DNA from: an uncultured Gammaproteobacteria bacterium
Lineage (GTDB): Bacteria > Patescibacteriota > Microgenomatia > Levybacterales > GWA1-39-11
Direction of reading: 5' to 3'
Assembly (NCBI GenBank): GCA_964537315.1
Contig: CAZIAP010000002.1
Span: 1-41,236 of the forward strand
Length of the DNA stretch: 41,236 nucleotides
Part shown: piece after piece, positions 1-41,236 of the stretch
How the letters are laid out: the number at the start of each line of letters is the position of its first letter
How positions within the stretch are numbered: position 1 is the stretch's first letter
Program-made: the position numbers and the translations under genes
Notes under the pieces: generated by a model
The model's input: only the letters and a program-made list of their open reading frames with translations
Database searches by the model: none
Told to the model about the DNA's origin: nothing

Positions 1-54
1 AACTCACATCAGAGGATCCGCAATCCCCCATTCTATCCGTTGAACTACAGGAGC
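1..54 (-). tRNA. tRNA-Arg(GCG), 3' end cut off by window edge
   Basis: Reverse complement reads GCTCCTG-TA-GTTC-AACGGATA-GAAT-G-GGGGA-TT[GCG]GA-TCCTC-TGAT-GTGAG-TT. D-arm, anticodon arm and start of the T-arm fold normally, and the Arg identity base A20 is present. Confidence 0.85.
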
Positions 55-149
55 ATATTAAGTCACCTTCTCGCTTATACTATTAGACAGTTCAGCGTGA
101 GGTGTATTACTCTGGGTATTGTAACATATTTGAGGGTAAAATAAGCATT

Positions 150-695
150 CTACCGTGCTTCAAGAGGAAAATTTCGAGACAACCAATCAGCGCTTTGTTC
201 AACAAATGTTGGTCTTACATACTCTCGATACGGGAGAAAGTTTACGAGTATTCTCCTTACATGCTCACGCGAGATATCACCCAAAGTCATTTTCAACTCC
301 CCAGGCAACATCACCTCAGTCCGAATTATGAGCGTATCTGTATTATCAACTTTCTTAAAATAAAAATCATATAACTCTGACCAAATATAAAAATGATCTT
401 CTACCCGAATTCCTTCTGAGGTAATTTTATAATGAAAGTCTTTAGGAGGTATGGTATATAAAACTATCGCGAGAAAAACAAGCGCAAGAACCACTACCAT
501 CAACTCATACCACGATAGTAGAAAAAAAATAATTTGACACAGCATCATCAACAAAATAACAGTCGCATAAAACTGACGACCTTTTTTTGAGAATGGTCTG
601 CCTGGCGCAGTCCAAGATAAAAATGTACGAACATCGTTGTAAACGGGAAAGCTATTCTCAGAACGATATTCTCTTGCCTGTTCATTATCATCCAT
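150..695 (-). CDS. Hypothetical membrane protein (two TM helices followed by a PH-like/DUF5673-like soluble domain)
   Basis: ORF track 150..731; start moved to MDDNEQ (695). Hydrophobic hairpin followed by a YKITSEGIRV..W motif typical of CPR hypotheticals. Confidence 0.65.
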   Translation of the reverse strand: MDDNEQAREYRSENSFPVYNDVRTFLSWTAPGRPFSKKGRQFYATVILLMMLCQIIFFLLSWYELMVVVLALVFLAIVLYTIPPKDFHYKITSEGIRVEDHFYIWSELYDFYFKKVDNTDTLIIRTEVMLPGELKMTLGDISREHVRRILVNFLPYREYVRPTFVEQSADWLSRNFPLEAR

Positions 696-760
696 ATATA
701 TATGATGCACCAATATTGGGGATAAAAGCAAGCGGGCTATTCACAAAAGACTAAATAAAT

Positions 761-1627
761 TTAGAGTTCCTGGAGGATTGTACTCTCACCTTTTTTATTG
801 TCTTTGATATATTGTAAATATCTCTCTGTCGAAGACAGACGTTTGTGTCCGAGTACTTTTGAAAGAAATATAATTGATACTCCTTGCTTTAAATGGTGTG
901 AAACAAATGTGTGTCTTAGATCATTTATTTTCGCGTTCTCTATACCTGCTTTTCTAAAGTGTCTCTCAACAGCATCACGAATATTTCTAACCAAAAAAGG
1001 CTTACCTGTTTTAGTTACAAATAAATGGTCATCTTCTGTTTTTGTTCTAACTTCTATATATCGTTTTAATGCCTCTTTTGCTCTTTTATTTAAAGGAACC
1101 TCTCTTGCTTCATGTCCTTCGTGTGCGCGAATATATAGCGAGTTGTCTTTTACATCTTCTAAACGCAAATTTGCCAGCTCCCCTATACGGATGCCTGTTT
1201 GCAGTAAAATTTCAATAATCGCATAGATTCTTGGATCAGAAGATGCTGTGTCTCTAAGAGCTCGATATTCCAGCGGACTTAACACCCTAGGAGGATTTAG
1301 CTCATATTTTGGATGCTGAACCATGAGAGATGGATCATCGGTAATATACTCACTAATTTTTAAAAAACGATAAAATGTGCGGGTGGAGTTAAGCTTTCTG
1401 GAAAGTGACTTTGGGGTATACCCTGTATCCTGCAGTTTAGATAAAAATGCTTGGATATCCTGGTCATTGACCTCATGGATATGCTGCTTTTCTAGTTCTT
1501 CCAGAAATGAAACAAGTTGGTCAATGTCTTTTCCATATGCTAATATGGTTGCAGATGCCTTGTTTTTTCCTTTTAGGTAGTCCTGAAACTTACCATGAGC
1601 GTCACGAAGTTTTACATTATTTGCCAT
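761..1627 (-). CDS. XerC/XerD-family tyrosine recombinase
   Basis: SAM-like N-domain (RKLNSTRTFYRFL) plus TGIRIGEL, DLRHTF, LGH and TERY motifs. Start placed at 1627 because a TTGACA-17-TATTAT promoter lies just upstream. Confidence 0.9.
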   Translation of the reverse strand: MANNVKLRDAHGKFQDYLKGKNKASATILAYGKDIDQLVSFLEELEKQHIHEVNDQDIQAFLSKLQDTGYTPKSLSRKLNSTRTFYRFLKISEYITDDPSLMVQHPKYELNPPRVLSPLEYRALRDTASSDPRIYAIIEILLQTGIRIGELANLRLEDVKDNSLYIRAHEGHEAREVPLNKRAKEALKRYIEVRTKTEDDHLFVTKTGKPFLVRNIRDAVERHFRKAGIENAKINDLRHTFVSHHLKQGVSIIFLSKVLGHKRLSSTERYLQYIKDNKKGESTILQEL

Positions 1628-1636
1628 AGACAAACC

Positions 1637-1666
1637 TATAATATCAGCGAGTCCTAAATTTGTCAA
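1637..1666. promoter_or_regulatory. Overlapping divergent sigma70 promoters between xer and divIC
   Basis: Minus strand: TTGACA (1661-1666), 17 bp, TATTAT (1638-1643). Plus strand: TATAAT (1637-1642) with no clear -35. Confidence 0.6.
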
Positions 1667-1667
1667 C

Positions 1668-2009
1668 ATGAAATCTAAAAAAGTAGCAGTTATTATTTTT
1701 GTTCTTATATCAATCTTTGTGCTTCGAAATAGTATCACTTCTATCACTAGTCTTCTCCAGAATGAAGGTGCTGTTCAAGATCTCCAACAAGAGCTTAGCG
1801 AAAAAAAGAAAGAGCATATATTTTTAACTCAGCGACTTTCACAAGTTAAAACTGATGAATTTGTTGAACGAGAAGCCAGAGAAAAACTCGGGATGGTCCA
1901 GGAGAATGAACATCCTGTATTTGTTATCCCTCCATCAGAAAAAAATAACGAAAATAAAGTGGATAAGAAAGAAAACTGGGAAAAGTGGAAAGAAATCTTT
2001 AGATTTTAG
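1668..2009 (+). CDS. divIC: Septum formation initiator, FtsB/DivIC family
   Basis: N-terminal TM helix, coiled coil, and EFVEREAREKLGMV motif. Confidence 0.8.
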   Translation: MKSKKVAVIIFVLISIFVLRNSITSITSLLQNEGAVQDLQQELSEKKKEHIFLTQRLSQVKTDEFVEREAREKLGMVQENEHPVFVIPPSEKNNENKVDKKENWEKWKEIFRF

Positions 2010-2012
2010 ATG

Positions 2013-2082
2013 TTGCGGGGCAAGGAGTTGAACCTTGTCTGCGAGATTATGAGCCTCGCGTGCAGCCGTACACTACCCCGCT
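2013..2082 (-). tRNA. tRNA-Met(CAT), initiator-like; CCA not encoded
   Basis: AGCGGGG/CCCCGCA-A acceptor stem with a 1:72 mismatch; CGAGG-CT[CAT]AA-TCTCG anticodon arm; CAAGG-TTCAACT-CCTTG T-arm. TTGACA-17-GATAAT promoter at 2126..2098. Confidence 0.9.
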
Positions 2083-2183
2083 TCAATAGCTCATAGAATT
2101 ATCGCAGTTTAGCCTTGTTTTGTCAAACAAGAACCTAACCTGCTTGTTTTTTTATTTACAATACTGTAAAATTCATCATTAAT

Positions 2184-2879
2184 ATGGCTCAACACGAAAA
2201 ACTATCTGTCCAGGCACGAACCGTATTTGGAAAGCAACTAAAAAAACTTCGAAAAGACGGTATCCTCCCGGGTAACGTGTATGGTAAAAACTTTACCTCC
2301 ACAGCAGTACAAGTTCCATTTTCAGATTTTCAAAAAGTATATAGTAAAGTTGGAAATACTGGTCTTGTAGATTTAGAAGTTGATGGCAAAACTCATCCTG
2401 TACTGATTCACAACACCGCAATAAACACCATGACCCACGATCCTATACACGCAGATTTCTTTATCGTTAATTTGAAAGAAAAGATCACTGCTAATGTACC
2501 AATTGTGGCAGATGGCGAACCAAGCGCAGTAGCCGAAAAGAAAGGGATATTATTACAATTACTTAATGATGCAGAAATTGAGGCACTTCCGTCTGACCTT
2601 CCAGAATCTTTAAACGTTGATGTAACAGGACTATCCGAAGTTGATGACCAAATTACAGTTGAGCAGATTAAAGCACCTACAGGCGTAACCATTTTAAATG
2701 AGCCAAGCCAAGGAGTATTTCGTATTGGAGAACTTGTAACTCAAGAGGCTATCGAACAAGAAGCCCAGGAAGAAGCCGCTGCAGCTGCCGCTAGTGAAGA
2801 AGCATCAGACGAAGATAAAGCAGCAGAAAAATCAGACGGAGATACTTCAGAAACAAAAGAAGAAAAACCTCAGGAATAA
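2184..2879 (+). CDS. rplY: 50S ribosomal protein L25/Ctc (long form)
   Basis: KKLRKDGILPGNVYGK, HADFF and LPSDLPESL motifs; acidic tail. Confidence 0.95.
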   Translation: MAQHEKLSVQARTVFGKQLKKLRKDGILPGNVYGKNFTSTAVQVPFSDFQKVYSKVGNTGLVDLEVDGKTHPVLIHNTAINTMTHDPIHADFFIVNLKEKITANVPIVADGEPSAVAEKKGILLQLLNDAEIEALPSDLPESLNVDVTGLSEVDDQITVEQIKAPTGVTILNEPSQGVFRIGELVTQEAIEQEAQEEAAAAAASEEASDEDKAAEKSDGDTSETKEEKPQE

Positions 2880-2919
2880 TACTTTTTTATTATATTCCCA
2901 CTTAAAAATTGCTCTGTTA

Positions 2920-3309
2920 TTACTCTAACTCTTTCGCCAAAACTTCAGCTTCAAAGAAGTTGGGGTCAATAAACAAAGCTTTATCAATAAATTCTCTAGC
3001 TTTATTATTCTCACTTAAACGAGCAGCATAGACGGCCGCTTCGTAATAAGCTGCAGGGAACTGTGGATACTTAGCGATTACTGACTCCCAGTACGACAAG
3101 CTTTCTTGATATTCCTGCTGAACCTGCATGTTTGCACGGTAATCCTTAAATGTCTCATAAAATAGCATTCCTAATGTTGCGGTAAAAGAAACCATAAATA
3201 CGGTAATAAATATACCTAAGCTTTGCATAAATTGAGGTCTAGTAAAACGAGTTTGGATTCTTTGCGGTAATACAGCGGCAAATATGCGGGAATAAGTACG
3301 TTTGGGCAT
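2920..3309 (-). CDS. Hypothetical membrane-anchored protein with C-terminal TPR-like helices
   Basis: One TM segment, then YPQFPAAYYEAA..KALFIDP. Start at 3309 is supported by TTGACA(3344-3339)-17-TATAAT(3321-3316)-6-ATG. Confidence 0.7.
   Translation of the reverse strand: MPKRTYSRIFAAVLPQRIQTRFTRPQFMQSLGIFITVFMVSFTATLGMLFYETFKDYRANMQVQQEYQESLSYWESVIAKYPQFPAAYYEAAVYAARLSENNKAREFIDKALFIDPNFFEAEVLAKELE
3263..3294 (+). repeat. 32-bp tripartite repeat, copy 1 (TGCGGTAATAC AGCGGCAAATA TGCGGGAATA)
   Basis: Aligns with copies at 5494, 6145 and 6853. Lies inside codons 6-16 of the 2920..3309 gene. Confidence 0.85.
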
Positions 3310-3315
3310 ACCTGC

Positions 3316-3376
3316 ATTATATATCGTGTCTAATATTCTGTCAAAATTTGACAAAAGACTCATTTCAACGTATAAC
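3316..3376. promoter_or_regulatory. Back-to-back sigma70 promoters
   Basis: Plus: TTGACA 3348-3353, 17 bp, TATAAC 3371-3376 (glmS leader). Minus: TTGACA 3344-3339, 17 bp, TATAAT 3321-3316. The two -35 boxes form the palindrome TGTCAA-AAT-TTGACA. Confidence 0.8.
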
Positions 3377-3409
3377 TGTATGAAAGTATAGGTTGCTCAT
3401 TGTTTAACA

Positions 3410-3590
3410 GGCGTGTAGTCCCGACGTTACGTCGGGAAACGAGGAGAAGGGTCCGAAGTAACATCGGACAATCGGACGTCCGAAGTAACATCGGACAGTA
3501 TTTGCGGAAACCTTCAGGGTGTAGTACCATCCTAAAATATTCTGACAAAGCAAAATCGCAAGGTTTTGAATAAAACAGTATATGCGTACT
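3410..3590 (+). ncRNA. glmS ribozyme/riboswitch, variant with two hairpin insertions
   Basis: Upstream of glmS. P1 3419-3437; ACGAGG 3439-3444; P2 GAAGG/CCTTC; ATCG 3471-3474; GCGG 3504-3507; P3 AGGGTG/CATCCT; P3.1 AGTAC/GTACT(3586-3590); GACAAAG; P4.1 CAAAATC-GCAA-GGTTTTG with a GNRA loop. Confidence 0.85.
3451..3497 (+). repeat. Two identical palindromic 20-mers GTCCGAAGTAACATCGGACA (3451-3470 and 3478-3497)
   Basis: Exact direct repeat with a 27-bp period; each copy folds as GTCCGA-7-TCGGAC. Confidence 0.95.
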
Positions 3591-3734
3591 CTCCTATACT
3601 TCTTAAGTTTTTATTCGTTGAGCATTATAGTTTAAGACGTTCTAAGGGTTTAGAACAGGCGGCGAACGTGACTACTCACGAATCGTGGATCTTTACTGTA
3701 ACCGTTTAACTTATATTTACCAATTAAATCTAAT

Positions 3735-5492
3735 ATGTGCGGAATATTCGGTTATTTAGGTGATCAAACCAATGCGGGAAACTTAGTCCTTGATGGGCTA
3801 AAATCACTGGAATACAGGGGTTACGACTCTTGGGGAGTTGTAGTAAAGCAGCAAAACCGAAAACTACACATTGAGAAACATGTAGGCAAAATTGGTGATG
3901 CTACTCTTCCTTTACTTAAATCTTCTTCAGGAATTGGCCATACTCGATGGGCAACTCACGGCGGAGTTACAGAATCGAATTCTCATCCTCATCTGGACTG
4001 CAACCGTGAAATCATTATTGTTCACAATGGAATCATAGAAAATTATGCGGAACTAAAACAGAAACTACAGAGTAAGCATAGATATCTTTCAGAAACAGAC
4101 TCTGAAGTCTTTGCACACTTAGTCGAAGAAAAAATTATCAATGGAATGGATCTTCCACAAGCTGTTCTGGATACATTTACCCAAACTAAGGGATTGAGCG
4201 CAATTATTGTCTACCAGCCGAATACTGATAAATTTGTTGCTATCAAGAATGGGTCTCCACTTGTTTTCGGTACAAAAGATCAAGAGTTTTTCCTTGCGTC
4301 TGATAGTGCGGCATTAACTCCACATACCAACAAAGTCCACTTTCTTGAGGATAATGAACTACTTACTATATCTCGAAGTGGTTACCAGGTATATGACTTA
4401 AAACTCAACCCCAAAACTATTTCATTCATCACCTTGGAGTACTCATCTACTGATATAAACCTCGGTAAATACCCGCATTTCATGATGAAAGAAATACACG
4501 AACAGCCGTTTATTCTACGTAAGATAGTCCAAGAGCAGGAATCTAATATACAAAAGGCAGCTACTGTCATACAAAAGGCATATGGTACTTATTTCCTAGG
4601 CTGTGGGACAGCATACTATGCCGGACTTGCTGGAACATATCTATTCTCTAAAATTGCTAAAAAACATGTGAACGCCAGTGTGGGGTCAGAATTCACCTAC
4701 CACAAGGATTTTTTGCAAGACAAAAGCCTTGTTGTAGCACTCTCACAAAGTGGAGAGACCATTGATATCATCTCAAGCATTAAAGATGCAAAAGAAAAAA
4801 AAGCCAAGATTATGGCGATAACCAATGTACTTGGTTCTACACTATACCGTATGGCAGACCACAGACTGCTTCTCACAGCAGGTCCTGAAAAAGGTGTCCT
4901 TGCAACTAAATCCTTTACCGCTAAGATCGCATACCTTTATCTGTTAGCACATGTACTAAACAAGAGCATTAAAACAGGTAAAACTAATATTCTAAAAGTT
5001 GCAGACGAGATAGAAAGACTGCTGACTAAAAAAGATTCTATTCATACACTCGCAAAGAAAGTTAAAAGTAGTCCACATATATTCATCTTAGGAAGAGGCA
5101 TGTCCTACCCCACTGCGCTTGAATCAGCATTAAAAATAAAAGAGGTGTCCTATATCCATGCAGAAGGATTCGCAGCTGGAGAATTGAAGCATGGTGTGAT
5201 TGCGCTTATTGAAAAAGGCACACCTGTAATAGTCTTTAATCCAGAAGATGAAACATACGAAGACACACTCAATGCTGCACATGAGGTAAAAGCACGAGGA
5301 GCGAATATTATCGGTATCTCGAGCAAAAAACACGAGGTATACGATACGTTTATTCCCATAAGCAATTGCGGAGATGCAACAATAATACCGCACGTTGTGG
5401 TAGCACAACTCCTGGGGTATTACCTAGCGATAGAGCTTGGTAATGATCCTGATAAGCCAAGAAATCTGGCAAAGAGTGTAACTGTAAAGTAG
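3735..5492 (+). CDS. glmS: Glutamine-fructose-6-phosphate aminotransferase
   Basis: MCGIFG N-terminal catalytic Cys; LEYRGYDS, GHTRWATHG, SQSGET and DKPRNLAKSVTV motifs. Confidence 0.98.
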   Translation: MCGIFGYLGDQTNAGNLVLDGLKSLEYRGYDSWGVVVKQQNRKLHIEKHVGKIGDATLPLLKSSSGIGHTRWATHGGVTESNSHPHLDCNREIIIVHNGIIENYAELKQKLQSKHRYLSETDSEVFAHLVEEKIINGMDLPQAVLDTFTQTKGLSAIIVYQPNTDKFVAIKNGSPLVFGTKDQEFFLASDSAALTPHTNKVHFLEDNELLTISRSGYQVYDLKLNPKTISFITLEYSSTDINLGKYPHFMMKEIHEQPFILRKIVQEQESNIQKAATVIQKAYGTYFLGCGTAYYAGLAGTYLFSKIAKKHVNASVGSEFTYHKDFLQDKSLVVALSQSGETIDIISSIKDAKEKKAKIMAITNVLGSTLYRMADHRLLLTAGPEKGVLATKSFTAKIAYLYLLAHVLNKSIKTGKTNILKVADEIERLLTKKDSIHTLAKKVKSSPHIFILGRGMSYPTALESALKIKEVSYIHAEGFAAGELKHGVIALIEKGTPVIVFNPEDETYEDTLNAAHEVKARGANIIGISSKKHEVYDTFIPISNCGDATIIPHVVVAQLLGYYLAIELGNDPDKPRNLAKSVTVK

Positions 5493-5493
5493 C

Positions 5494-5525
5494 TGCGGTA
5501 ATAAGTCGGTAATTATGCGGGAATA
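5494..5525 (+). repeat. 32-bp tripartite repeat, copy 2 (TGCGGTAATAA GTCGGTAATTA TGCGGGAATA)
   Basis: Begins 1 nt after the glmS stop codon. Confidence 0.9.
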
Positions 5526-5545
5526 GATTCTGATATACTATTTTC

Positions 5546-6163
5546 ATGGAAGAATTTATATCAGAAGAATTAGCTCGTTCTCCAGAACTGCCCCGTAAAG
5601 AATATAATAAAGTCCTTGTTGTCTTTGCAGGTGCTCCAGGCTGCGGTAAAACTACCTTAGCAACCATTCTCAATAAACACAGTAACGTTTTAATGTTGGA
5701 TGTAGACGCTGCTAAGAGGGAATTAAAAAGTAAAATGGAATTCGATAGTGACTCAGAGGCAATGCAAGCTGCTTACGCATATAATCACACCTTGGCCCGC
5801 AAAGCACTTGATGAAGGAAGATCAGTATCTTTAGTCGCAACCTATTCTAGACCTAGTTACCAAGAGGATGCGATGTCACTTGCATTATCTACCGAAACCC
5901 CCATGGTTGTATTTAATGTAGAAGGTTCTGAAGATAAAGTTAGAGAGACACTAAGAAAACGACAAGAAAATCCTAATGAGTTATCAGACGTAACTACGTA
6001 TGAACACCACTTGGAAGTAAAAAACAGACTTCAGAAATTTCAACATGATCAAGCAGTAGACATTCACACAGAAGGCAACACGCCACAAGAGACGTTTGCT
6101 AAAGTGCAATCTGCTCTACAACCGTATGAGCAAAAAGAATACTCTGCGGTAATAGCGCGTTAA
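5546..6163 (+). CDS. P-loop small-molecule kinase (AAA_33-like)
   Basis: Walker A GAPGCGKT, DVDAAKREL and lid LRKRQ. TATACT lies 6 nt before the ATG. Confidence 0.75.
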   Translation: MEEFISEELARSPELPRKEYNKVLVVFAGAPGCGKTTLATILNKHSNVLMLDVDAAKRELKSKMEFDSDSEAMQAAYAYNHTLARKALDEGRSVSLVATYSRPSYQEDAMSLALSTETPMVVFNVEGSEDKVRETLRKRQENPNELSDVTTYEHHLEVKNRLQKFQHDQAVDIHTEGNTPQETFAKVQSALQPYEQKEYSAVIAR

Positions 6164-6176
6164 ATATGCGGGAATT
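6145..6176 (+). repeat. 32-bp tripartite repeat, copy 3 (TGCGGTAATAG CGCGTTAAATA TGCGGGAATT)
   Basis: Overlaps the last codons and stop of the kinase gene. Confidence 0.9.
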
Positions 6177-6304
6177 CTCTTCTAATTCCAGCTCACCTTA
6201 TTTTTGATATAATCTTCTTACTTATACCCACTCTGCTTTAGTAGTAGATTTGTGTGTGGAAAGGCACTTTGAAATCCGTTGTGTGCATAAAGAAAGAGAA
6301 TTAA

Positions 6305-6781
6305 ATGCCTCAATATATGGACAGAAAAACATCTCTTACTTCAGATGAACTCCGAATAATTTATGTTCCACTTGGTCAAGTAGTCCGAGCGTGGCGACTG
6401 CACAGAAACCTATCATATGGAAAATTAGTGGAGAAGGGAGGTACACCTCTTTCAAAGGGTTATCTATCTCAACTGGAATGTAATAAGATTAGGCAACCAG
6501 GTAGTAAGCACATGGAAGCACTGACAAAGGGACTAGAGATTGATCCGACCATTTTACTTGCTCGGATTTTCCCTGGACAAGAACAATTTGTTGGTGAACT
6601 TGATAATAAAGAGTTGTATTTTTTAGAGCAAGTAAGTTACGAACTCACACTACTTCTCAACGATTTAGAGAGAATGCGAGTACAAGTACAAACAACCCTG
6701 CAAAAAGTTTATTACCTCCAGCAAATATATCTTGTTAATTTCACTTATCAAGACGATATTCTTGATTCGACAGAACAATAA
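6305..6781 (+). CDS. XRE/Cro-CI family helix-turn-helix regulator with C-terminal helical extension
   Basis: VRAWRLHRNLSYGKL..LSKGYLSQLECNKIRQPG..ALTKGL pattern. Confidence 0.75.
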   Translation: MPQYMDRKTSLTSDELRIIYVPLGQVVRAWRLHRNLSYGKLVEKGGTPLSKGYLSQLECNKIRQPGSKHMEALTKGLEIDPTILLARIFPGQEQFVGELDNKELYFLEQVSYELTLLLNDLERMRVQVQTTLQKVYYLQQIYLVNFTYQDDILDSTEQ

Positions 6782-6821
6782 CATAACTGTTAAGGTAAAC
6801 ATCTCACAACGGAAAATACAG

Positions 6822-6846
6822 GGGGAGGCGTTGTCCTCCCCTTCTT
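6822..6846 (+). terminator. Probable intrinsic terminator
   Basis: GGGGAGG-CGTTGT-CCTCCCC stem-loop followed by TTCTT, downstream of the HTH gene. Confidence 0.55.
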
Positions 6847-6852
6847 ATCTCT

Positions 6853-6884
6853 TGCGGTAATAGGTCGGGAATTGTGCGGGAATA
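6853..6884 (+). repeat. 32-bp tripartite repeat, copy 4 (TGCGGTAATAG GTCGGGAATTG TGCGGGAATA)
   Basis: Ends 1 nt before the valS stop codon. Confidence 0.9.
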
Positions 6885-6885
6885 G

Positions 6886-8985
6886 TTATCGAGATGGCCA
6901 TGGTGAAATAATTAACAACTCTTCTGTTAATCCGAGCTGTTTATTTATTTCCTCTGTTACAAATGGCATAAAAGGATGAAGAAGCGTTAACATCACTAAG
7001 TATAAGGAGCTCAAAACAGTGAATGAGTCTTCATCGATTCGATTTTTTACATCCTCAATATATATATCTGCAAATTCATGCCATGCAAAATCATATAAAT
7101 TTTGTGATGCATGATTAAAATCATACCTATCTAGTAGCCTAGTCACATTGTCAACTAACTCGCTCATCTTTTTAATCATTTCTTTATCATTTTTATGCTT
7201 TGCTACTTTTTCCAATTCAGTCAGTGAACTGTGAACTGTGAACTGTAAATCATCAGGTCTCTTCATTTCTATAAATCTCCCCATATTCCACAACTTGTTC
7301 GTAAATTTACGCATTGCATCAAGCTTGGGATAAGACAATGACTGATCATGTCCTAAAGCTGTACCATACACTAAAGCAAACCTAACAGCATCAGCGCCAT
7401 ACTGCTCGACTACCTCTAGTGGATTAACCACGTTGCCTTTGGATTTACTCATTTTCTTTCCTAACGGATCATTGACTAGCCCGTGCAGGACAATGTCTGA
7501 AAATGGCTTTTGACCTGTTACATAATAACCAAGCATCACCATACGTGATACCCAAGCACGTAATATGTCATAGCCTGTTTCCATCACGCTTGTCGGATAA
7601 AACTTTTCATAATCTCCATCTTGAGTAGTCTGCAAGGTAGCAAACGGCCACTGCCCAGATGAAAACCATGTATCAAAAGTGTCTGTGTCTTGTTCCCAAT
7701 CTCCCCCCTCCGGCACTTCTCCTTCAGTCACAACCCACTCACCAGTATGAACATTACGCCAAGCTGGGATACGAATTCCCCAGACAATTTGACGCGAAAT
7801 GTTCCAGTCTCTAAGATTTTCTAACCACTGACGATAATGAATCTCAAAGTTGGCAGGGTGAATTTTAATTTCTTTGTCCTCAACAGCTTTAAGCGCTTTT
7901 TCTGTTAATGGTTTTACTTTTACAAACCATTGTTCTCGAGGAAGAGGTTCAATAATATTTTTACACTTGTAACACAACCCTACACGGTGCGTATATTCCT
8001 CATCAATTTTCTCAATGAGACCCTTCGACTGCATTTCTTCTACAATTGCCTTTCTTGCCTGTTTTGCATAAAGACCAGCAAATTTACCAGCATGATCATT
8101 CATTTTTCCGTCATAGCCAATGACTTGCTTTAGGGGTAAATTATGTCGTTGTGATACCTCAAAATCATTAAAATCGTGTGCCGGGGTAATTTTAACTACT
8201 CCGGTTCCGAATTCAGGATCAACCATTTCATCACCTACAACTGTTATCTTTGCAGGTCCAAGAACAGTCTGAATATCAATCGTCTTTCCAATGTATTGAG
8301 TGTATCTTGGATCTTTTGGATTAACTGCCACAGCTGTATCGCCGAATTTTGTTTCGGGCCGAGTAGTTGCAAGGACTAATGGTCCGTATTTTATGTAATA
8401 TAGTGGGCTTCTTCTTTCTTCATATACTACCTCAAGGTCAGAAAATGAGGTACCATCAAACGTACAATAATTAACCAATCTTTCTGCTCTGTAAATAAGC
8501 CCATCATCATACATTTTTTTGAATGTTCTATGAACAACGCTTACTATTTCTTCATCTAATGTAAACTTTGCTCTACTCCAATCTAAGGAAAAACCCAATT
8601 TACGTAGCTGATCTTCCATTCCTCCTTTATTTTCTTGAACATAGTCCCATATCATCGTATACAATGTGTCTCTGTCATAATCAAAGCGGGTTTTTCCTTT
8701 TTCCTGGAGTTTTTTTTCAAAAACAAACTGAGTTTCAAACCCAGCATGATCTGCGCCTGGCACCCACAGAGCTGCATGTCCTTGCATCCTTTTAAAACGA
8801 ACTAAGATATCTTCTAGCACCATCATTGCATGTCCAAAATGAAGTGAGCCATTTGCATTTGGTGGGGGAAGAATTATAGTATAAGGTTTACCTTCAGGGT
8901 TTACTTCAGGTTTAAAATATTCATTTTTTACCCAAGAGTCATAAATTGATTTTTCAACCAATTTGTGGTCGTATGCTTTATCCAT
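6886..8985 (-). CDS. valS: Valine-tRNA ligase (short form)
   Basis: PPPNANGSLHFGH, DWNISRQIVWG, DTFDTWFSSG and KMSKS motifs. Confidence 0.97.
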   Translation of the reverse strand: MDKAYDHKLVEKSIYDSWVKNEYFKPEVNPEGKPYTIILPPPNANGSLHFGHAMMVLEDILVRFKRMQGHAALWVPGADHAGFETQFVFEKKLQEKGKTRFDYDRDTLYTMIWDYVQENKGGMEDQLRKLGFSLDWSRAKFTLDEEIVSVVHRTFKKMYDDGLIYRAERLVNYCTFDGTSFSDLEVVYEERRSPLYYIKYGPLVLATTRPETKFGDTAVAVNPKDPRYTQYIGKTIDIQTVLGPAKITVVGDEMVDPEFGTGVVKITPAHDFNDFEVSQRHNLPLKQVIGYDGKMNDHAGKFAGLYAKQARKAIVEEMQSKGLIEKIDEEYTHRVGLCYKCKNIIEPLPREQWFVKVKPLTEKALKAVEDKEIKIHPANFEIHYRQWLENLRDWNISRQIVWGIRIPAWRNVHTGEWVVTEGEVPEGGDWEQDTDTFDTWFSSGQWPFATLQTTQDGDYEKFYPTSVMETGYDILRAWVSRMVMLGYYVTGQKPFSDIVLHGLVNDPLGKKMSKSKGNVVNPLEVVEQYGADAVRFALVYGTALGHDQSLSYPKLDAMRKFTNKLWNMGRFIEMKRPDDLQFTVHSSLTELEKVAKHKNDKEMIKKMSELVDNVTRLLDRYDFNHASQNLYDFAWHEFADIYIEDVKNRIDEDSFTVLSSLYLVMLTLLHPFMPFVTEEINKQLGLTEELLIISPWPSR
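7224..7244. repeat. Heptamer tandem repeat (GTGAACT)x3 inside valS
   Basis: Three exact 7-bp units, 21 bp in total, so the reading frame is kept. Confidence 0.85.
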
Positions 8986-9033
8986 ATATCCTGGATTCTA
9001 GCATAAATTAGCTACAACGTACAGCTCAACATA

Positions 9034-9255
9034 TCAATAATTTAAGCTAATAATAAACACCAATAGACCAACAAGAAGTACAACCAGAGGAATAATAGCA
9101 TCGACACTATACAGGCGATCCAGCACAGGACCTGTCTCAATATACATAGTCTTCTCTGCTTTTTTCATTTGATGTTTATAGAGCCAGTTAAATAGACTAG
9201 CTGCGGCAAGAATAAACAAAAGAAAACTATACAGAACGATTTTTATTAACTCCAT
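9034..9255 (-). CDS. Small two-TM hypothetical protein
   Basis: 73-aa ORF with two hydrophobic segments, co-oriented with its neighbours. Confidence 0.6.
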   Translation of the reverse strand: MELIKIVLYSFLLFILAAASLFNWLYKHQMKKAEKTMYIETGPVLDRLYSVDAIIPLVVLLVGLLVFIISLNY

Positions 9256-9896
9256 GCCTTTCCTTTCTGAGGTATAAGATCCTCAATGTACTGATACTTA
9301 CCTTTTTTTGCGTCTTTTCTCTTAATCCACGTTGCGTTAGATGATTCATGATTTGATAGCTCTGCTATAAGTACTTGATTTAATAATTCACCTGTCAGCC
9401 TTGGTTCATAAATATCTTTTACTACAAACCCTTCTGAGTGAGTGGGGCGGTCAAAGGTTATATAAATATCTCCTTTATTTAATAACTGATTAATAATACC
9501 GTTCGTGTGAGTATCAATTTCCGTACAGCGAACTAGGTCTAGCAAAATGTCACTAATTCCTTCTGAAAAGAAGGGCTTACAGTCAAATTCCATTATTTTG
9601 TGATTGGTAACAATATATGCATGAAAATACCAGTTCATTATTTTTTTTATAACTACTGAACTGGTAATAATAATCACAGTAAGTAAACTAAGGACAAGGA
9701 GTAGCCCATCACGAAGGATAATCCAAAAAGAGAGAATAGATAAAAGAATAAATATTAATCCAACTACAACGGTTATAAAGAGAGAAGTGGCCAAAATAAA
9801 CCAGTGTTGACGCTTAGCAATGAGTATTTCCTCATCGGGGAAAGTCAGCAGTGACTTTTTATTTTTAATGTTTATCTCAAAGCGAAAAGGTTTCAT
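9246..9896 (-). CDS. Membrane protein with bacterial PH-like domain
   Basis: RQHWF, two TMs, NWYFHAYIVTNHKI and GIINQLLNKGDI. Start moved to MKPF (9896). Confidence 0.65.
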   Translation of the reverse strand: MKPFRFEINIKNKKSLLTFPDEEILIAKRQHWFILATSLFITVVVGLIFILLSILSFWIILRDGLLLVLSLLTVIIITSSVVIKKIMNWYFHAYIVTNHKIMEFDCKPFFSEGISDILLDLVRCTEIDTHTNGIINQLLNKGDIYITFDRPTHSEGFVVKDIYEPRLTGELLNQVLIAELSNHESSNATWIKRKDAKKGKYQYIEDLIPQKGKAWS

Positions 9897-10050
9897 AATT
9901 AATCCCTTATAAAGCTTCTTCTCGCTTTGAATTACCCAGTATACAAAACTTACATTACGCGCATGAATTATTAATAAGAAATGGGTAATAGTACAGCAAG
10001 CCAATACTTGCAGGATAGAGCATACCTGCCTATAATATGTTCTGAACTCT

Positions 10051-11616
10051 ATGCGCCTCAATCAGCTTTCAAGTTACTTAATTCATGTTTTTTCCCAGAA
10101 TGGTTCAGGGTCATCCGACCAAGGTGGAATCAGAGTAAATCCTATTGTTTCTGAGCTTGCAACTCTTTATGAAAAGCTCAGAAACGCTATGGACTATAGA
10201 GATGATGAAGTTGTCTTACGTGCTGCAATTGAGCGAATACTCAAACGAAGACATTTTTACGGAGGTAGCGGTAAAACAATTGCAGGTCCTCTACTCAGAG
10301 AATTAACCTGGGCGAGATATTTTCCTGATGGAAGTATAGCAGAGACTTTAGTTCATGACGTTGAAAAGGTCATTGATATGTACTTAAAGCTTCGTTCGGA
10401 AATCATATCTAAAAACAAAATTGAGGAAGGAAAAATCAATACATTTATCTATCATCTTATATCTTCTCACCTTACTTTTCTGCTTAAACCCAACCATAAA
10501 CAAGAAACTCTTGCAAATTTTATGTTTCATGTTATGAAAAAAAGCGTAGAGTTGGAAGACGACTCCGAAGTTACACGAGACGCACAAGTATTCATTGCGA
10601 CCAGAAGAGCATTTGCCAAAGATGATCTGGCACTTTTACATTACCATCTCTTCATCCAGTACTTTGGCTCACCAACTGAGAATACCCTGTCAGAGATTTC
10701 TCAAAACTTCATGCAGGGTTACAGCGAGATTCAAAAGCAGCTTAACTATCCGTTGAGGCATAAGATATTCTCATATATAAAACGAGCAACACCGCCGTTT
10801 CTTGTGCTAGAAGAAGTACTACTCAGAAACAGTAATGAACTCGAAAACTTGGTTAAAAATGAAGATAGGCTTAATAACGAAATTATTACAGTTTGTAACG
10901 AGAAATATCTCTCAATTCGTTCAAAGATTAAACGTGCAATAATTCGCAGTCTTATTTTCCTAGTATTAACAAAAACTATTGTAGCTCTATCAATTGAAGG
11001 GACATTTGAAAGTATTGTATACGGCGAGATCATGTGGGGGTCAATAACGCTTAATATCATCATTCCTCCGATTATTCTCGCAATCGCAGCAATATTTATT
11101 AAAACTCCTGGTAAAGATAATACAAAAAAAATAATAAGTCGTATACATAATCTATTGTATGACAGCGATCCTTACGGAGCTCAGCCTGTGTCGCTTAGTC
11201 GTATTTCCAAAAAGAAAAAATCATTCCTCTACCCGCTTTTCTCTGTCCTTTGGGTCGGAGCATTTTTTGCTAATTTTGGACTGATTGTCTGGTTATTAAA
11301 CTTACTTGGCTTTAATCCCATAAGTCAGGCAATTTTTATTTTCTTTTTGACAATTGTATTTTTCTTAATTTATCGTATTCACCAGACAGCATACACTTTC
11401 ACAATAACTCGAAAACAAAATCTTCTTACGCCAATTGTGGATTTCTTTTTCATGCCGATAGCAAGAGTAGGTCGTCATATTACTGAAGGGGTCTCTCAAG
11501 TAAACATTTTACTTGTAATGCTTGATCTTCTTATAGAAGCACCTTTTAAGGGTCTCTTTTCATTTTTTGAGCAGTGGTTTGTTTTTCTACACGCAAAAAG
11601 AGAATACCTAGAATAG
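10051..11616 (+). CDS. Conserved hypothetical membrane protein
   Basis: 521-aa ORF; YEKLRNAMDYRDD..RAAIERILKRR N-domain and C-terminal TM helices. Confidence 0.75.
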   Translation: MRLNQLSSYLIHVFSQNGSGSSDQGGIRVNPIVSELATLYEKLRNAMDYRDDEVVLRAAIERILKRRHFYGGSGKTIAGPLLRELTWARYFPDGSIAETLVHDVEKVIDMYLKLRSEIISKNKIEEGKINTFIYHLISSHLTFLLKPNHKQETLANFMFHVMKKSVELEDDSEVTRDAQVFIATRRAFAKDDLALLHYHLFIQYFGSPTENTLSEISQNFMQGYSEIQKQLNYPLRHKIFSYIKRATPPFLVLEEVLLRNSNELENLVKNEDRLNNEIITVCNEKYLSIRSKIKRAIIRSLIFLVLTKTIVALSIEGTFESIVYGEIMWGSITLNIIIPPIILAIAAIFIKTPGKDNTKKIISRIHNLLYDSDPYGAQPVSLSRISKKKKSFLYPLFSVLWVGAFFANFGLIVWLLNLLGFNPISQAIFIFFLTIVFFLIYRIHQTAYTFTITRKQNLLTPIVDFFFMPIARVGRHITEGVSQVNILLVMLDLLIEAPFKGLFSFFEQWFVFLHAKREYLE

Positions 11617-11773
11617 ATAAACTCTTCCCAAAATAGACGTTTCACCTTTAGATTCTAAAATTTTTCGACCAACTTCATGCTTTCTTTTTTGATGCTTTTC
11701 ACGCTAAATCATGCTATGATAAAAATCGGATTTCTTTAGACGGACAAGACTTGAAATTTTTAAGAAACCTAAT

Positions 11774-12202
11774 ATGAAACAGACTATGATTACAATCCAT
11801 TCAGATGGGGGATCAAGAGGAAACCCAGGTCGAGCTGCATATGGATTTATTATTACTGACGGTGAAAACAATATAGTTCACCAAGAAGGGGGATATATAG
11901 GAGTTACCACAAATAATGTTGCTGAGTATACGGGGGTAGTTAAATCACTTGAGTGGGTAAACGAGCACCTCAAAAATATTTTAAAAATTAATATTATTCT
12001 AGATTCAGAGCTAGTTGCTCGACAAATGTCGGGTATATATAGAGTAAAAAACGAGAATTTGCGACCATACTTTAACACGCTAAAGAAACTGGAGCAAGAG
12101 ATTGGGGCAGAAGTTAAATACACGTCGGTTCCTAGAGAACAAAATAAGGATGCAGATAAACTAGTTAATGTTGCGCTCGACTCTAGTGATGCATCTTTAT
12201 AG
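11774..12202 (+). CDS. rnhA: Ribonuclease HI
   Basis: SDGGSRGNPG, TNNVAEY, DSELV and REQNKDADKLVN motifs. Confidence 0.92.
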   Translation: MKQTMITIHSDGGSRGNPGRAAYGFIITDGENNIVHQEGGYIGVTTNNVAEYTGVVKSLEWVNEHLKNILKINIILDSELVARQMSGIYRVKNENLRPYFNTLKKLEQEIGAEVKYTSVPREQNKDADKLVNVALDSSDASL

Positions 12203-12234
12203 ACGAAGTCTCAACAATTCATTACAATGAATGT

Positions 12235-14889
12235 ATGGCTGCAGTTTTTACTCCAAGCACATCCGAAAAAGACACATCGTTGATGCTGATTTGTGGTAAT
12301 CTTTCTCCTTTAACAAATGATTTGATACAAACGGTAGTTAATGATTTCAGGCTTATTATCCTTCGTAATCCAAAACATTTTCCTAAACAAGATAACCTTT
12401 TTCAAGTATATGATACCGCAGTTGGAACAATCAGTGACCTGAAAGACAGAGTAGAGTACGCTGTGTTTTTTCTTAATACGATTGAGGACAAAAGATTGCT
12501 AGAGAAGCTAGTTCCCAAACTTGAAAGAGATAAGCCTAGAACAGTAGTAGTTTTCCAGTTAAAAAACTGGGAGGATTTTTCTGATGTTGTACTCGCGCTC
12601 AAGCATATTCCATCCATTACTTTTACTGTTTTAGGAGAGATGTTCGGTAACGATATTCCATCTGATACGTCTCGTGCTTCACATATAGTATATACCGCCC
12701 TTACACAAAAGAAGGCTACATTTACAGGTAACGACCTTGTCTCAGTTTTTCCTATTTCAGCTACTGATGCGCTGAAGGGTGTCCAATATCTATTGTTTGC
12801 AAAGGAGAAAAGTAGAATGGTATTTTTATACTACGAACATCCACAGACCATTATTTCTGCAATTCACCTTATCAAAAGAGTAGAGTCTGATTTGCAAATT
12901 TTGTACGACCGAAAAATTCCAGATTTTCCGGAGTATCCAACACATAAGCAGATTGAAAATCAGATTTCTGCAAAAACACACTTCACGCCAGTATATATTA
13001 ATGATATTTTGGATGGCTTTGAAAACTGTGTAAGTAATATCAAATATTCAGATAATATTGCCATTCACCCAGCCTCAAAATCTAAAAGAGTAGTAAAGAA
13101 AATTGCAAAAAAAAAGTCTCAGGCAAAATCATTCTTTACTATTTTTACGGTCTCTGTACTACTTTATTTGATAATTAACACATTATTAACAATCACAGGA
13201 GTTATACTGGCAAAACAATCACTTCAGTCATTGCAAGAGGGTAATTTTTCCAAGGCAAGTAGTCAACTAACACTCGCTAACCGTTGTTTCCAGATCACAC
13301 AACCCGTGATCGACCTTGGTTTTTCAACAGCAGACGCGTTGCAGATACCACTTTCCGATAGCTATAAAACTTTTACCTCTGGGATAAGGATAAGTAACCT
13401 TGCAGCTGCGGAATTGGAAAAGGTAAATAAAATTAACAAGGGACTATCACAAGAAGAGCTTTTAGAAACACTAGCAAATATAAATTACCTTTACTTTACA
13501 GCACAGTCCTCAAAATCAATTTCCAGACTCCCTTACATGGACAAGCTTTCAACCATTCCAGCAGGTGACTTTCTCTCTCTTGGAAGTATTTTACCCGACG
13601 TACTAGGGTATAGGTCACCTAAAACATATCTCTTTCTTTTTCAGAATAATGGTGAGCTTCGTCCAACCGGAGGATTTATTGGTTCAGTAGGAGAACTTAC
13701 CGTTAGTAAAGGTCTTGCGAAATCGTTCGTTATCCATGACGTTTATGATGTTGATGGGCAACTTAAAACTCATTCTGAACCTCCGTTTATAGTACGCCGA
13801 TTCTTGCAACCTCATTTATATCTCAGAGACAGCAATTTCTCTCCGGACTTTCAAGAGACTGCAACTACAGCAGCAGCACTTTATCATCAATCAGTTGGTA
13901 AAACTGTCGATGGAGTAATTGCTACAGACTACGATGTACTCAGATCGATTATCTCAGCTACAGGACCTTTATACATACCCTCACTTGATCGGACAATTGA
14001 TGAACAAAACGGTTTTGAGTTTATCCAGTCAACTATTGAAGAGTCCTTCTTCCCTGGTTCATCACAAAAAAAAGACTTGCTAAAAGAAATTTGGGGGCAG
14101 CTTAGTTTAAAATTACAGAACCCTAAAAACGCACTTGCCGTTGCGATGCTTTTGCCGTCGCTTATAGAAGAAAAGCATATCCTATTCTCTATTAAAGAAC
14201 CTCTGCTACAGGAGGCTTTTTCAGTACAAGGATACGGGGGAACGATTCTATCTAGCACAGAAAACCAGGAGAATACATTAAACGATTATTTTGCTCTTAA
14301 TGAGGCAAATATAGGTGTCAATAAAGCTAATATTCATATAGATAGAACAGTGAACATTACTCAGGTACTCGATACAGACAAGCTCACATCAAACGTAGTA
14401 GTAAACTTAGAAAACACAGGAGAAGAAGAGTATAAAGTATATTTGAGAGTAATAGTACCTTCTGAGAGTGCCTTCGAAAGTTTACAGATTGATGGGAAAG
14501 AGGAGGAGACTGTCAATGGTATTACTAATCCTCAACAGTATGAAGCGACAAGTTTTCGTGTTCCACAACAAACCGAGCGGTTTGAAGAAGTTTTCAAAGA
14601 CAAAAAAATGATAGGTTTCATATTCACTGTACCAAGGAAAACAAAGAAATCATATACAATTAAATATTCTCGGGATATCAAATTACCGCTGAAAGAATTT
14701 AGCTACAACTTTATCTATCAAACACAGCCGGGAACAAATGGTTATCCGTTAACTACAAGAGTAATTTATGATTCACAACTAATAGCTCAAGAAGTAACTC
14801 CAGGATCGATTAATAATGGTCAAGCGGTAACGCAGATACCCTCAATTAAGAAGGATCAAAAAACTTCTATCAAGTTTCACCACCGTTAG
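12235..14889 (+). CDS. DUF4012-domain protein with degenerate epimerase-like N-terminus and a central TM helix
   Basis: LFLFQNNGELRPTGGFIGS, LRDSNFSPDF, NEANIGVNKAN and QTQPG motifs. Confidence 0.8.
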   Translation: MAAVFTPSTSEKDTSLMLICGNLSPLTNDLIQTVVNDFRLIILRNPKHFPKQDNLFQVYDTAVGTISDLKDRVEYAVFFLNTIEDKRLLEKLVPKLERDKPRTVVVFQLKNWEDFSDVVLALKHIPSITFTVLGEMFGNDIPSDTSRASHIVYTALTQKKATFTGNDLVSVFPISATDALKGVQYLLFAKEKSRMVFLYYEHPQTIISAIHLIKRVESDLQILYDRKIPDFPEYPTHKQIENQISAKTHFTPVYINDILDGFENCVSNIKYSDNIAIHPASKSKRVVKKIAKKKSQAKSFFTIFTVSVLLYLIINTLLTITGVILAKQSLQSLQEGNFSKASSQLTLANRCFQITQPVIDLGFSTADALQIPLSDSYKTFTSGIRISNLAAAELEKVNKINKGLSQEELLETLANINYLYFTAQSSKSISRLPYMDKLSTIPAGDFLSLGSILPDVLGYRSPKTYLFLFQNNGELRPTGGFIGSVGELTVSKGLAKSFVIHDVYDVDGQLKTHSEPPFIVRRFLQPHLYLRDSNFSPDFQETATTAAALYHQSVGKTVDGVIATDYDVLRSIISATGPLYIPSLDRTIDEQNGFEFIQSTIEESFFPGSSQKKDLLKEIWGQLSLKLQNPKNALAVAMLLPSLIEEKHILFSIKEPLLQEAFSVQGYGGTILSSTENQENTLNDYFALNEANIGVNKANIHIDRTVNITQVLDTDKLTSNVVVNLENTGEEEYKVYLRVIVPSESAFESLQIDGKEEETVNGITNPQQYEATSFRVPQQTERFEEVFKDKKMIGFIFTVPRKTKKSYTIKYSRDIKLPLKEFSYNFIYQTQPGTNGYPLTTRVIYDSQLIAQEVTPGSINNGQAVTQIPSIKKDQKTSIKFHHR

Positions 14890-15893
14890 TTAGACAGTAA
14901 GATTGTAAAAACATACCCGTGCTCTTTTATCTTAACTACACCAACTCCCATATTTGCATATGAAGGTGAAACAATTGCCTGTCTATACTCTGAAGTCTGG
15001 ATCATCCCATTAAACCCCAATGTACTGCTCTGAGAGTGGAAGGGAATAAAGTATGCCGTGGAATAGGGTATACGAGCTTGTGCTAATAAGTCAAAGGGAG
15101 TAGACCCATTTACCTGAGATCTAGATAATGTCTGAGTTTGGCTGATGTTATATGTGAGCGTTTGGGCAATACGAGAAAGATCTTCTGAAAAAGTCAACTT
15201 GGAAACTGAGGCGGATTCTCTATATGTATTTATCTGCTCAATTAGGTTTTCTGCTTCTTCAACATTTGTAGCATGTAATTCACCTGAAGGGATATTCACT
15301 GAATCCTCCCCCTGAGGGTTGATTGTGAGAAAATTCATTAATGAATACGAAGGAGACGATATAAGTCGGCGCTGTGTGCTTTCCACGGACTGTAAGTTTA
15401 CTGCCAAAATATTAAGAATATTGCTGGAGCTAACATTTCTTTTAATGAATGGTGTTAAAGGAAACGAGAGTGTCACAGCGGATAGAGCAGCAACAATAAT
15501 TATGAAAGTTATTGACCCAAACAAAATATTAAGAATAGGAAGCTTTATCTCCTCCAAGTGTGCATCAATGTTTAATAGTAGTAGTCGATAACCTACTACA
15601 GCCATTCCTCCTAATATCAATAGAATTGTTAGAAAACTAATGCCATCTGCAAATCCTTTTGTAGCAAAAAACTGAAGCTGTATAAACTCAGACAATATCC
15701 AGTAACTCCATAAAGAAATAAAAATAACCCCTGCACTCAATAGAAAAGTTAAAACAGATTGAAGAAATGTTCTTTGTCTTTCTGAGGCAATGTAAATAAG
15801 AAAGCATACGAAAAAAAACAGATCAACAACAGTAAACGGGTTAAGTTCTAGTATTTTTTGTAAAAACAAAAGGTAATTAGAGAAGGTCATCAA
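14886..15893 (-). CDS. CvpA-like membrane domain fused to a CAP/SCP domain
   Basis: Four N-terminal TMs; C-terminal QINTYRE..LTFSEDL and HGYVFT..MGVGV CAP-like motifs, diverged. Confidence 0.6.
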   Translation of the reverse strand: MMTFSNYLLFLQKILELNPFTVVDLFFFVCFLIYIASERQRTFLQSVLTFLLSAGVIFISLWSYWILSEFIQLQFFATKGFADGISFLTILLILGGMAVVGYRLLLLNIDAHLEEIKLPILNILFGSITFIIIVAALSAVTLSFPLTPFIKRNVSSSNILNILAVNLQSVESTQRRLISSPSYSLMNFLTINPQGEDSVNIPSGELHATNVEEAENLIEQINTYRESASVSKLTFSEDLSRIAQTLTYNISQTQTLSRSQVNGSTPFDLLAQARIPYSTAYFIPFHSQSSTLGFNGMIQTSEYRQAIVSPSYANMGVGVVKIKEHGYVFTILLSN

Positions 15894-15946
15894 TTTATGA
15901 TATAATATTTTTGATTTCAGAACAAAGCAGAAAAGTGTAAATCCCC

Positions 15947-18145
15947 ATGCTGCACAAACTCAAATATCATCATCTTAAATTTATAAAACTGCCTAAAAAG
16001 ATATTCCGAGGGAAAAAATTTGTAGGCTTAGTATTTCTTGTAATTATTCTTACCGCCTTTCTCGGTGCGGCATATTTTTTCGTACTAAAAGATATTCCTT
16101 CAGCAACAAAAATCGCTCAAAATAACTTTCCACAATCAACGAAAATTTATGATCGTAATGGAGAGCTCCTTTATACTATCTATAGTACGCGCAATCAATC
16201 CTTTGTTCCGTTGGAAAGAATTCCTAAACCTATTCAGGACGCTACAATCGCAACAGAGGACAAGGACTTCTATAAACACGGTGCAATAGATATACGTGGA
16301 ATAATACGTGCATTCTACTCAACTGTGTTTAAAAAAGAAATCCAAGGAGGATCTACAATAACTCAGCAATTAGTCAAAAACTCACTTTTAAGTCCTGAAC
16401 AAACAATCTCAAGAAAAGTAAAAGAAATAATACTAGCATATGTAGTTGAAGGACTATACACAAAAGATGAGATATTAGAGATGTATCTCAATCAGGTGGC
16501 ATACGGAGGAACAGCTTGGGGCGTGCAATCAGCTAGTTACGTATACTTCAATAAGCCAGTCTGGGAATTAAATCTTGCTGAAGGCACTTTTTTAGCAGGG
16601 CTTCCAGAAGCTCCGAGTGTATACTCACCTTATGGACCAAATCCTGAACTTGGAGAAAGAAGAAAAGAAGAAGTACTGCGATTGATGAGAAATCAAGGCT
16701 ACATTACTCCTGAGCAGGAATCAGAAGCTAAAAAAACTAAGCTTGTTTTTTCTCAGCAAGTAGACAAAATCGAGGCCCCTCATTTTGTGTTTTATGTTAA
16801 AGACTTGTTAGTTAAAAAATATGGTCTGCGAACCGTAGAACAGGGAGGATTACAAGTAAAAACTACTCTTGATTTAAATATGCAAAACTTTGCACAACAA
16901 ACTGTGGCTTCAGAGGTTGCTGAACTAGAAGAAAGTAACGTTTCAAATGGAGCAGCTTTAGTAACTAATCCTGCAACTGGCGAAATATTAGCAATGGTTG
17001 GAAGTAGAAATTATTTTGATGGAGCAAATGATGGAAATGTGAATGTTACAACCGCAAAAAGACAACCAGGGTCTTCAATCAAACCTATTAATTATGCCAC
17101 TGGACTTATAAAAGGATATACTGCTGCGACTCCGATTATTGATGAAAAGAAGTGTTTTCCTAATCCTGGCGGCAAAGCATACTGTCCTGTCAATTATGAT
17201 GGATCCTTTCATGGAGTAACTAACATGCGCTCTGCGCTCGCAAACTCATATAATATCCCTGCTGTAAAAATGCTTCAGATGAACGGTTTGGACGCCATGA
17301 TTGCAACAGCTTCTGCAATGGGAATAAACTCCTTCAAGAATCCAGAAAGGTACGGTCTTTCATTGACCCTTGGAGGCGGAGAAGTAACTATGCTTGAAAT
17401 GTCAGAGGCATTTGGTGTTTTTGCCAATACTGGATATAGGGTTCCATTGCAACCGATTCTCAAAGTAACAGATAAGTCAGGTAAGATTTTAGAAGAATAC
17501 CGAGCACCCAAGAGCCCAATTTTTGGTGAGAAAGCAATTCCCGAAGGAGTAGCCTTTATCATATCTCATATTTTGCAAGACAATAATGCTAGAACACCCG
17601 CTTTTGGTTCTAACTCTCTCCTTCGCGTTAAAGATTATCCCGTATCAGTTAAAACTGGAACGACAAATGATTACCGTGATAACTGGACTGTCGGCTACAC
17701 TCCTTCTTATGTAGTTACTGTATGGGTCGGAAATAATGATAATACTCCTATGAGAGGCGTTACGTCAGGTGTTACTGGTGCAGCTCCAATCTGGAATAAG
17801 ATTATGACTAAGTTGCTGGAAGGCACTAAAAAAGAGCCCTTACAACAACCACAGAGCGTTGTAGGTAGAGCTGTGTGCTCTATGTCAGGACTTCTTCCTC
17901 CTCCTGAAGGAACTCCTGACAGATGTCCAACTCACTACGAGTATTTTCTTAAAGATCATGTCCCAACAAAAACTGATCCTGGCCGTACAAAGGTTTTTAT
18001 AAATAAAGAAACCGGAGGACTTGCAAAAGAAGGTCAGACTGAAAACATTGAAGAGAAAGACGAAGTGATTATTACTGATCCTACAGGAGATAGATACTGT
18101 GCCAGCTGCCCACAACCCCAAGAAGAAGTAGCTACTACAGAGTAG
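15947..18145 (+). CDS. Class A penicillin-binding protein (PBP1A family)
   Basis: Transglycosylase motifs TEDKDF and GGSTITQQL; transpeptidase motifs SSIK, SYN and KTG. Confidence 0.95.
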   Translation: MLHKLKYHHLKFIKLPKKIFRGKKFVGLVFLVIILTAFLGAAYFFVLKDIPSATKIAQNNFPQSTKIYDRNGELLYTIYSTRNQSFVPLERIPKPIQDATIATEDKDFYKHGAIDIRGIIRAFYSTVFKKEIQGGSTITQQLVKNSLLSPEQTISRKVKEIILAYVVEGLYTKDEILEMYLNQVAYGGTAWGVQSASYVYFNKPVWELNLAEGTFLAGLPEAPSVYSPYGPNPELGERRKEEVLRLMRNQGYITPEQESEAKKTKLVFSQQVDKIEAPHFVFYVKDLLVKKYGLRTVEQGGLQVKTTLDLNMQNFAQQTVASEVAELEESNVSNGAALVTNPATGEILAMVGSRNYFDGANDGNVNVTTAKRQPGSSIKPINYATGLIKGYTAATPIIDEKKCFPNPGGKAYCPVNYDGSFHGVTNMRSALANSYNIPAVKMLQMNGLDAMIATASAMGINSFKNPERYGLSLTLGGGEVTMLEMSEAFGVFANTGYRVPLQPILKVTDKSGKILEEYRAPKSPIFGEKAIPEGVAFIISHILQDNNARTPAFGSNSLLRVKDYPVSVKTGTTNDYRDNWTVGYTPSYVVTVWVGNNDNTPMRGVTSGVTGAAPIWNKIMTKLLEGTKKEPLQQPQSVVGRAVCSMSGLLPPPEGTPDRCPTHYEYFLKDHVPTKTDPGRTKVFINKETGGLAKEGQTENIEEKDEVIITDPTGDRYCASCPQPQEEVATTE

Positions 18146-19403
18146 TTTTTACTCTGTACTTCACCCACAGCAATCCAAAAATAAAGGCTACTAAAACTAT
18201 GCCTTGCTGAAGCGTTATAAAAAAGTGATCTGCCATGCCGATAATTAGAATATTAACTGACAAGATTACCACCACCAATCCCATTCTGTGGTCAGTAGCT
18301 AATACACTTTTCATACGCCTTATAGATGCAATAATAAACCTTAAGAAAAGGAGAAACCCAACCATACCCACCTGCAATAATACAAGTAAATATATATTGT
18401 GAACCGGCTGCAGTAATAAAGGAGTAATTTTTGTTTGGTGCGGTAGTTGAAACGAAAAATAATTTAATATTCCTACTCCAAATACGGGCGACTGAGTAAT
18501 AATTGAGATAGCGATGCTAGCCAATTCTATACGAGCAAAAAAATCCGTACTTAGCGATGTGAGAGAAAACCGTTGGAATAATGCTCCTATTACGACAACG
18601 CTACTTGCTACCACAAAAAGCACGAAACGAGCAGGTATTAGTTTTTTATAACCTAGCCATAAAAGAGAAAGAACGAACACAACTATAGTCAACCTTGAGA
18701 AGGTAAGAAATAGACAAATGAAGGCAAGCGAGCTTGCTGCGCCAAACCAAATTTTCTTTAAACCCCAAGACAGGTTAAACATATAAACAACTAAAATTAA
18801 TACTGCGGAAAGCATAAAAAACGCCAAAACATTCGGATGAGGAAAACTCCCATATGCACGTAAGTACTCTTTTCCAAAGATACTGACTGTAGAAATACCA
18901 ACTGTCCCAATAGAAAAACTTCTCTCGCCAATTAAATAGAAAAGACCACCTACAGATGATTGATTAATAAATTGCCAAACTACCAACACACTTTCTAGTA
19001 ACACAGCAAAAGAAAGTACAAAGGCAATTTTAGAAAAATCCTGAGCCTTAAAAAGGCGAGAAATCACCCACCCCAAAAAAACCATCTCTGCTAACTTAAT
19101 CACACCATAAAATGCTGGTTGAGACTGTGGAGAAACTGCAACTGAGAGTGTAATTAGTAGTAATCCCAATACCAACCATTTTAAATTTTCTTTTTTAGCT
19201 GAGCTGATAGATCGAATAGCTGTAGGCAGAGTAATAAGAAAAAGTAGAAAAATAAGTAAATCTGAAAAGTATAAAGTAGGAGATAGATAGTCTACTCGAA
19301 TACCTGACACATATGAAAAATTAAGCCAAAAGTGTTTTCCAAGCTGAGAAATTGAAAAAAAAAGAATCAAGAAAAGAAGAATGCGCTGAGTAGTTTGTAT
19401 CAC
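18135..19403 (-). CDS. O-antigen ligase family membrane protein
   Basis: Multi-TM; RAYGSFPHPN, LTFSR and PVHNIYL motifs. Confidence 0.85.
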   Translation of the reverse strand: MIQTTQRILLFLILFFSISQLGKHFWLNFSYVSGIRVDYLSPTLYFSDLLIFLLFLITLPTAIRSISSAKKENLKWLVLGLLLITLSVAVSPQSQPAFYGVIKLAEMVFLGWVISRLFKAQDFSKIAFVLSFAVLLESVLVVWQFINQSSVGGLFYLIGERSFSIGTVGISTVSIFGKEYLRAYGSFPHPNVLAFFMLSAVLILVVYMFNLSWGLKKIWFGAASSLAFICLFLTFSRLTIVVFVLSLLWLGYKKLIPARFVLFVVASSVVVIGALFQRFSLTSLSTDFFARIELASIAISIITQSPVFGVGILNYFSFQLPHQTKITPLLLQPVHNIYLLVLLQVGMVGFLLFLRFIIASIRRMKSVLATDHRMGLVVVILSVNILIIGMADHFFITLQQGIVLVAFIFGLLWVKYRVKTTL

Positions 19404-19846
19404 TTCTTTTTGATAACTAAAATACGGTCTCTGTCTTCTCCGGATGACTCTGTAGTAACCTGATCATCTTCAACCAACTTCATATGAATAAGTCTTCTCT
19501 CCCAAGGTTTTAATCCACGAATAGTTTTATCAACACCGCTTGATATCACTTCTTCTTTTAATCTATCAGCTAGATCATTCAAGTATGATTCTCTTTCTTC
19601 TCTGTATCCACCGACTTCTACTATCACCCTTTTGTATTCTTCCTGTTTGGCTGCTACCATTTGTCCCAACAAATACTCCAATGAAGAAAGAGTATTTCCA
19701 TGCTTTCCAATTAACAAAGCGTTCTCGGGGGTATCTAATGAAACATGAAAGCCATTTTCGTCTTCAGATACTGAAACTTTTGCTTCCACTTCGATTTTGG
19801 CTAAAAGGTCTTCAGTTATTTGTTGTACAAGTGAGTTGTTATCCAT
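19400..19846 (-). CDS. jag: Jag/KhpB (EloR) KH-R3H RNA-binding protein
   Basis: LLIGKHG KH motif and ERRLIH R3H motif; lies downstream of yidC. Confidence 0.9.
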   Translation of the reverse strand: MDNNSLVQQITEDLLAKIEVEAKVSVSEDENGFHVSLDTPENALLIGKHGNTLSSLEYLLGQMVAAKQEEYKRVIVEVGGYREERESYLNDLADRLKEEVISSGVDKTIRGLKPWERRLIHMKLVEDDQVTTESSGEDRDRILVIKKK

Positions 19847-20633
19847 TTGATTTTATTTTTTGGATCCAAGGTGTTAGTCCTCCAAATCCTACTAGAATAT
19901 ATTGCTGAATTATACCAAAAACTGTGAAGGTATTCCAGTAAAGTGAGAGTCCAAAAGGAAGAGAGTACGAAAACCAACCGATCATAAGTGGAAAGATAAA
20001 CATAGATTGAGTCATAATAGCGCTTTGAAAATCATCTTTATTTTTCTTTACTTTTACAGCTGGCATCATCATTTTAGAAAGGAAAAATTGCAAAACACCA
20101 GTAACAATCGGAACCAGCACTATCAAAGGCATGGATTGAAACAATTGAGCGGGGCTTTGAGCTAATGAAATTCCAAAAAATGTTGGGTCCCAAGCACTAT
20201 TGATGTGAAGAAAAGAAAAATAAAGAGTATCATTGATGCTGGAAATTGCATCAGCAGAATTAAGTGAAACAACCTTGGTTAAACTATGATAAAGGGCAAT
20301 CATAATCGGAAACTGTATCAAAACGGGAACACATCCTGAAGCTGGATTAATATTATTTTCTTTGTATAACTTCATCATCTCCTGCTGTTGACGAGCTTTA
20401 TCATTTTTAAACTTATCCTTTATCTCACTCAACTTAGGTGCTACATCCTGCATTTTTTTCGATGAACGAATCTGAGCTGACATTAATGGATAAAGAAGTA
20501 GTCGAATAAAAGCAGTCATTAAAATTACGGCAAAACCGACAGCGTATGGGACCTGCAAGAAGACCATTAACTGATAAAATGCTACTAATATGTTCGTGAG
20601 AGGGACAGTAAATAATGAATTAAATAACTCCAT
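19839..20633 (-). CDS. yidC: Membrane protein insertase YidC/Oxa1
   Basis: RLLLYPL, NPASGCVP..QFP and GLSLYW motifs. Confidence 0.93.
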   Translation of the reverse strand: MELFNSLFTVPLTNILVAFYQLMVFLQVPYAVGFAVILMTAFIRLLLYPLMSAQIRSSKKMQDVAPKLSEIKDKFKNDKARQQQEMMKLYKENNINPASGCVPVLIQFPIMIALYHSLTKVVSLNSADAISSINDTLYFSFLHINSAWDPTFFGISLAQSPAQLFQSMPLIVLVPIVTGVLQFFLSKMMMPAVKVKKNKDDFQSAIMTQSMFIFPLMIGWFSYSLPFGLSLYWNTFTVFGIIQQYILVGFGGLTPWIQKIKSNG

Positions 20634-20640
20634 GACAATA

Positions 20641-20958
20641 TTATATTATACCTTCTTTTTTAAAGATTTGCTTAACCTCATCGTATATTTCATTTGCAGT
20701 GGCATCAGCACTTTTTTTTCGCAGGTAAAAAACGGTATCATAATCGACGTTTGTGTCTGAGACTATTTTCTCAAGCGTACGCTTGAATAAGCGCTTTAAT
20801 CGATTTCTATCAACTGCGTGAGCAGCTGTTTTTTTACTAACTACAATTCCATAACGGAAGTGCTCTGACTCTTGAAATCGGAGAACAAAGTAGGGTGATT
20901 GACTTGATTTGCGTGGAGCGCCTTCTTTAAAAGAATAACGATGCTGTTTACTGAGCAT
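20641..20958 (-). CDS. rnpA: Ribonuclease P protein component
   Basis: GIVVSKK..AVDRNRLKR RNR motif; position between rpmH and yidC. Confidence 0.92.
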   Translation of the reverse strand: MLSKQHRYSFKEGAPRKSSQSPYFVLRFQESEHFRYGIVVSKKTAAHAVDRNRLKRLFKRTLEKIVSDTNVDYDTVFYLRKKSADATANEIYDEVKQIFKKEGII

Positions 20959-21089
20959 TATATAGAATGTCTGCCTTTTGCGCGCTGATTTTTAATAACT
21001 TTTCTTCCAGACGCAGATGAGGTACGTGCAATAAAGCCGTGCTTTTTATTTCCTTTTTTCTTGTTGTTTTTTGTTATTCGTTCTGACAT
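20958..21089 (-). CDS. rpmH: 50S ribosomal protein L34 (not in ORF track)
   Basis: Manual translation MSERITKNNKKKGNKKHGFIARTSSASGRKVIKNQRAKGRHSI; TAATG overlap with rnpA. Confidence 0.9.
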   Translation of the reverse strand: MSERITKNNKKKGNKKHGFIARTSSASGRKVIKNQRAKGRHSI

Positions 21090-21125
21090 AAGCAAAGAGT
21101 ATAATATCAGAATCTACCTTGCATC

Positions 21126-21806
21126 TCAAGTAGCTTTCTTTTTATTCCTAAACAAAAGCTTAAAAGAGTTCTCAACCACTAAAGCAGTAGTAATCCACCA
21201 GAATCCAGCTATATATCCTGCAATAATGTCTGTAAGATAATGTACTCCCAGATATACTCTGCTTACTCCAACAAGTATGATTATTGTCCCGTTTATTACC
21301 AAGCTAATACAGGTTAAAAACCAGCTCCTCGAAGCTCGATATACATAAATTACAAGTGTTGCGTAGAAGACAAAAGCATTCATTGCATGACCTGAGGGAA
21401 AGCTGTAAAATCTTTCGTCTAACAGAGGAGATATTACAGGGCGGTCGCGAGCAATAAGATCTTTTAACAACAAATTAATAAGTACACCGATTATAAAAAT
21501 CACAACTATCATTAACGCTTCACGTTTATGTTTTTTAAGCGCAGCAAATAAAAATACTGTTATTAACAGGATAAGGAGTATTTCATTACCCAGGAGTGTT
21601 ATAAAAAGCATTACAGCATTCAAAGCAGGAGTTCTTAATTCGTACATCAGAATACTAAAAAACACATCTAGTTCGTGTATTGAATTTATGTTTACTGTTA
21701 AGTTTAAGAATAAATATAGAGAGAGTAGGCTCGCACCAATACCGAGTAATAGCTTAAGAGTAATTACTAACGGGAATTTCATTATTTGACGAGAAGCTTT
21801 TTTCAT
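21126..21806 (-). CDS. PAP2-family phosphatase
   Basis: K..IARDRP, SFPSGH and SRVYLGVHYLTD motifs. Start position uncertain. Confidence 0.88.
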   Translation of the reverse strand: MKKASRQIMKFPLVITLKLLLGIGASLLSLYLFLNLTVNINSIHELDVFFSILMYELRTPALNAVMLFITLLGNEILLILLITVFLFAALKKHKREALMIVVIFIIGVLINLLLKDLIARDRPVISPLLDERFYSFPSGHAMNAFVFYATLVIYVYRASRSWFLTCISLVINGTIIILVGVSRVYLGVHYLTDIIAGYIAGFWWITTALVVENSFKLLFRNKKKAT

Positions 21807-21874
21807 TACTACATTATTGTACAGCTTGATATAAAAGGGTTGCAATTTCACTAAAAGTATATTACGGTTAATGT

Positions 21875-22945
21875 ATGGTCAAAGCGGCAATCAATGGATA
21901 TGGAAGAATAGGCAGAATTGCCCACAGAGTAATTATAGAAAGATTCTCCCAAGAAATTGAGGTTGTAGCGATCAACGCCGGATCCAGCACTGACATTGCA
22001 GGCTGGATGTATTTACTCAAATACGACTCAGTCTACGGACACCTCGCAAAAAACTTATCCGTCAGAAAGGAAGAATCAGAAGGAAGCGATATCATTGGCT
22101 ACTTAATAGTAGAGGACAAAGAGATTCCGGTTTACTCTCAGAAAGACCCTACCAAATTACCTTGGGGACAACTAAACGTAGATGTTGTTATTGAATCAAC
22201 TGGAGCGTTTACAAAGCACGAAGACCTAAAGAAACATGTTGCTGCAGGAGCAAAATCCGTTATTTTATCTGCACCATATAAAGATGAAGAAGGCGGAGGT
22301 CCGACTTATGTGTTGGGGGTTAATCTACAAAAAGATAACACCAACGTAGAAAATATAGTCAGTAATGCTTCCTGCACTACCAACTGTATTACTCCTGTTG
22401 CTCAGATCATACACGAAACATTTGGTATAGAAAAAGTAATGATGACGACAATTCATGGATACACCTCTGATCAGAGAATTCAGGATGGAGGGCACAAAGA
22501 TTACCGACGCGCAAGAGCTGCAGCTGAAAATATCATTCCCACATCAACAGGAGCAACAAAAGCAGCTGCAATCGCTATTCCTGACTTGAAAGGAATATTT
22601 AACGGACTTGCCATCCGCGTACCGGTTCCTGTTGGATCACTTTCAGATTTTACATTTTTAATAAAAAGAGAGACCACTATAGAGGAAGTTAATGAAACTC
22701 TTCAAAAAGCGGCATCAGAGACGCGATTTAAGGGTATCTTTACAGTAACTAATGACCCGATTGTAAGCAGTGATATTATTGGAAATTCTCATTCGTCTAT
22801 AGCCGACCTGTCACTCACACAGGTAGTAGGCGGTAACATGGTAAAAGTAATCGCATGGTACGACAATGAGTTCGGGTACGCTAATAGATTAATAGAAGAA
22901 GCCCTACTTGTAGGAAAACTACACTCATCAACCTCGACACAATAG
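21875..22945 (+). CDS. gap: Type I glyceraldehyde-3-phosphate dehydrogenase
   Basis: INGYGRIGR, NASCTTNC and WYDNE motifs. Confidence 0.97.
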   Translation: MVKAAINGYGRIGRIAHRVIIERFSQEIEVVAINAGSSTDIAGWMYLLKYDSVYGHLAKNLSVRKEESEGSDIIGYLIVEDKEIPVYSQKDPTKLPWGQLNVDVVIESTGAFTKHEDLKKHVAAGAKSVILSAPYKDEEGGGPTYVLGVNLQKDNTNVENIVSNASCTTNCITPVAQIIHETFGIEKVMMTTIHGYTSDQRIQDGGHKDYRRARAAAENIIPTSTGATKAAAIAIPDLKGIFNGLAIRVPVPVGSLSDFTFLIKRETTIEEVNETLQKAASETRFKGIFTVTNDPIVSSDIIGNSHSSIADLSLTQVVGGNMVKVIAWYDNEFGYANRLIEEALLVGKLHSSTSTQ

Positions 22946-22952
22946 TTTATAG

Positions 22953-23528
22953 ATGGAAAAAGTTCGTAATATTACTGTTTCCGGACGAATAGCATCCGGA
23001 ACAACCACACTTGCAAATGGTATTGCTATGTCACTCGGCTGGCAGCTATTTGAAGGCGGCTCTTTATTCGAGCAATACCATTCCAAACTCGGTGTCTCAG
23101 AAACACACGCTAACCTCCGCCCTGACGAAATAGACTTACAGTTCGAAGAAAAGATCGGTAAAATGCTGAAAGAACATAGCGAGATCGTCATACAAAGTCA
23201 TCTTGCTGGTTTTGACGCACAGCACATCAAGGGAGTGTACAAAATCCTAGTAGTCTGTGAGGATGAATCTGGTAATGATCAACTAGATATTAGAATTGAC
23301 AGACTTGTAAATAGAAAGAATATCTCCGTTGAAGAAGCAAAACACGAAATCATAGAAAGAGAAAAAACAAATCTAGAAAAATGGAGAAGACTCTACGCAA
23401 ACAATAACGACCAATGGGTTTACTGGGATAAAAAATATTATGATCTTGTGGTTAACACATACTCCGTTAATAAAGATCAAGCAGTTAAGAATGCTTTGGA
23501 AGCTGTAAAGCCATACTTATCTTCTTAG
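22953..23528 (+). CDS. cmk: Cytidylate kinase family protein
   Basis: ITVSGRIASGTTT P-loop and RIDRLVNR lid; short archaeal-type Cmk-like. Confidence 0.75.
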   Translation: MEKVRNITVSGRIASGTTTLANGIAMSLGWQLFEGGSLFEQYHSKLGVSETHANLRPDEIDLQFEEKIGKMLKEHSEIVIQSHLAGFDAQHIKGVYKILVVCEDESGNDQLDIRIDRLVNRKNISVEEAKHEIIEREKTNLEKWRRLYANNNDQWVYWDKKYYDLVVNTYSVNKDQAVKNALEAVKPYLSS

Positions 23529-24557
23529 AGGTTCAATTGCAGGTAGTTTTTTGCCGGATAAAAACTCTAACATAGCTCCTCCTCCTACAGAAATAAAGTT
23601 AAACTTATCTAAAAGCTTGTGCTGACGAAGATATGAAATTGTATCCCCTCCTCCCACAACAGTATAGGCACGAGAATTTGCTAGAGCGCGAGCTATCAAA
23701 CGTGTAGAGTGTTCTGTAACAGGATCATGACCTGTTTTACCCACAGGCCCATTCCACACAACTGTTTTTGCTGTATCAAGCACTTCTATAAAATTTGCAG
23801 CACTTTTTTCAGTAATATCAAGTCCAGACTGTATTAAGTCTGCAACTAAAACAACCGATCTTTTATTATTAGTATGTTTATGCTGAACCTTAATTAATTC
23901 TTTAGAATGATCAGCAACCTCACCACCTACAAGTAAAAAATCCGCCACTTCGTGCATTGTCTGAACCATTGGAAGTTTTGTTTCTATTTTTGAACCTCCA
24001 ATTAATACCACCAACGGCCTCTTAGGATTACTTATTATTTTCTCTAAAGTTTGGACTTCTTTAGTAAAATGTGTGCCTGCGTATGCTGGAAGTATTCGAG
24101 CCACGCCTACAGTAGATGCATGAGCGCGGTGAGCTACAGCAAATGCTTCATTTACAAATACTTCTGCTATATTTGCTAGTTCTTTTGCAAAGTGACTATC
24201 ATTCTGTTCTTCTTCGGTAAAATAACGGATATTCTCCAATAGCACTAGCGAGTTGCCGATCTTCCATCCTCCAAATGGTGATGAATAATCATGCAAAGGC
24301 ATATCAAAAACACGAGCATACCATTTTGCGATGATACGAAGCGAGCATGAGAGATCATATCCATTAGGCCTGCCGAGGTGACCTACAAGAATAACTTTGC
24401 ATTTGTTCTTGAGTAGCATGCGTACTGTGTCCAAAGAAGATAAAAGTCTTGTGTCATCTAAAATCTTTTCTCCTTGCACATCTACATCAGCATCAATTCT
24501 CACAAGGACTGTTTTCTTTTTTATTCGTGAGTAACTTACAGAGCGAAGGGCAGCCAT
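23517..24557 (-). CDS. pgk: Phosphoglycerate kinase
   Basis: VRIDADV, GHLGRP, LLENIR, WNGPVG, GGGDT and SVGGGA motifs. Start at 24557 is 6 nt after TGTGTATAAA. Confidence 0.93.
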   Translation of the reverse strand: MAALRSVSYSRIKKKTVLVRIDADVDVQGEKILDDTRLLSSLDTVRMLLKNKCKVILVGHLGRPNGYDLSCSLRIIAKWYARVFDMPLHDYSSPFGGWKIGNSLVLLENIRYFTEEEQNDSHFAKELANIAEVFVNEAFAVAHRAHASTVGVARILPAYAGTHFTKEVQTLEKIISNPKRPLVVLIGGSKIETKLPMVQTMHEVADFLLVGGEVADHSKELIKVQHKHTNNKRSVVLVADLIQSGLDITEKSAANFIEVLDTAKTVVWNGPVGKTGHDPVTEHSTRLIARALANSRAYTVVGGGDTISYLRQHKLLDKFNFISVGGGAMLEFLSGKKLPAIEPLRR

Positions 24558-24592
24558 ATACTTTTTATACACAATAATGTACTGCTTGGCAA

Positions 24593-26962
24593 TTACTGAG
24601 ACTGTATATTACCTGTTGGACGAATAGGAGAAAAACGACAATTTACTGAATTTTCTGTACCTCTTACAAAAAATGTTGGACGCCCATAGCAGTTTCGTGT
24701 CACGATAGTGTCAGGAACTGGATAGCTTTGCTGAGTAATATCATCAAGAAGAGACGTCATTATACTGTTCCACATGGGTGCAGCTCCAGTAACTCCAGAA
24801 GTAAGATTTGGACTCATCGGAGTATTGTCATTATTTCCAACCCAGGTTGCAACTACATACTCAGATGTAAACCCCACTGTCCAATTATCACGCTTATTGT
24901 CAGTTGTTCCTGTTTTTACCGAAACACGTTTTCCTGGAATATGAAGAGGAGAATTTGTGCCAAAAGCAGTTGAGCGCGCATTATTGTCAGACAAGATATC
25001 AGAGATAATAAACGCTGTCCCTTCGCTAACAACTTGCTGTGCATTGACTTCTTTTCCATATATCTTTTTACCGTAGGCATCTTTAACCTCCACAATAGGG
25101 TTAAGATTAACCCGTTTTCCCTTATTGGCAATCGTTCCAAAGACCATAGTTAAATCGGTCATTTTTGTTTCCCCCCCGCCTAAAGTGATTGAAAGTCCAT
25201 ATCTACTTGGATCTTTCCAAGTTGATATTCCCATTTTTCTACCCATAGAGATAATATCGTGTACACCTAGCTGTTGTGCCACACGTACTGCTGGAATGTT
25301 ATACGAGTTTGCAAATGCGTTACGTAAGGTTTGCCTACCATGGAATGAACCGTCATAATTAACCGGAGTATAAGATGGTCCACCATCTGTAGAGGCAATT
25401 GTAATAGGGGAGTCATCGAGCATAGATGCTTCCGTAAATCCATTCTCAAGAGCAAGTGTATATGTAACTATTTTAATCGTTGATCCTGGTTGCCGCAAAG
25501 AAGTTGCAACATTTACATTTCCGTCGTTCTCTGAATCAAAATAATTGCGACTTCCTACCATTGCTAAGACATCTCCATTACGAGGGTCTGTTACCATTGC
25601 TGCCCCATTCTGAACATTTAAGTAAGAGTTTTCATCTACATGTTGTGTAACAATCTGCTCAACTTGCTGTTGCAGGCTGTAATCTAAACTAGTTCTTACT
25701 TGGAGTCCTCCACGTTCTACTTCGTTTATTCCGTATTTCTGAACTAGAATATCTTTAACGTACATTACAAAATGAGGTGCTTTTATAGCAACATTCGGAC
25801 TTTCAAAAACCATCTCTTGCTGAAATGCTTCATTAGCCTGTTTTTGGGTGATATAACCATCACGTACCATTGCATCCAATACTTCTTTTTGTCTGTTTTT
25901 CCACAACTTACCTTCTCCGGAAAACGGCGAGTAAATACTTGGAGCACGAGGCAAACCAGCTAGAAACGCGCTTTCGGCCAATGTAAGTTCACCTACTTTT
26001 TTACCAAAGTATATTTCACTTGCTGACTCAACCCCCCAAGCAGTTCCTCCGTAGGGAACATAGTTGAAGTACATTTCCAAAATCTGATCTTTTGAATATT
26101 TCTGTTCTGACCAAAGTGCAAGAACTACCTCTTTCACTTTTCTTTTTATTGTTGGCTCAGGTGTCAAAAATGCAGATTTTATTAGCTGCTGTGTAATAGT
26201 TGACCCACCTTGCAAATAATCTGTGCTGATATTTGAAACAAAGGCGCGAATTATTCCTCTCAAATCAAAACCTGGATGATCATAAAAGTCTTTGTCTTCA
26301 ATAGCAATTGTGGCCTGTTTTAGCTGTTTAGGAATATCCTCCAATTGGACAACTGTTCTATTCTGGTTAGCATATATTTCATATAAAAGTACGTTATTTC
26401 TATCGTATATTTTTGTAGTCTTAGGAATATATGAAATAGATAGATTCTCTGGATCTGGAAGTTCTGATACAAATATTAAAAAAAGGAGAGGAACAAACAA
26501 AAACAAAAAAGACATTGCTGCACCAAGGAAGAAAAACTTGAATTTGTATAACAAAGAAGGTTTGTAAATAGGCTTTCTCGCTTTTTTTGGCCGACCCTTT
26601 CTTTTTTTATGTCTGAATAAGCTAGTGATGAACTTTATTAAGTTTCCAGTAGTTTCTGCAGTTTTTCTAAATATTTTTAAAACAAATCGGTATAGGTATC
26701 GAACAGGAGAGAATAAATAGTTCACTATAGGTTCTACCCGAAAACTTGATGATGCTTTGTATAGCGTGCGTGATTTTTTAATTTGTTTTTTTCGTCTAAA
26801 AGTTTTTTTTGCGTTTTGATTGAGAAAAGACAGCAGAAGCTGAGGCAAGGAAAAAATTGTTTGTACAAGTGTAATTAACCGCTGTATTATTACGAGTCCA
26901 TAATCTCCTATCGTAATAAATGCTATTAATAGCATTAATATAATCTGCCTGAAAACTGCCAT
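24593..26962 (-). CDS. Second class A penicillin-binding protein
   Basis: IEDKDF, GGSTITQQL, STIK, SYN and KTG motifs; long basic N-terminal extension. Confidence 0.95.
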   Translation of the reverse strand: MAVFRQIILMLLIAFITIGDYGLVIIQRLITLVQTIFSLPQLLLSFLNQNAKKTFRRKKQIKKSRTLYKASSSFRVEPIVNYLFSPVRYLYRFVLKIFRKTAETTGNLIKFITSLFRHKKRKGRPKKARKPIYKPSLLYKFKFFFLGAAMSFLFLFVPLLFLIFVSELPDPENLSISYIPKTTKIYDRNNVLLYEIYANQNRTVVQLEDIPKQLKQATIAIEDKDFYDHPGFDLRGIIRAFVSNISTDYLQGGSTITQQLIKSAFLTPEPTIKRKVKEVVLALWSEQKYSKDQILEMYFNYVPYGGTAWGVESASEIYFGKKVGELTLAESAFLAGLPRAPSIYSPFSGEGKLWKNRQKEVLDAMVRDGYITQKQANEAFQQEMVFESPNVAIKAPHFVMYVKDILVQKYGINEVERGGLQVRTSLDYSLQQQVEQIVTQHVDENSYLNVQNGAAMVTDPRNGDVLAMVGSRNYFDSENDGNVNVATSLRQPGSTIKIVTYTLALENGFTEASMLDDSPITIASTDGGPSYTPVNYDGSFHGRQTLRNAFANSYNIPAVRVAQQLGVHDIISMGRKMGISTWKDPSRYGLSITLGGGETKMTDLTMVFGTIANKGKRVNLNPIVEVKDAYGKKIYGKEVNAQQVVSEGTAFIISDILSDNNARSTAFGTNSPLHIPGKRVSVKTGTTDNKRDNWTVGFTSEYVVATWVGNNDNTPMSPNLTSGVTGAAPMWNSIMTSLLDDITQQSYPVPDTIVTRNCYGRPTFFVRGTENSVNCRFSPIRPTGNIQSQ

Positions 26963-27068
26963 ATGTATGAATGGGAATTCTGTCTGAATTATACACAATA
27001 CAGGCTCAAATAGAAAGACATAAACACTTAAGGTTTCTTTTTATTTGTATATTGCATACAATAGATTA

Positions 27069-28046
27069 ATGCGTTGTCTTGTAATTGGTGCCTCAGTCGT
27101 TGACGTATTTTCAAGCCTTCAATCAAACGACCTTGCTTCTATTAGTAATGATTCAATCACTTTTAATATTGGAGATAAGGTTCCTGTTGAAATAAAAGAG
27201 CAAGCACTTGGAGGTAACGGGATGAATATTTCGGTAGGTCTTAAAAGACTTAAGGTCGATGTCACCTTTTACACGTTCTTAGGTAATGATGCCTTTTCAG
27301 AAACAATCGAAAATCAATTAAAAAAAGAAAAGATTACCGAAATCCTTGAGCGAAGTAATACAAAGTCAGACTTTTCATTTATTTTAAATGTAAATGATGA
27401 CCGAATTATTTTTTCTCATCACCCAACTAGAGTCCAAAGTTTTAATCCTCCGAAAGATCAACGGTTTGACTATATATTTTTAAGTTCAGTAGGCAATTAC
27501 TGGAAAGAGGTTTATCAAACAGCAATTGAGTACGCCACCTTAAGTGGAACTCCTATAATATTTTCTCCCGGATCACAGCAGATGGCTGATCCAGACGATA
27601 CTTTTTTCTCAGCCTTACATTATTCTGAAATCATATTGATCAATAAAGATGAAGCATCTAAAATCACGACAAAGTTCGGATTAAAATCAAAATCTATTGA
27701 AGAGATTCTTATGAATACTTCAAAACTCGGCCCAAAAGTAGTGTCTATAACAGACGGGTTGAATGGTGCATATGCATATGAAAACAATAAAATGTTTAAA
27801 ATCAAAACTTTTTCACCTGAAAAAGCTCCAGAGAAAACAGGAGCAGGTGATGCATATGCTTCGGGATTTATCGCTGGATTTTTCAACACCAAGTCCATAG
27901 AAGAAGCAATGAGATGGGGAAGCGTAAATGCACATATGGCGGTGCAGAAAGTTGGAGCACAAAGCGGCTTAGCAACCCAAGAAGAATTATTGAATACTTT
28001 GAAAAAACATGATACCTTTAAAGCAACAATTATCAAGGGTCAATAG
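27069..28046 (+). CDS. PfkB-family carbohydrate kinase
   Basis: GGNGMN and KTGAGDAYASG motifs; substrate not assignable from sequence. Confidence 0.9.
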   Translation: MRCLVIGASVVDVFSSLQSNDLASISNDSITFNIGDKVPVEIKEQALGGNGMNISVGLKRLKVDVTFYTFLGNDAFSETIENQLKKEKITEILERSNTKSDFSFILNVNDDRIIFSHHPTRVQSFNPPKDQRFDYIFLSSVGNYWKEVYQTAIEYATLSGTPIIFSPGSQQMADPDDTFFSALHYSEIILINKDEASKITTKFGLKSKSIEEILMNTSKLGPKVVSITDGLNGAYAYENNKMFKIKTFSPEKAPEKTGAGDAYASGFIAGFFNTKSIEEAMRWGSVNAHMAVQKVGAQSGLATQEELLNTLKKHDTFKATIIKGQ

Positions 28047-28051
28047 ATCTT

Positions 28052-28918
28052 ATGACATTAAAAGAACTACATCAAAAAGCAAAAAAAGAGCACTGGGCAG
28101 TTCCCCATTTCAATTTTTCAAGCCTCACACAGCTAAAAGGAATTCTTGAAGGCGCCAGAGAAATGCGCGCGCCTGTACTAGTAGGCACATCAGAGGGAGA
28201 AAGAGAAAGTATCGGACTGAAACAGGCTGTTTATCTCATCCGTAGTTATCGAGAAACATATGACATTCCTGTTTTTTTAAATGCAGACCATTCTAGAAGT
28301 TTTGAAACAGCAAAAGCAGCTTGTGATGCTGGATATGACTCGGTACACTTAGATGTTTCCAAGAAATCCTTTGAGGAGAATCTAGAGGAGACTAAACGGG
28401 TAGTAGATTATGTGAAGAGTACACGTCCTGAAGTAGAGGTGGAAGGAGAACTGGGATATCTTGCTACAGAGTCCTCAAAAATCTATAAAGAATCAATCGA
28501 AATACCGGAAGACAGCTATACAAAAGTAGAGGAAGCACTTAGGTACGTCAAAGAAACTGGTATTGATCGTTTTGCACCTGCTATTGGAAATCTTCATGGA
28601 ATTGCTGCAAATACCCCTAAAATAAGGTTTGACCTCATTGAAGAATTGATGTCTGCTCTTCCAGAAAACCTTACCTTCGTTTTGCATGGGGGTTCAGGAA
28701 TAACAAATGATGACTTAAAAAAAATTGTTGAAACCGGATTTAATAATGTTCATATCTCTACTGAAATAAGAGTTGCATATACAAATGGACTTAAAACATT
28801 TCTAGAAAAAAATCCTGACGAGATTTCGCCTGCCAAATACCTTGATGCAGCAAAAGACGCAATGATTCCTGTAGTTAAAGAAAAATTAGAGGTTTATAAT
28901 ACTGTAAACGTTGTATAA
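28052..28918 (+). CDS. fba: Class II fructose-bisphosphate aldolase
   Basis: LNADH, EGELG, GNLHG and LHGGSG motifs. Confidence 0.92.
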   Translation: MTLKELHQKAKKEHWAVPHFNFSSLTQLKGILEGAREMRAPVLVGTSEGERESIGLKQAVYLIRSYRETYDIPVFLNADHSRSFETAKAACDAGYDSVHLDVSKKSFEENLEETKRVVDYVKSTRPEVEVEGELGYLATESSKIYKESIEIPEDSYTKVEEALRYVKETGIDRFAPAIGNLHGIAANTPKIRFDLIEELMSALPENLTFVLHGGSGITNDDLKKIVETGFNNVHISTEIRVAYTNGLKTFLEKNPDEISPAKYLDAAKDAMIPVVKEKLEVYNTVNVV

Positions 28919-28922
28919 CTTT

Positions 28923-29384
28923 ATGAAAATTATTCTAGGTTCAGATCATCGTGGATTCACACTGAAGCAGGAAATAAAGAAGCATTTACTAGAACACGGA
29001 CATCAAGTACAAGATATGGGCGACCTACTGCCAAGCACACCTGATGACTATCCAGACACCGCGCTTGCCGTCGCAAATGAAGTAATAAAACATCCTGAGA
29101 ATCGTGGGATTTTGTTATGCGGTTCAGGTGTAGGGGTGTGTATTACTGCAAATAAGATTAAGGGAATTAGATCAGGATTTGGATATAACGCAGAACAAGT
29201 AAAATCAGCAAGAAACGATGATGATATTAATATCCTTGCACTCGCAGCAGATTATACGCCAAAAAACGAGGCAATAGAGATGGTCTCTGAGTTTTTGAGC
29301 ACAAAATACGAGGCTACGGAACGTCATAACAGACGACTCGATAAAATACGAGCTATAGAAAAAACTCATGCTAACGCAACCTAA
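28923..29384 (+). CDS. rpiB: Ribose-5-phosphate isomerase B
   Basis: GSDHRG, DDYPD, LCGSGVG..ANK and RHNRR motifs. Confidence 0.93.
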   Translation: MKIILGSDHRGFTLKQEIKKHLLEHGHQVQDMGDLLPSTPDDYPDTALAVANEVIKHPENRGILLCGSGVGVCITANKIKGIRSGFGYNAEQVKSARNDDDINILALAADYTPKNEAIEMVSEFLSTKYEATERHNRRLDKIRAIEKTHANAT

Positions 29385-30018
29385 TACTATCGAAATTATT
29401 CCGGGAATCCTGGAACACCAATGGCCTGAAATAGAGAATAAGATTCTCACCGCGCAAAAATTTGCTAAAACACTTCATATAGACATTATTGATGGCCAGT
29501 TTGTAGATAATAAGACATTCCTCAACCCTGCTCCTTTTGCCCCATATACTAGCTCTTTGTTTTTTGAGCTCCATATGATGGTAGAAGAACCTATCCGATA
29601 TATTGAACAGTTCGCAAAAGTAGGCTTCAGGCGATTTATTGGTCAAATTGAAAAAATGTCAGACCAACGTGTGTTTATCGAAAGAGCACGCCAGTTTGGA
29701 GAAGCAGGACTTGCAATTGATGGACCTACATCCTTGGATAAAATAACAGTCCCTTTTACAGAAGTAGACTGTTTTCTTGTCTACACATCTGACAGAGTGG
29801 GCTATTCTGGACCTCCTTTTTTGCAAAGCAGAGTAGATAAAATCAAAGAGTTGCGTAAACGCACGATAGCCCCCATTGAAGTTGATGGCGGAATCAATGA
29901 AATGTCATTGCCTAAAGCTAAATCAGCAGGAGCAACTCGGTTTGCAGCGACTAGTTTTATTTTTTCTCATAGCTCACCCGAAGAACAATACCGTAAGTTA
30001 TTGCTGCTCGCCAAGTAG
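29368..30018 (+). CDS. rpe: Ribulose-phosphate 3-epimerase
   Basis: HIDIIDG, HMMVEEP and EVDGGIN motifs. Confidence 0.88.
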   Translation: MLTQPNTIEIIPGILEHQWPEIENKILTAQKFAKTLHIDIIDGQFVDNKTFLNPAPFAPYTSSLFFELHMMVEEPIRYIEQFAKVGFRRFIGQIEKMSDQRVFIERARQFGEAGLAIDGPTSLDKITVPFTEVDCFLVYTSDRVGYSGPPFLQSRVDKIKELRKRTIAPIEVDGGINEMSLPKAKSAGATRFAATSFIFSHSSPEEQYRKLLLLAK

Positions 30019-31476
30019 CTACAATACAACCCTGCGGCTTTCTATAATATCCTTATTCTCTAGATTGTTTCTTAGAAGAATAATGACCATCTCATCCACA
30101 TAAACAGGAATCCACTGGTCGCTTTGTATAATTGTCCTCATAAATTCCTGAGCCCAAGGCGTAATATCCGTGTGCACGAAAAAAATTGAGTTAATATTAT
30201 ATCTTTTGACTTGCTGTTCAAAATAATCCGGGTCTGTCTGCATTAGTTTATATTCCTCGAAAAAATCTGCTGGATAAGCCTCTGGCCTTCCGTCAACAAA
30301 AACTTTCTCATCCGGATACATTCGATAAATTAAATAGCTACCAATGTCAAAGTTATTAAATATTGGTCCTTTTATACTATTTTCTTCAATGAAATTAACA
30401 GCTTTTTCTGCTCCATCCATATACTTTAGCCCAAAGTACGGTGAGGAAATAAAAATAAAACTGTGAATAAATACAAAAAGTAGAGTAAAAACCATTGATA
30501 TTACAAGCATTTGTTTTTTAACTTCAGGGGATACTTTGTGTCTGATCTTGTGTGCCGCTGCTGCTACTGCAGGAAACGCTATAAGCACAAACAATGGGAA
30601 GTTTCTAATCATTACAAAACCTGCTATTACTGAAAAAATTACGCTAAAAGCAAAAAAATAGTTACGAAAACGCAAGTGGACTATAGCGCATGCCAACGAA
30701 GCTACTGCAAGAATTTCAAACACTAGAACTCGAGGATTAAAAAAGAAAGAGTTTAGAAAGAATATGTTTTGATTTTCAACTATTGAATATCCATAATTTC
30801 CAAATACGCGCAAAGGATACACCGCCCCAGCAAGAAAGTTGGGATTCAGTAATGTAGACATAAATGTTAGCACATACACTACAATAAATTTTTTGTTTAG
30901 ATTTTTACGAATCAGTAAATCTATACCTAGAAATGTAAAAAGTAAAAGTCCAACAAAAAAATAGATGTGTGAGTTAACCCAGAGTACCTGAAGAAATGGA
31001 ATAGGAATCAAATATTTTAACTCCTTTGTTTCTCGATAACGTAAAAACAACCATAAAAACCCGGCTAGAAACAAAAAGCTAAATATCTCAGGTCGTAAGT
31101 CAAACCTTTCTGAAAACACAAAAATAAAGGGTATAGATATGATAAGTGCGATCCATTGCGTACTGTTTTTAACAGCCAAAAAGTATACAGTAATAAACGT
31201 TGAAACTATTACTGCTACCTTTAGCCATAACAATGTGTTTAATCCAGCAAACTGTGTGGTTATAAAAAATATAACTTCTGGAATCCAATGATGATTAATA
31301 AAAGGAAAATTGGGTGCAGTATAAGAAAACAAGTTTGTTTTCGGAACGCAGAAACACTCAAGTATAATCTCCCCAAGCAATAAATGACGTCCTAAATCCT
31401 GAGTAAATGCTCGCTCTACTTGAAAAAGTAAGAGTACTAAGTAGAAAACTGGCGTAAAAAAAATAATCTTTTTCAT
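30019..31476 (-). CDS. Polytopic membrane protein, possibly GT-C-fold glycosyltransferase
   Basis: DLGRHL, NHHW, RPE, LWVNSH and FVDGRPEAY motifs; about 12 TMs. Function is inferred only. Confidence 0.65.
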   Translation of the reverse strand: MKKIIFFTPVFYLVLLLFQVERAFTQDLGRHLLLGEIILECFCVPKTNLFSYTAPNFPFINHHWIPEVIFFITTQFAGLNTLLWLKVAVIVSTFITVYFLAVKNSTQWIALIISIPFIFVFSERFDLRPEIFSFLFLAGFLWLFLRYRETKELKYLIPIPFLQVLWVNSHIYFFVGLLLFTFLGIDLLIRKNLNKKFIVVYVLTFMSTLLNPNFLAGAVYPLRVFGNYGYSIVENQNIFFLNSFFFNPRVLVFEILAVASLACAIVHLRFRNYFFAFSVIFSVIAGFVMIRNFPLFVLIAFPAVAAAAHKIRHKVSPEVKKQMLVISMVFTLLFVFIHSFIFISSPYFGLKYMDGAEKAVNFIEENSIKGPIFNNFDIGSYLIYRMYPDEKVFVDGRPEAYPADFFEEYKLMQTDPDYFEQQVKRYNINSIFFVHTDITPWAQEFMRTIIQSDQWIPVYVDEMVIILLRNNLENKDIIESRRVVL

Positions 31477-33002
31477 TAGGAGACATGAGACAGCTTCGGT
31501 CTGTACTGAAGCGCCTCAAGTACATGAGACTCCATGATATCTGAAGACCCGTCAAGATCAGCAACTGTACGTGCTATCTTTATAACTTTATAATATGCAC
31601 GGGCAGAAAGCGAGAGTTTCTCCATAGCAGAGGCAAGCAAATCTCTTGCTTCAGTTGATAGCTGAGACAGTCTTTTAATCTCCTTGCTGCTCATTTCACT
31701 ATTAGTAAATATGCCAGACTTTTCAAACCGCTGCTGTTGAACTTTTCTTGCACTTACCACACGAGCGCGAACAGCGTCTGAACCTTCTGCATGAGATTGG
31801 TCGGCGACTAATTTTTCGGTTTTAACGGACGGTACATCAATGTGTAAATCGATTCTATCCATAATTGGTCCTGACAGTTTCTTTTGATACTTCAAGATCT
31901 GAAACTGAGTACATAAACAAGTTCTGGAAGGATCTCCAAAATACCCACAGGGACAAGGATTAAGTGCTGCCACCAACATAAACCTTGCCGGGAATGTTAC
32001 CCTATCTCTTGCCCGAGATATTACAACGTACCCGTCTTCAAGCGGCTGGCGCATTGCTTCAAGAACCATTCGGGGAAATTCAGGAAACTCATCCAAAAAA
32101 AGTATTCCTCTATGAGCAAGAGAAATCTCACCTGGTCGAGGATTAGCCGAACCGCCGATAATACCAACATGCGAACTCGTATGATGAGGACTACGAAACG
32201 GACGGACTTTTAATATCTCGTCACTTTCCAGCATACCTGCTGTGCTGTAAATTTTTGTAACTTCCAATGCTTCATCAAACGATAGATGAGGCAAGATTGA
32301 AGGAATTGTTTTTGCAATTAATGTTTTACCTGCACCCGGAGACCCTTTCAATAAAATATTGTGTCCACCTGCAACTGCCACCTCTACTGCACGTTTTACA
32401 AACTCTTGTCCTTGGATATCTTTAAAGTCAAACTCGTGTAGGTTAGTAGAGCCTTCTTCAACATAAGGAATATGATCTGCAGGTTCTATCAATTTTTGCT
32501 CTGTTAAATGCAAGTAAACCGACTCAAGATCTTTTGCTGGAAAAACAGATATTCCCGATATTACTGCCGCTTCTTTAGCATTCTCACAAGGAACAAATAT
32601 GGCTTTCATTCCGTACTGCTTAGCAAGTAGGGCTAGAGCAAGAACTCCTTTTGTTCTACGCAGTGTGCCGTCAAGCGAAAGCTCTCCTAAAAAGAGGTAG
32701 TTACTTAAATCAACCTGCAACTGACCACTTGCAGCAAGTATAGATACGGCTATCGGTAGATCAAATAATGAGCCCTCTTTCGGTAGGTCACCTGGCGCAA
32801 GGTTTACTGTTATTCTCCTTGCAGGTAAGTCTGCTCCTGAATTCTGTAGCGCAGAACGTACACGCTCTCGCGATTCTTCAACAGCTTTATCAGGCAATCC
32901 GACAATAGTAAAAGCAGGTAGCCCGTTAAGGATATCTGTCTCTACTTGGACAAAAACTCCGTCTAAACCAACCAGCGCACATGAAAGTACACGGGCAACC
33001 AT
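31476..33002 (-). CDS. comM: YifB/ComM Mg-chelatase-like AAA+ ATPase
   Basis: GLPDKAVEESRERV, GSPGAGKT, PFRSPHH, PGEISLAHRG and NPCPCG motifs. Confidence 0.93.
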   Translation of the reverse strand: MVARVLSCALVGLDGVFVQVETDILNGLPAFTIVGLPDKAVEESRERVRSALQNSGADLPARRITVNLAPGDLPKEGSLFDLPIAVSILAASGQLQVDLSNYLFLGELSLDGTLRRTKGVLALALLAKQYGMKAIFVPCENAKEAAVISGISVFPAKDLESVYLHLTEQKLIEPADHIPYVEEGSTNLHEFDFKDIQGQEFVKRAVEVAVAGGHNILLKGSPGAGKTLIAKTIPSILPHLSFDEALEVTKIYSTAGMLESDEILKVRPFRSPHHTSSHVGIIGGSANPRPGEISLAHRGILFLDEFPEFPRMVLEAMRQPLEDGYVVISRARDRVTFPARFMLVAALNPCPCGYFGDPSRTCLCTQFQILKYQKKLSGPIMDRIDLHIDVPSVKTEKLVADQSHAEGSDAVRARVVSARKVQQQRFEKSGIFTNSEMSSKEIKRLSQLSTEARDLLASAMEKLSLSARAYYKVIKIARTVADLDGSSDIMESHVLEALQYRPKLSHVS

Positions 33003-33123
33003 ATATTTTTCAGTATAAATACAAGTAAATAAAATTCCAATACACAAAACTACTCCAATTTATAATTGTCAGCTACTAGTAATTTAGTGTATAGCTTACG
33101 TGCTGTGATACAATACGATCAAC

Positions 33124-34896
33124 ATGAACGATACGGATAAGATAAAACAAAAAATTGATATTGTAGATTTTATCGGTCGATTCGTGGATCTAAATAGAGC
33201 AGGCAGAAACTCCAAAGGACTGTGTCCGTTTCATAGTGAAAAATCCCCGTCATTTATGGTTTCAGGAGAAAGACAAATATGGCATTGTTTTGGCTGTCAA
33301 AAAGGAGGAGATATTTTTTCTTTTCTCATGGAATATGAAAAAATTGAGTTTGCTGAAAGCCTTAAAATACTGGCAAAAGAAGCTGGCGTTACTATAACTC
33401 AACCAATTTACCGCACTGAATCAGAACAAAAAAAGGAACTTCTATACGCTATTAACTCTGCAGCCGCCCAGTTTTATAATTATCTGCTCACCCAGCACGC
33501 TGTTGGCAAAAATGCACTTAAATACTTGACTGAAGACCGAGGAATTCCTTCAGGGTTAGTTGACAAGTTCCAGTTAGGGTACGCTCCTAATAAAACGACC
33601 GCACTAACTGAATATCTCGTAAAGAAACGCCAATATAAGCTAGAGGATATTCAAGCAGCTGGTCTTACGTCTGCAGGTAGAGGTAGACTATCAGATTTTT
33701 TTACCAACCGTGTCATTTTTCCGATTCATGACTTACGAGGAAATATCATCGCTTTTTCAGGAAGGGCTCTCGATAATGAGACAACGCCTAAATATATTAA
33801 TACCCGTGAGACGCTAATCTACAAAAAGAGTTCCTCATTGTTCGGAATATTTTTTGCAAAAGACGCAATGAGAAAAGAAAACAAGGTTTTAGTTGTTGAA
33901 GGAGAGTTTGATGTCATCAGCAGTATGAAAGAAGGAATATCTCATGCAGTCGCCCTAAAAGGCACCGCACTAACAGAAGAACAAATTAAGCTGCTTAAAA
34001 GATATGTTGCAAAAGTACTCTTCTGCTTCGATTCAGACGTGGCAGGGACAACTGCCCAGAAACGTTCTATCGCATTACTTGAAAAAGAAGGGCTGTCTGC
34101 TGCGGTAATAGTCCCTCCTGAAGGTAAAGATCCTGATGAGCTATTACGAGAAAACCCAACACTGTTTAAAAAAGCCCTTAAAAATGAAGTAAATGTTTAT
34201 GACTTTCTTATTGATTCTGCAGTAAAAGTGGTAGAAGTACAAACACCCGAAGGTAAAAGAAAGGTGCTTGATGAGACTCTGCCAATAATTTCTCAGATTG
34301 ATAACGAAGTTATCAAAGAACACTACTTAAAAAAACTGGCTCAAGCACTTGATACTTCTTATGAGTCAGTTCTGAGACAGAGTAATAAGAGTATCGATAA
34401 ACCCAAAATTATTCCAGTTAGTGTTAAAAGAGAGTCTAAAACCAGAGAAGAAATAACTGAGACATACTTTTTGTCTTTGGTTCTTCAGGCAAAAAACCCT
34501 TCTGACGAGATCTCCAGAATCAGCCCTATTTTAAATGAGATTGAACTTAGTACTCCATCTTTACAAAAACTTTGGAGTGAGATGCTTAATTTTTCTAAAA
34601 ACTCGACTTTTTCCCTAGATGAGTTTGCCAAACAAGTTCCGTCAGAACTTCTTGAAGCTTTTGACACCTGTTGCTTGTCACCCATACCTGAGTTTGAAGA
34701 CGCACAAACATTTGAGAAAGAACTTAGAAAAGTTGCTGTCGACACTGCAACTCTTGCAGTTCGCCATAAAATAAAAGCAGTAACACAGCGACTGCAGGAG
34801 TTGGAAAAAAATCCAAATGATGATACAATTGCATCACTGCAGACAGAATTTAGTAAATATACTCAACGTCTCGCGGCAATTAAACGAGCCTCTTGA
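33124..34896 (+). CDS. dnaG: DNA primase
   Basis: CPFHSEK zinc finger, PKYIN, VEGEFD, FDSD and KDPDE motifs. Confidence 0.97.
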
Positions 34897-34928
34897 ATAG
34901 GCTTGTAGTTTTTTGTTACAATAGAGCG

Positions 34929-36020
34929 ATGCCGCAATCTCAACCTGTTAAAAATTCCAAGATAGAAGAACTGCTAGCAACAGCTAAAAAGCGAGGATAT
35001 ATATCCCAAGACGAAATCCTTGCTGCGTTCCCACAACCCGAAAACCACTTAGTAGAGCTTGATAGTCTGTACGACCAACTAATAAAAAAAGAAATCGATA
35101 TTTTCGAAACTGTTGAAGAAGAAAAAGATGCTCAAAAATCGATGGATGACCTCGAAAAGGAGCTTGAAGCACTTAACATCATCCAGGGAGGAGCAGTTAC
35201 AGATCCGGTTCGTATGTATCTCAAGGAAATCGGACGAATCCCACTTTTAACTTTTGACCAAGAGGTAGATCTTGCAAAACGCTTAGAAGCAGGCGATATG
35301 TCAGCTCGAAAAAAACTGGTTGAATCAAACCTTCGTTTAGTAGTTTCAATTGCGAAAAAATACGTTGGACGTGGTATGGGGCTTCTTGATCTTATTCAGG
35401 AAGGAAATCAAGGACTAATTCGCGCAGTAGAGAAGTATGACTGGAAAAAAGGTTTTAAATTTTCAACCTATGCTACCTGGTGGATAAGGCAAGCAATTAC
35501 TCGTGCTATTGCCGATCAAGCAAGAACTATCCGAATTCCAGTTCATATGGTAGAGAATATCAATAGGTTTATGAGAGTACAAAGAAAATTAATGCAAGAA
35601 CTCGGACGCCAACCAACACCTGAAGAAATTTCAGAGGTTCTAGAAATAGATCCAGATAAAGCTCGTGAGATTATTAAAATCTCTCAGCAACCAACTAGTC
35701 TTGATACACCTGTAGGAGACGAGGAAGATTCGTATCTTGGTGACTTTATCTATGATGTTACTGCTCCGACTCTCTTTGATACTGCTTCTCGCGGTTTACT
35801 AAAAGAACAATTAAACTCAGTACTAGGAACCCTTTCTGACAGAGAACGACGAGTCATTGAAGAAAGATTTGGATTAAGAGATGGAAAACCAAAAACACTT
35901 GAAGAAGTGGGTCGTATGTTTGCTGTTACTCGTGAGCGCATTAGACAAATTGAAGCCAAAGCTCTACGCAAGCTTCGTCACCCGTCTCGAGGGAATAAGC
36001 TCAAAGACTACCTCGAATAA
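34929..36020 (+). CDS. rpoD: Primary sigma factor RpoD/SigA
   Basis: [36 protein letters not shown] and [14 protein letters not shown]. Start at 34929 is 6 nt after TGT-TACAAT. Confidence 0.97.
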
Positions 36021-36029
36021 AGCCTAAGC

Positions 36030-36058
36030 TTGCCAGCAATGTTTTCTCGTAATATAAT
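36030..36058 (+). promoter_or_regulatory. sigma70 promoter of the second sigma gene
   Basis: TTGCCA(36030-36035)-17-TATAAT(36053-36058)-6-ATG. Confidence 0.75.
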
Positions 36059-36064
36059 CCATGC

Positions 36065-37129
36065 ATGGAGCGATATCGCGAAAATAACTTTCTCCCTAAT
36101 GAAGAAGATGCAGAGCCTTTTATTCCTCAGATTGAGGCTAATAATAGCTTACCTCTGACTGAAGATGAAATTTCTGCAGTAATGTTACGTTCAAAATATC
36201 TTATCGATAAAATACCTGTTTATGAAATTTCTGATTCCATGTTGGAGGATTCAGCAAGTTTATCAATATATACTCCGTCTTTGACTTTTTCTAAAAATGA
36301 TGAACACATGGCTACAAGAGCGTATAAACGATTGAAAGTAAATCTAAATATCGCTGAAGAGAATAATGACGTTGAGACATATCAAAGTCTTGAAGACAAC
36401 TTACAGACAGTCAGAGAGTTGATTATAAAGAATAATTTGAGATTGGTAGTCTCAATTGCGAAAAAATACCCTCGCAGAAACACCTCTTTACCAGATCTCA
36501 TCCAAGAGGGAAATATTGGATTAATGAGAGCTGTTGAAGATTTTGACCCTGAGCTTGGATACAGATTTTCTACTTACGCAGTGTGGTGGATCAGACAATT
36601 TCTTGGGAGGCACTTAGGAAATTCTTCCAGCACTATTCGTCTGCCTATACACATGCATGAAAAGGTCAGAAAATTAAAGCGTACAATCGACGCGATCGAA
36701 CTTGAACATGGACACGCTACGAGTGAATTGATTTCAGATCATACTGGACTTTCTGTTGAACAAATAAATATCATCTTGGAGGCAAAAAATTCATTATCAC
36801 CAGCCAGTCTTGACAGATCTATACAAAGTGAAAATGGTAATCATCCGCTAAAAGATATTATTACTGGAGACTTAGGCACAGACTCCACAGAAGAAGTGGA
36901 TAAAAGAATTAATGGATTACAACTACTTAAATATCTAGAAAATTCCTCACTAACCGAGCAGGAACTGTCGGTTATTCGATATCGACATGGTCTCGGAGAA
37001 GGGGAGCCTATGACTTACGCTATGATTGGTGATGCAATGGGTTTATCACGCGAGCGTATTAGACAAATAGAGTCGAAAGCTATGCGTAAACTTGAAAAAG
37101 ATCCTGTAATCAAATCTTTTCGCTCATGA
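36065..37129 (+). CDS. Second RpoD-like sigma-70 factor
   Basis: [33 protein letters not shown] and [17 protein letters not shown] motifs; divergent N-terminus. Confidence 0.92.
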   Translation: MERYRENNFLPNEEDAEPFIPQIEANNSLPLTEDEISAVMLRSKYLIDKIPVYEISDSMLEDSASLSIYTPSLTFSKNDEHMATRAYKRLKVNLNIAEENNDVETYQSLEDNLQTVRELIIKNNLRLVVSIAKKYPRRNTSLPDLIQEGNIGLMRAVEDFDPELGYRFSTYAVWWIRQFLGRHLGNSSSTIRLPIHMHEKVRKLKRTIDAIELEHGHATSELISDHTGLSVEQINIILEAKNSLSPASLDRSIQSENGNHPLKDIITGDLGTDSTEEVDKRINGLQLLKYLENSSLTEQELSVIRYRHGLGEGEPMTYAMIGDAMGLSRERIRQIESKAMRKLEKDPVIKSFRS

Positions 37130-37177
37130 AACCTGGATTTTTATACGTATTGGTGCTAAAATAATTCACGTTCACAT

Positions 37178-37480
37178 TCCGCGATAGCTCAATGGTAGAG
37201 CAGGTCGCTGTAGCACTTTTTTTGCAGCCTTCCGAAGCAATTCGGAAAGGAAAAATGGGGTGAATTCAGGGAAGTCCTGAAATGGATAATCCTGAGCCGA
37301 GCTTGATGAATGGTATCAAAGTAATCAAGAAGGTGCAGAGACTAGAAGTGAGGAACCAATCCAATAAGCTTCATTAGCGCCCCACATCCTAAATTAGGAT
37401 GATGAGATAGTCCACGCTTTCTGGTAACAGGGAGATAAAGTGTAACGACAAGGTTCTAGGTTCGAATCCTAGTCGCGGAG
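37178..37480 (+). tRNA. tRNA-Asn(GTT) split by a group I intron; exons 37178-37211 and 37443-37480
   Basis: Joined exons give TCCGCGA/TCGCGGA-G acceptor stem, GGTCG-CT[GTT]AA-CGACA anticodon arm and a GGTTCGAATCC T-arm. Confidence 0.92.
37212..37442 (+). ncRNA. Group I self-splicing intron (IC3-like), 231 nt, no homing endonuclease
   Basis: IGS GCAGC (37224-37228) pairs with exon GCTGT with a U.G at the splice site. P3 GGGGTG/CGCCCC; P4 TTCAGG/CCTGAG; R GTGCAGAGACTAG; S GAGATAGTCC; P7 GACTA/TAGTC; terminal G at 37442. Confidence 0.92.
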
Positions 37481-39043
37481 CCCATTAGTCGTTAATATAC
37501 CCAATTTGGCCTTGTTTAGAACATCTATAACTGGCTGATATTGGGTATCAACGACTTTTTTGTTTTCTATTAGGATTTTCTTGAAAAAGAAGCTCAAATA
37601 GGCACGTTTAGCATTGGTATTTGCTTCTTTATAGGTTGTGATAATGTCCTTCGTTAGTGAAATCACTTCCTCTACAATTTTGACATCAATTGTGCGTATT
37701 TTGTTCAATTCTGTAAGTTCTTTTTGAATATCTAGCAAATCGGATTCTATTTTGGAATTTATCGCCATATATCTATCTCGCTTTATAGATCCTGCTAGCA
37801 ACTCTTCCTCTAATCGCTCCTGCTTTATTTCTAGGGCGTCTCTGCGGTTGTAAGCGGCCTTTTTAGCTAGTTTGCTTCTGGTAGTGGTATCTTCATATAC
37901 TTTCTGCACATTTCTCTTAACTGCGTCTATAAACTCCTGACTAAATTCTAGCTTTTCAACTTCTTTTTCAATTTTCTTCTCTAGTGTTTCAATTTCTACA
38001 TATTTGGACTTACATTTGCCAACTCTACCCACACCTGCACAATGGTAGTAGCCAATTCTGCCACCTCTATGCTTAAACTTCTTTTCGTTTACATGCCATT
38101 CTGCTGTATACCTACGGCCACACATATTACAAAAAATTACACCACGTAAAAGGAAGTTGTGTGTGCGTCGTCTAGTTCCATATTCACCACGTCTTGAAAG
38201 GTAATATTGGACTTGTTCAAACGTTTTTTTATCGATTAGTGGCTCATGTTTTCCCATTCCCTCCATACCTCCATATCTCATCCATCCCCAATAAAATGGG
38301 TTTTTAAGTATGTTATGCATCAAAGAATAGGCTATCGGCCTACCTGTTTTTCCTCTAACACCATTGCTGTGTAAATATTCTCTGATTGAATAAATGGTGT
38401 GTTGTTGTGTGGCATACATTTTGAATGCTTGCGTTATAAAAGGGGCTGTCTGTGGATCGGGTACGATTATTCTTCTGTCATATGATCCAATCGGATTTTT
38501 ATTGGCTACGTTCATGTATCCTACTATGGCTACTGATGGATAATATCCTGCTTTGAACTTTTCTGCTGCTGTTTGCTTTACCTTATAGCTGGTTAGTCGT
38601 GGCTGTATGCTATGAACAACCGCAATCATCTCATCCATCACATCAGATAGTGGATTGTCATCAATATTAACAGCACCAGTTAGAGGAACAATAGACGTGT
38701 TGTGTTTTTTGAGGGTTTGCTTAATAAACAAATATTCGTAGGTGTTTCTAGCAACCCTAGAACTGTCCTGCACAACCACATAATCAATATCACCTTTGGT
38801 ACATCTGGCTAGTATTGCTTGAAACGCTATTCGCTTATCTAATGAAGTTCCACTAATCCCACCATCAACAAATATATCTTCTGCTAGCTCACCGCCTAGT
38901 TCTTCAACCTTGGATAGTATTTTCGTTTTTTGAACATCTAGACTTAGGCCGTTATCACGCTGGTTTGCAGTACTGACACGTACATAGCCGAGGCATTTGG
39001 AGATTTTGTTATTCTGTCGTACATCGTCAATTTTCATTTTCAT
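37469..39043 (-). CDS. Large serine recombinase (resolvase + recombinase + Zn-ribbon + coiled coil)
   Basis: YVRVST catalytic Ser motif, DSSRVAR, LKNPFYWG, HEPLI, CNMCG and YYHC..C motifs. Confidence 0.95.
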   Translation of the reverse strand: MKMKIDDVRQNNKISKCLGYVRVSTANQRDNGLSLDVQKTKILSKVEELGGELAEDIFVDGGISGTSLDKRIAFQAILARCTKGDIDYVVVQDSSRVARNTYEYLFIKQTLKKHNTSIVPLTGAVNIDDNPLSDVMDEMIAVVHSIQPRLTSYKVKQTAAEKFKAGYYPSVAIVGYMNVANKNPIGSYDRRIIVPDPQTAPFITQAFKMYATQQHTIYSIREYLHSNGVRGKTGRPIAYSLMHNILKNPFYWGWMRYGGMEGMGKHEPLIDKKTFEQVQYYLSRRGEYGTRRRTHNFLLRGVIFCNMCGRRYTAEWHVNEKKFKHRGGRIGYYHCAGVGRVGKCKSKYVEIETLEKKIEKEVEKLEFSQEFIDAVKRNVQKVYEDTTTRSKLAKKAAYNRRDALEIKQERLEEELLAGSIKRDRYMAINSKIESDLLDIQKELTELNKIRTIDVKIVEEVISLTKDIITTYKEANTNAKRAYLSFFFKKILIENKKVVDTQYQPVIDVLNKAKLGILTTNGLRD

Positions 39044-39077
39044 TTATTCTCTTTAGTTACATAATCAATGATGCAGC

Positions 39078-39251
39078 TCAGTCTGTAGTCAGCTTATGAA
39101 ATATTTTGGCCGTCTGTAAGCCTTCTTTATCTTTTGCTAACAATATTTCCATCATCATCTCAACCCATCGTTCTGCCAATTTATCAATGTCTGGCTCGGG
39201 GGCATCTTTGTACTTCCTATTCTTAGATGGTGTGTTATGGATCTTTGTCAT
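39078..39251 (-). CDS. Small 57-aa hypothetical protein upstream of the recombinase (not in ORF track)
   Basis: Manual translation MTKIHNTPSKNRKYKDAPEPDIDKLAERWVEMMMEILLAKDKEGLQTAKIFHKLTTD; stop lies 34 nt before the recombinase start. Confidence 0.55.
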   Translation of the reverse strand: MTKIHNTPSKNRKYKDAPEPDIDKLAERWVEMMMEILLAKDKEGLQTAKIFHKLTTD

Positions 39252-39464
39252 GTTAGTTACTGCTCGGGTTAATATCCCTATTTACAAAATTTAGATTGAT
39301 CTCAAATGAATATATGCGGGGTTGTAGACACAAATAATGTTGACTCTCAATAGTCTTTCCGCTCTGCCTTGCAAACTCTATGAAAGTCTTTGAAAATTTA
39401 TTGAACGTCGAAATTAAAGAGGGAAGATAATATAACCAACTAACAACAACTAACCATGCACCAT

Positions 39465-39553
39465 ATAGTAACTTTATATAGATACTTACCCTTAATAGGG
39501 ACAAAATAGTTACTTTATATAGTCCATATACAATATAGTTATATATAGTTACT
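39465..39553. repeat. AT-rich imperfect direct repeats (ATAGTWACTTTATATAG-like)
   Basis: Copies at 39465-39481 and 39506-39522 differ at one base; shorter variants at 39535-39548 and 39545-39553. Confidence 0.6.
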
Positions 39554-39571
39554 ATTGTTGAAATTGTTAGT

Positions 39572-39961
39572 TTAGAAAGGAATATCATCGGGATTTGCCT
39601 CCTCTGCAATATTTTCTGACTCATTCTTTTCCGCTTCTTTCATACCTTCTTGGCCTTCTTTTTTGCTTCGTGCCATGCAAAAGGCGTCATAAATCATTTC
39701 GTGAATCAATTCCCATGTGCCTCTGTCATTAATGAAAACTATTTCTTTCCACTTACCCCAAATATTGATGCTCGGCCCTTGTATCCACAGTTGTTCTCCA
39801 AATCTTTCGTGAGATTTTTTTGACTTCATTACACGCCAACCATGTATCTCGATCACATCAAAGAAAATAACTGTGGCTTGGCACAGCATTTTGTCGGAAT
39901 CTTTTAGTTTTATCCGAACTTGAACATTGTCTCTACTTATGTAACTCATTCTCATATTCAT
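39572..39961 (-). CDS. SpoVG-like small protein ending in an SSB-type acidic tail (DDIPF)
   Basis: VRIKL..CQATVIFFDVIEIHGWRV beta-rich SpoVG-like pattern; C-terminus EEANPDDIPF. Start could be 39961, 39955 or 39949. Confidence 0.6.
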   Translation of the reverse strand: MNMRMSYISRDNVQVRIKLKDSDKMLCQATVIFFDVIEIHGWRVMKSKKSHERFGEQLWIQGPSINIWGKWKEIVFINDRGTWELIHEMIYDAFCMARSKKEGQEGMKEAEKNESENIAEEANPDDIPF

Positions 39962-39980
39962 TAAAAAAGACAACTATTAT

Positions 39981-40229
39981 TTAGCTGCCTAGATATAAAA
40001 GATGTTTCAGTTGTTTTAGGGATGCTTGAAATCTAGTAGGCTCAACCTTTGCTTCCATTCGAGAAAAAGTTGATACATGTTTCAAACAAGTGTTGGAGCT
40101 AGGAAAAAGGAAGGTGCCACGATTGTTAGAATCTTTGTTTATACCGCTTAAATCAACACCTGCTGTTATTAGATATGCGGCAAGTCCGATATCAGTTGTT
40201 TTGAAGAATTTATCATCCTGCATTTTCAT
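39981..40229 (-). CDS. DUF5659-like small protein
   Basis: F.TTDIGLAAYL..G..L..I.K....RGTFLF pattern, recognised from mobile elements. Confidence 0.6.
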   Translation of the reverse strand: MKMQDDKFFKTTDIGLAAYLITAGVDLSGINKDSNNRGTFLFPSSNTCLKHVSTFSRMEAKVEPTRFQASLKQLKHLLYLGS

Positions 40230-40295
40230 ATTGAATACATTTTCGCTGAAATGCAGGGCGAACTTAATGAAAGTTACAAACTCGTAAAATGCAGG

Positions 40296-41093
40296 TTAGA
40301 TTGAAAGAAGTTTTTTGTAGTAGGCCACACCTTTGAGAACTCGATTATCATCAGAGCCAGAATCAGAGTTTTCAATGTTTGGATTATCCATCCACTCAGT
40401 TGATATTTGCACGTATGTTTTTCCTTCTAAATGTTTCCAGTACCACTCACGATAGGCTCGAATTTTATTTGCCTTATCAACTCTTGGTTTGTAATAGCTA
40501 AGTTTTTCATTAGCTGAAAATAGTTTTCTGGCACGACGTACCTGTTCTTTTATTTGTATATCTGTAGATGTGGGTGAAACTAGAATAGCTACTTGAGGGA
40601 GTTGGAAGTGGCCAGTTGTGGAATAAAGCGTGTCTTGTTCAACGATAGTCGTTGATGTCGTATCAAATAAATCTCCATCAACTGCACCGCACAAAATAGC
40701 TTGTTTTATTAGTTCTGCAAAGTAGGGTGGCCGATGAAACAAATAGCTCAGAATAGCAGCGTCTGTATCTAATCGTTGATTCATAGTCATGTCCGCATCT
40801 TCTATTTCTTCATACCAGACTACGTTTTTATTTGCATATTCGATCAGTTCTTTTGCATTACCATATGTTGAAAAATCAAACTTGGATTCTTTACTATTAA
40901 AAAATTCATCCATCAACTGCTCGTAATCTTCCAAATCACACACCTTAGTGATGTTGTATTTCTTTCTTATCTTGGGTAAATATTCTAAAAACTCTGGCTT
41001 ATCAAATAGAATTGCTAGCTCTAAGAAGTTTCTGTCATTTTTTGTTTGAATACCTACTTTTAGTTTTGATAGATCCTCATACTTCATTTTCAT
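40296..41093 (-). CDS. Hypothetical protein with possible C-terminal HTH
   Basis: Start moved to MKMKYEDL (8 nt after TAGAAT); C-terminal REWYWKHLEGKTYVQIS..RVLKGV helix pattern. Confidence 0.6.
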   Translation of the reverse strand: MKMKYEDLSKLKVGIQTKNDRNFLELAILFDKPEFLEYLPKIRKKYNITKVCDLEDYEQLMDEFFNSKESKFDFSTYGNAKELIEYANKNVVWYEEIEDADMTMNQRLDTDAAILSYLFHRPPYFAELIKQAILCGAVDGDLFDTTSTTIVEQDTLYSTTGHFQLPQVAILVSPTSTDIQIKEQVRRARKLFSANEKLSYYKPRVDKANKIRAYREWYWKHLEGKTYVQISTEWMDNPNIENSDSGSDDNRVLKGVAYYKKLLSI

Positions 41094-41236
41094 ATATTTG
41101 TATTCTACTAAAAACGAATTGTTTGGCCTATAAGTTAAGCAAATTATGATGAAATAAAGTAAAATATCGTCATGGACACACAAACCTTACTTTCACAGGC
41201 ATCACAAGCACTTGTAAATTTAAATGGAAACGTCAT

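Follow-up and report, generated by a model that had tools for sequence, protein, structure and literature searches.

A compact initiator tRNA with an A-U, G-C, G.U anticodon stem in a Levybacteria genome and its distribution in the class Microgenomatia

The window analyzed here, a stretch of 41,236 nucleotides, carries on its minus strand (2013-2082) a tRNA-Met(CAU) gene that is very probably the single, vertically inherited initiator tRNA-fMet of its genome. The three diagnostic anticodon-stem pairs of the canonical initiator (three G:C pairs, 3GC) are replaced by A-U, G-C and G.U (au/GC/gu). The gene is real and of ordinary function, and represents a lineage-wide variant: au/GC/gu is an inherited state at the level of the class, neither specific to this genome nor a general outcome of small genomes. 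The assembly is a MAG of 1.10 Mb in 14 contigs, scored 100% complete, from Levybacteria, which we take to belong to the class Microgenomatia of Patescibacteria.

The gene and its compact body

The following features were located in the window:

2013..2082, minus strand: initiator tRNA-Met(CAU) gene, 70 nt, A73, CCA not encoded
2054..2056, minus strand: A29-G30-G31, 5' side of the three diagnostic pairs (parsed cloverleaf)
2044..2046, minus strand: U39-C40-U41, 3' side, giving G31.U39, G30-C40 and A29-U41 (parsed cloverleaf)
2049..2051, minus strand: CAU anticodon (ARAGORN)
2041..2059, minus strand: anticodon arm plus Watson-Crick G26-C44, a 6-bp stem with three unpaired variable-loop bases (fold)
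2060..2073, minus strand: D arm with U11-A24 and a 6-nt loop keeping G18-G19 (parsed cloverleaf)
2082..2082, minus strand: A1, mismatched to A72 at 2014 (parsed cloverleaf, contigs of sequencing runs)
2098..2126, minus strand: sigma-70-like promoter, TTGACA, 17 nt and GATAAT with TG (11/12 consensus matches)
1668..2009, plus strand: FtsL-like ORF, convergent, ending 3 nt from the tRNA 3' end (weak TIGR02209 match)
2184..2879, plus strand: rplY (bL25), divergent neighbour
761..1747, minus strand: XerC/D-like tyrosine recombinase

With ARAGORN, a minus-strand tRNA-Met(CAT) was placed at 2014-2081; the match to Rfam RF00005 covers 2082-2013 and scored 44.4 bits against a cut-off of 29. Every feature listed for the gene in an earlier sequence-only reading was confirmed. 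The parsed cloverleaf has the fMet-like acceptor stem described there, with an A1:A72 mismatch, G2-C71, C3-G70 and A73, as well as A-U, G-C and G.U at 29-41, 30-40 and 31-39, U11-A24 instead of A11-U24, and a D-loop of 6 nt. The variable region was found to be 4 nt long. The statement that the tRNA lacks the three G:C pairs holds for the full set of three, but the middle pair G30-C40 and G31 are retained. No alternative letter for position 1 (2082) was found in the Logan contigs of four runs of one bioreactor study, one of which may be the source of the assembly, and A1 was also present in two other genomes of the same family.

The predicted fold is a cloverleaf of -28.9 kcal/mol (z = -3.17), equalled by none of 200 shuffles, in which G26-C44 forms a sixth anticodon-stem pair. 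A compact build, combining an anticodon stem of 6 bp with a short D-loop and a short variable loop, is known from tRNA-Pyl and mammalian mt-tRNA-Ser(UCN). The extended anticodon stem, about three unpaired variable-loop bases and a small D-loop are held in common with these tRNAs as a structural analogy only; the Microgenomatia initiator differs in keeping linker bases 8 and 9, G18-G19 and the TUC T-loop, and the functions are unrelated.

Among 65 distinct compact initiators, which are related sequences and not independent events, G18 was found together with U55 in 46 and A18 or C18 together with G55 in 19, with no mixed combination, and position 26:44 was G-C in 41, A-U in 22, G.U in one and A.C in one. 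This pattern indicates that the compact body is under structural selection; given the relatedness of the sequences, no weight is placed on the Fisher P value for the 18/55 covariation. For the 71 initiators with a GTG D-stem, likewise related, U11-A24 and A72 were invariant (71/71), and base 1 was C in 37, U in 29 and A in five. A Watson-Crick U1-A72 is therefore present in 29/71 distinct compact initiators, with fmt retained. In E. coli a pair of the U1-A72 type is expected to permit EF-Tu binding and Pth attack, and A11-U24, the orientation of which is reversed here, is a minor Fmt determinant. Loss of formylation was ruled out as the cause of the drift at base 1, since fmt-like matches were found in 47 of 48 related genomes irrespective of the presence of C, U or A. 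The tRNA-Tyr of the present genome (C3:93975-94060) likewise combines A18 and G55 instead of G18 and U55.

The promoter-like site was identified by consensus match only, and shuffling this region is expected to produce 0.7 such sites; its 3' limit is 15 nt upstream of the tRNA. In the loci of 28 relatives, the FtsL-like ORF adjoins the tRNA in 11, rplY lies near the initiator in 13 and the XerC/D-like recombinase in 16. Elsewhere in the window, a glmS ribozyme (3399-3593, plus strand) with a 43-nt insertion containing a short direct repeat was found upstream of glmS (3735-5492). The apparently sole tRNA-Asn(GUU) of the genome (37177-37484, plus strand) has its sequence interrupted by a group I intron (37202-37434, 100.4 bits with Rfam Intron_gpI), and the ORF of a large serine recombinase (37469-39043, minus strand) ends inside the 3' end of this tRNA.

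Distribution in Microgenomatia and beyond

A survey of Patescibacteria tRNA-fMet, as suggested by the sequence-only reading, found au/GC/gu to be near-universal in the class and G31.U39 to be rare outside it. All readable copies of the family and the order carried au/GC/gu, intron-split ones included. The class sample consisted of 141 genomes, 79 with an unsplit match and 62 without a match, some of which probably have intron-split genes. Among the matches listed, au/GC/gu was found in 76 of the 79 genomes with a readable copy, GC/GC/gu in one and au/GC/GC in two, and 3GC was seen only once in the 141 genomes, in an additional gene copy that genome G188 carries on a different contig. Two single-contig genomes (G029 and G033) and a complete Woesebacteria chromosome carry the compact au/GC/gu type. 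In at least seven relatives the initiator is split by group I intron-like inserts of approximately 170-200 nt in the anticodon loop.

Outside the class, the initiators among the matches listed for a phylum sample of 221 genomes were 3GC, au/GC/GC or ua/GC/GC. A targeted search of the phylum sample identified G31.U39 in 12 of 208 other Patescibacteria genomes, distributed over five families, and nine of the 12 were au/GC/gu. Among the matches listed for this sample, 3GC persists in Patescibacteria with genomes just as small. Because G31.U39 is this infrequent elsewhere and genomes of equal size keep 3GC, genome reduction alone does not explain au/GC/gu. An origin independent of the mycoplasmas is a reasonable inference, since the initiators of other Patescibacteria are 3GC, au/GC/GC or ua/GC/GC. 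Of the convergence in a reduced-genome lineage proposed from the sequence alone, the independent origin therefore seems reasonable, but the link to genome reduction as such is not supported.

In an exact scan across GTDB, records with the motif came from Levy-, Gottesman-, Woese-, Shapiro- and Curtissbacteria as well as from other CPR labels, and au/GC/gu was also found in Mycoplasma, Ureaplasma, Malacoplasma, Rickettsiales and Deianiraea. The tRNA of the Microgenomatia type also occurs in many records with the label Gammaproteobacteria. The PKR tail of ribosomal protein uS9 described below was present in the three of them that were tested; these records are therefore probably mislabelled.

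Mycoplasmas and certain alpha-proteobacteria are already known to possess au/GC/gu initiators (Samhita et al., 2012, as cited in PMC5389676), and such tRNAs were tested by Shetty et al. (2017, PMC5389676). The present gene has the three-pair state defining that type, and is the only initiator-type gene found in a MAG that encodes formylation and initiation machinery. A29-U41, G30-C40, G31.U39, the 1:72 mismatch, G2-C71, C3-G70 and A73 are all shared. However, the mycoplasma and alpha-proteobacterial tRNAs have a standard body (A11-U24, a D-loop of 7-10 nt, G26.A44 and a 5-nt variable region), whereas the Microgenomatia type has U11-A24, a D-loop of 5-6 nt, Watson-Crick 26-44 and a variable region of 4 nt; its base 1 is C, U or A, and CCA is mostly not encoded. 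Compared to the canonical tRNA-fMet of E. coli (metZWV/metY), the gene shares CAU, the unpaired 1:72, G2-C71, C3-G70, A73, G30-C40 and G31, and its genome encodes Fmt, Def, an IF2-like GTPase and IF3; it differs by the absence of 3GC and A11-U24, by its 70 nt without CCA and by A1 replacing C1.

Many elongator CAU tRNAs of Patescibacteria have G30-C40 and almost never G31. G30-C40 alone is therefore not a phylum-wide discriminator, and G30 plus G31 would be the shared mark of initiators here, with the reservation that the search patterns partly selected for G30/G31. Many of the elongator-type CAU tRNAs combine G29-C41 and G30-C40 with an A31 mismatch, and thus have more G-C pairs than the initiator of the same genome.

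uS9, IF3, 16S rRNA and initiation fidelity

The C-terminus of uS9 in the present genome is QSPKR, with a proline where the mycoplasma TKR has a threonine. All 15 class genomes examined had the PKR tail compared to 0 of 15 other Patescibacteria, and the mycoplasma records were TKR. Since the non-mycoplasma genomes with au/GC/gu outside the class have an ordinary SKR, PKR is not required for au/GC/gu. For the same reason, and because the class genomes have one shared ancestry, co-evolution of PKR with au/GC/gu is not demonstrated.

IF3, the gene of which has a probable UUG start, was examined for changes in this genome, and none was found at R25, Q33, R66, Y75, D106, K110 or in RFRGRE (129-134, including R131). 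In the class as a whole, 8 of 24 genomes have a non-basic residue at IF3 position 131 (P or Y in two of the 24), compared to 3 of 35 genomes of other Patescibacteria. The corresponding proportions retaining E134 are 38% in the class and 97% outside it. V or M at position 131 is also found in 3GC-bearing Patescibacteria. In 16S rRNA, G1338/A1339 were intact in four relatives, and the anti-SD was intact both in relatives and in the 16S 3' end of this genome. Neither RsmD nor RsmB was found above the cut-off. Positions 966/967 of 16S rRNA vary phylum-wide, 3GC genomes included; A966, present in the class, was rejected as a compensating change, as it also occurs in 3GC-bearing Patescibacteria and is not specific.

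The sequence-only reading had interpreted the altered stem as a relaxation of initiation fidelity. This would entail weaker proofreading by IF3 and the P site and more starts at non-AUG codons or with elongator tRNAs, converging on the mycoplasmas, which combine such tRNAs with IF3 R131P/F/Y and uS9 TKR (as cited in PMC11775629). The proline at the same uS9 position, the more variable IF3 positions 131 and 134, the failure to find RsmD and RsmB above the cut-off, and the poorer growth on minimal medium of E. coli dependent on au/GC/gu (PMC5389676) agree with such a reading. However, the IF3 motifs and the anti-SD of this genome are intact, as are G1338/A1339 in relatives, the residues at IF3 131 and 16S 966 also occur together with 3GC, genomes of the same size keep 3GC, and the class genomes counted are kin rather than independent cases. 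Furthermore, the au variant of rhizobia serves rhizobial ribosomes no less well than the wild type serves those of E. coli (PMC5389676), which suggests accommodation more than laxity. Relaxed fidelity is thus not supported by these observations, and we consider it rather doubtful.

As for accommodation, the ribosome-side changes found in the class, the uS9 PKR tail and the more variable IF3 131/134, are indirect and can be taken as hints of an adjustment with a single origin. Compared to the mycoplasma initiation system, uS9 is PKR and not TKR here, and IF3 R131 is kept in this genome. It is conceivable, and we put it forward tentatively, that Microgenomatia rebuilt the checkpoint as a unit, consisting of a compact G30-G31 initiator (even with U1-A72), a PKR uS9 and an eroding IF3 RFRGRE, which would be a second solution independent of that of the mycoplasmas.

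We found no paper on the initiator tRNA in Patescibacteria, CPR or Microgenomates in an incomplete literature search, and none on the compact body (26-44, 18/55), U1-A72 or the class-wide PKR tail; such a search does not prove novelty. The main text of a paper on the CPR ribosome (PMC9297842) contains neither 'uS9' nor 'initiator'.

Identity of the gene and proposed mechanism

Only two CAU tRNA genes were found in the assembly. The other one (C7:23324-23399) has G1-C72 and a GC/CG/AC anticodon stem, which is the elongator pattern. Elongator tRNA-Met has a paired G1-C72 or G1.U72 and a standard D arm, and the A1:A72 of the present gene does not fit this. A motif scan of the assembly revealed no other initiator, 3GC or intron-split, so the finding that would speak against initiator identity, a 3GC tRNA-fMet elsewhere with this gene being an elongator or Ile2, was not encountered in the assembly. 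Window positions 1-55 match the final 55 nt of contig C7 exactly (tRNA-Arg(GCG)); C7 probably joins C2, and the elongator tRNA-Met would then belong to a tRNA cluster together with the initiator, at a distance of approximately 3.3 kb from it.

tRNA-Ile(UAU) (C2:101974-102047, outside the window) and tRNA-Ile(GAU) are both encoded in the genome. TilS was not found in this genome, and was above the cut-off in 0 of 61 class genomes. AUA is common (6073/247,437 codons in long frames) and is probably read directly by tRNA-Ile(UAU). With this tRNA present and TilS missing, an Ile2(CAU) is therefore neither needed nor supported. Def, IF3, an IF2-like GTPase, Pth and an enzyme of the CCA-adding family are encoded, as is Fmt (284 aa, with Fmt proteins as best PDB hits; fmt on contig C3, 1153-2007 of the extracted locus). 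A weak alignment suggests that about 30 residues are missing from the C-terminal tRNA-binding domain of Fmt, and this shortening is possibly related to the altered D-stem. The identification as initiator is based on elimination (two CAU tRNAs, no TilS, tRNA-Ile(UAU), Fmt/Def/IF3) together with the acceptor stem, and on these grounds the tRNA is predicted to be charged, formylated and used in the P site.

Of the 16S gene, this MAG contains no more than the 3' end, and a tRNA gene could likewise have escaped assembly. Six small contigs (C9-C14) with 57-70% G+C, compared to 37-40% elsewhere, are probable bin contamination, and a weak tRNA-like sequence of 28.4 bits, below the cut-off, just downstream of tRNA-Lys(UUU) (C1:200040-200116, minus strand) is probably a degenerate tRNA. 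That the gene at 2013-2082 is itself a degenerate, non-functional copy, with the true 3GC initiator lost from the assembly, would agree with its Rfam score, the lowest among the 43 tRNAs above the gathering cut-off, and with the tendency of MAGs to miss RNA genes. However, its odd features are kept across family, order and class with compensatory changes, the only 3GC copy in the class sample is the second copy of G188, and the gene lies in conserved synteny with a promoter-like site, which makes degeneracy very improbable. A lysidine-modified tRNA-Ile2 decoding AUA would fit a CAU anticodon without 3GC and the frequency of AUA, but is largely refuted, and hardly credible, given the lack of TilS, the dedicated tRNA-Ile(UAU), the unpaired 1:72 and the fact that a genome encoding Fmt and Def would be left without an initiator.

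For the initiator, the known requirements suggest how the tRNA would operate. A 1:72 mismatch with the 2:71 and 3:70 pairs drives formylation, which in turn directs the tRNA to the 30S subunit. Passage to the 70S is then licensed by the 3GC pairs, as recognized by 16S G1338/A1339, and G30 is the essential base of the three pairs (PMC5389676). The au/GC/gu stem, natural in mycoplasmas and alpha-proteobacteria, sustains E. coli without metZWV and metY (PMC5389676). Judged by its sequence, the present initiator retains exactly these minimal elements (the 1:72 mismatch, 2:71, 3:70 and G30). MetRS would charge it via the CAU anticodon and A73, and Fmt would formylate it, as it retains G2-C71 and C3-G70 and its 1:72 is never G-C (A72 fixed, base 1 drifting between C, U and A). 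By means of fMet and IF2 it would then reach the 30S P site, where the ribosome/IF3 checkpoint may read the retained G30-C40, with G31 fixed, via 16S G1338/A1339. The flanking pairs would have relaxed to A-U and G.U once, early in the class, and then become fixed. The shortened D-loop and variable loop may keep the L-shape through the compensated 18/55 and 26/44 contacts, and the class-wide PKR tail of uS9 is a candidate ribosomal accommodation analogous to the mycoplasma TKR.

Automatic annotation may mislabel genes of this kind as Ile2, Met or degenerate. The Microgenomatia tRNAs provide natural initiator variants for mapping determinants of Fmt, IF2, IF3 and the P site, and a change of uS9 from SKR to PKR is predicted to improve the use of this tRNA. 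Altogether, the departure from the 3GC rule known from mycoplasmas and alpha-proteobacteria is shown here to include almost an entire class of uncultured bacteria, and small genome size alone is not its cause.

Follow-up and report, generated by a model that had tools for sequence, protein, structure and literature searches.

CPR bacteria have tiny genomes in which few regulators and mobile elements are recognised, and their gene gain and loss is poorly understood. Arrays of the 11-bp iteron type are known from parC of R1 (ParR), the three 11-bp repeats of pMV158 RepB and the pho boxes of PhoB. The X1-X1.5-X2 sites of lambda Xis and the Cox boxes of P2 carry directionality-factor micro-filaments, and the MraZ operator consists of three direct repeats with a 10-bp period upstream of mraZ/dcw. 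CccR is described as repressing its own promoter via its C-terminal domain (PMC9755527).

The window, i.e., the whole stretch of 41,236 bp analyzed here, contains four co-oriented plus-strand sites at 3263, 5494, 6145, and 6853. A sequence-only reading had reported them, and all four match the pattern TGCGGTAATANNNCGNNAANTNTGCGGGAAT with 0 mismatches, with 0 matches in 100 shuffles of the window. Its statement that the stretch holds no further full copy also stands, as a search of all 41,236 bp tolerating up to 3 mismatches found none, and a looser 27-position score returned the same four sites only. Each site is 31 bp long and is built from three head-to-tail TGCGGKAAT 9-mers at 11-bp spacing, with a degenerate middle unit. 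Nine such 9-mers occur in the window (0.31 expected), eight of them inside the four sites. Alignment of 51 sites revealed exactly three units per site, unconserved flanks and no dyad; larger arrays of 6 and ~10 units are found in relatives (loci L117 and L165). Folding of both strands gave z-scores of -0.46 to +1.19 relative to shuffles, i.e., no better fold, and Rfam returned nothing at the four sites; an attC-like or terminator hairpin at the sites is therefore rejected. The locus is organized as follows:

761..1747, minus strand: Xer-like tyrosine recombinase (Pfam), 1.5 kb from site 1
2920..3309, minus strand: TPR membrane-protein gene adjoining L25 (Pfam TPR matches; family in 14 loci)
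3263..3295, plus strand: site 1 (TGCGGTAATAC AGCGGCAAATA TGCGGGAATAA), within the TPR gene on the minus strand (codons 6-16) and upstream of the glmS ribozyme
3344..3316, minus strand: promoter TTGACA-17-TATAAT reading into site 1 and the TPR gene (12/12 consensus matches)
3399..3593, plus strand: glmS ribozyme, part of module 1 (Rfam RF00234, 52.4 bits)
3735..5492, plus strand: glmS, in module 1, flanked by site 1 and site 2 (Pfam SIS and GATase; stop codon 5490-5492)
5494..5526, plus strand: site 2, starting 1 nt past the glmS stop, with 5-6 nt between its end and the kinase-gene extended -10
5531..5539, plus strand: kinase-gene extended -10, TGATATACT (assigned by eye)
5546..6163, plus strand: AAA_33/zeta-toxin-like P-loop kinase, module 2 (profile match)
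6145..6177, plus strand: site 3, with the kinase stop codon (6161-6163) inside
6205..6213, plus strand: HTH-gene extended -10, TGATATAAT (assigned by eye)
6305..6781, plus strand: XRE-type HTH protein, module 3 (weak PHROG regulator match)
6820..6843, no strand assigned: intrinsic terminator hairpin, bidirectional, downstream of the HTH gene
6853..6885, plus strand: site 4 (last matching base 6884), between the HTH-gene terminator and the valS stop codon (6886-6888)
6886..8985, minus strand: valS, convergent and conserved, anchoring the array on its right (Pfam; synteny in 14 loci)

The sites thus lie at the stops of glmS, the kinase gene and valS as had been claimed, to which we add that site 1 lies inside the TPR gene and encodes its N-terminus TYSRIFAAVLPQ. 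Site 1 is the ancestral copy, and its position is matched in about 29 relatives. Orthologous copies of site 2 are found at L070-73, L007, and L064/L182, and units 1 and 2 of site 3 are identical to the kinase-distal site in L070. The TPR gene likely starts with a leaderless ATG at 3309; the kinase-gene ATG at 5546 is probably leaderless, and the layout of array plus extended -10 at this gene recurs in L070, L026, and L037. Kinase and HTH protein are both ORFans, the former with a single relative (91% identical), the latter missing from the close relative L070. The genes rnpA-yidC-jag lie at most 14 kb from the array, and no GC-skew switch is located within the window.

Like 11-bp iteron-type arrays, the array consists of head-to-tail units at one-turn spacing that would be read by an oligomer. 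It differs in that Microgenomates arrays are chromosomal, lineage-conserved, embedded in coding sequence and placed at gene-content breakpoints. An 11-bp period, 3 to ~10 units and adjoining extended -10 elements are the features of an OmpR/PhoB-type or other one-turn operator array. With lambda Xis and P2 Cox the array would share three head-to-tail winged-helix-type sites in ~33 bp with a weak middle, a layout of cooperative one-face binding; theirs, however, lie in an att arm beside a core site and an integrase gene, neither of which is found here. The MraZ operator has a period of 10 bp compared to 11 bp in the array, and mraZ is found neither in the window nor in any compared locus.

The sequence-only reading had proposed single-gene cassettes stacked at a reused recombination site and had suggested the glmS-valS junction of relatives for comparison. 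Junctions with a single site and no cassette, or with a different cassette, were indeed found. L064 and L182 have glmS-site-valS, L070-73 carry the kinase as only cassette (glmS-site-kinase-site-valS), and L007 has an unrelated 171-aa gene in its place (glmS-site-171-aa gene-site-valS). In L038, L083, and L004 the order is TPR-site-valS and glmS is missing at this locus. Across the compared junctions, N genes always come with N+1 sites. Since the relatives show the predicted glmS-valS series, the cassette pattern is real. galE, a His-phosphatase, a BrnTA pair and a 397-aa membrane protein are equally bracketed elsewhere (loci L034, L161, L117, L149). The indel of the HTH gene between the window and L070 is bounded inside unit 3, and the middle unit is not the same in sites 3 and 4, which flank this newest insert. 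A CRISPR repeat is rejected, as the "spacers" would be genes of 0.6-2.2 kb and sites 3 and 4 are not identical. The ancestral site is a synteny break with a constant L25 side and a variable right flank. Identity at unconstrained site positions is 0.62 within genomes vs. 0.49 between genomes (p = 0.0004) and reaches 0.71-0.93 for site pairs around a single cassette. Comparison of these sequences shows that array copies of one genome exchange sequence, i.e., undergo concerted evolution. Assembled contigs over the region, which are blind to rare forms, contain no excision joints, and all-against-all clustering of neighboring ORFs detected no recurrent small DNA-binding gene beside the sites.

This organization resembles an integron in its stacked single-gene modules with N+1 co-oriented sites, its content varying between close relatives, its ORFs abutting the sites and its cargo of ORFans and toxin-antitoxin genes. 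Unlike attC, however, the array consists of three direct 9-mers without an imperfect palindrome or single-strand hairpin. Moreover, no integrase adjoins the array, the cassettes bear their own promoters (one with a terminator), and the housekeeping genes glmS and valS are bracketed as well. An IntI-type integrase by the first site is rejected, the only tyrosine recombinase being the Xer-like gene 1.5 kb away. Hence, of the earlier proposal the cassette pattern is supported, whereas an integron or Xer/dif mechanism is not, given the lack of inverted arms, a central region and a fold.

The array is common across Microgenomates (CPR), where the strict pattern occurs in 1-2 copies per genome and more than 90% of these copies lie at gene boundaries. 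A genome scan yielded 67 loci, ~40 of them of CPR type judged by gene context (our count), with an estimated ~4 expected by chance overall. Sorting 84 distinct sites by location places 45 between genes and 29 at the 5' end of the TPR/TM gene, the first codons of this membrane-protein (TM) gene adjoining L25 being the most frequent location. As the copy inside the TM gene uses two reading frames (23 vs. 6 loci), the constraint acts on DNA; a coding-sequence motif is rejected on these grounds and because most copies are intergenic. Arrays recur across lineages at the TM gene, glmS, valS, Fic, dnaG, and a 165-aa membrane-protein gene. Some lie on or just upstream of promoters with a -10 but no -35 element, others fill the whole intergenic gap. 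The distance from array to -10 varies between loci and thus does not correspond to classical activator geometry. Site 4 and the single L064 site are terminal sites without a plus-strand gene to regulate. In L027, the site is located 3.9 kb from four TTATCCACA boxes (DnaA boxes) adjoining dnaA, i.e., near oriC. Because this oriC uses canonical boxes, of which the array unit matches 5/9 positions, a DnaA-box array is rejected. Two virus families also have TGCGGKAAT arrays a short way upstream of terS, and in the L069 virus family 9-mer arrays directly follow an ArpU-like activator. The viral arrays are probably independent iterons drawn from a very large search, as are long tandem repeats with 11-bp units in Bacteroidales, Sorangium, and others. 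The motif was not found in any relevant context in the literature; we found no earlier description of the element.

Which protein might read the arrays? The kinase is rejected as it is an ORFan. The HTH protein at 6305, which the sequence-only reading had suggested, is rejected as the general binder: it is an ORFan, and the close relative L070 keeps the sites without it. A conserved gene for a Fic protein with a winged helix-turn-helix (Fic-wHTH), whose operon also includes an ATP-dependent DNA ligase, has array units in its promoter. Eight Fic lineages were picked independently of the site; at the Fic start, two of them have full arrays, three have two-unit remnants, one has a single unit and two have no array. 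The Microgenomates Fic protein has the HPFxDGNGR motif and a C-terminal wHTH tail that aligns to 8cil and 7xux. It aligns to both CccR and CbFic2 by the C-terminal domain, and array units occupy the Fic promoter in most lineages, reminiscent of the CccR promoter, with binding putative. Arrays at unrelated genes and around cassettes set Microgenomates apart, as these are not described for CccR. No co-variation of the wHTH recognition helix with unit variants was seen. Based on sequence comparison, the lineage-conserved Fic-wHTH protein is the most likely candidate reader.

We give an even chance to the array being a lineage-wide, operator-like protein-binding element, with Fic-wHTH as likely reader and with copies that double as recombination joints. 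The four sites would be copies of a Microgenomates-wide double-stranded-DNA array for one predicted binding protein. The 11-bp, one-helical-turn spacing and the weaker middle unit suggest that three protomers would bind on one helix face. A binder at one-turn spacing had been the second proposal of the sequence-only reading, and this putative binding fits the anatomy, the fixed ancient positions and the units in the Fic promoter. At the ancestral array, just downstream of the TM-gene promoter, the bound protein may act as operator or roadblock, and the Fic-wHTH protein, a CccR/CbFic2 relative, would be the reader. Locus comparison shows, at the level of sequence, that the array was duplicated in the window's clade and that its copies are the joints at which gene-sized modules were gained and lost. 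In the window these modules are those of glmS, the kinase and the HTH protein; relatives carry different genes or no module at all. The enzymatic step might be short-homology recombination between protein-bound repeats or might involve a recombinase; either would fit. A homology of 31 bp accounts for gene loss, but poorly for gene gain.

Of the alternatives, a dedicated site-specific recombination site deserves the most weight, although we consider it unlikely. It would imply CPR-specific circular cassettes of gene plus site, a recombinase encoded elsewhere and, functionally, a new kind of integron-like platform, in which the array is the attachment site or its recombinase- or directionality-factor-binding part. 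This agrees with the N genes and N+1 co-oriented sites seen with at least eight different cassettes, ORFs within 0-4 nt of sites at both ends, and a cargo of ORFans, toxin-antitoxin pairs and a zeta-like kinase. Near-identical sites around one cassette, an L070 hybrid site consistent with crossover at unit 3, inverted pairs and a Fic inversion at sites, and the three-site, 33-bp, weak-middle layout reminiscent of the lambda Xis filament point in the same direction. However, the array has no dyad or central region as tyrosine and serine recombinases require, and no fold. Furthermore, no recombinase is consistently close by, the most frequent copy is an ancient one that is fixed inside coding sequence, and assembled contigs, in which rare forms are invisible, lack excision joints. 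A related version, an undescribed Microgenomates cassette system with the triple 9-mer array instead of a palindromic att site as recombination site, lineage-specific machinery that may be organized by Fic, and arrays that also gate transcription, is likewise improbable.

A purely regulatory operator is less probable still. Here, each gene of a small regulon would have its own array, the cassette look would be incidental and the array would play no role in recombination. The conserved positions at the TM gene, glmS, valS, Fic, dnaG, and the 165-aa membrane-protein gene, the adjoining extended -10 promoters and an array of 10 units in a region of divergent promoters would all be expected. Terminal sites without a downstream gene (site 4, L064, L004), an indel ending exactly in arrays, concerted evolution within a genome and the synteny break at the ancestral site would not.

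Very unlikely is a centromere-like or chromosome-organizing array comparable to parC and tubC of type II/III plasmid centromeres, which are head-to-tail repeats of 11-12 bp. The 11-bp head-to-tail units, the few copies per genome, the origin-proximal L027 copy, the proximity of the window copy to rnpA-yidC-jag and the tolerance of the array within a coding region would fit. Against this, no partner gene of the ParR/TubR type was seen, further copies lie at the Fic promoter and scattered gene junctions, and the cassettes are left unexplained. A parS search of the window gave no matches above chance.

We see hardly any room for a dif-like Xer site with Xer-exploiting (IMEX/pdif-type) insertions, for which the neighboring Xer-like recombinase would be the catalyst. 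As in those systems, a conserved low-copy chromosomal site has duplicates that flank inserted genes, an Xer-like gene is near in the window's clade (1.5 kb off, with four genes between it and site 1), and CGCATAA-N8-TTAT can be read on the reverse strand of site 2. This likeness fails in sites 1, 3, and 4, the arms are direct rather than inverted, and there is no 6-8-bp central region. dif itself is rejected, as dif-like matches in the window are not above chance and the units are direct repeats compared to inverted ~11-bp arms. The Xer mechanism raised earlier also conflicts with synteny of the Xer-like gene in only two, Levybacteria-like, clades, with an L027 site near oriC and probably not at the terminus, and with arrays at L034, L117, L161, and L194 that have no tyrosine recombinase nearby. 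Finally, an RNA-level element or hairpin-free terminator, suggested by sites directly after stop codons and in hairpin-less convergent gaps (L064, L070, L004), is scarcely credible considering the variable orientation to transcription (TM gene and L038 vs. kinase), no fold and no Rfam match.

For Microgenomates, a lineage-wide low-copy DNA element that is retained even in a coding region marks exact gene-content breakpoints, and it supplies a concrete bench-testable sequence together with a candidate protein. If the arrays are operators, they would define the first cross-lineage Microgenomates regulon and a role for the conserved Fic-wHTH protein. If they are recombination sites, they would represent a new way to build cassette arrays without palindromic att sites. 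Should the cassette-system reading be true, single genes, housekeeping genes included, would be excised and inserted at arrays.

We find the repeated motif to be an array constrained at the DNA level, composed of three units spaced by one helical turn, low in copy number, placed at gene boundaries and with an ancient position in the gene of a membrane/TPR protein that adjoins the L25 gene. Four co-oriented sites had been described by a sequence-only reading of the window. The consensus was matched at all four, and no further copy exists in the 41 kb, with zero other matches even at three mismatches and zero in 100 shuffles. Sites 2 and 4 lie at gene ends, next to the glmS and valS stop codons, and site 3 encloses that of the kinase gene, as had been described. 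Eight of the nine TGCGGKAAT words (the unit) in the window fall inside the four sites.

Sites and associated features of the window
761-1747, minus strand: Xer-like recombinase gene
3263, plus strand: start of site 1
3344..3316, minus strand: perfect promoter TTGACA-17-TATAAT, directed at an in-frame ATG at 3309
5490-5492: glmS stop codon
5494, plus strand: start of site 2
6145, plus strand: start of site 3
6161-6163: kinase stop codon
6853, plus strand: start of site 4, which ends at 6884
6886-6888: valS stop codon
19400-20958: rnpA-yidC-jag(KhpB) cluster
34101-34109: lone unit TGCGGTAAT within a gene, the sole unit outside sites 1-4

Pfam and Rfam searches identified the glmS ribozyme with glmS, L25, valS, the TPR protein, the Xer-like recombinase and an AAA_33/zeta-like kinase. 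A 158-aa product looks like an XRE-type HTH protein, with a weak match to a PHROG regulator; it is an ORFan, as is the kinase. Because the perfect minus-strand promoter points at the in-frame ATG, site 1 lies within codons 6-16 of the TPR gene.

An alignment of 51 sites, those of the window and of relatives, resolves the element into exactly three units of 9 + 2 bp (TGCGGKAAT-nn) arranged head to tail, of which the central one is degenerate (T[G/T]CGGKAAWT). Neither dyad symmetry nor conserved flanks were found in these sites, and folding of either strand was no better than that of shuffles. Longer arrays occur among the loci collected from other genomes and metagenomes (L-numbers): six units precede a Fic gene in L117, and in L165 (1700-1860) a rubrerythrin gene and a divergent gene for a DedA-family membrane protein share a promoter region that is taken up by about ten 11-bp units in a row. 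Judged from sequence, this layout is that of a site for several protomers of one putative reader protein on one helix face. The head-to-tail units and their one-turn spacing support the operator-type reading, one of the two interpretations offered earlier.

Some arrays are arranged more elaborately. In L108:618-683 and L175:257-322, two inverted units begin 4 nt beyond a three-unit array, which creates a perfect 20-bp inverted repeat. Full arrays form inverted pairs around the DUF5654 gene in L194 and, in L012, around the 5' portion of a gene for an oxidoreductase. Two virus families bear three to six head-to-tail copies of the same 9-mer, GCGGTAA.. (L069, L106, L118, L164, L188, L191, L192; L068/L093/L123/L125). 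The viral array at L069:2540-2625 directly follows an ArpU-like late activator gene (phrog_248) upstream of terS-terL-portal, and in this family the array lies 16 nt ahead of an extended -10 element, TGnTAAAAT; in the L068 family it lies 3 nt upstream of terS.

Public collections were scanned with a 22-position pattern. Species-representative genomes yielded 67 loci, where size alone would predict about 4 (our estimate), and about 40 of these, by our count, belong to Microgenomates/Patescibacteria according to gene context, with just one or two strict copies per genome. Among them are many MAGs that bear the label 'Gammaproteobacteria' but share this CPR synteny. Metagenomes added about 55 CPR-type sites, again by our count. 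Among 84 distinct sites, 45 are intergenic and 29 fall within 5' ends of genes from a single family; a 3' end is overlapped by three, and seven score as internal, at least three of the latter falling only within spurious ORFs. The commonest place is that of site 1, within the first codons of the gene that encodes the membrane/TPR protein and is convergent with L25. Here the motif is read in two frames, as ..FPHxxRxITA.. at 23 loci and as ..YSR..LPQ.. at six, including the window, and synonymous positions are invariant. Hence, it is the DNA, rather than the peptide, that is constrained. Among the papers searched, none gave the motif in a relevant context.

Many TPA MAGs titled 'uncultured Gammaproteobacteria' or 'Pseudomonadales' show the L25-TPR-glmS-valS synteny and low GC of Microgenomates (L002, L004, L006-L009, L013, L014, L017, L020, L024, L026, L030, L031, L038, L043-L045, L048-L050), and their organism labels look wrong.

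Array copies bracket variable genes and evolve in concert. The Xer-DivIC-tRNA-L25-TPR-[site]-glmS...valS block is syntenic in Levybacteria-like relatives, and its glmS-valS junction varies in the bracketed gene. The earlier description of cassettes was right.

Gene order at the glmS-valS junction and genes bracketed by arrays elsewhere
L064/L182: glmS, site, valS
L070-L073: glmS, site, kinase (91% identical), site, valS
Window: layout of L070-L073 plus the HTH gene and one extra site
L007 and a co-occurring contig from the window's own metagenome: glmS, site, unrelated 171-aa membrane protein, site, valS
L038, L083, L112: TPR, site, valS, without glmS
L004: L25, site, valS
Six other relatives: unrelated 610-625-aa gene between glmS and valS, second site absent
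L034: galE bracketed
L161: His-phosphatase gene bracketed ahead of valS
L117: 114-aa gene and BrnTA pair bracketed
L149: gene of a 397-aa membrane protein bracketed
L201: BrnTA-DUF5654-Fic-ligase block bracketed

Between the window and L070, the indel carrying the HTH gene falls inside the sites, and the single L070 site matches site 3 in units 1-2 and site 4 on the side of unit 3. The L25 side of the ancestral site is constant among lineages, and its right flank varies (glmS 14 times, the valS stop four times, a methyltransferase gene, a NUDIX gene and others). At positions unconstrained by the motif, identity is 0.62 within genomes vs 0.49 between genomes (permutation p = 0.0004) and reaches 0.71-0.93 for site pairs around a single cassette. 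Sites within a genome being more alike, copies thus arise by duplication or exchange sequence. Among assembled contigs aligned to the region, no excision joints were found.

At L050:5840-6100, intact glmS is followed by two more stretches that repeat, in decayed form, its last ~13 codons (..KPRNLAKSVTVK*). They resemble scars left by elements that inserted into the 3' end of glmS and brought a replacement end, and they form a second type of insertion trace at this locus, different from the first.

The cassette pattern had also been attributed to Xer- or integron-like recombination, and this mechanism is not supported. The arms are direct and not inverted, no canonical dif was found in the window, and the searches yielded neither an integron-type integrase nor a folded attC. 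The Xer-like gene accompanies the site in two clades only and was absent beside arrays at other loci. The XerC-like resemblance (CATAA..TTAT) is present in site 2 but not in the other sites. That the array is a truly new recombination system seems to us unlikely; we rate it among operator or iteron arrays and cassette hotspots.

The syntenic Xer-like recombinase has NDLRH vs the HxLRH of XerC/XerD-type enzymes; this change of the first catalytic His to Asn occurs in 8/8 copies (window, L007, L017, L020, L030, L032, L038, L050), each followed by a conserved 175-193-aa protein without a Pfam match. The rnpA-yidC-jag cluster is a usual neighbour of dnaA/oriC; dnaA and a DnaA-box cluster are both absent from the 41 kb. 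One site is origin-proximal, a position that does not fit the proposed Xer-type mechanism: in L027, 3.9 kb separate the tsaD-[site]-valS junction from four clustered DnaA boxes. These boxes, of which three are perfect TTATCCACA, lie within 80 bp just after dnaA (7417-7497) and likely mark the oriC of a Patescibacteria genome. These TTATCCACA boxes rule out that the unit is the lineage's DnaA box.

Clustering of neighbouring ORFs revealed no small DNA-binding gene recurring next to sites. At two loci selected by site, the array lies at the start of a gene for a Fic protein with a C-terminal winged helix (Fic-wHTH). This protein is strongly conserved in Microgenomates (the best 120 of 4,966 homologues are 61-100% identical) and is encoded in a fixed operon with a 61-aa protein and an ATP-dependent DNA ligase, usually divergent from a DUF5654 gene. 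Its C-terminal domain aligns to CbFic2 (8cil) and CccR (7xux), and the CccR study reports that CccR acts via this domain to repress its own promoter (PMC9755527). Eight Fic lineages were then picked by protein similarity, blind to the site. Full three-unit arrays lie at the Fic start in two of the eight, two-unit remnants over the -10 in three, a single unit in one, where two full, near-identical arrays also flank the entire block, and nothing in two; shuffled sequences gave no matches. The Fic promoter is thus a second conserved location of the motif, as it should be if the protein is an autoregulator, and Fic-wHTH is a candidate binder.

At Fic loci L194 and L196-L204, the ligase is archaeal-type, the divergent DUF5654 product is a membrane peptide and the slot upstream of Fic is variable, holding ParE or BrnTA toxin genes, a sortase gene or a Mur ligase gene. 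In L180, the orientation of Fic is reversed with respect to the ligase gene, and an array lies at the junction.

In our working model, three protomers of one protein, for which Fic-wHTH is the best candidate, would occupy each array. At the TPR gene, the array spans about +15 to +46 of the consensus promoter, where elongation would be blocked by a bound protein. At the kinase gene, the array overlies the -35 region of a promoter with an extended -10 (5531-5539); at the HTH gene, its position is more upstream by one to two turns. The spacing from array to -10 is not fixed, and therefore a role in occlusion or as a roadblock is favoured over classical activation. Between convergent genes without a hairpin, the array spans the entire gap and could stop read-through. 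Exchange between arrays would account for gene losses, for the hybrid L070 site and for the homogenisation of copies. To acquire new genes, the locus would need either array-carrying donors, with re-insertion of circles of gene plus array, or a dedicated enzyme.

Follow-up and report, generated by a model that had tools for sequence, protein, structure and literature searches.

The glmS ribozyme is the textbook case of catalysis by an RNA with a metabolite as cofactor, and its double-pseudoknot core is regarded as compact and almost invariant. In the stretch of DNA analysed here (41,236 nucleotides, called the window below), such a core appears to be interrupted by two identical hairpins, which raises the question of what this element is and whether it can still work. 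The initial annotation placed a glmS ribozyme with two inserted hairpins and a rewired P2.2 helix at positions 3410-3590, and considered three options: an active, insertion-tolerant variant that covariance models may miss, a variant with altered ligand response, or a decaying ribozyme.

The identity of the element can be settled from the Rfam model and the gene context. A scan of the whole 41-kb window with the Rfam glmS model (RF00234) matches 3399-3593 on the + strand with 52.4 bits (E 1.8e-9), both hairpins left in, which is above the curated gathering threshold of 37 bits. Model positions 1-167 are matched in full, with a 43-nt insert absorbed within the P2 loop region. The presumed regulated gene lies on the same strand, 142 nt downstream of the end of the match:

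3735-5492, + strand: glmS gene (glutamine--fructose-6-phosphate aminotransferase, 585 aa), from Pfam domains and homologues

This open reading frame carries a SIS domain (Pfam, 5.5e-50) and a class-II GATase domain, and its homologues are named GlmS, the nearest named ones being those of Candidatus Roizmanbacteria (CPR). The match and the downstream gene bear out the first reading of the locus as a glmS ribozyme: judged from its sequence, 3410-3590 is a true member of the glmS class of self-cleaving RNA switches, ahead of the cell-wall gene glmS in an ultrasmall (CPR) bacterium, with cleavage predicted. An assembly artefact was ruled out, as contigs from four bioreactor-metagenome runs (all of one study, and possibly including the window's own source sample) give the exact same ribozyme sequence, identical hairpins included. 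Contigs break at 3497-3536 in three of these four runs, where depth climbs from about 25 to 88, because the conserved 3' core is common to co-occurring relatives; the Logan contigs L002, L004, L005, L007 and L008 begin just past the second hairpin for the same reason. A search for RNA-seq runs containing the locus found none.

The anatomy of the core can be described with the numbering of the core construct of PMC7125110 and of Bacillus subtilis as in PMC11602151. Its elements, from the cleavage site to the end of the accessory domain, are as follows:

3410-3411, + strand: predicted self-cleavage site between G(-1) at 3410 and G1 at 3411, by homology to the A(-1)/G1 junction in the RF00234 alignment
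3412-3417, + strand: P2.2 5' strand, C2 G3 U4 G5, bulged U6, then A7; pairs with 3506, 3505, 3504, 3503 and 3502
3419-3437, + strand: P1 hairpin, UCCCGAC GUUAC GUCGGGA (Rfam alignment; inverted repeat)
3439-3444, + strand: conserved ACGAGG, matching the Rfam consensus GACGAGG
3446-3450, + strand: P2 5' strand GAAGG, pairing with CCUUC at 3511-3515 (Rfam alignment)
3451-3469, + strand: inserted hairpin 1 (hp1), fold of -7.0 kcal/mol; replaces the J2/2.1 linker and directly adjoins P2
3470-3477, + strand: conserved strand AAUCGGAC, homologous to canonical AUCGA
3478-3496, + strand: inserted hairpin 2 (hp2), identical to hp1; interrupts the P2.1-P2.2 loop, which is 4-5 nt long in canonical ribozymes
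3497-3508, + strand: AGUAU linker, P2.2 3' strand U3502 U3503 G3504 C3505 G3506, then G3507 and A3508 (Rfam alignment to UCGgCGGa)
3516-3590, + strand: accessory domain P3/P3.1/P4/P4.1 (Rfam alignment; P3.1 from complementarity)
3516-3521 with 3528-3533, + strand: P3 (Rfam alignment)
3523-3527 with 3586-3590, + strand: P3.1 pseudoknot, AGUAC with GUACU, read from complementarity, as the model cannot represent a pseudoknot
3537-3543 with 3577-3583, + strand: P4, with A-rich internal loops (Rfam alignment)
3551-3557 with 3562-3568, + strand: P4.1 (Rfam alignment)
3558-3561, + strand: GCAA tetraloop of the GNRA type (Rfam alignment)

The strand past the predicted cleavage site reads G3410 followed by GCGUGUAG, in agreement with the earlier reading of G and then GCGTGTA. 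Nucleotide -1 is thus G in the window versus A in the consensus. Within ACGAGG, A3439 supplies the base triple, CGA at 3440-3442 is the P2.1 5' strand and 3444 is the equivalent of the active-site guanine. The UCG at 3472-3474, inside AAUCGGAC, is the predicted P2.1 3' strand that would pair with this CGA, and it is the sole free UCG; U3472 is presumably the counterpart of the ligand-contacting U. In canonical ribozymes, P2.1 consists of C28-G45, G29-C44 and A30-U43 plus the A27 triple, a 4-nt loop (47-50) connects P2.1 and P2.2, and P2.2 runs from C2-G56 to C5-G53 and is followed by a bulged A6 (PMC7125110, PMC11602151). The roles of A27 and C28 are described in the same core construct, in which residues 28-30 make up the active site and residues 43-45 are placed in the cofactor pocket (PMC7125110), and the active-site guanine was located through the correspondence of B. 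subtilis G42 to Thermoanaerobacter tengcongensis G40 (PMC11602151). On the 3' side, GCGGA occupies 3504-3508, and G3507 and A3508 would belong to the cofactor pocket; A68 is near the cofactor (PMC11602151). Single mutants of G1, C2, G3, A27, C28, G56 and G57 show no cleavage (PMC7125110), and the equivalents of all seven are kept in the window. The core nucleotides retained are 3411-3413 (G1 C2 G3), 3439-3444 (A-CGA-GG), 3472-3474 (UCG) and 3504-3508 (GCGG-A). The periphery is equally recognisable, as first proposed, since Rfam aligns P1, P2, P3 and P4/P4.1, and P3.1 follows from complementarity. An apparent swap of the P4 internal-loop strands (5' ACAAAG, 3' AAUAAAA) was considered and not retained: the two strands, each rich in A, line up with the AAA and ACAAAG positions of the consensus.

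The sequence confirms that two identical 19-nt hairpins flank the ATCG strand (3471-3474), whose partner CGA lies at 3440-3442. Together they form part of a 20-nt direct repeat (3451-3470 and 3478-3497, 100% identical), and each 19-nt copy alone folds into a 6-bp stem, GUCCGA/UCGGAC, at -7.0 kcal/mol. The compact core, which is a feature of the glmS consensus and not a formal family criterion, is absent here, both linkers being replaced or split by the hairpins. Two identical near-palindromic 19-mers resemble a dispersed repeat and the Rfam score is moderate, which would be compatible with decay or disruption, a short palindromic repeat having landed twice in the core and inactivated the ribozyme. 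Nevertheless, the 41-kb window holds no other copy of the 19-mer (0 expected by chance), and a dispersed or mobile palindromic repeat was discarded on this ground; the core nucleotides and the accessory domain are, moreover, intact.

A pattern derived from the conserved flanks retrieved 33 metagenome contigs, 30 of them genuine and 3 chance matches in coding DNA; the metagenome contigs, L063 (found in a genome scan) and the window together provide 30 distinct two-hairpin cores. As the pattern fixed ACGAGGAG, ATCGGAC and TGCGGRAACC, the invariance of these segments, P2.1 included, is by construction. All 30 ribozymes carry hairpins at both of these sites, with unrelated hairpin sequences, and the AAUCGGAC strand sits between both hairpins in every relative; hp2 is very weak in L094 and L103. 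The alignment (MAFFT alignment A1, n=30) shows compensatory double changes in 4/4 outer pairs of hp1 and 6/6 pairs of hp2, so that all 10 of the hairpin stem pairs counted covary, as the comparison of homologues suggested at the outset was meant to reveal. Paired cells amount to 95.8% for hp1 and 86.9% for hp2; overall, 94.3% of cells are paired versus 75.6% in column shuffles, and sliding the partners by one to three columns leaves 31-55% paired (at most 54.5%). Only position and pairing are conserved, while stem, loop sequence and length vary (17-34 nt for hp1, 10-27 nt for hp2). In two close relatives with a complete leader, whose GlmS proteins are 87% and 74% identical, each of the two sites again holds a hairpin, of entirely different sequence, and the core around the hairpins is nearly identical. 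The 30 ribozymes span GlmS identities down to about 45%. In 29/30, an open reading frame whose product begins with MCG, as GlmS does, lies 105-273 nt further downstream and is full-length where the contig allows; the remaining contig, L093, is cut short and was left out of this scoring.

In P1, 5/6 pairs covary across relatives. In P2, all cells are paired and 2/5 pairs covary (AU 22, GC 7, UA 1; AU 23, GC 7). P2.1 (CGA with UCG) is complementary in 30/30 and invariant without covariation, an invariance forced by the retrieval pattern, and ACGAGG is likewise invariant in the relatives with the search pattern imposing it. Position -1 is A in 20 of the ribozymes and G in 10.

The hairpins occur at the same sites in 30 ribozymes, their sequences are unrelated and their pairs change in a compensatory way; because of this, they are, on comparative sequence grounds, under selection, neither an accident nor a sign of decay. 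Decay or disruption is, therefore, extremely improbable, given covarying hairpins at exactly these two sites in all 30 members of a set reaching down to about 45% GlmS identity, and the proposal of a decaying ribozyme was rejected. An active insertion-tolerant variant is the best fit of the three options first considered, with hairpins that are conserved in position and pairing (n=30) and lie upstream of an MCG open reading frame. In mutational maps, unpaired linkers such as these are more mutation-tolerant than core helices (PMC11602151), and the loop 47-50 tolerates mutation (PMC7125110).

The second peculiarity proposed for this core, the rewired P2.2, does not hold. A register with U3416-A3500 and A3417-U3499 is possible in the window sequence, but these U-A and A-U pairs fail in the relatives, with no covariation and 10 cells unpaired on the 30-sequence alignment, and this register was rejected. 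The canonical register with a one-nucleotide bulge (C2-G, G3-C, Y4-G, R5-U, bulged N6, R7-Y) fits all and is 98.9% paired across the 30 sequences. Its pair types are, in order, CG in 30; GC in 30; UG in 26 and CG in 4; GU in 26 and AU in 4; GC in 22, AU in 7 and other in 1. Pair 7-62 is compensatory: 22 sequences have G-C, 7, including that of the window, have A-U, and one is unpaired. At positions 4 and 5, UG changes jointly to CA while the partner strand stays UG, which turns wobble pairs into Watson-Crick pairs. P2.2 departs from the consensus mainly at pair 5-63, which is also poorly conserved in canonical ribozymes (PMC7125110).

These substitutions bear on whether the ribozyme might respond differently to its ligand, through another amino sugar, another affinity or ligand-independent cleavage, as a consequence of core geometry and G(-1). 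The replacement of A(-1) by G(-1), the U.G and G.U pairs at 4-64 and 5-63 in place of C-G, and the subtype-conserved GGAC and AGNAU that adjoin the pocket could be read in this way. Nevertheless, G1, C2, the U of UCG and the second G of GCGG, which we take to be the GlcN6P-contacting residues, are all kept in the window, and because of this an altered ligand response finds no support. C2 and G56 help build the active site and the UCG strand lines the cofactor pocket (PMC7125110). Furthermore, canonical ribozymes vary at pair 5-63 (PMC7125110), the ribozyme is hard to re-target by in-vitro selection (PMC1635283), and each of the 29 scorable relatives still has glmS as its regulated gene. An altered ligand response is, thus, very unlikely.

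Compared with canonical glmS ribozymes (RF00234; B. subtilis, B. anthracis, T. tengcongensis), which likewise lie in the glmS 5' leader, the two-hairpin form has in common G1 C2 G3, ACGAGG, the UCG-CGA complementarity of P2.1, GCGGA, P2, the P2.2 bulged at 6, P1, P3, P3.1, P4, P4.1, the A-rich internal loops and the GNRA tetraloop. It differs in the distance between the P2 strands, 60 nt here versus about 24 in relatives without inserts such as L018. In place of the J2/2.1 of the compact core (UUUA), it has a hairpin plus RA, and the 4-nt P2.1-P2.2 loop is split by the second hairpin, flanked by conserved GGAC and AGNAU. Canonical A56 is G in the subtype, the two C-G pairs at 4-64 and 5-63 give way to U.G and G.U, or to C-G and A-U, and position -1 is A or G, whereas the canonical consensus has A. 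Finally, an extra leader-tail helix, described below as P0, encloses the two-hairpin RNA, unlike canonical glmS.

A second kind of expanded core offers a useful comparison. The Anaerolineae glmS ribozymes (L122, L123) also have two extra hairpins within the P2 loop region of the core, and their linker, AAUCGAAC-AG-AUCGGCGG, is homologous to AAUCGGAC-hp2-AGUAUCUGCGG here. However, both Anaerolineae hairpins lie in J2/2.1, upstream of AUCG, whereas the two-hairpin subtype has one on each side of the P2.1 strand; their P2.1-P2.2 loop is uninterrupted (AAUCGAACAGAUCGGCGGAUG after the hairpins), whereas hp2 splits it here. Their cleavage strand is the canonical A followed, past the cleavage site, by GCGCCUGG. 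The homologous Anaerolineae loop shows that hp2 was inserted between AC and AG.

The identity of the two hairpins in the window calls for an explanation of its own, since hp1 and hp2 are identical only in the window's ribozyme among the 30; elsewhere, their sequences differ. Exact hairpin copies were found in 3/90 comparisons within ribozymes versus 0/2610 between ribozymes: hp1 equals hp2 in the window (19/19), hp2 of L096 contains the reverse complement of hp1 (18/18), and P1 equals hp1 in L117 (17/17). From the sequences, the identity in the window suggests that one hairpin was recently copied over its neighbour, an event that seems to have occurred independently in 3/30; such overwriting would be tolerated because only the stem matters.

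Identical near-palindromic hairpins can also pair with each other. By nearest-neighbour energies, a long helix between the two hairpins of the window reaches -24.9 kcal/mol versus -20.6 kcal/mol for separate hairpins; it is the minimum-free-energy fold of the window RNA, more stable than two hairpins by 4.3 kcal/mol, and in this model it would keep the P2.1 strand far from the core. This is one argument for considering the hairpins as a regulatory add-on, in which pairing of hp1 with hp2, or of the hp1 5' arm with AUCGGAC, sequesters or displaces the P2.1 strand and provides a second input (temperature, protein or folding kinetics) beside GlcN6P. The perfect complementarity of hp1 and hp2 in L096 points in the same direction, as does the fact that the hairpins of the window have a 3' arm, AUCGGAC, with exactly the sequence of the conserved strand bearing P2.1. 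Yet inter-hairpin pairing beats separate hairpins in only 3/30 ribozymes, without significant enrichment relative to hairpin pairs drawn across ribozymes (p = 0.07), and a family-wide hairpin-hairpin switch was rejected on this basis. The minimum-free-energy fold of L001 and L006 has two separate hairpins, hairpin and loop sequences are unconserved, which leaves no sequence-specific partner, and the three pairing cases are explained by hairpin copying. A regulatory add-on is, thus, very unlikely. Because the pairing is not a family property, the inter-hairpin helix of the window is treated as a possible misfolding liability or a curiosity, not a designed switch; local hairpins should be favoured co-transcriptionally.

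The leader around the ribozyme adds two features, a promoter-like site and the helix P0:

3348-3376, + strand: promoter-like site, TTGACA (3348-3353), 17-nt spacer, TATAAC (3371-3376), a candidate read from the sequence
3384-3392, + strand: P0 leader-tail helix, 5' strand AAGUAUAGG; its partner is 3593-3601, and the helix encloses the entire ribozyme
3593-3601, + strand: P0 leader-tail helix, 3' strand CCUAUACUU (inverted repeat; pairings in relatives)

The promoter-like site predicts a transcript start near 3383, just ahead of the P0 helix, and the TTGACA-17-TATAAC / TAAACT arrangement is also found in L001 and L006. A consensus promoter scan omits 3348-3376, as its rule demands T as the sixth base of the -10 box. 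P0 is a 9-nt inverted repeat, 100% complementary, with strands 200 nt apart. The GUAUAGG/CCUAUAC pairing also occurs in L001, L006 and L112, and most relatives have P0-like pairings of other sequences, such as AGCGGAU/AUCCGCU or GAUUUAAGC/GCUUAAGUC. The energy of the P0 duplex is only moderately better than that of shuffles, with a median z of -1.8 and 11/25 below -2. The two-hairpin core and P0 might together define an undescribed CPR/Wirthbacteria subclass whose hairpins serve as a folding gate, through alternative pairing or a bound protein, and bring in a second input, a reading to which we assign little probability. Full-text literature searches for glmS with CPR or Patescibacteria returned nothing, with the main comparative glmS papers outside their coverage and an earlier description possible.

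As regards detection, covariance models were suspected of missing such ribozymes, and this applies to a minority: the window's ribozyme is found at 52.4 bits and Rfam reaches its threshold for 26/30 (43-82 bits), L109 only with permissive filters, while 4/30 are lost. Two of the latter score below threshold (L095 at 35.1 bits, L120 at 32.8 bits) and two, L096 and L110, have no match. The subtype is, therefore, mostly already annotated as 'glmS'.

The two-hairpin ribozymes fall into a first group with short GlmS and low GC, made up of Roizmanbacteria-like metagenomic contigs, and a second with GlmS of 638-645 aa, closest among named lineages to Candidatus Wirthbacteria. The two-hairpin subtype is also present in the Wirthbacteria-type glmS leader, which scores 91 bits with R1, a covariance model built in this analysis. 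Among 80 GTDB-representative loci, insertions are present only in L063 and the 5'-truncated L013, and nhmmer with three seed sequences also recovered only these two. A search with the R1 model added only canonical Chloroflexota forms, the Chloroflexia and Thermomicrobia loci having canonical cores without inserts. No ribozyme was detected within 700 nt upstream of most CPR glmS genes sampled, including those of L009-L011 (GlmS identity 61-63%). On these sequence comparisons, the two-hairpin core is a lineage-wide structural subtype, an unusual build of a known regulator.

Taken as a whole, 3410-3590 is probably a functional glmS ribozyme that depends on GlcN6P, placed in the glmS 5' leader of a Roizmanbacteria-like CPR bacterium, and a member of this lineage-wide subtype. 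In the mechanism that we propose, the two single-stranded linkers beside the P2.1 3' strand would each have grown into a hairpin, hp1 for J2/2.1 and hp2 in the P2.1-P2.2 loop, leaving the double pseudoknot (P2, P2.1 and canonical P2.2), the active-site and pocket nucleotides and the accessory domain presumably unchanged. By the usual mechanism, GlcN6P would bind in the preformed pocket and serve as cofactor when the RNA cleaves between 3410 and 3411, which would lower glmS expression. The hairpins would be sequence-free structural struts, with selection acting on their position and pairing only; most likely, they stiffen or pre-organise the AAUCGGAC strand and aid folding of the pseudoknot. 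The two-hairpin subtype is probably fully functional, its cleavage, ligand and bracing role being those that we infer from sequence.

The two-hairpin build leaves the function of the element as known: it is neither a new kind of element nor a decaying one. It indicates that full helices are tolerated in nature on both sides of the strand lining the cofactor pocket, and that selection keeps both across 30 distinct, mostly metagenomic ribozymes of deep-branching bacteria with tiny genomes. These sites mark places where the core can be expanded, useful for engineering or as handles for crystallography or cryo-EM, and the subtype provides a natural experiment on how struts at the periphery may replace or complement the accessory domain during folding. 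It also shows which members of the glmS family the standard model loses (4/30). The linker shared with Anaerolineae and the canonical Chloroflexota forms may bear on the spread of the ribozyme between Chloroflexota and CPR. If the folding-gate reading were true, the ribozyme would have a second regulatory input beside GlcN6P.

Gene order around glmS is kept in L001 and L006, the close relatives with a complete leader. The elements located in this part of the window, including those of the leader itself, are as follows.

1-54, minus strand: partial tRNA, at the window edge
2013-2082, minus strand: tRNA-Met(CAT)
2184-2879: ribosomal protein L25/TL5, flanking glmS
Neighbouring gene: small TPR protein, flanking glmS
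3344 to 3316, minus strand: sigma-70 site, perfect (12/12), directed toward the TPR gene
Plus strand: TTGACA-17-TATAAC, directed toward the ribozyme
3384-3392 with 3593-3601: leader-tail helix P0, enclosing the whole ribozyme, immediately beyond the ends of the Rfam model
5546-6163: AAA_33 kinase-like protein, flanking glmS
6886-8985: leucyl-tRNA synthetase, flanking glmS

The two promoter-like sites are arranged divergently around a palindromic TGTCAAAATTTGACA, which lies within 3316-3376 and contains their two -35 boxes, placed back to back. Since the minus-strand site falls within the ORF at 2920-3363, the start of the TPR gene is probably located further down than the boundary of this ORF.

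Inside the ribozyme, assemblies tend to fragment after hp2, the second of the two inserted hairpins (identical to each other in the window). Short-read contigs of several relatives (L002, L004, L005, L007, and L008) have their first base exactly after it. The window's own samples show contig breaks at 3497-3536, where the depth rises from about 25 to 88. This fragmentation is attributed to a conserved 3' core that is common to co-occurring strains or species, while their hairpins differ.

Three genomes (L009, L010, and L011), whose GlmS is 61-63% identical to that of the window, are recorded as 'uncultured Gammaproteobacteria'. None of the other named GlmS proteins in this identity range belongs to the Gammaproteobacteria, most being from Roizmanbacteria, and the three labels look wrong from these protein comparisons. 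In these genomes, no glmS ribozyme was found within 700 nt upstream of glmS.

Elsewhere in the window, an Rfam scan matched a group I intron at 37202-37434 (100.4 bits). Within the region 37180-37480 it interrupts the anticodon loop of a tRNA and is flanked by TCCGCGATAGCTCAATGGTAGAGCAGGTCGCT and TGTAACGACAAGGTTCTAGGTTCGAATCCTAGTCGCGGA. Read by eye, the loop around the intron is CU|UGUAA, which suggests a tRNA-Thr(UGU); ARAGORN made no call for the split tRNA. A group I intron is also present at 8046-8307 of L109, a two-hairpin ribozyme contig, close to a tRNA. Another such contig, the Wirthbacteria-like L096, carries a SAM-I riboswitch scoring 52.4 bits, together with a T-box-like match that falls below its threshold (42 bits vs. 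93), at coordinates 2407-2529 and 5164-5346.

P0-like pairings, with differing sequences, occur in most relatives. Once the ribozyme has cleaved, the roughly 28-nt 5' fragment would stay attached to the mRNA through P0.

Follow-up and report, generated by a model that had tools for sequence, protein, structure and literature searches.

The tyrosine integrase IntP/IntX of myxophage Mx8 is encoded by a gene whose 3' part contains attP, so that its product has a different C-terminus once the phage has integrated. The closest analogue of the system described here is the archaeal SSV-type (type I) group of 'suicidal' tyrosine integrases (SSV1, pTN3, pT26-2), in which, as at our locus, attP lies in the integrase ORF, a tRNA gene is the target, and the N and C parts of the gene are separated to the two ends of the element; an intact gene is regained by tandem integration, and N and C parts of different origin can be combined (PMC7253208). 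Suicidal integrases with attP inside the gene were described as "so far restricted to archaea" (PMC7253208), and it has been reported that tRNA genes are targeted by tyrosine integrases only (PMC4383910). The original prediction for this locus, which had treated tRNA targeting and an attP within the integrase gene as tyrosine-integrase traits, agrees with both papers.

Large serine integrases of the phage type (phiC31, Bxb1, A118/LI, TP901-1, SPbeta) have the same domain order as the recombinase studied here, including a zinc ribbon with a long coiled-coil, and likewise use short att sites with imperfect inverted arms, a common central dinucleotide and no long end repeats. However, so far as is known their attP is intergenic and their targets are protein-coding or intergenic (PMC4383910), whereas at our locus attP is predicted within the ORF and attB at a tRNA 3' end, and the protein has an extra C-terminal helix beyond the crossover. 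A large survey of large serine recombinases (LSRs) does not mention tRNA (PMC10083194), and a preprint on Prochlorococcus tycheposons counted LSRs in 27 of 937 elements and did not state the integration sites. In the literature searched, the coverage of which was incomplete, neither a tRNA attB nor an in-ORF attP was found described for any serine integrase.

The window analyzed here comprises bases 1-41,236 of contig C2, which is 173 kb long and belongs to a 1.1-Mb genome of about 37% GC; window and contig numbering are identical, and positions above 41236 are beyond the window. We consider it probable (about 0.82) that a 10,412-bp integrative element (C2:37478-47889), inside which the window ends, is inserted in a Microgenomates-type CPR bacterium at the very 3' end of its only tRNA-Asn gene, and that the attP of the element lies in the element's own LSR ORF. 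This structural reading is inferred from sequence comparison, without read or assembly evidence for an excised circle or for an empty site of this exact element. The features of the locus are listed in Table 1.

Table 1 Features of the tRNA-Asn locus and of the predicted element
Feature	Position	Strand	Basis or remark
tRNA-Asn(GTT) exon 1, positions 1-35	37178-37211	+	Boundaries read from sequence; spliced fold
Group I intron between anticodon positions 35 and 36	37212-37442	+	Rfam RF00028
tRNA-Asn exon 2, positions 36-73, CCA not encoded	37443-37480	+	Spliced fold
attL (predicted)	37453-37506		Comparison with attR and native attP sites of homologues
LSR ORF = Int(N), integrated truncated form	37469-39043	-	524 aa
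57-aa ORF directly upstream of the LSR, same orientation	39078-39251	-	In a block conserved with the G003 element
Element cargo to window end	39253-41236		
123-aa ORF, SpoVG-like 133-aa ORF, DUF5659 ORF, 295-aa ORF	Within 39253-41236	- (all)	
Type II restriction enzyme	41172-42062	+	PADLOC, 2e-54; gene start in window
DNA methyltransferase	C2:42036-43040	-	
LexA-like (S24) repressor, divergent from the DUF2188 gene	C2:43037-43633	-	
DUF2188	C2:43717-43947	+	
Four-gene block	C2:43991-47614		
Int(C), severed last 41 LSR codons (predicted)	C2:47764-47889	-	End joining; beyond window
attR P arm and core (predicted), TATATTAACGTTACGATCCTCGAGC	C2:47869-47893		Beyond window
Decoy 13-nt tRNA fragment	C2:47992-48004		Beyond window

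The locus meets the SSV-type criterion that attP lies in the ORF and that the gene is split by integration, and it does not meet the criterion of a tyrosine recombinase catalytic fold, because only serine recombinase domains are present. SSV-type integrases are archaeal tyrosine enzymes divided into two inactive stumps, whereas here a serine enzyme of CPR bacteria keeps its catalytic and DNA-binding domains in one piece; the LSR functions in the manner of an SSV-type integrase without belonging to that family. The design known from archaeal tyrosine integrases (PMC7253208) would thereby be extended to bacterial serine integrases, in a milder form in which only a C-terminal helix is exchanged. 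Islander-type tRNA islands, which have tyrosine integrases, resemble our locus in that the tRNA 3'-end target is restored, the integrase gene adjoins it and the same tRNA is reused. However, in such islands a displaced piece of the tRNA, tens of nucleotides long, remains as a direct repeat, and the corresponding criterion (an intact tRNA plus a displaced tRNA fragment repeat) is not met here, where attR shares 4 nt with the tRNA. With so short a shared sequence, island finders based on tRNA-fragment repeats would misplace or miss such elements, and the mobile DNA of CPR bacteria is therefore probably under-called.

The recombinase gene, its tRNA target and the att sites

The tRNA-Asn gene was not called by ARAGORN because of its group I intron (RF00028, 100.4 bits, E=5e-25; Rfam span ~37202-37434). 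When the exons were spliced in silico, a canonical cloverleaf tRNA-Asn(GTT) was obtained, so the intron is supported both by the catalytic-core match and by the cloverleaf formed from its flanking exons; it had been anticipated in the original prediction and is real. No second tRNA-Asn was found in the low-GC contigs of the genome.

The ORF on the opposite strand contains, according to Pfam, a resolvase-type catalytic domain at residues 18-166 (Resolvase, PF00239, E=4e-22), followed by a recombinase domain (Recombinase, PF07508, E=3e-17) and a zinc-ribbon domain (Zn_ribbon_recom, PF13408, E=7e-9), and it matches the PHROGs family phrog_95 "integrase" at 2.9e-85. A sequence search of the PDB with the homologue L039 returned the catalytic domain of TP901-1 integrase and reached nothing beyond catalytic domains. 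All sequence-level criteria for a large serine recombinase are met, while catalysis and directionality themselves are only inferred. The predicted protein ends in ...TTNGLRD. Its stop codon TAG is the complement of 37469-37471, which makes it the antisense of C62-T63-A64 in the 3' strand of the T-stem; the codons for D, R and L cover tRNA positions 65-73, and the codon for G lies 3 nt beyond the tRNA. The codons for R523 and D524 and the stop (37469-37477) are thus host tRNA sequence. The ORF and spliced-tRNA coordinates reproduce exactly the earlier claims that the gene ends with GLRD and a stop antisense to tRNA-Asn 62-73 and that this stop lies in the T-stem. Judged by comparison across genomes, the overlap is not due to chance, as dozens of homologues show the same geometry, and so do most of the other LSR genes in related genomes.

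In the predicted attL, the B arm consists of the tRNA T-arm and the acceptor strand as far as G70, the core GAGC is located at 37478-37481 (tRNA 71-74), and the P' arm, which bears the motif CGTTAATATA at 37490-37499, falls within the 3' end of the LSR gene. The attR was found in element interiors through an inverted copy of this LSR 3'-end motif followed by the last bases of the tRNA. Its P arm contains TATATTAACG, a perfect inverted copy of the 10-nt CGTTAATATA, and the two inverted motifs are 11 and 10 nt from G71-A72. GAGC is the sole sequence common to attL and attR, and sharing of 4 nt is, at the sequence level, as expected for a serine integrase. Two sister elements, in G003 (LSR 80% identical to ours) and G061 (73%), have near-identical attR copies at the corresponding position, and conservation among these two elements and that of our genome (G000) stops exactly at ...CTCGAGC. 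The terminator-like hairpin after CTCGAGC is consistent with the original trailer of the tRNA. The tRNA sequence would be preserved on integration, with the element supplying just A72-G73 and a new trailer.

The crossover is most likely at G71-A72 (37478-37479), inside the LSR codon L522, as inferred from the reconstructed sites; the earlier proposal that the crossover falls within the 3' end of the recombinase gene accords with this position of the GAGC core. An unsplit gene in L055 provides a native attP, namely TATATTAAGC, a 24-nt spacer and GCTAATATA, centered on the GA of ...GGAGC. The reconstructed attP of G000 has a spacer of 23 nt, which displaces the dyad by 1 nt and leaves the exact crossover dinucleotide as an inference: the center could be CG or GA, of which GA alone is common to attB. 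These sites have the features of serine-type att sites, which are imperfect inverted short arms, a common central dinucleotide and the absence of long direct repeats. Scoring of attR candidates by ungapped dyad symmetry gave none above background; symmetry is confined to about 10 nt of each arm, and the distance between the arms can vary by 1 nt.

When the attL and attR ends were joined at GAGC, the stop after GLRD was lost and the ORF continued in frame for 41 codons to give 563 aa. The extension is read from C2:47889 down to 47767, with the stop at 47764-47766, and the rejoined C-terminus is ...GILTTNGL followed by EDRNVNITSQFVRIFKVFEDFRFISQLKEDMDKVRPVAMAT and a stop. With attP inside the integrase ORF, integration would remove the last ~40 aa and put two codons read from the tRNA in their place. 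None of the known domains is lost from Int(N), which acquires Arg-Asp-stop as the antisense reading of the acceptor and T stems of the tRNA. Int(C) is inferred to be silent while the element is integrated, with an in-frame TAG directly upstream and no start codon. Reconstruction of the joined ends established, for the predicted genes, that attP is inside the integrase ORF, that the target is a tRNA gene and that integration alters the C-terminus. Translation of the circular form, which the original prediction had proposed as a check, gave 563 aa against 524 aa in the integrated form; its suggestion that integration or excision changes the C-terminus was thus borne out, with 41 conserved codons lying 10.4 kb away in the integrated state and fused to the gene in the reconstructed circle.

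An equivalent in-frame extension (EDRNVNITSQFVRIFKVFEDFRFISQLKEDMDKVRP...) is present in all three elements (G000, G003 and G061). In pairwise comparisons of the three, 11 of 17, 11 of 15 and 12 of 22 differences in the extension are at third codon positions; within one type, the extension as aligned here is under purifying selection. The same extension occurs in contiguous, unsplit genes, ending ...TIKTFEDFRLVQQIREEIEKVRP... in L039 and L042, and also in the unsplit homologues L055, P0074 and P0082, and the unsplit P0068 ends ...NWLENRNTNITTELSRIIKVFEDFRLVAQIREQIENLRP...; by this comparison Int(C) is homologous to the C-termini of unsplit homologues. The motif ..KxF[EQ][DN][FP]..ELRxRWxEIKKL persists in homologues with as little as about 30% Int(N) identity.

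Distribution among homologues and related CPR genomes

The extension peptides were searched by tblastn against the interiors of other integrated elements. Minus-strand matches were obtained 8-23 kb from the tRNA, and in at least eight other elements, carried by G048, G065, G066, G070, G071, G008 and G073, the two parts could be rejoined in frame at GAGC with the same motif. Several loci contain two or three Int(C)-type pieces, G074 and G075 have direct P-core-P' junctions between neighboring elements in tandem, and the unsplit genes of four homologues (L039, L042, L074 and L078) lie 30-730 nt from a tRNA-Asn that has a decayed attL remnant after it. On these grounds the tRNA-Asn end is a hot spot of serial integration.

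A set of 114 database homologues, each of at least 480 aa, was then compared at the C-terminus. All 114 diverge right after the crossover-spanning codon (...N-G/W/R-L). Tails antisense to tRNA were found in 67 of them, for example RD, PR, PRVDSNHEP and RGLDSNQEPAD, each followed by a stop. The remaining homologues have several unrelated extension types, which can differ even at 88% Int(N) identity (e.g. P0002). Such reassortment of N and C parts is similar to that reported for the archaeal suicidal integrases (PMC7253208). Since extension types differ between close Int(N) relatives, many of the unsplit genes may be hybrid junctions of tandem arrays, and from these alignments the extension may not be essential.

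Many LSR genes are present in 60 related CPR genomes. For 40 further LSR genes from these genomes the 3' flank was fetched, and 39 could be evaluated. Of these 39 genes, 26 extend antisense into a tRNA gene, with eight amino acids represented: 24 overlap a tRNA called by ARAGORN on the opposite strand, and the other 2 have the kind of tail that the intron-bearing tRNA-Asn typically gives. A further 6 of the 39 lie no more than 180 nt from a tRNA. Overlaps were seen with the tRNAs for Asn, Lys, Pro (three anticodons), Trp, Gln (two), Glu (two), His and Val; tRNA-Ser and tRNA-Gln are overlapped by more distant LSRs of a Minisyncoccia MAG and a Rickettsiales MAG. On these gene positions the variant is apparently widespread in CPR bacteria. 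The convergence of this LSR family, and of most LSR genes in the 60 genomes, on tRNA 3' ends runs counter to the working rule that tRNA genes are targets of tyrosine integrases only (PMC4383910). If the pattern holds, serine rather than tyrosine integrases would fill the tRNA-targeting role in CPR bacteria.

Possible consequences of the exchanged C-terminus

Integration as reconstructed would split the integrase gene, leaving Int(N) beside the tRNA and stranding Int(C) at the other end without a start codon, and excision, which was not directly observed, would fuse the two again into the 563-aa ORF. The free and integrated states are inferred to yield two isoforms, and the extension could affect how active the enzyme is or in which direction it works; one possibility is that attP x attB is favored by the full-length protein, and that the truncated one either allows attL x attR or keeps the element locked in. 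A C-terminal change acting as a regulatory switch of activity, stability or direction is plausible and is only inferred.

In other serine integrases, direction is set by a separate factor. It remains quite possible, if somewhat short of an even chance, that the same applies here and that the split is real and functionally neutral, with attP placed in a dispensable tail. The retention of all Pfam domains by Int(N), the tRNA-derived tails of 1 to more than 30 residues in two reading frames, and the non-homologous extension types of close Int(N) relatives would all be accounted for in this way. The structural model gives no help to a regulatory role either: in the AlphaFold model of the unsplit homologue L039 the body is good, with long paired helices at residues 368-448, and the extension appears as a helix after a short linker with pLDDT below 50 and no defined position, so that neither a docking site nor structural support for regulation could be derived. 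However, neutrality does not readily explain the purifying selection on the extension within one type or its conservation to about 30% Int(N) identity. Constraint from the P arm applies to the first eight codons of the extension and not to the next 30.

The converse proposal, in which the helix is a built-in directionality device, with the full-length protein carrying out attP x attB, the truncated protein carrying out attL x attR or being inactive, and no separate factor being required, is a tentative one that we regard as somewhat unlikely. Were it true, the state of the DNA would be written into the enzyme itself, by a logic perhaps widespread in CPR bacteria. Serine integrases are widely used tools of genome engineering, and the family could offer a potential set of many such enzymes with conserved, universal tRNA attB sites and possibly self-encoded control of direction. 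The proposal has an engineered parallel in synthetic integrase-RDF fusions, in which a C-terminal appendage changes the pair of sites that is recombined (PMC5737554). Those fusions were engineered with a known directionality factor, whereas the case here is natural and dependent on the DNA state, and its effect is hypothetical; it is a natural test case for the influence of a C-terminal appendage on coiled-coil direction control in serine integrases.

Suicide or lock-in of the SSV type, in which the truncated Int(N) would be inactive and could be rescued only by a second tandem element restoring the full gene, is unlikely in our view. It parallels the model of PMC7253208, and tandem arrays and attL remnants are indeed common at the tRNA-Asn site, where unsplit genes often stand behind a decayed attL. 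However, the Int(N) ORF is intact in almost all integrated copies, with stops in few of about 100 matches, the Int(C) pieces are open and conserved, which would not be expected of dead pseudogenes, and the loss is limited to 41 residues outside all known domains. Intact Int(N) ORFs together with conserved Int(C) pieces argue that the elements are still mobile, which favors an active truncated enzyme over strict suicide.

The outer boundary and the cargo of the element

The original prediction had proposed to search the far boundary for a second copy of the tRNA 3' end. This check proved misleading. The 13-mer CTAGTCGCGGAGC, equal to tRNA positions 62-74 and present first at 37469-37481, has an exact copy 9.1 kb downstream in the congeneric G003 and a 12/13 copy 10.5 kb downstream in our genome, where it is the sole match with at most one mismatch in 1.1 Mb. 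As the 13-nt repeat holds the LSR stop, the C-terminus would be the same in the circular and integrated states if the element were bounded by it. In spite of this genome-wide uniqueness, such a boundary is very unlikely: a dinucleotide in common suffices for serine integrases, conservation among the sister elements ends before the repeat, by about 100 nt in G000 and G003 and by about 470 nt in G061, and the in-frame conserved extension, the inverted P motif and the unsplit homologues would be left unexplained. The repeat was therefore dropped as attR, with the conserved P arm and the in-frame extension pointing to the site in Table 1, and the copy is a relic of an older event about 100 nt outside the real attR. 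An exact-word search of other genomes for tRNA 3'-end copies of at least 11 nt yielded nothing useful.

Within the boundaries of the predicted element, whose cargo includes a type II restriction-modification pair, no capsid, terminase, conjugation or directionality-factor genes were recognized with PHROGs and Pfam. The 57-aa ORF next to the LSR had no informative family match, and to regard it as a candidate accessory or directionality factor is speculative. A free phage form was not found in IMG/VR viral contigs, which gave only homologues of about 23% identity without a tRNA. The base composition of the element is indistinguishable from that of the host. This uniformity across the region and the lack of recognized capsid or conjugation genes would also suit a resident chromosomal recombinase gene that merely converges on a tRNA in a compact genome, a reading that can practically be set aside in view of the att architecture, the tandem arrays, the phage-integrase family match and the variation within one genus, where the congeneric G001 has tRNA-Asn with neither LSR nor element beside it and G003 has other cargo between the same element ends.

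Intron and recombinase element at tRNA-Asn

The group I intron in the tRNA-Asn gene is present in some related genomes (loci L005, L007, L061 and L062) and absent from others (L004, L006 and L009), and elements carrying a large serine recombinase (LSR) occupy intron-bearing and intron-less tRNA-Asn genes alike. Therefore, the intron and the LSR element are two independent mobile elements. Immediately upstream of tRNA-Asn lie two sigma-70 family genes in tandem, a full RpoD-like gene (375 aa) and a 354-aa paralogue without region 1. The LSR element itself carries, as cargo, a type II restriction enzyme and an N6/N4 DNA methyltransferase, as well as a SpoVG-like ORF, whose C-terminal end (...DDIPF) is a motif resembling an SSB tail.

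Apparently displaced tRNA ends, arrays and other tRNA genes

Beyond the window end, the right-hand flank of the LSR element's attR holds a terminator-like hairpin and then, about 100 nt from attR, a 13-nt stretch that copies positions 62-74 of tRNA-Asn. A corresponding 13-nt copy was found in the congeneric genome G003, and G061, which also carries a sister element, has a 12/13 copy of the tRNA-Asn end about 470 nt past its own attR. The 13-nt copy looks like a tRNA end displaced by an older integration, by an enzyme with its crossover further 5' in the tRNA.

Arrays of two to three elements or remnants were observed at tRNA-Asn sites in G074 (L105), G075 (L106), G066 (L111), G048 (L022/L028) and G065 (L109). 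These arrays contain several pieces resembling Int(C), the severed C-terminal part of the LSR, together with hybrid P-core-P' junctions, and unrelated C-terminal extensions are attached to closely related Int(N) (truncated LSR) parts. In related CPR genomes (loci L117-L156), the majority of LSR genes run antisense into tRNA genes, namely those for Lys, Pro, Trp, Gln, Glu, His and Val in addition to Asn, and some of the ORFs traverse the entire tRNA.

Remaining window and genome

Six short contigs (C9-C14) have a GC content of 57-70%, compared with 37-40% in the remaining genome, and are probably contamination in the bin. Other features of the window are included in the table.

Features in and around the window (contig C2 numbering unless a locus is named)
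Feature	Position	Strand	Remark
tRNA	1-54	-	truncated by window start (Rfam, 30 bits)
glmS ribozyme	3399-3593	+	long insertions; upstream of glmS
Sigma-70 pair	34893-37129	+	
SpoVG-like ORF	39572-39973	-	133 aa; inside element
Restriction enzyme and methyltransferase	41172-43040		convergent, overlapping; start 65 nt before window end
13-nt tRNA-Asn copy	47992-48004		
13-nt tRNA-Asn copy, G003	L021:10989-11001
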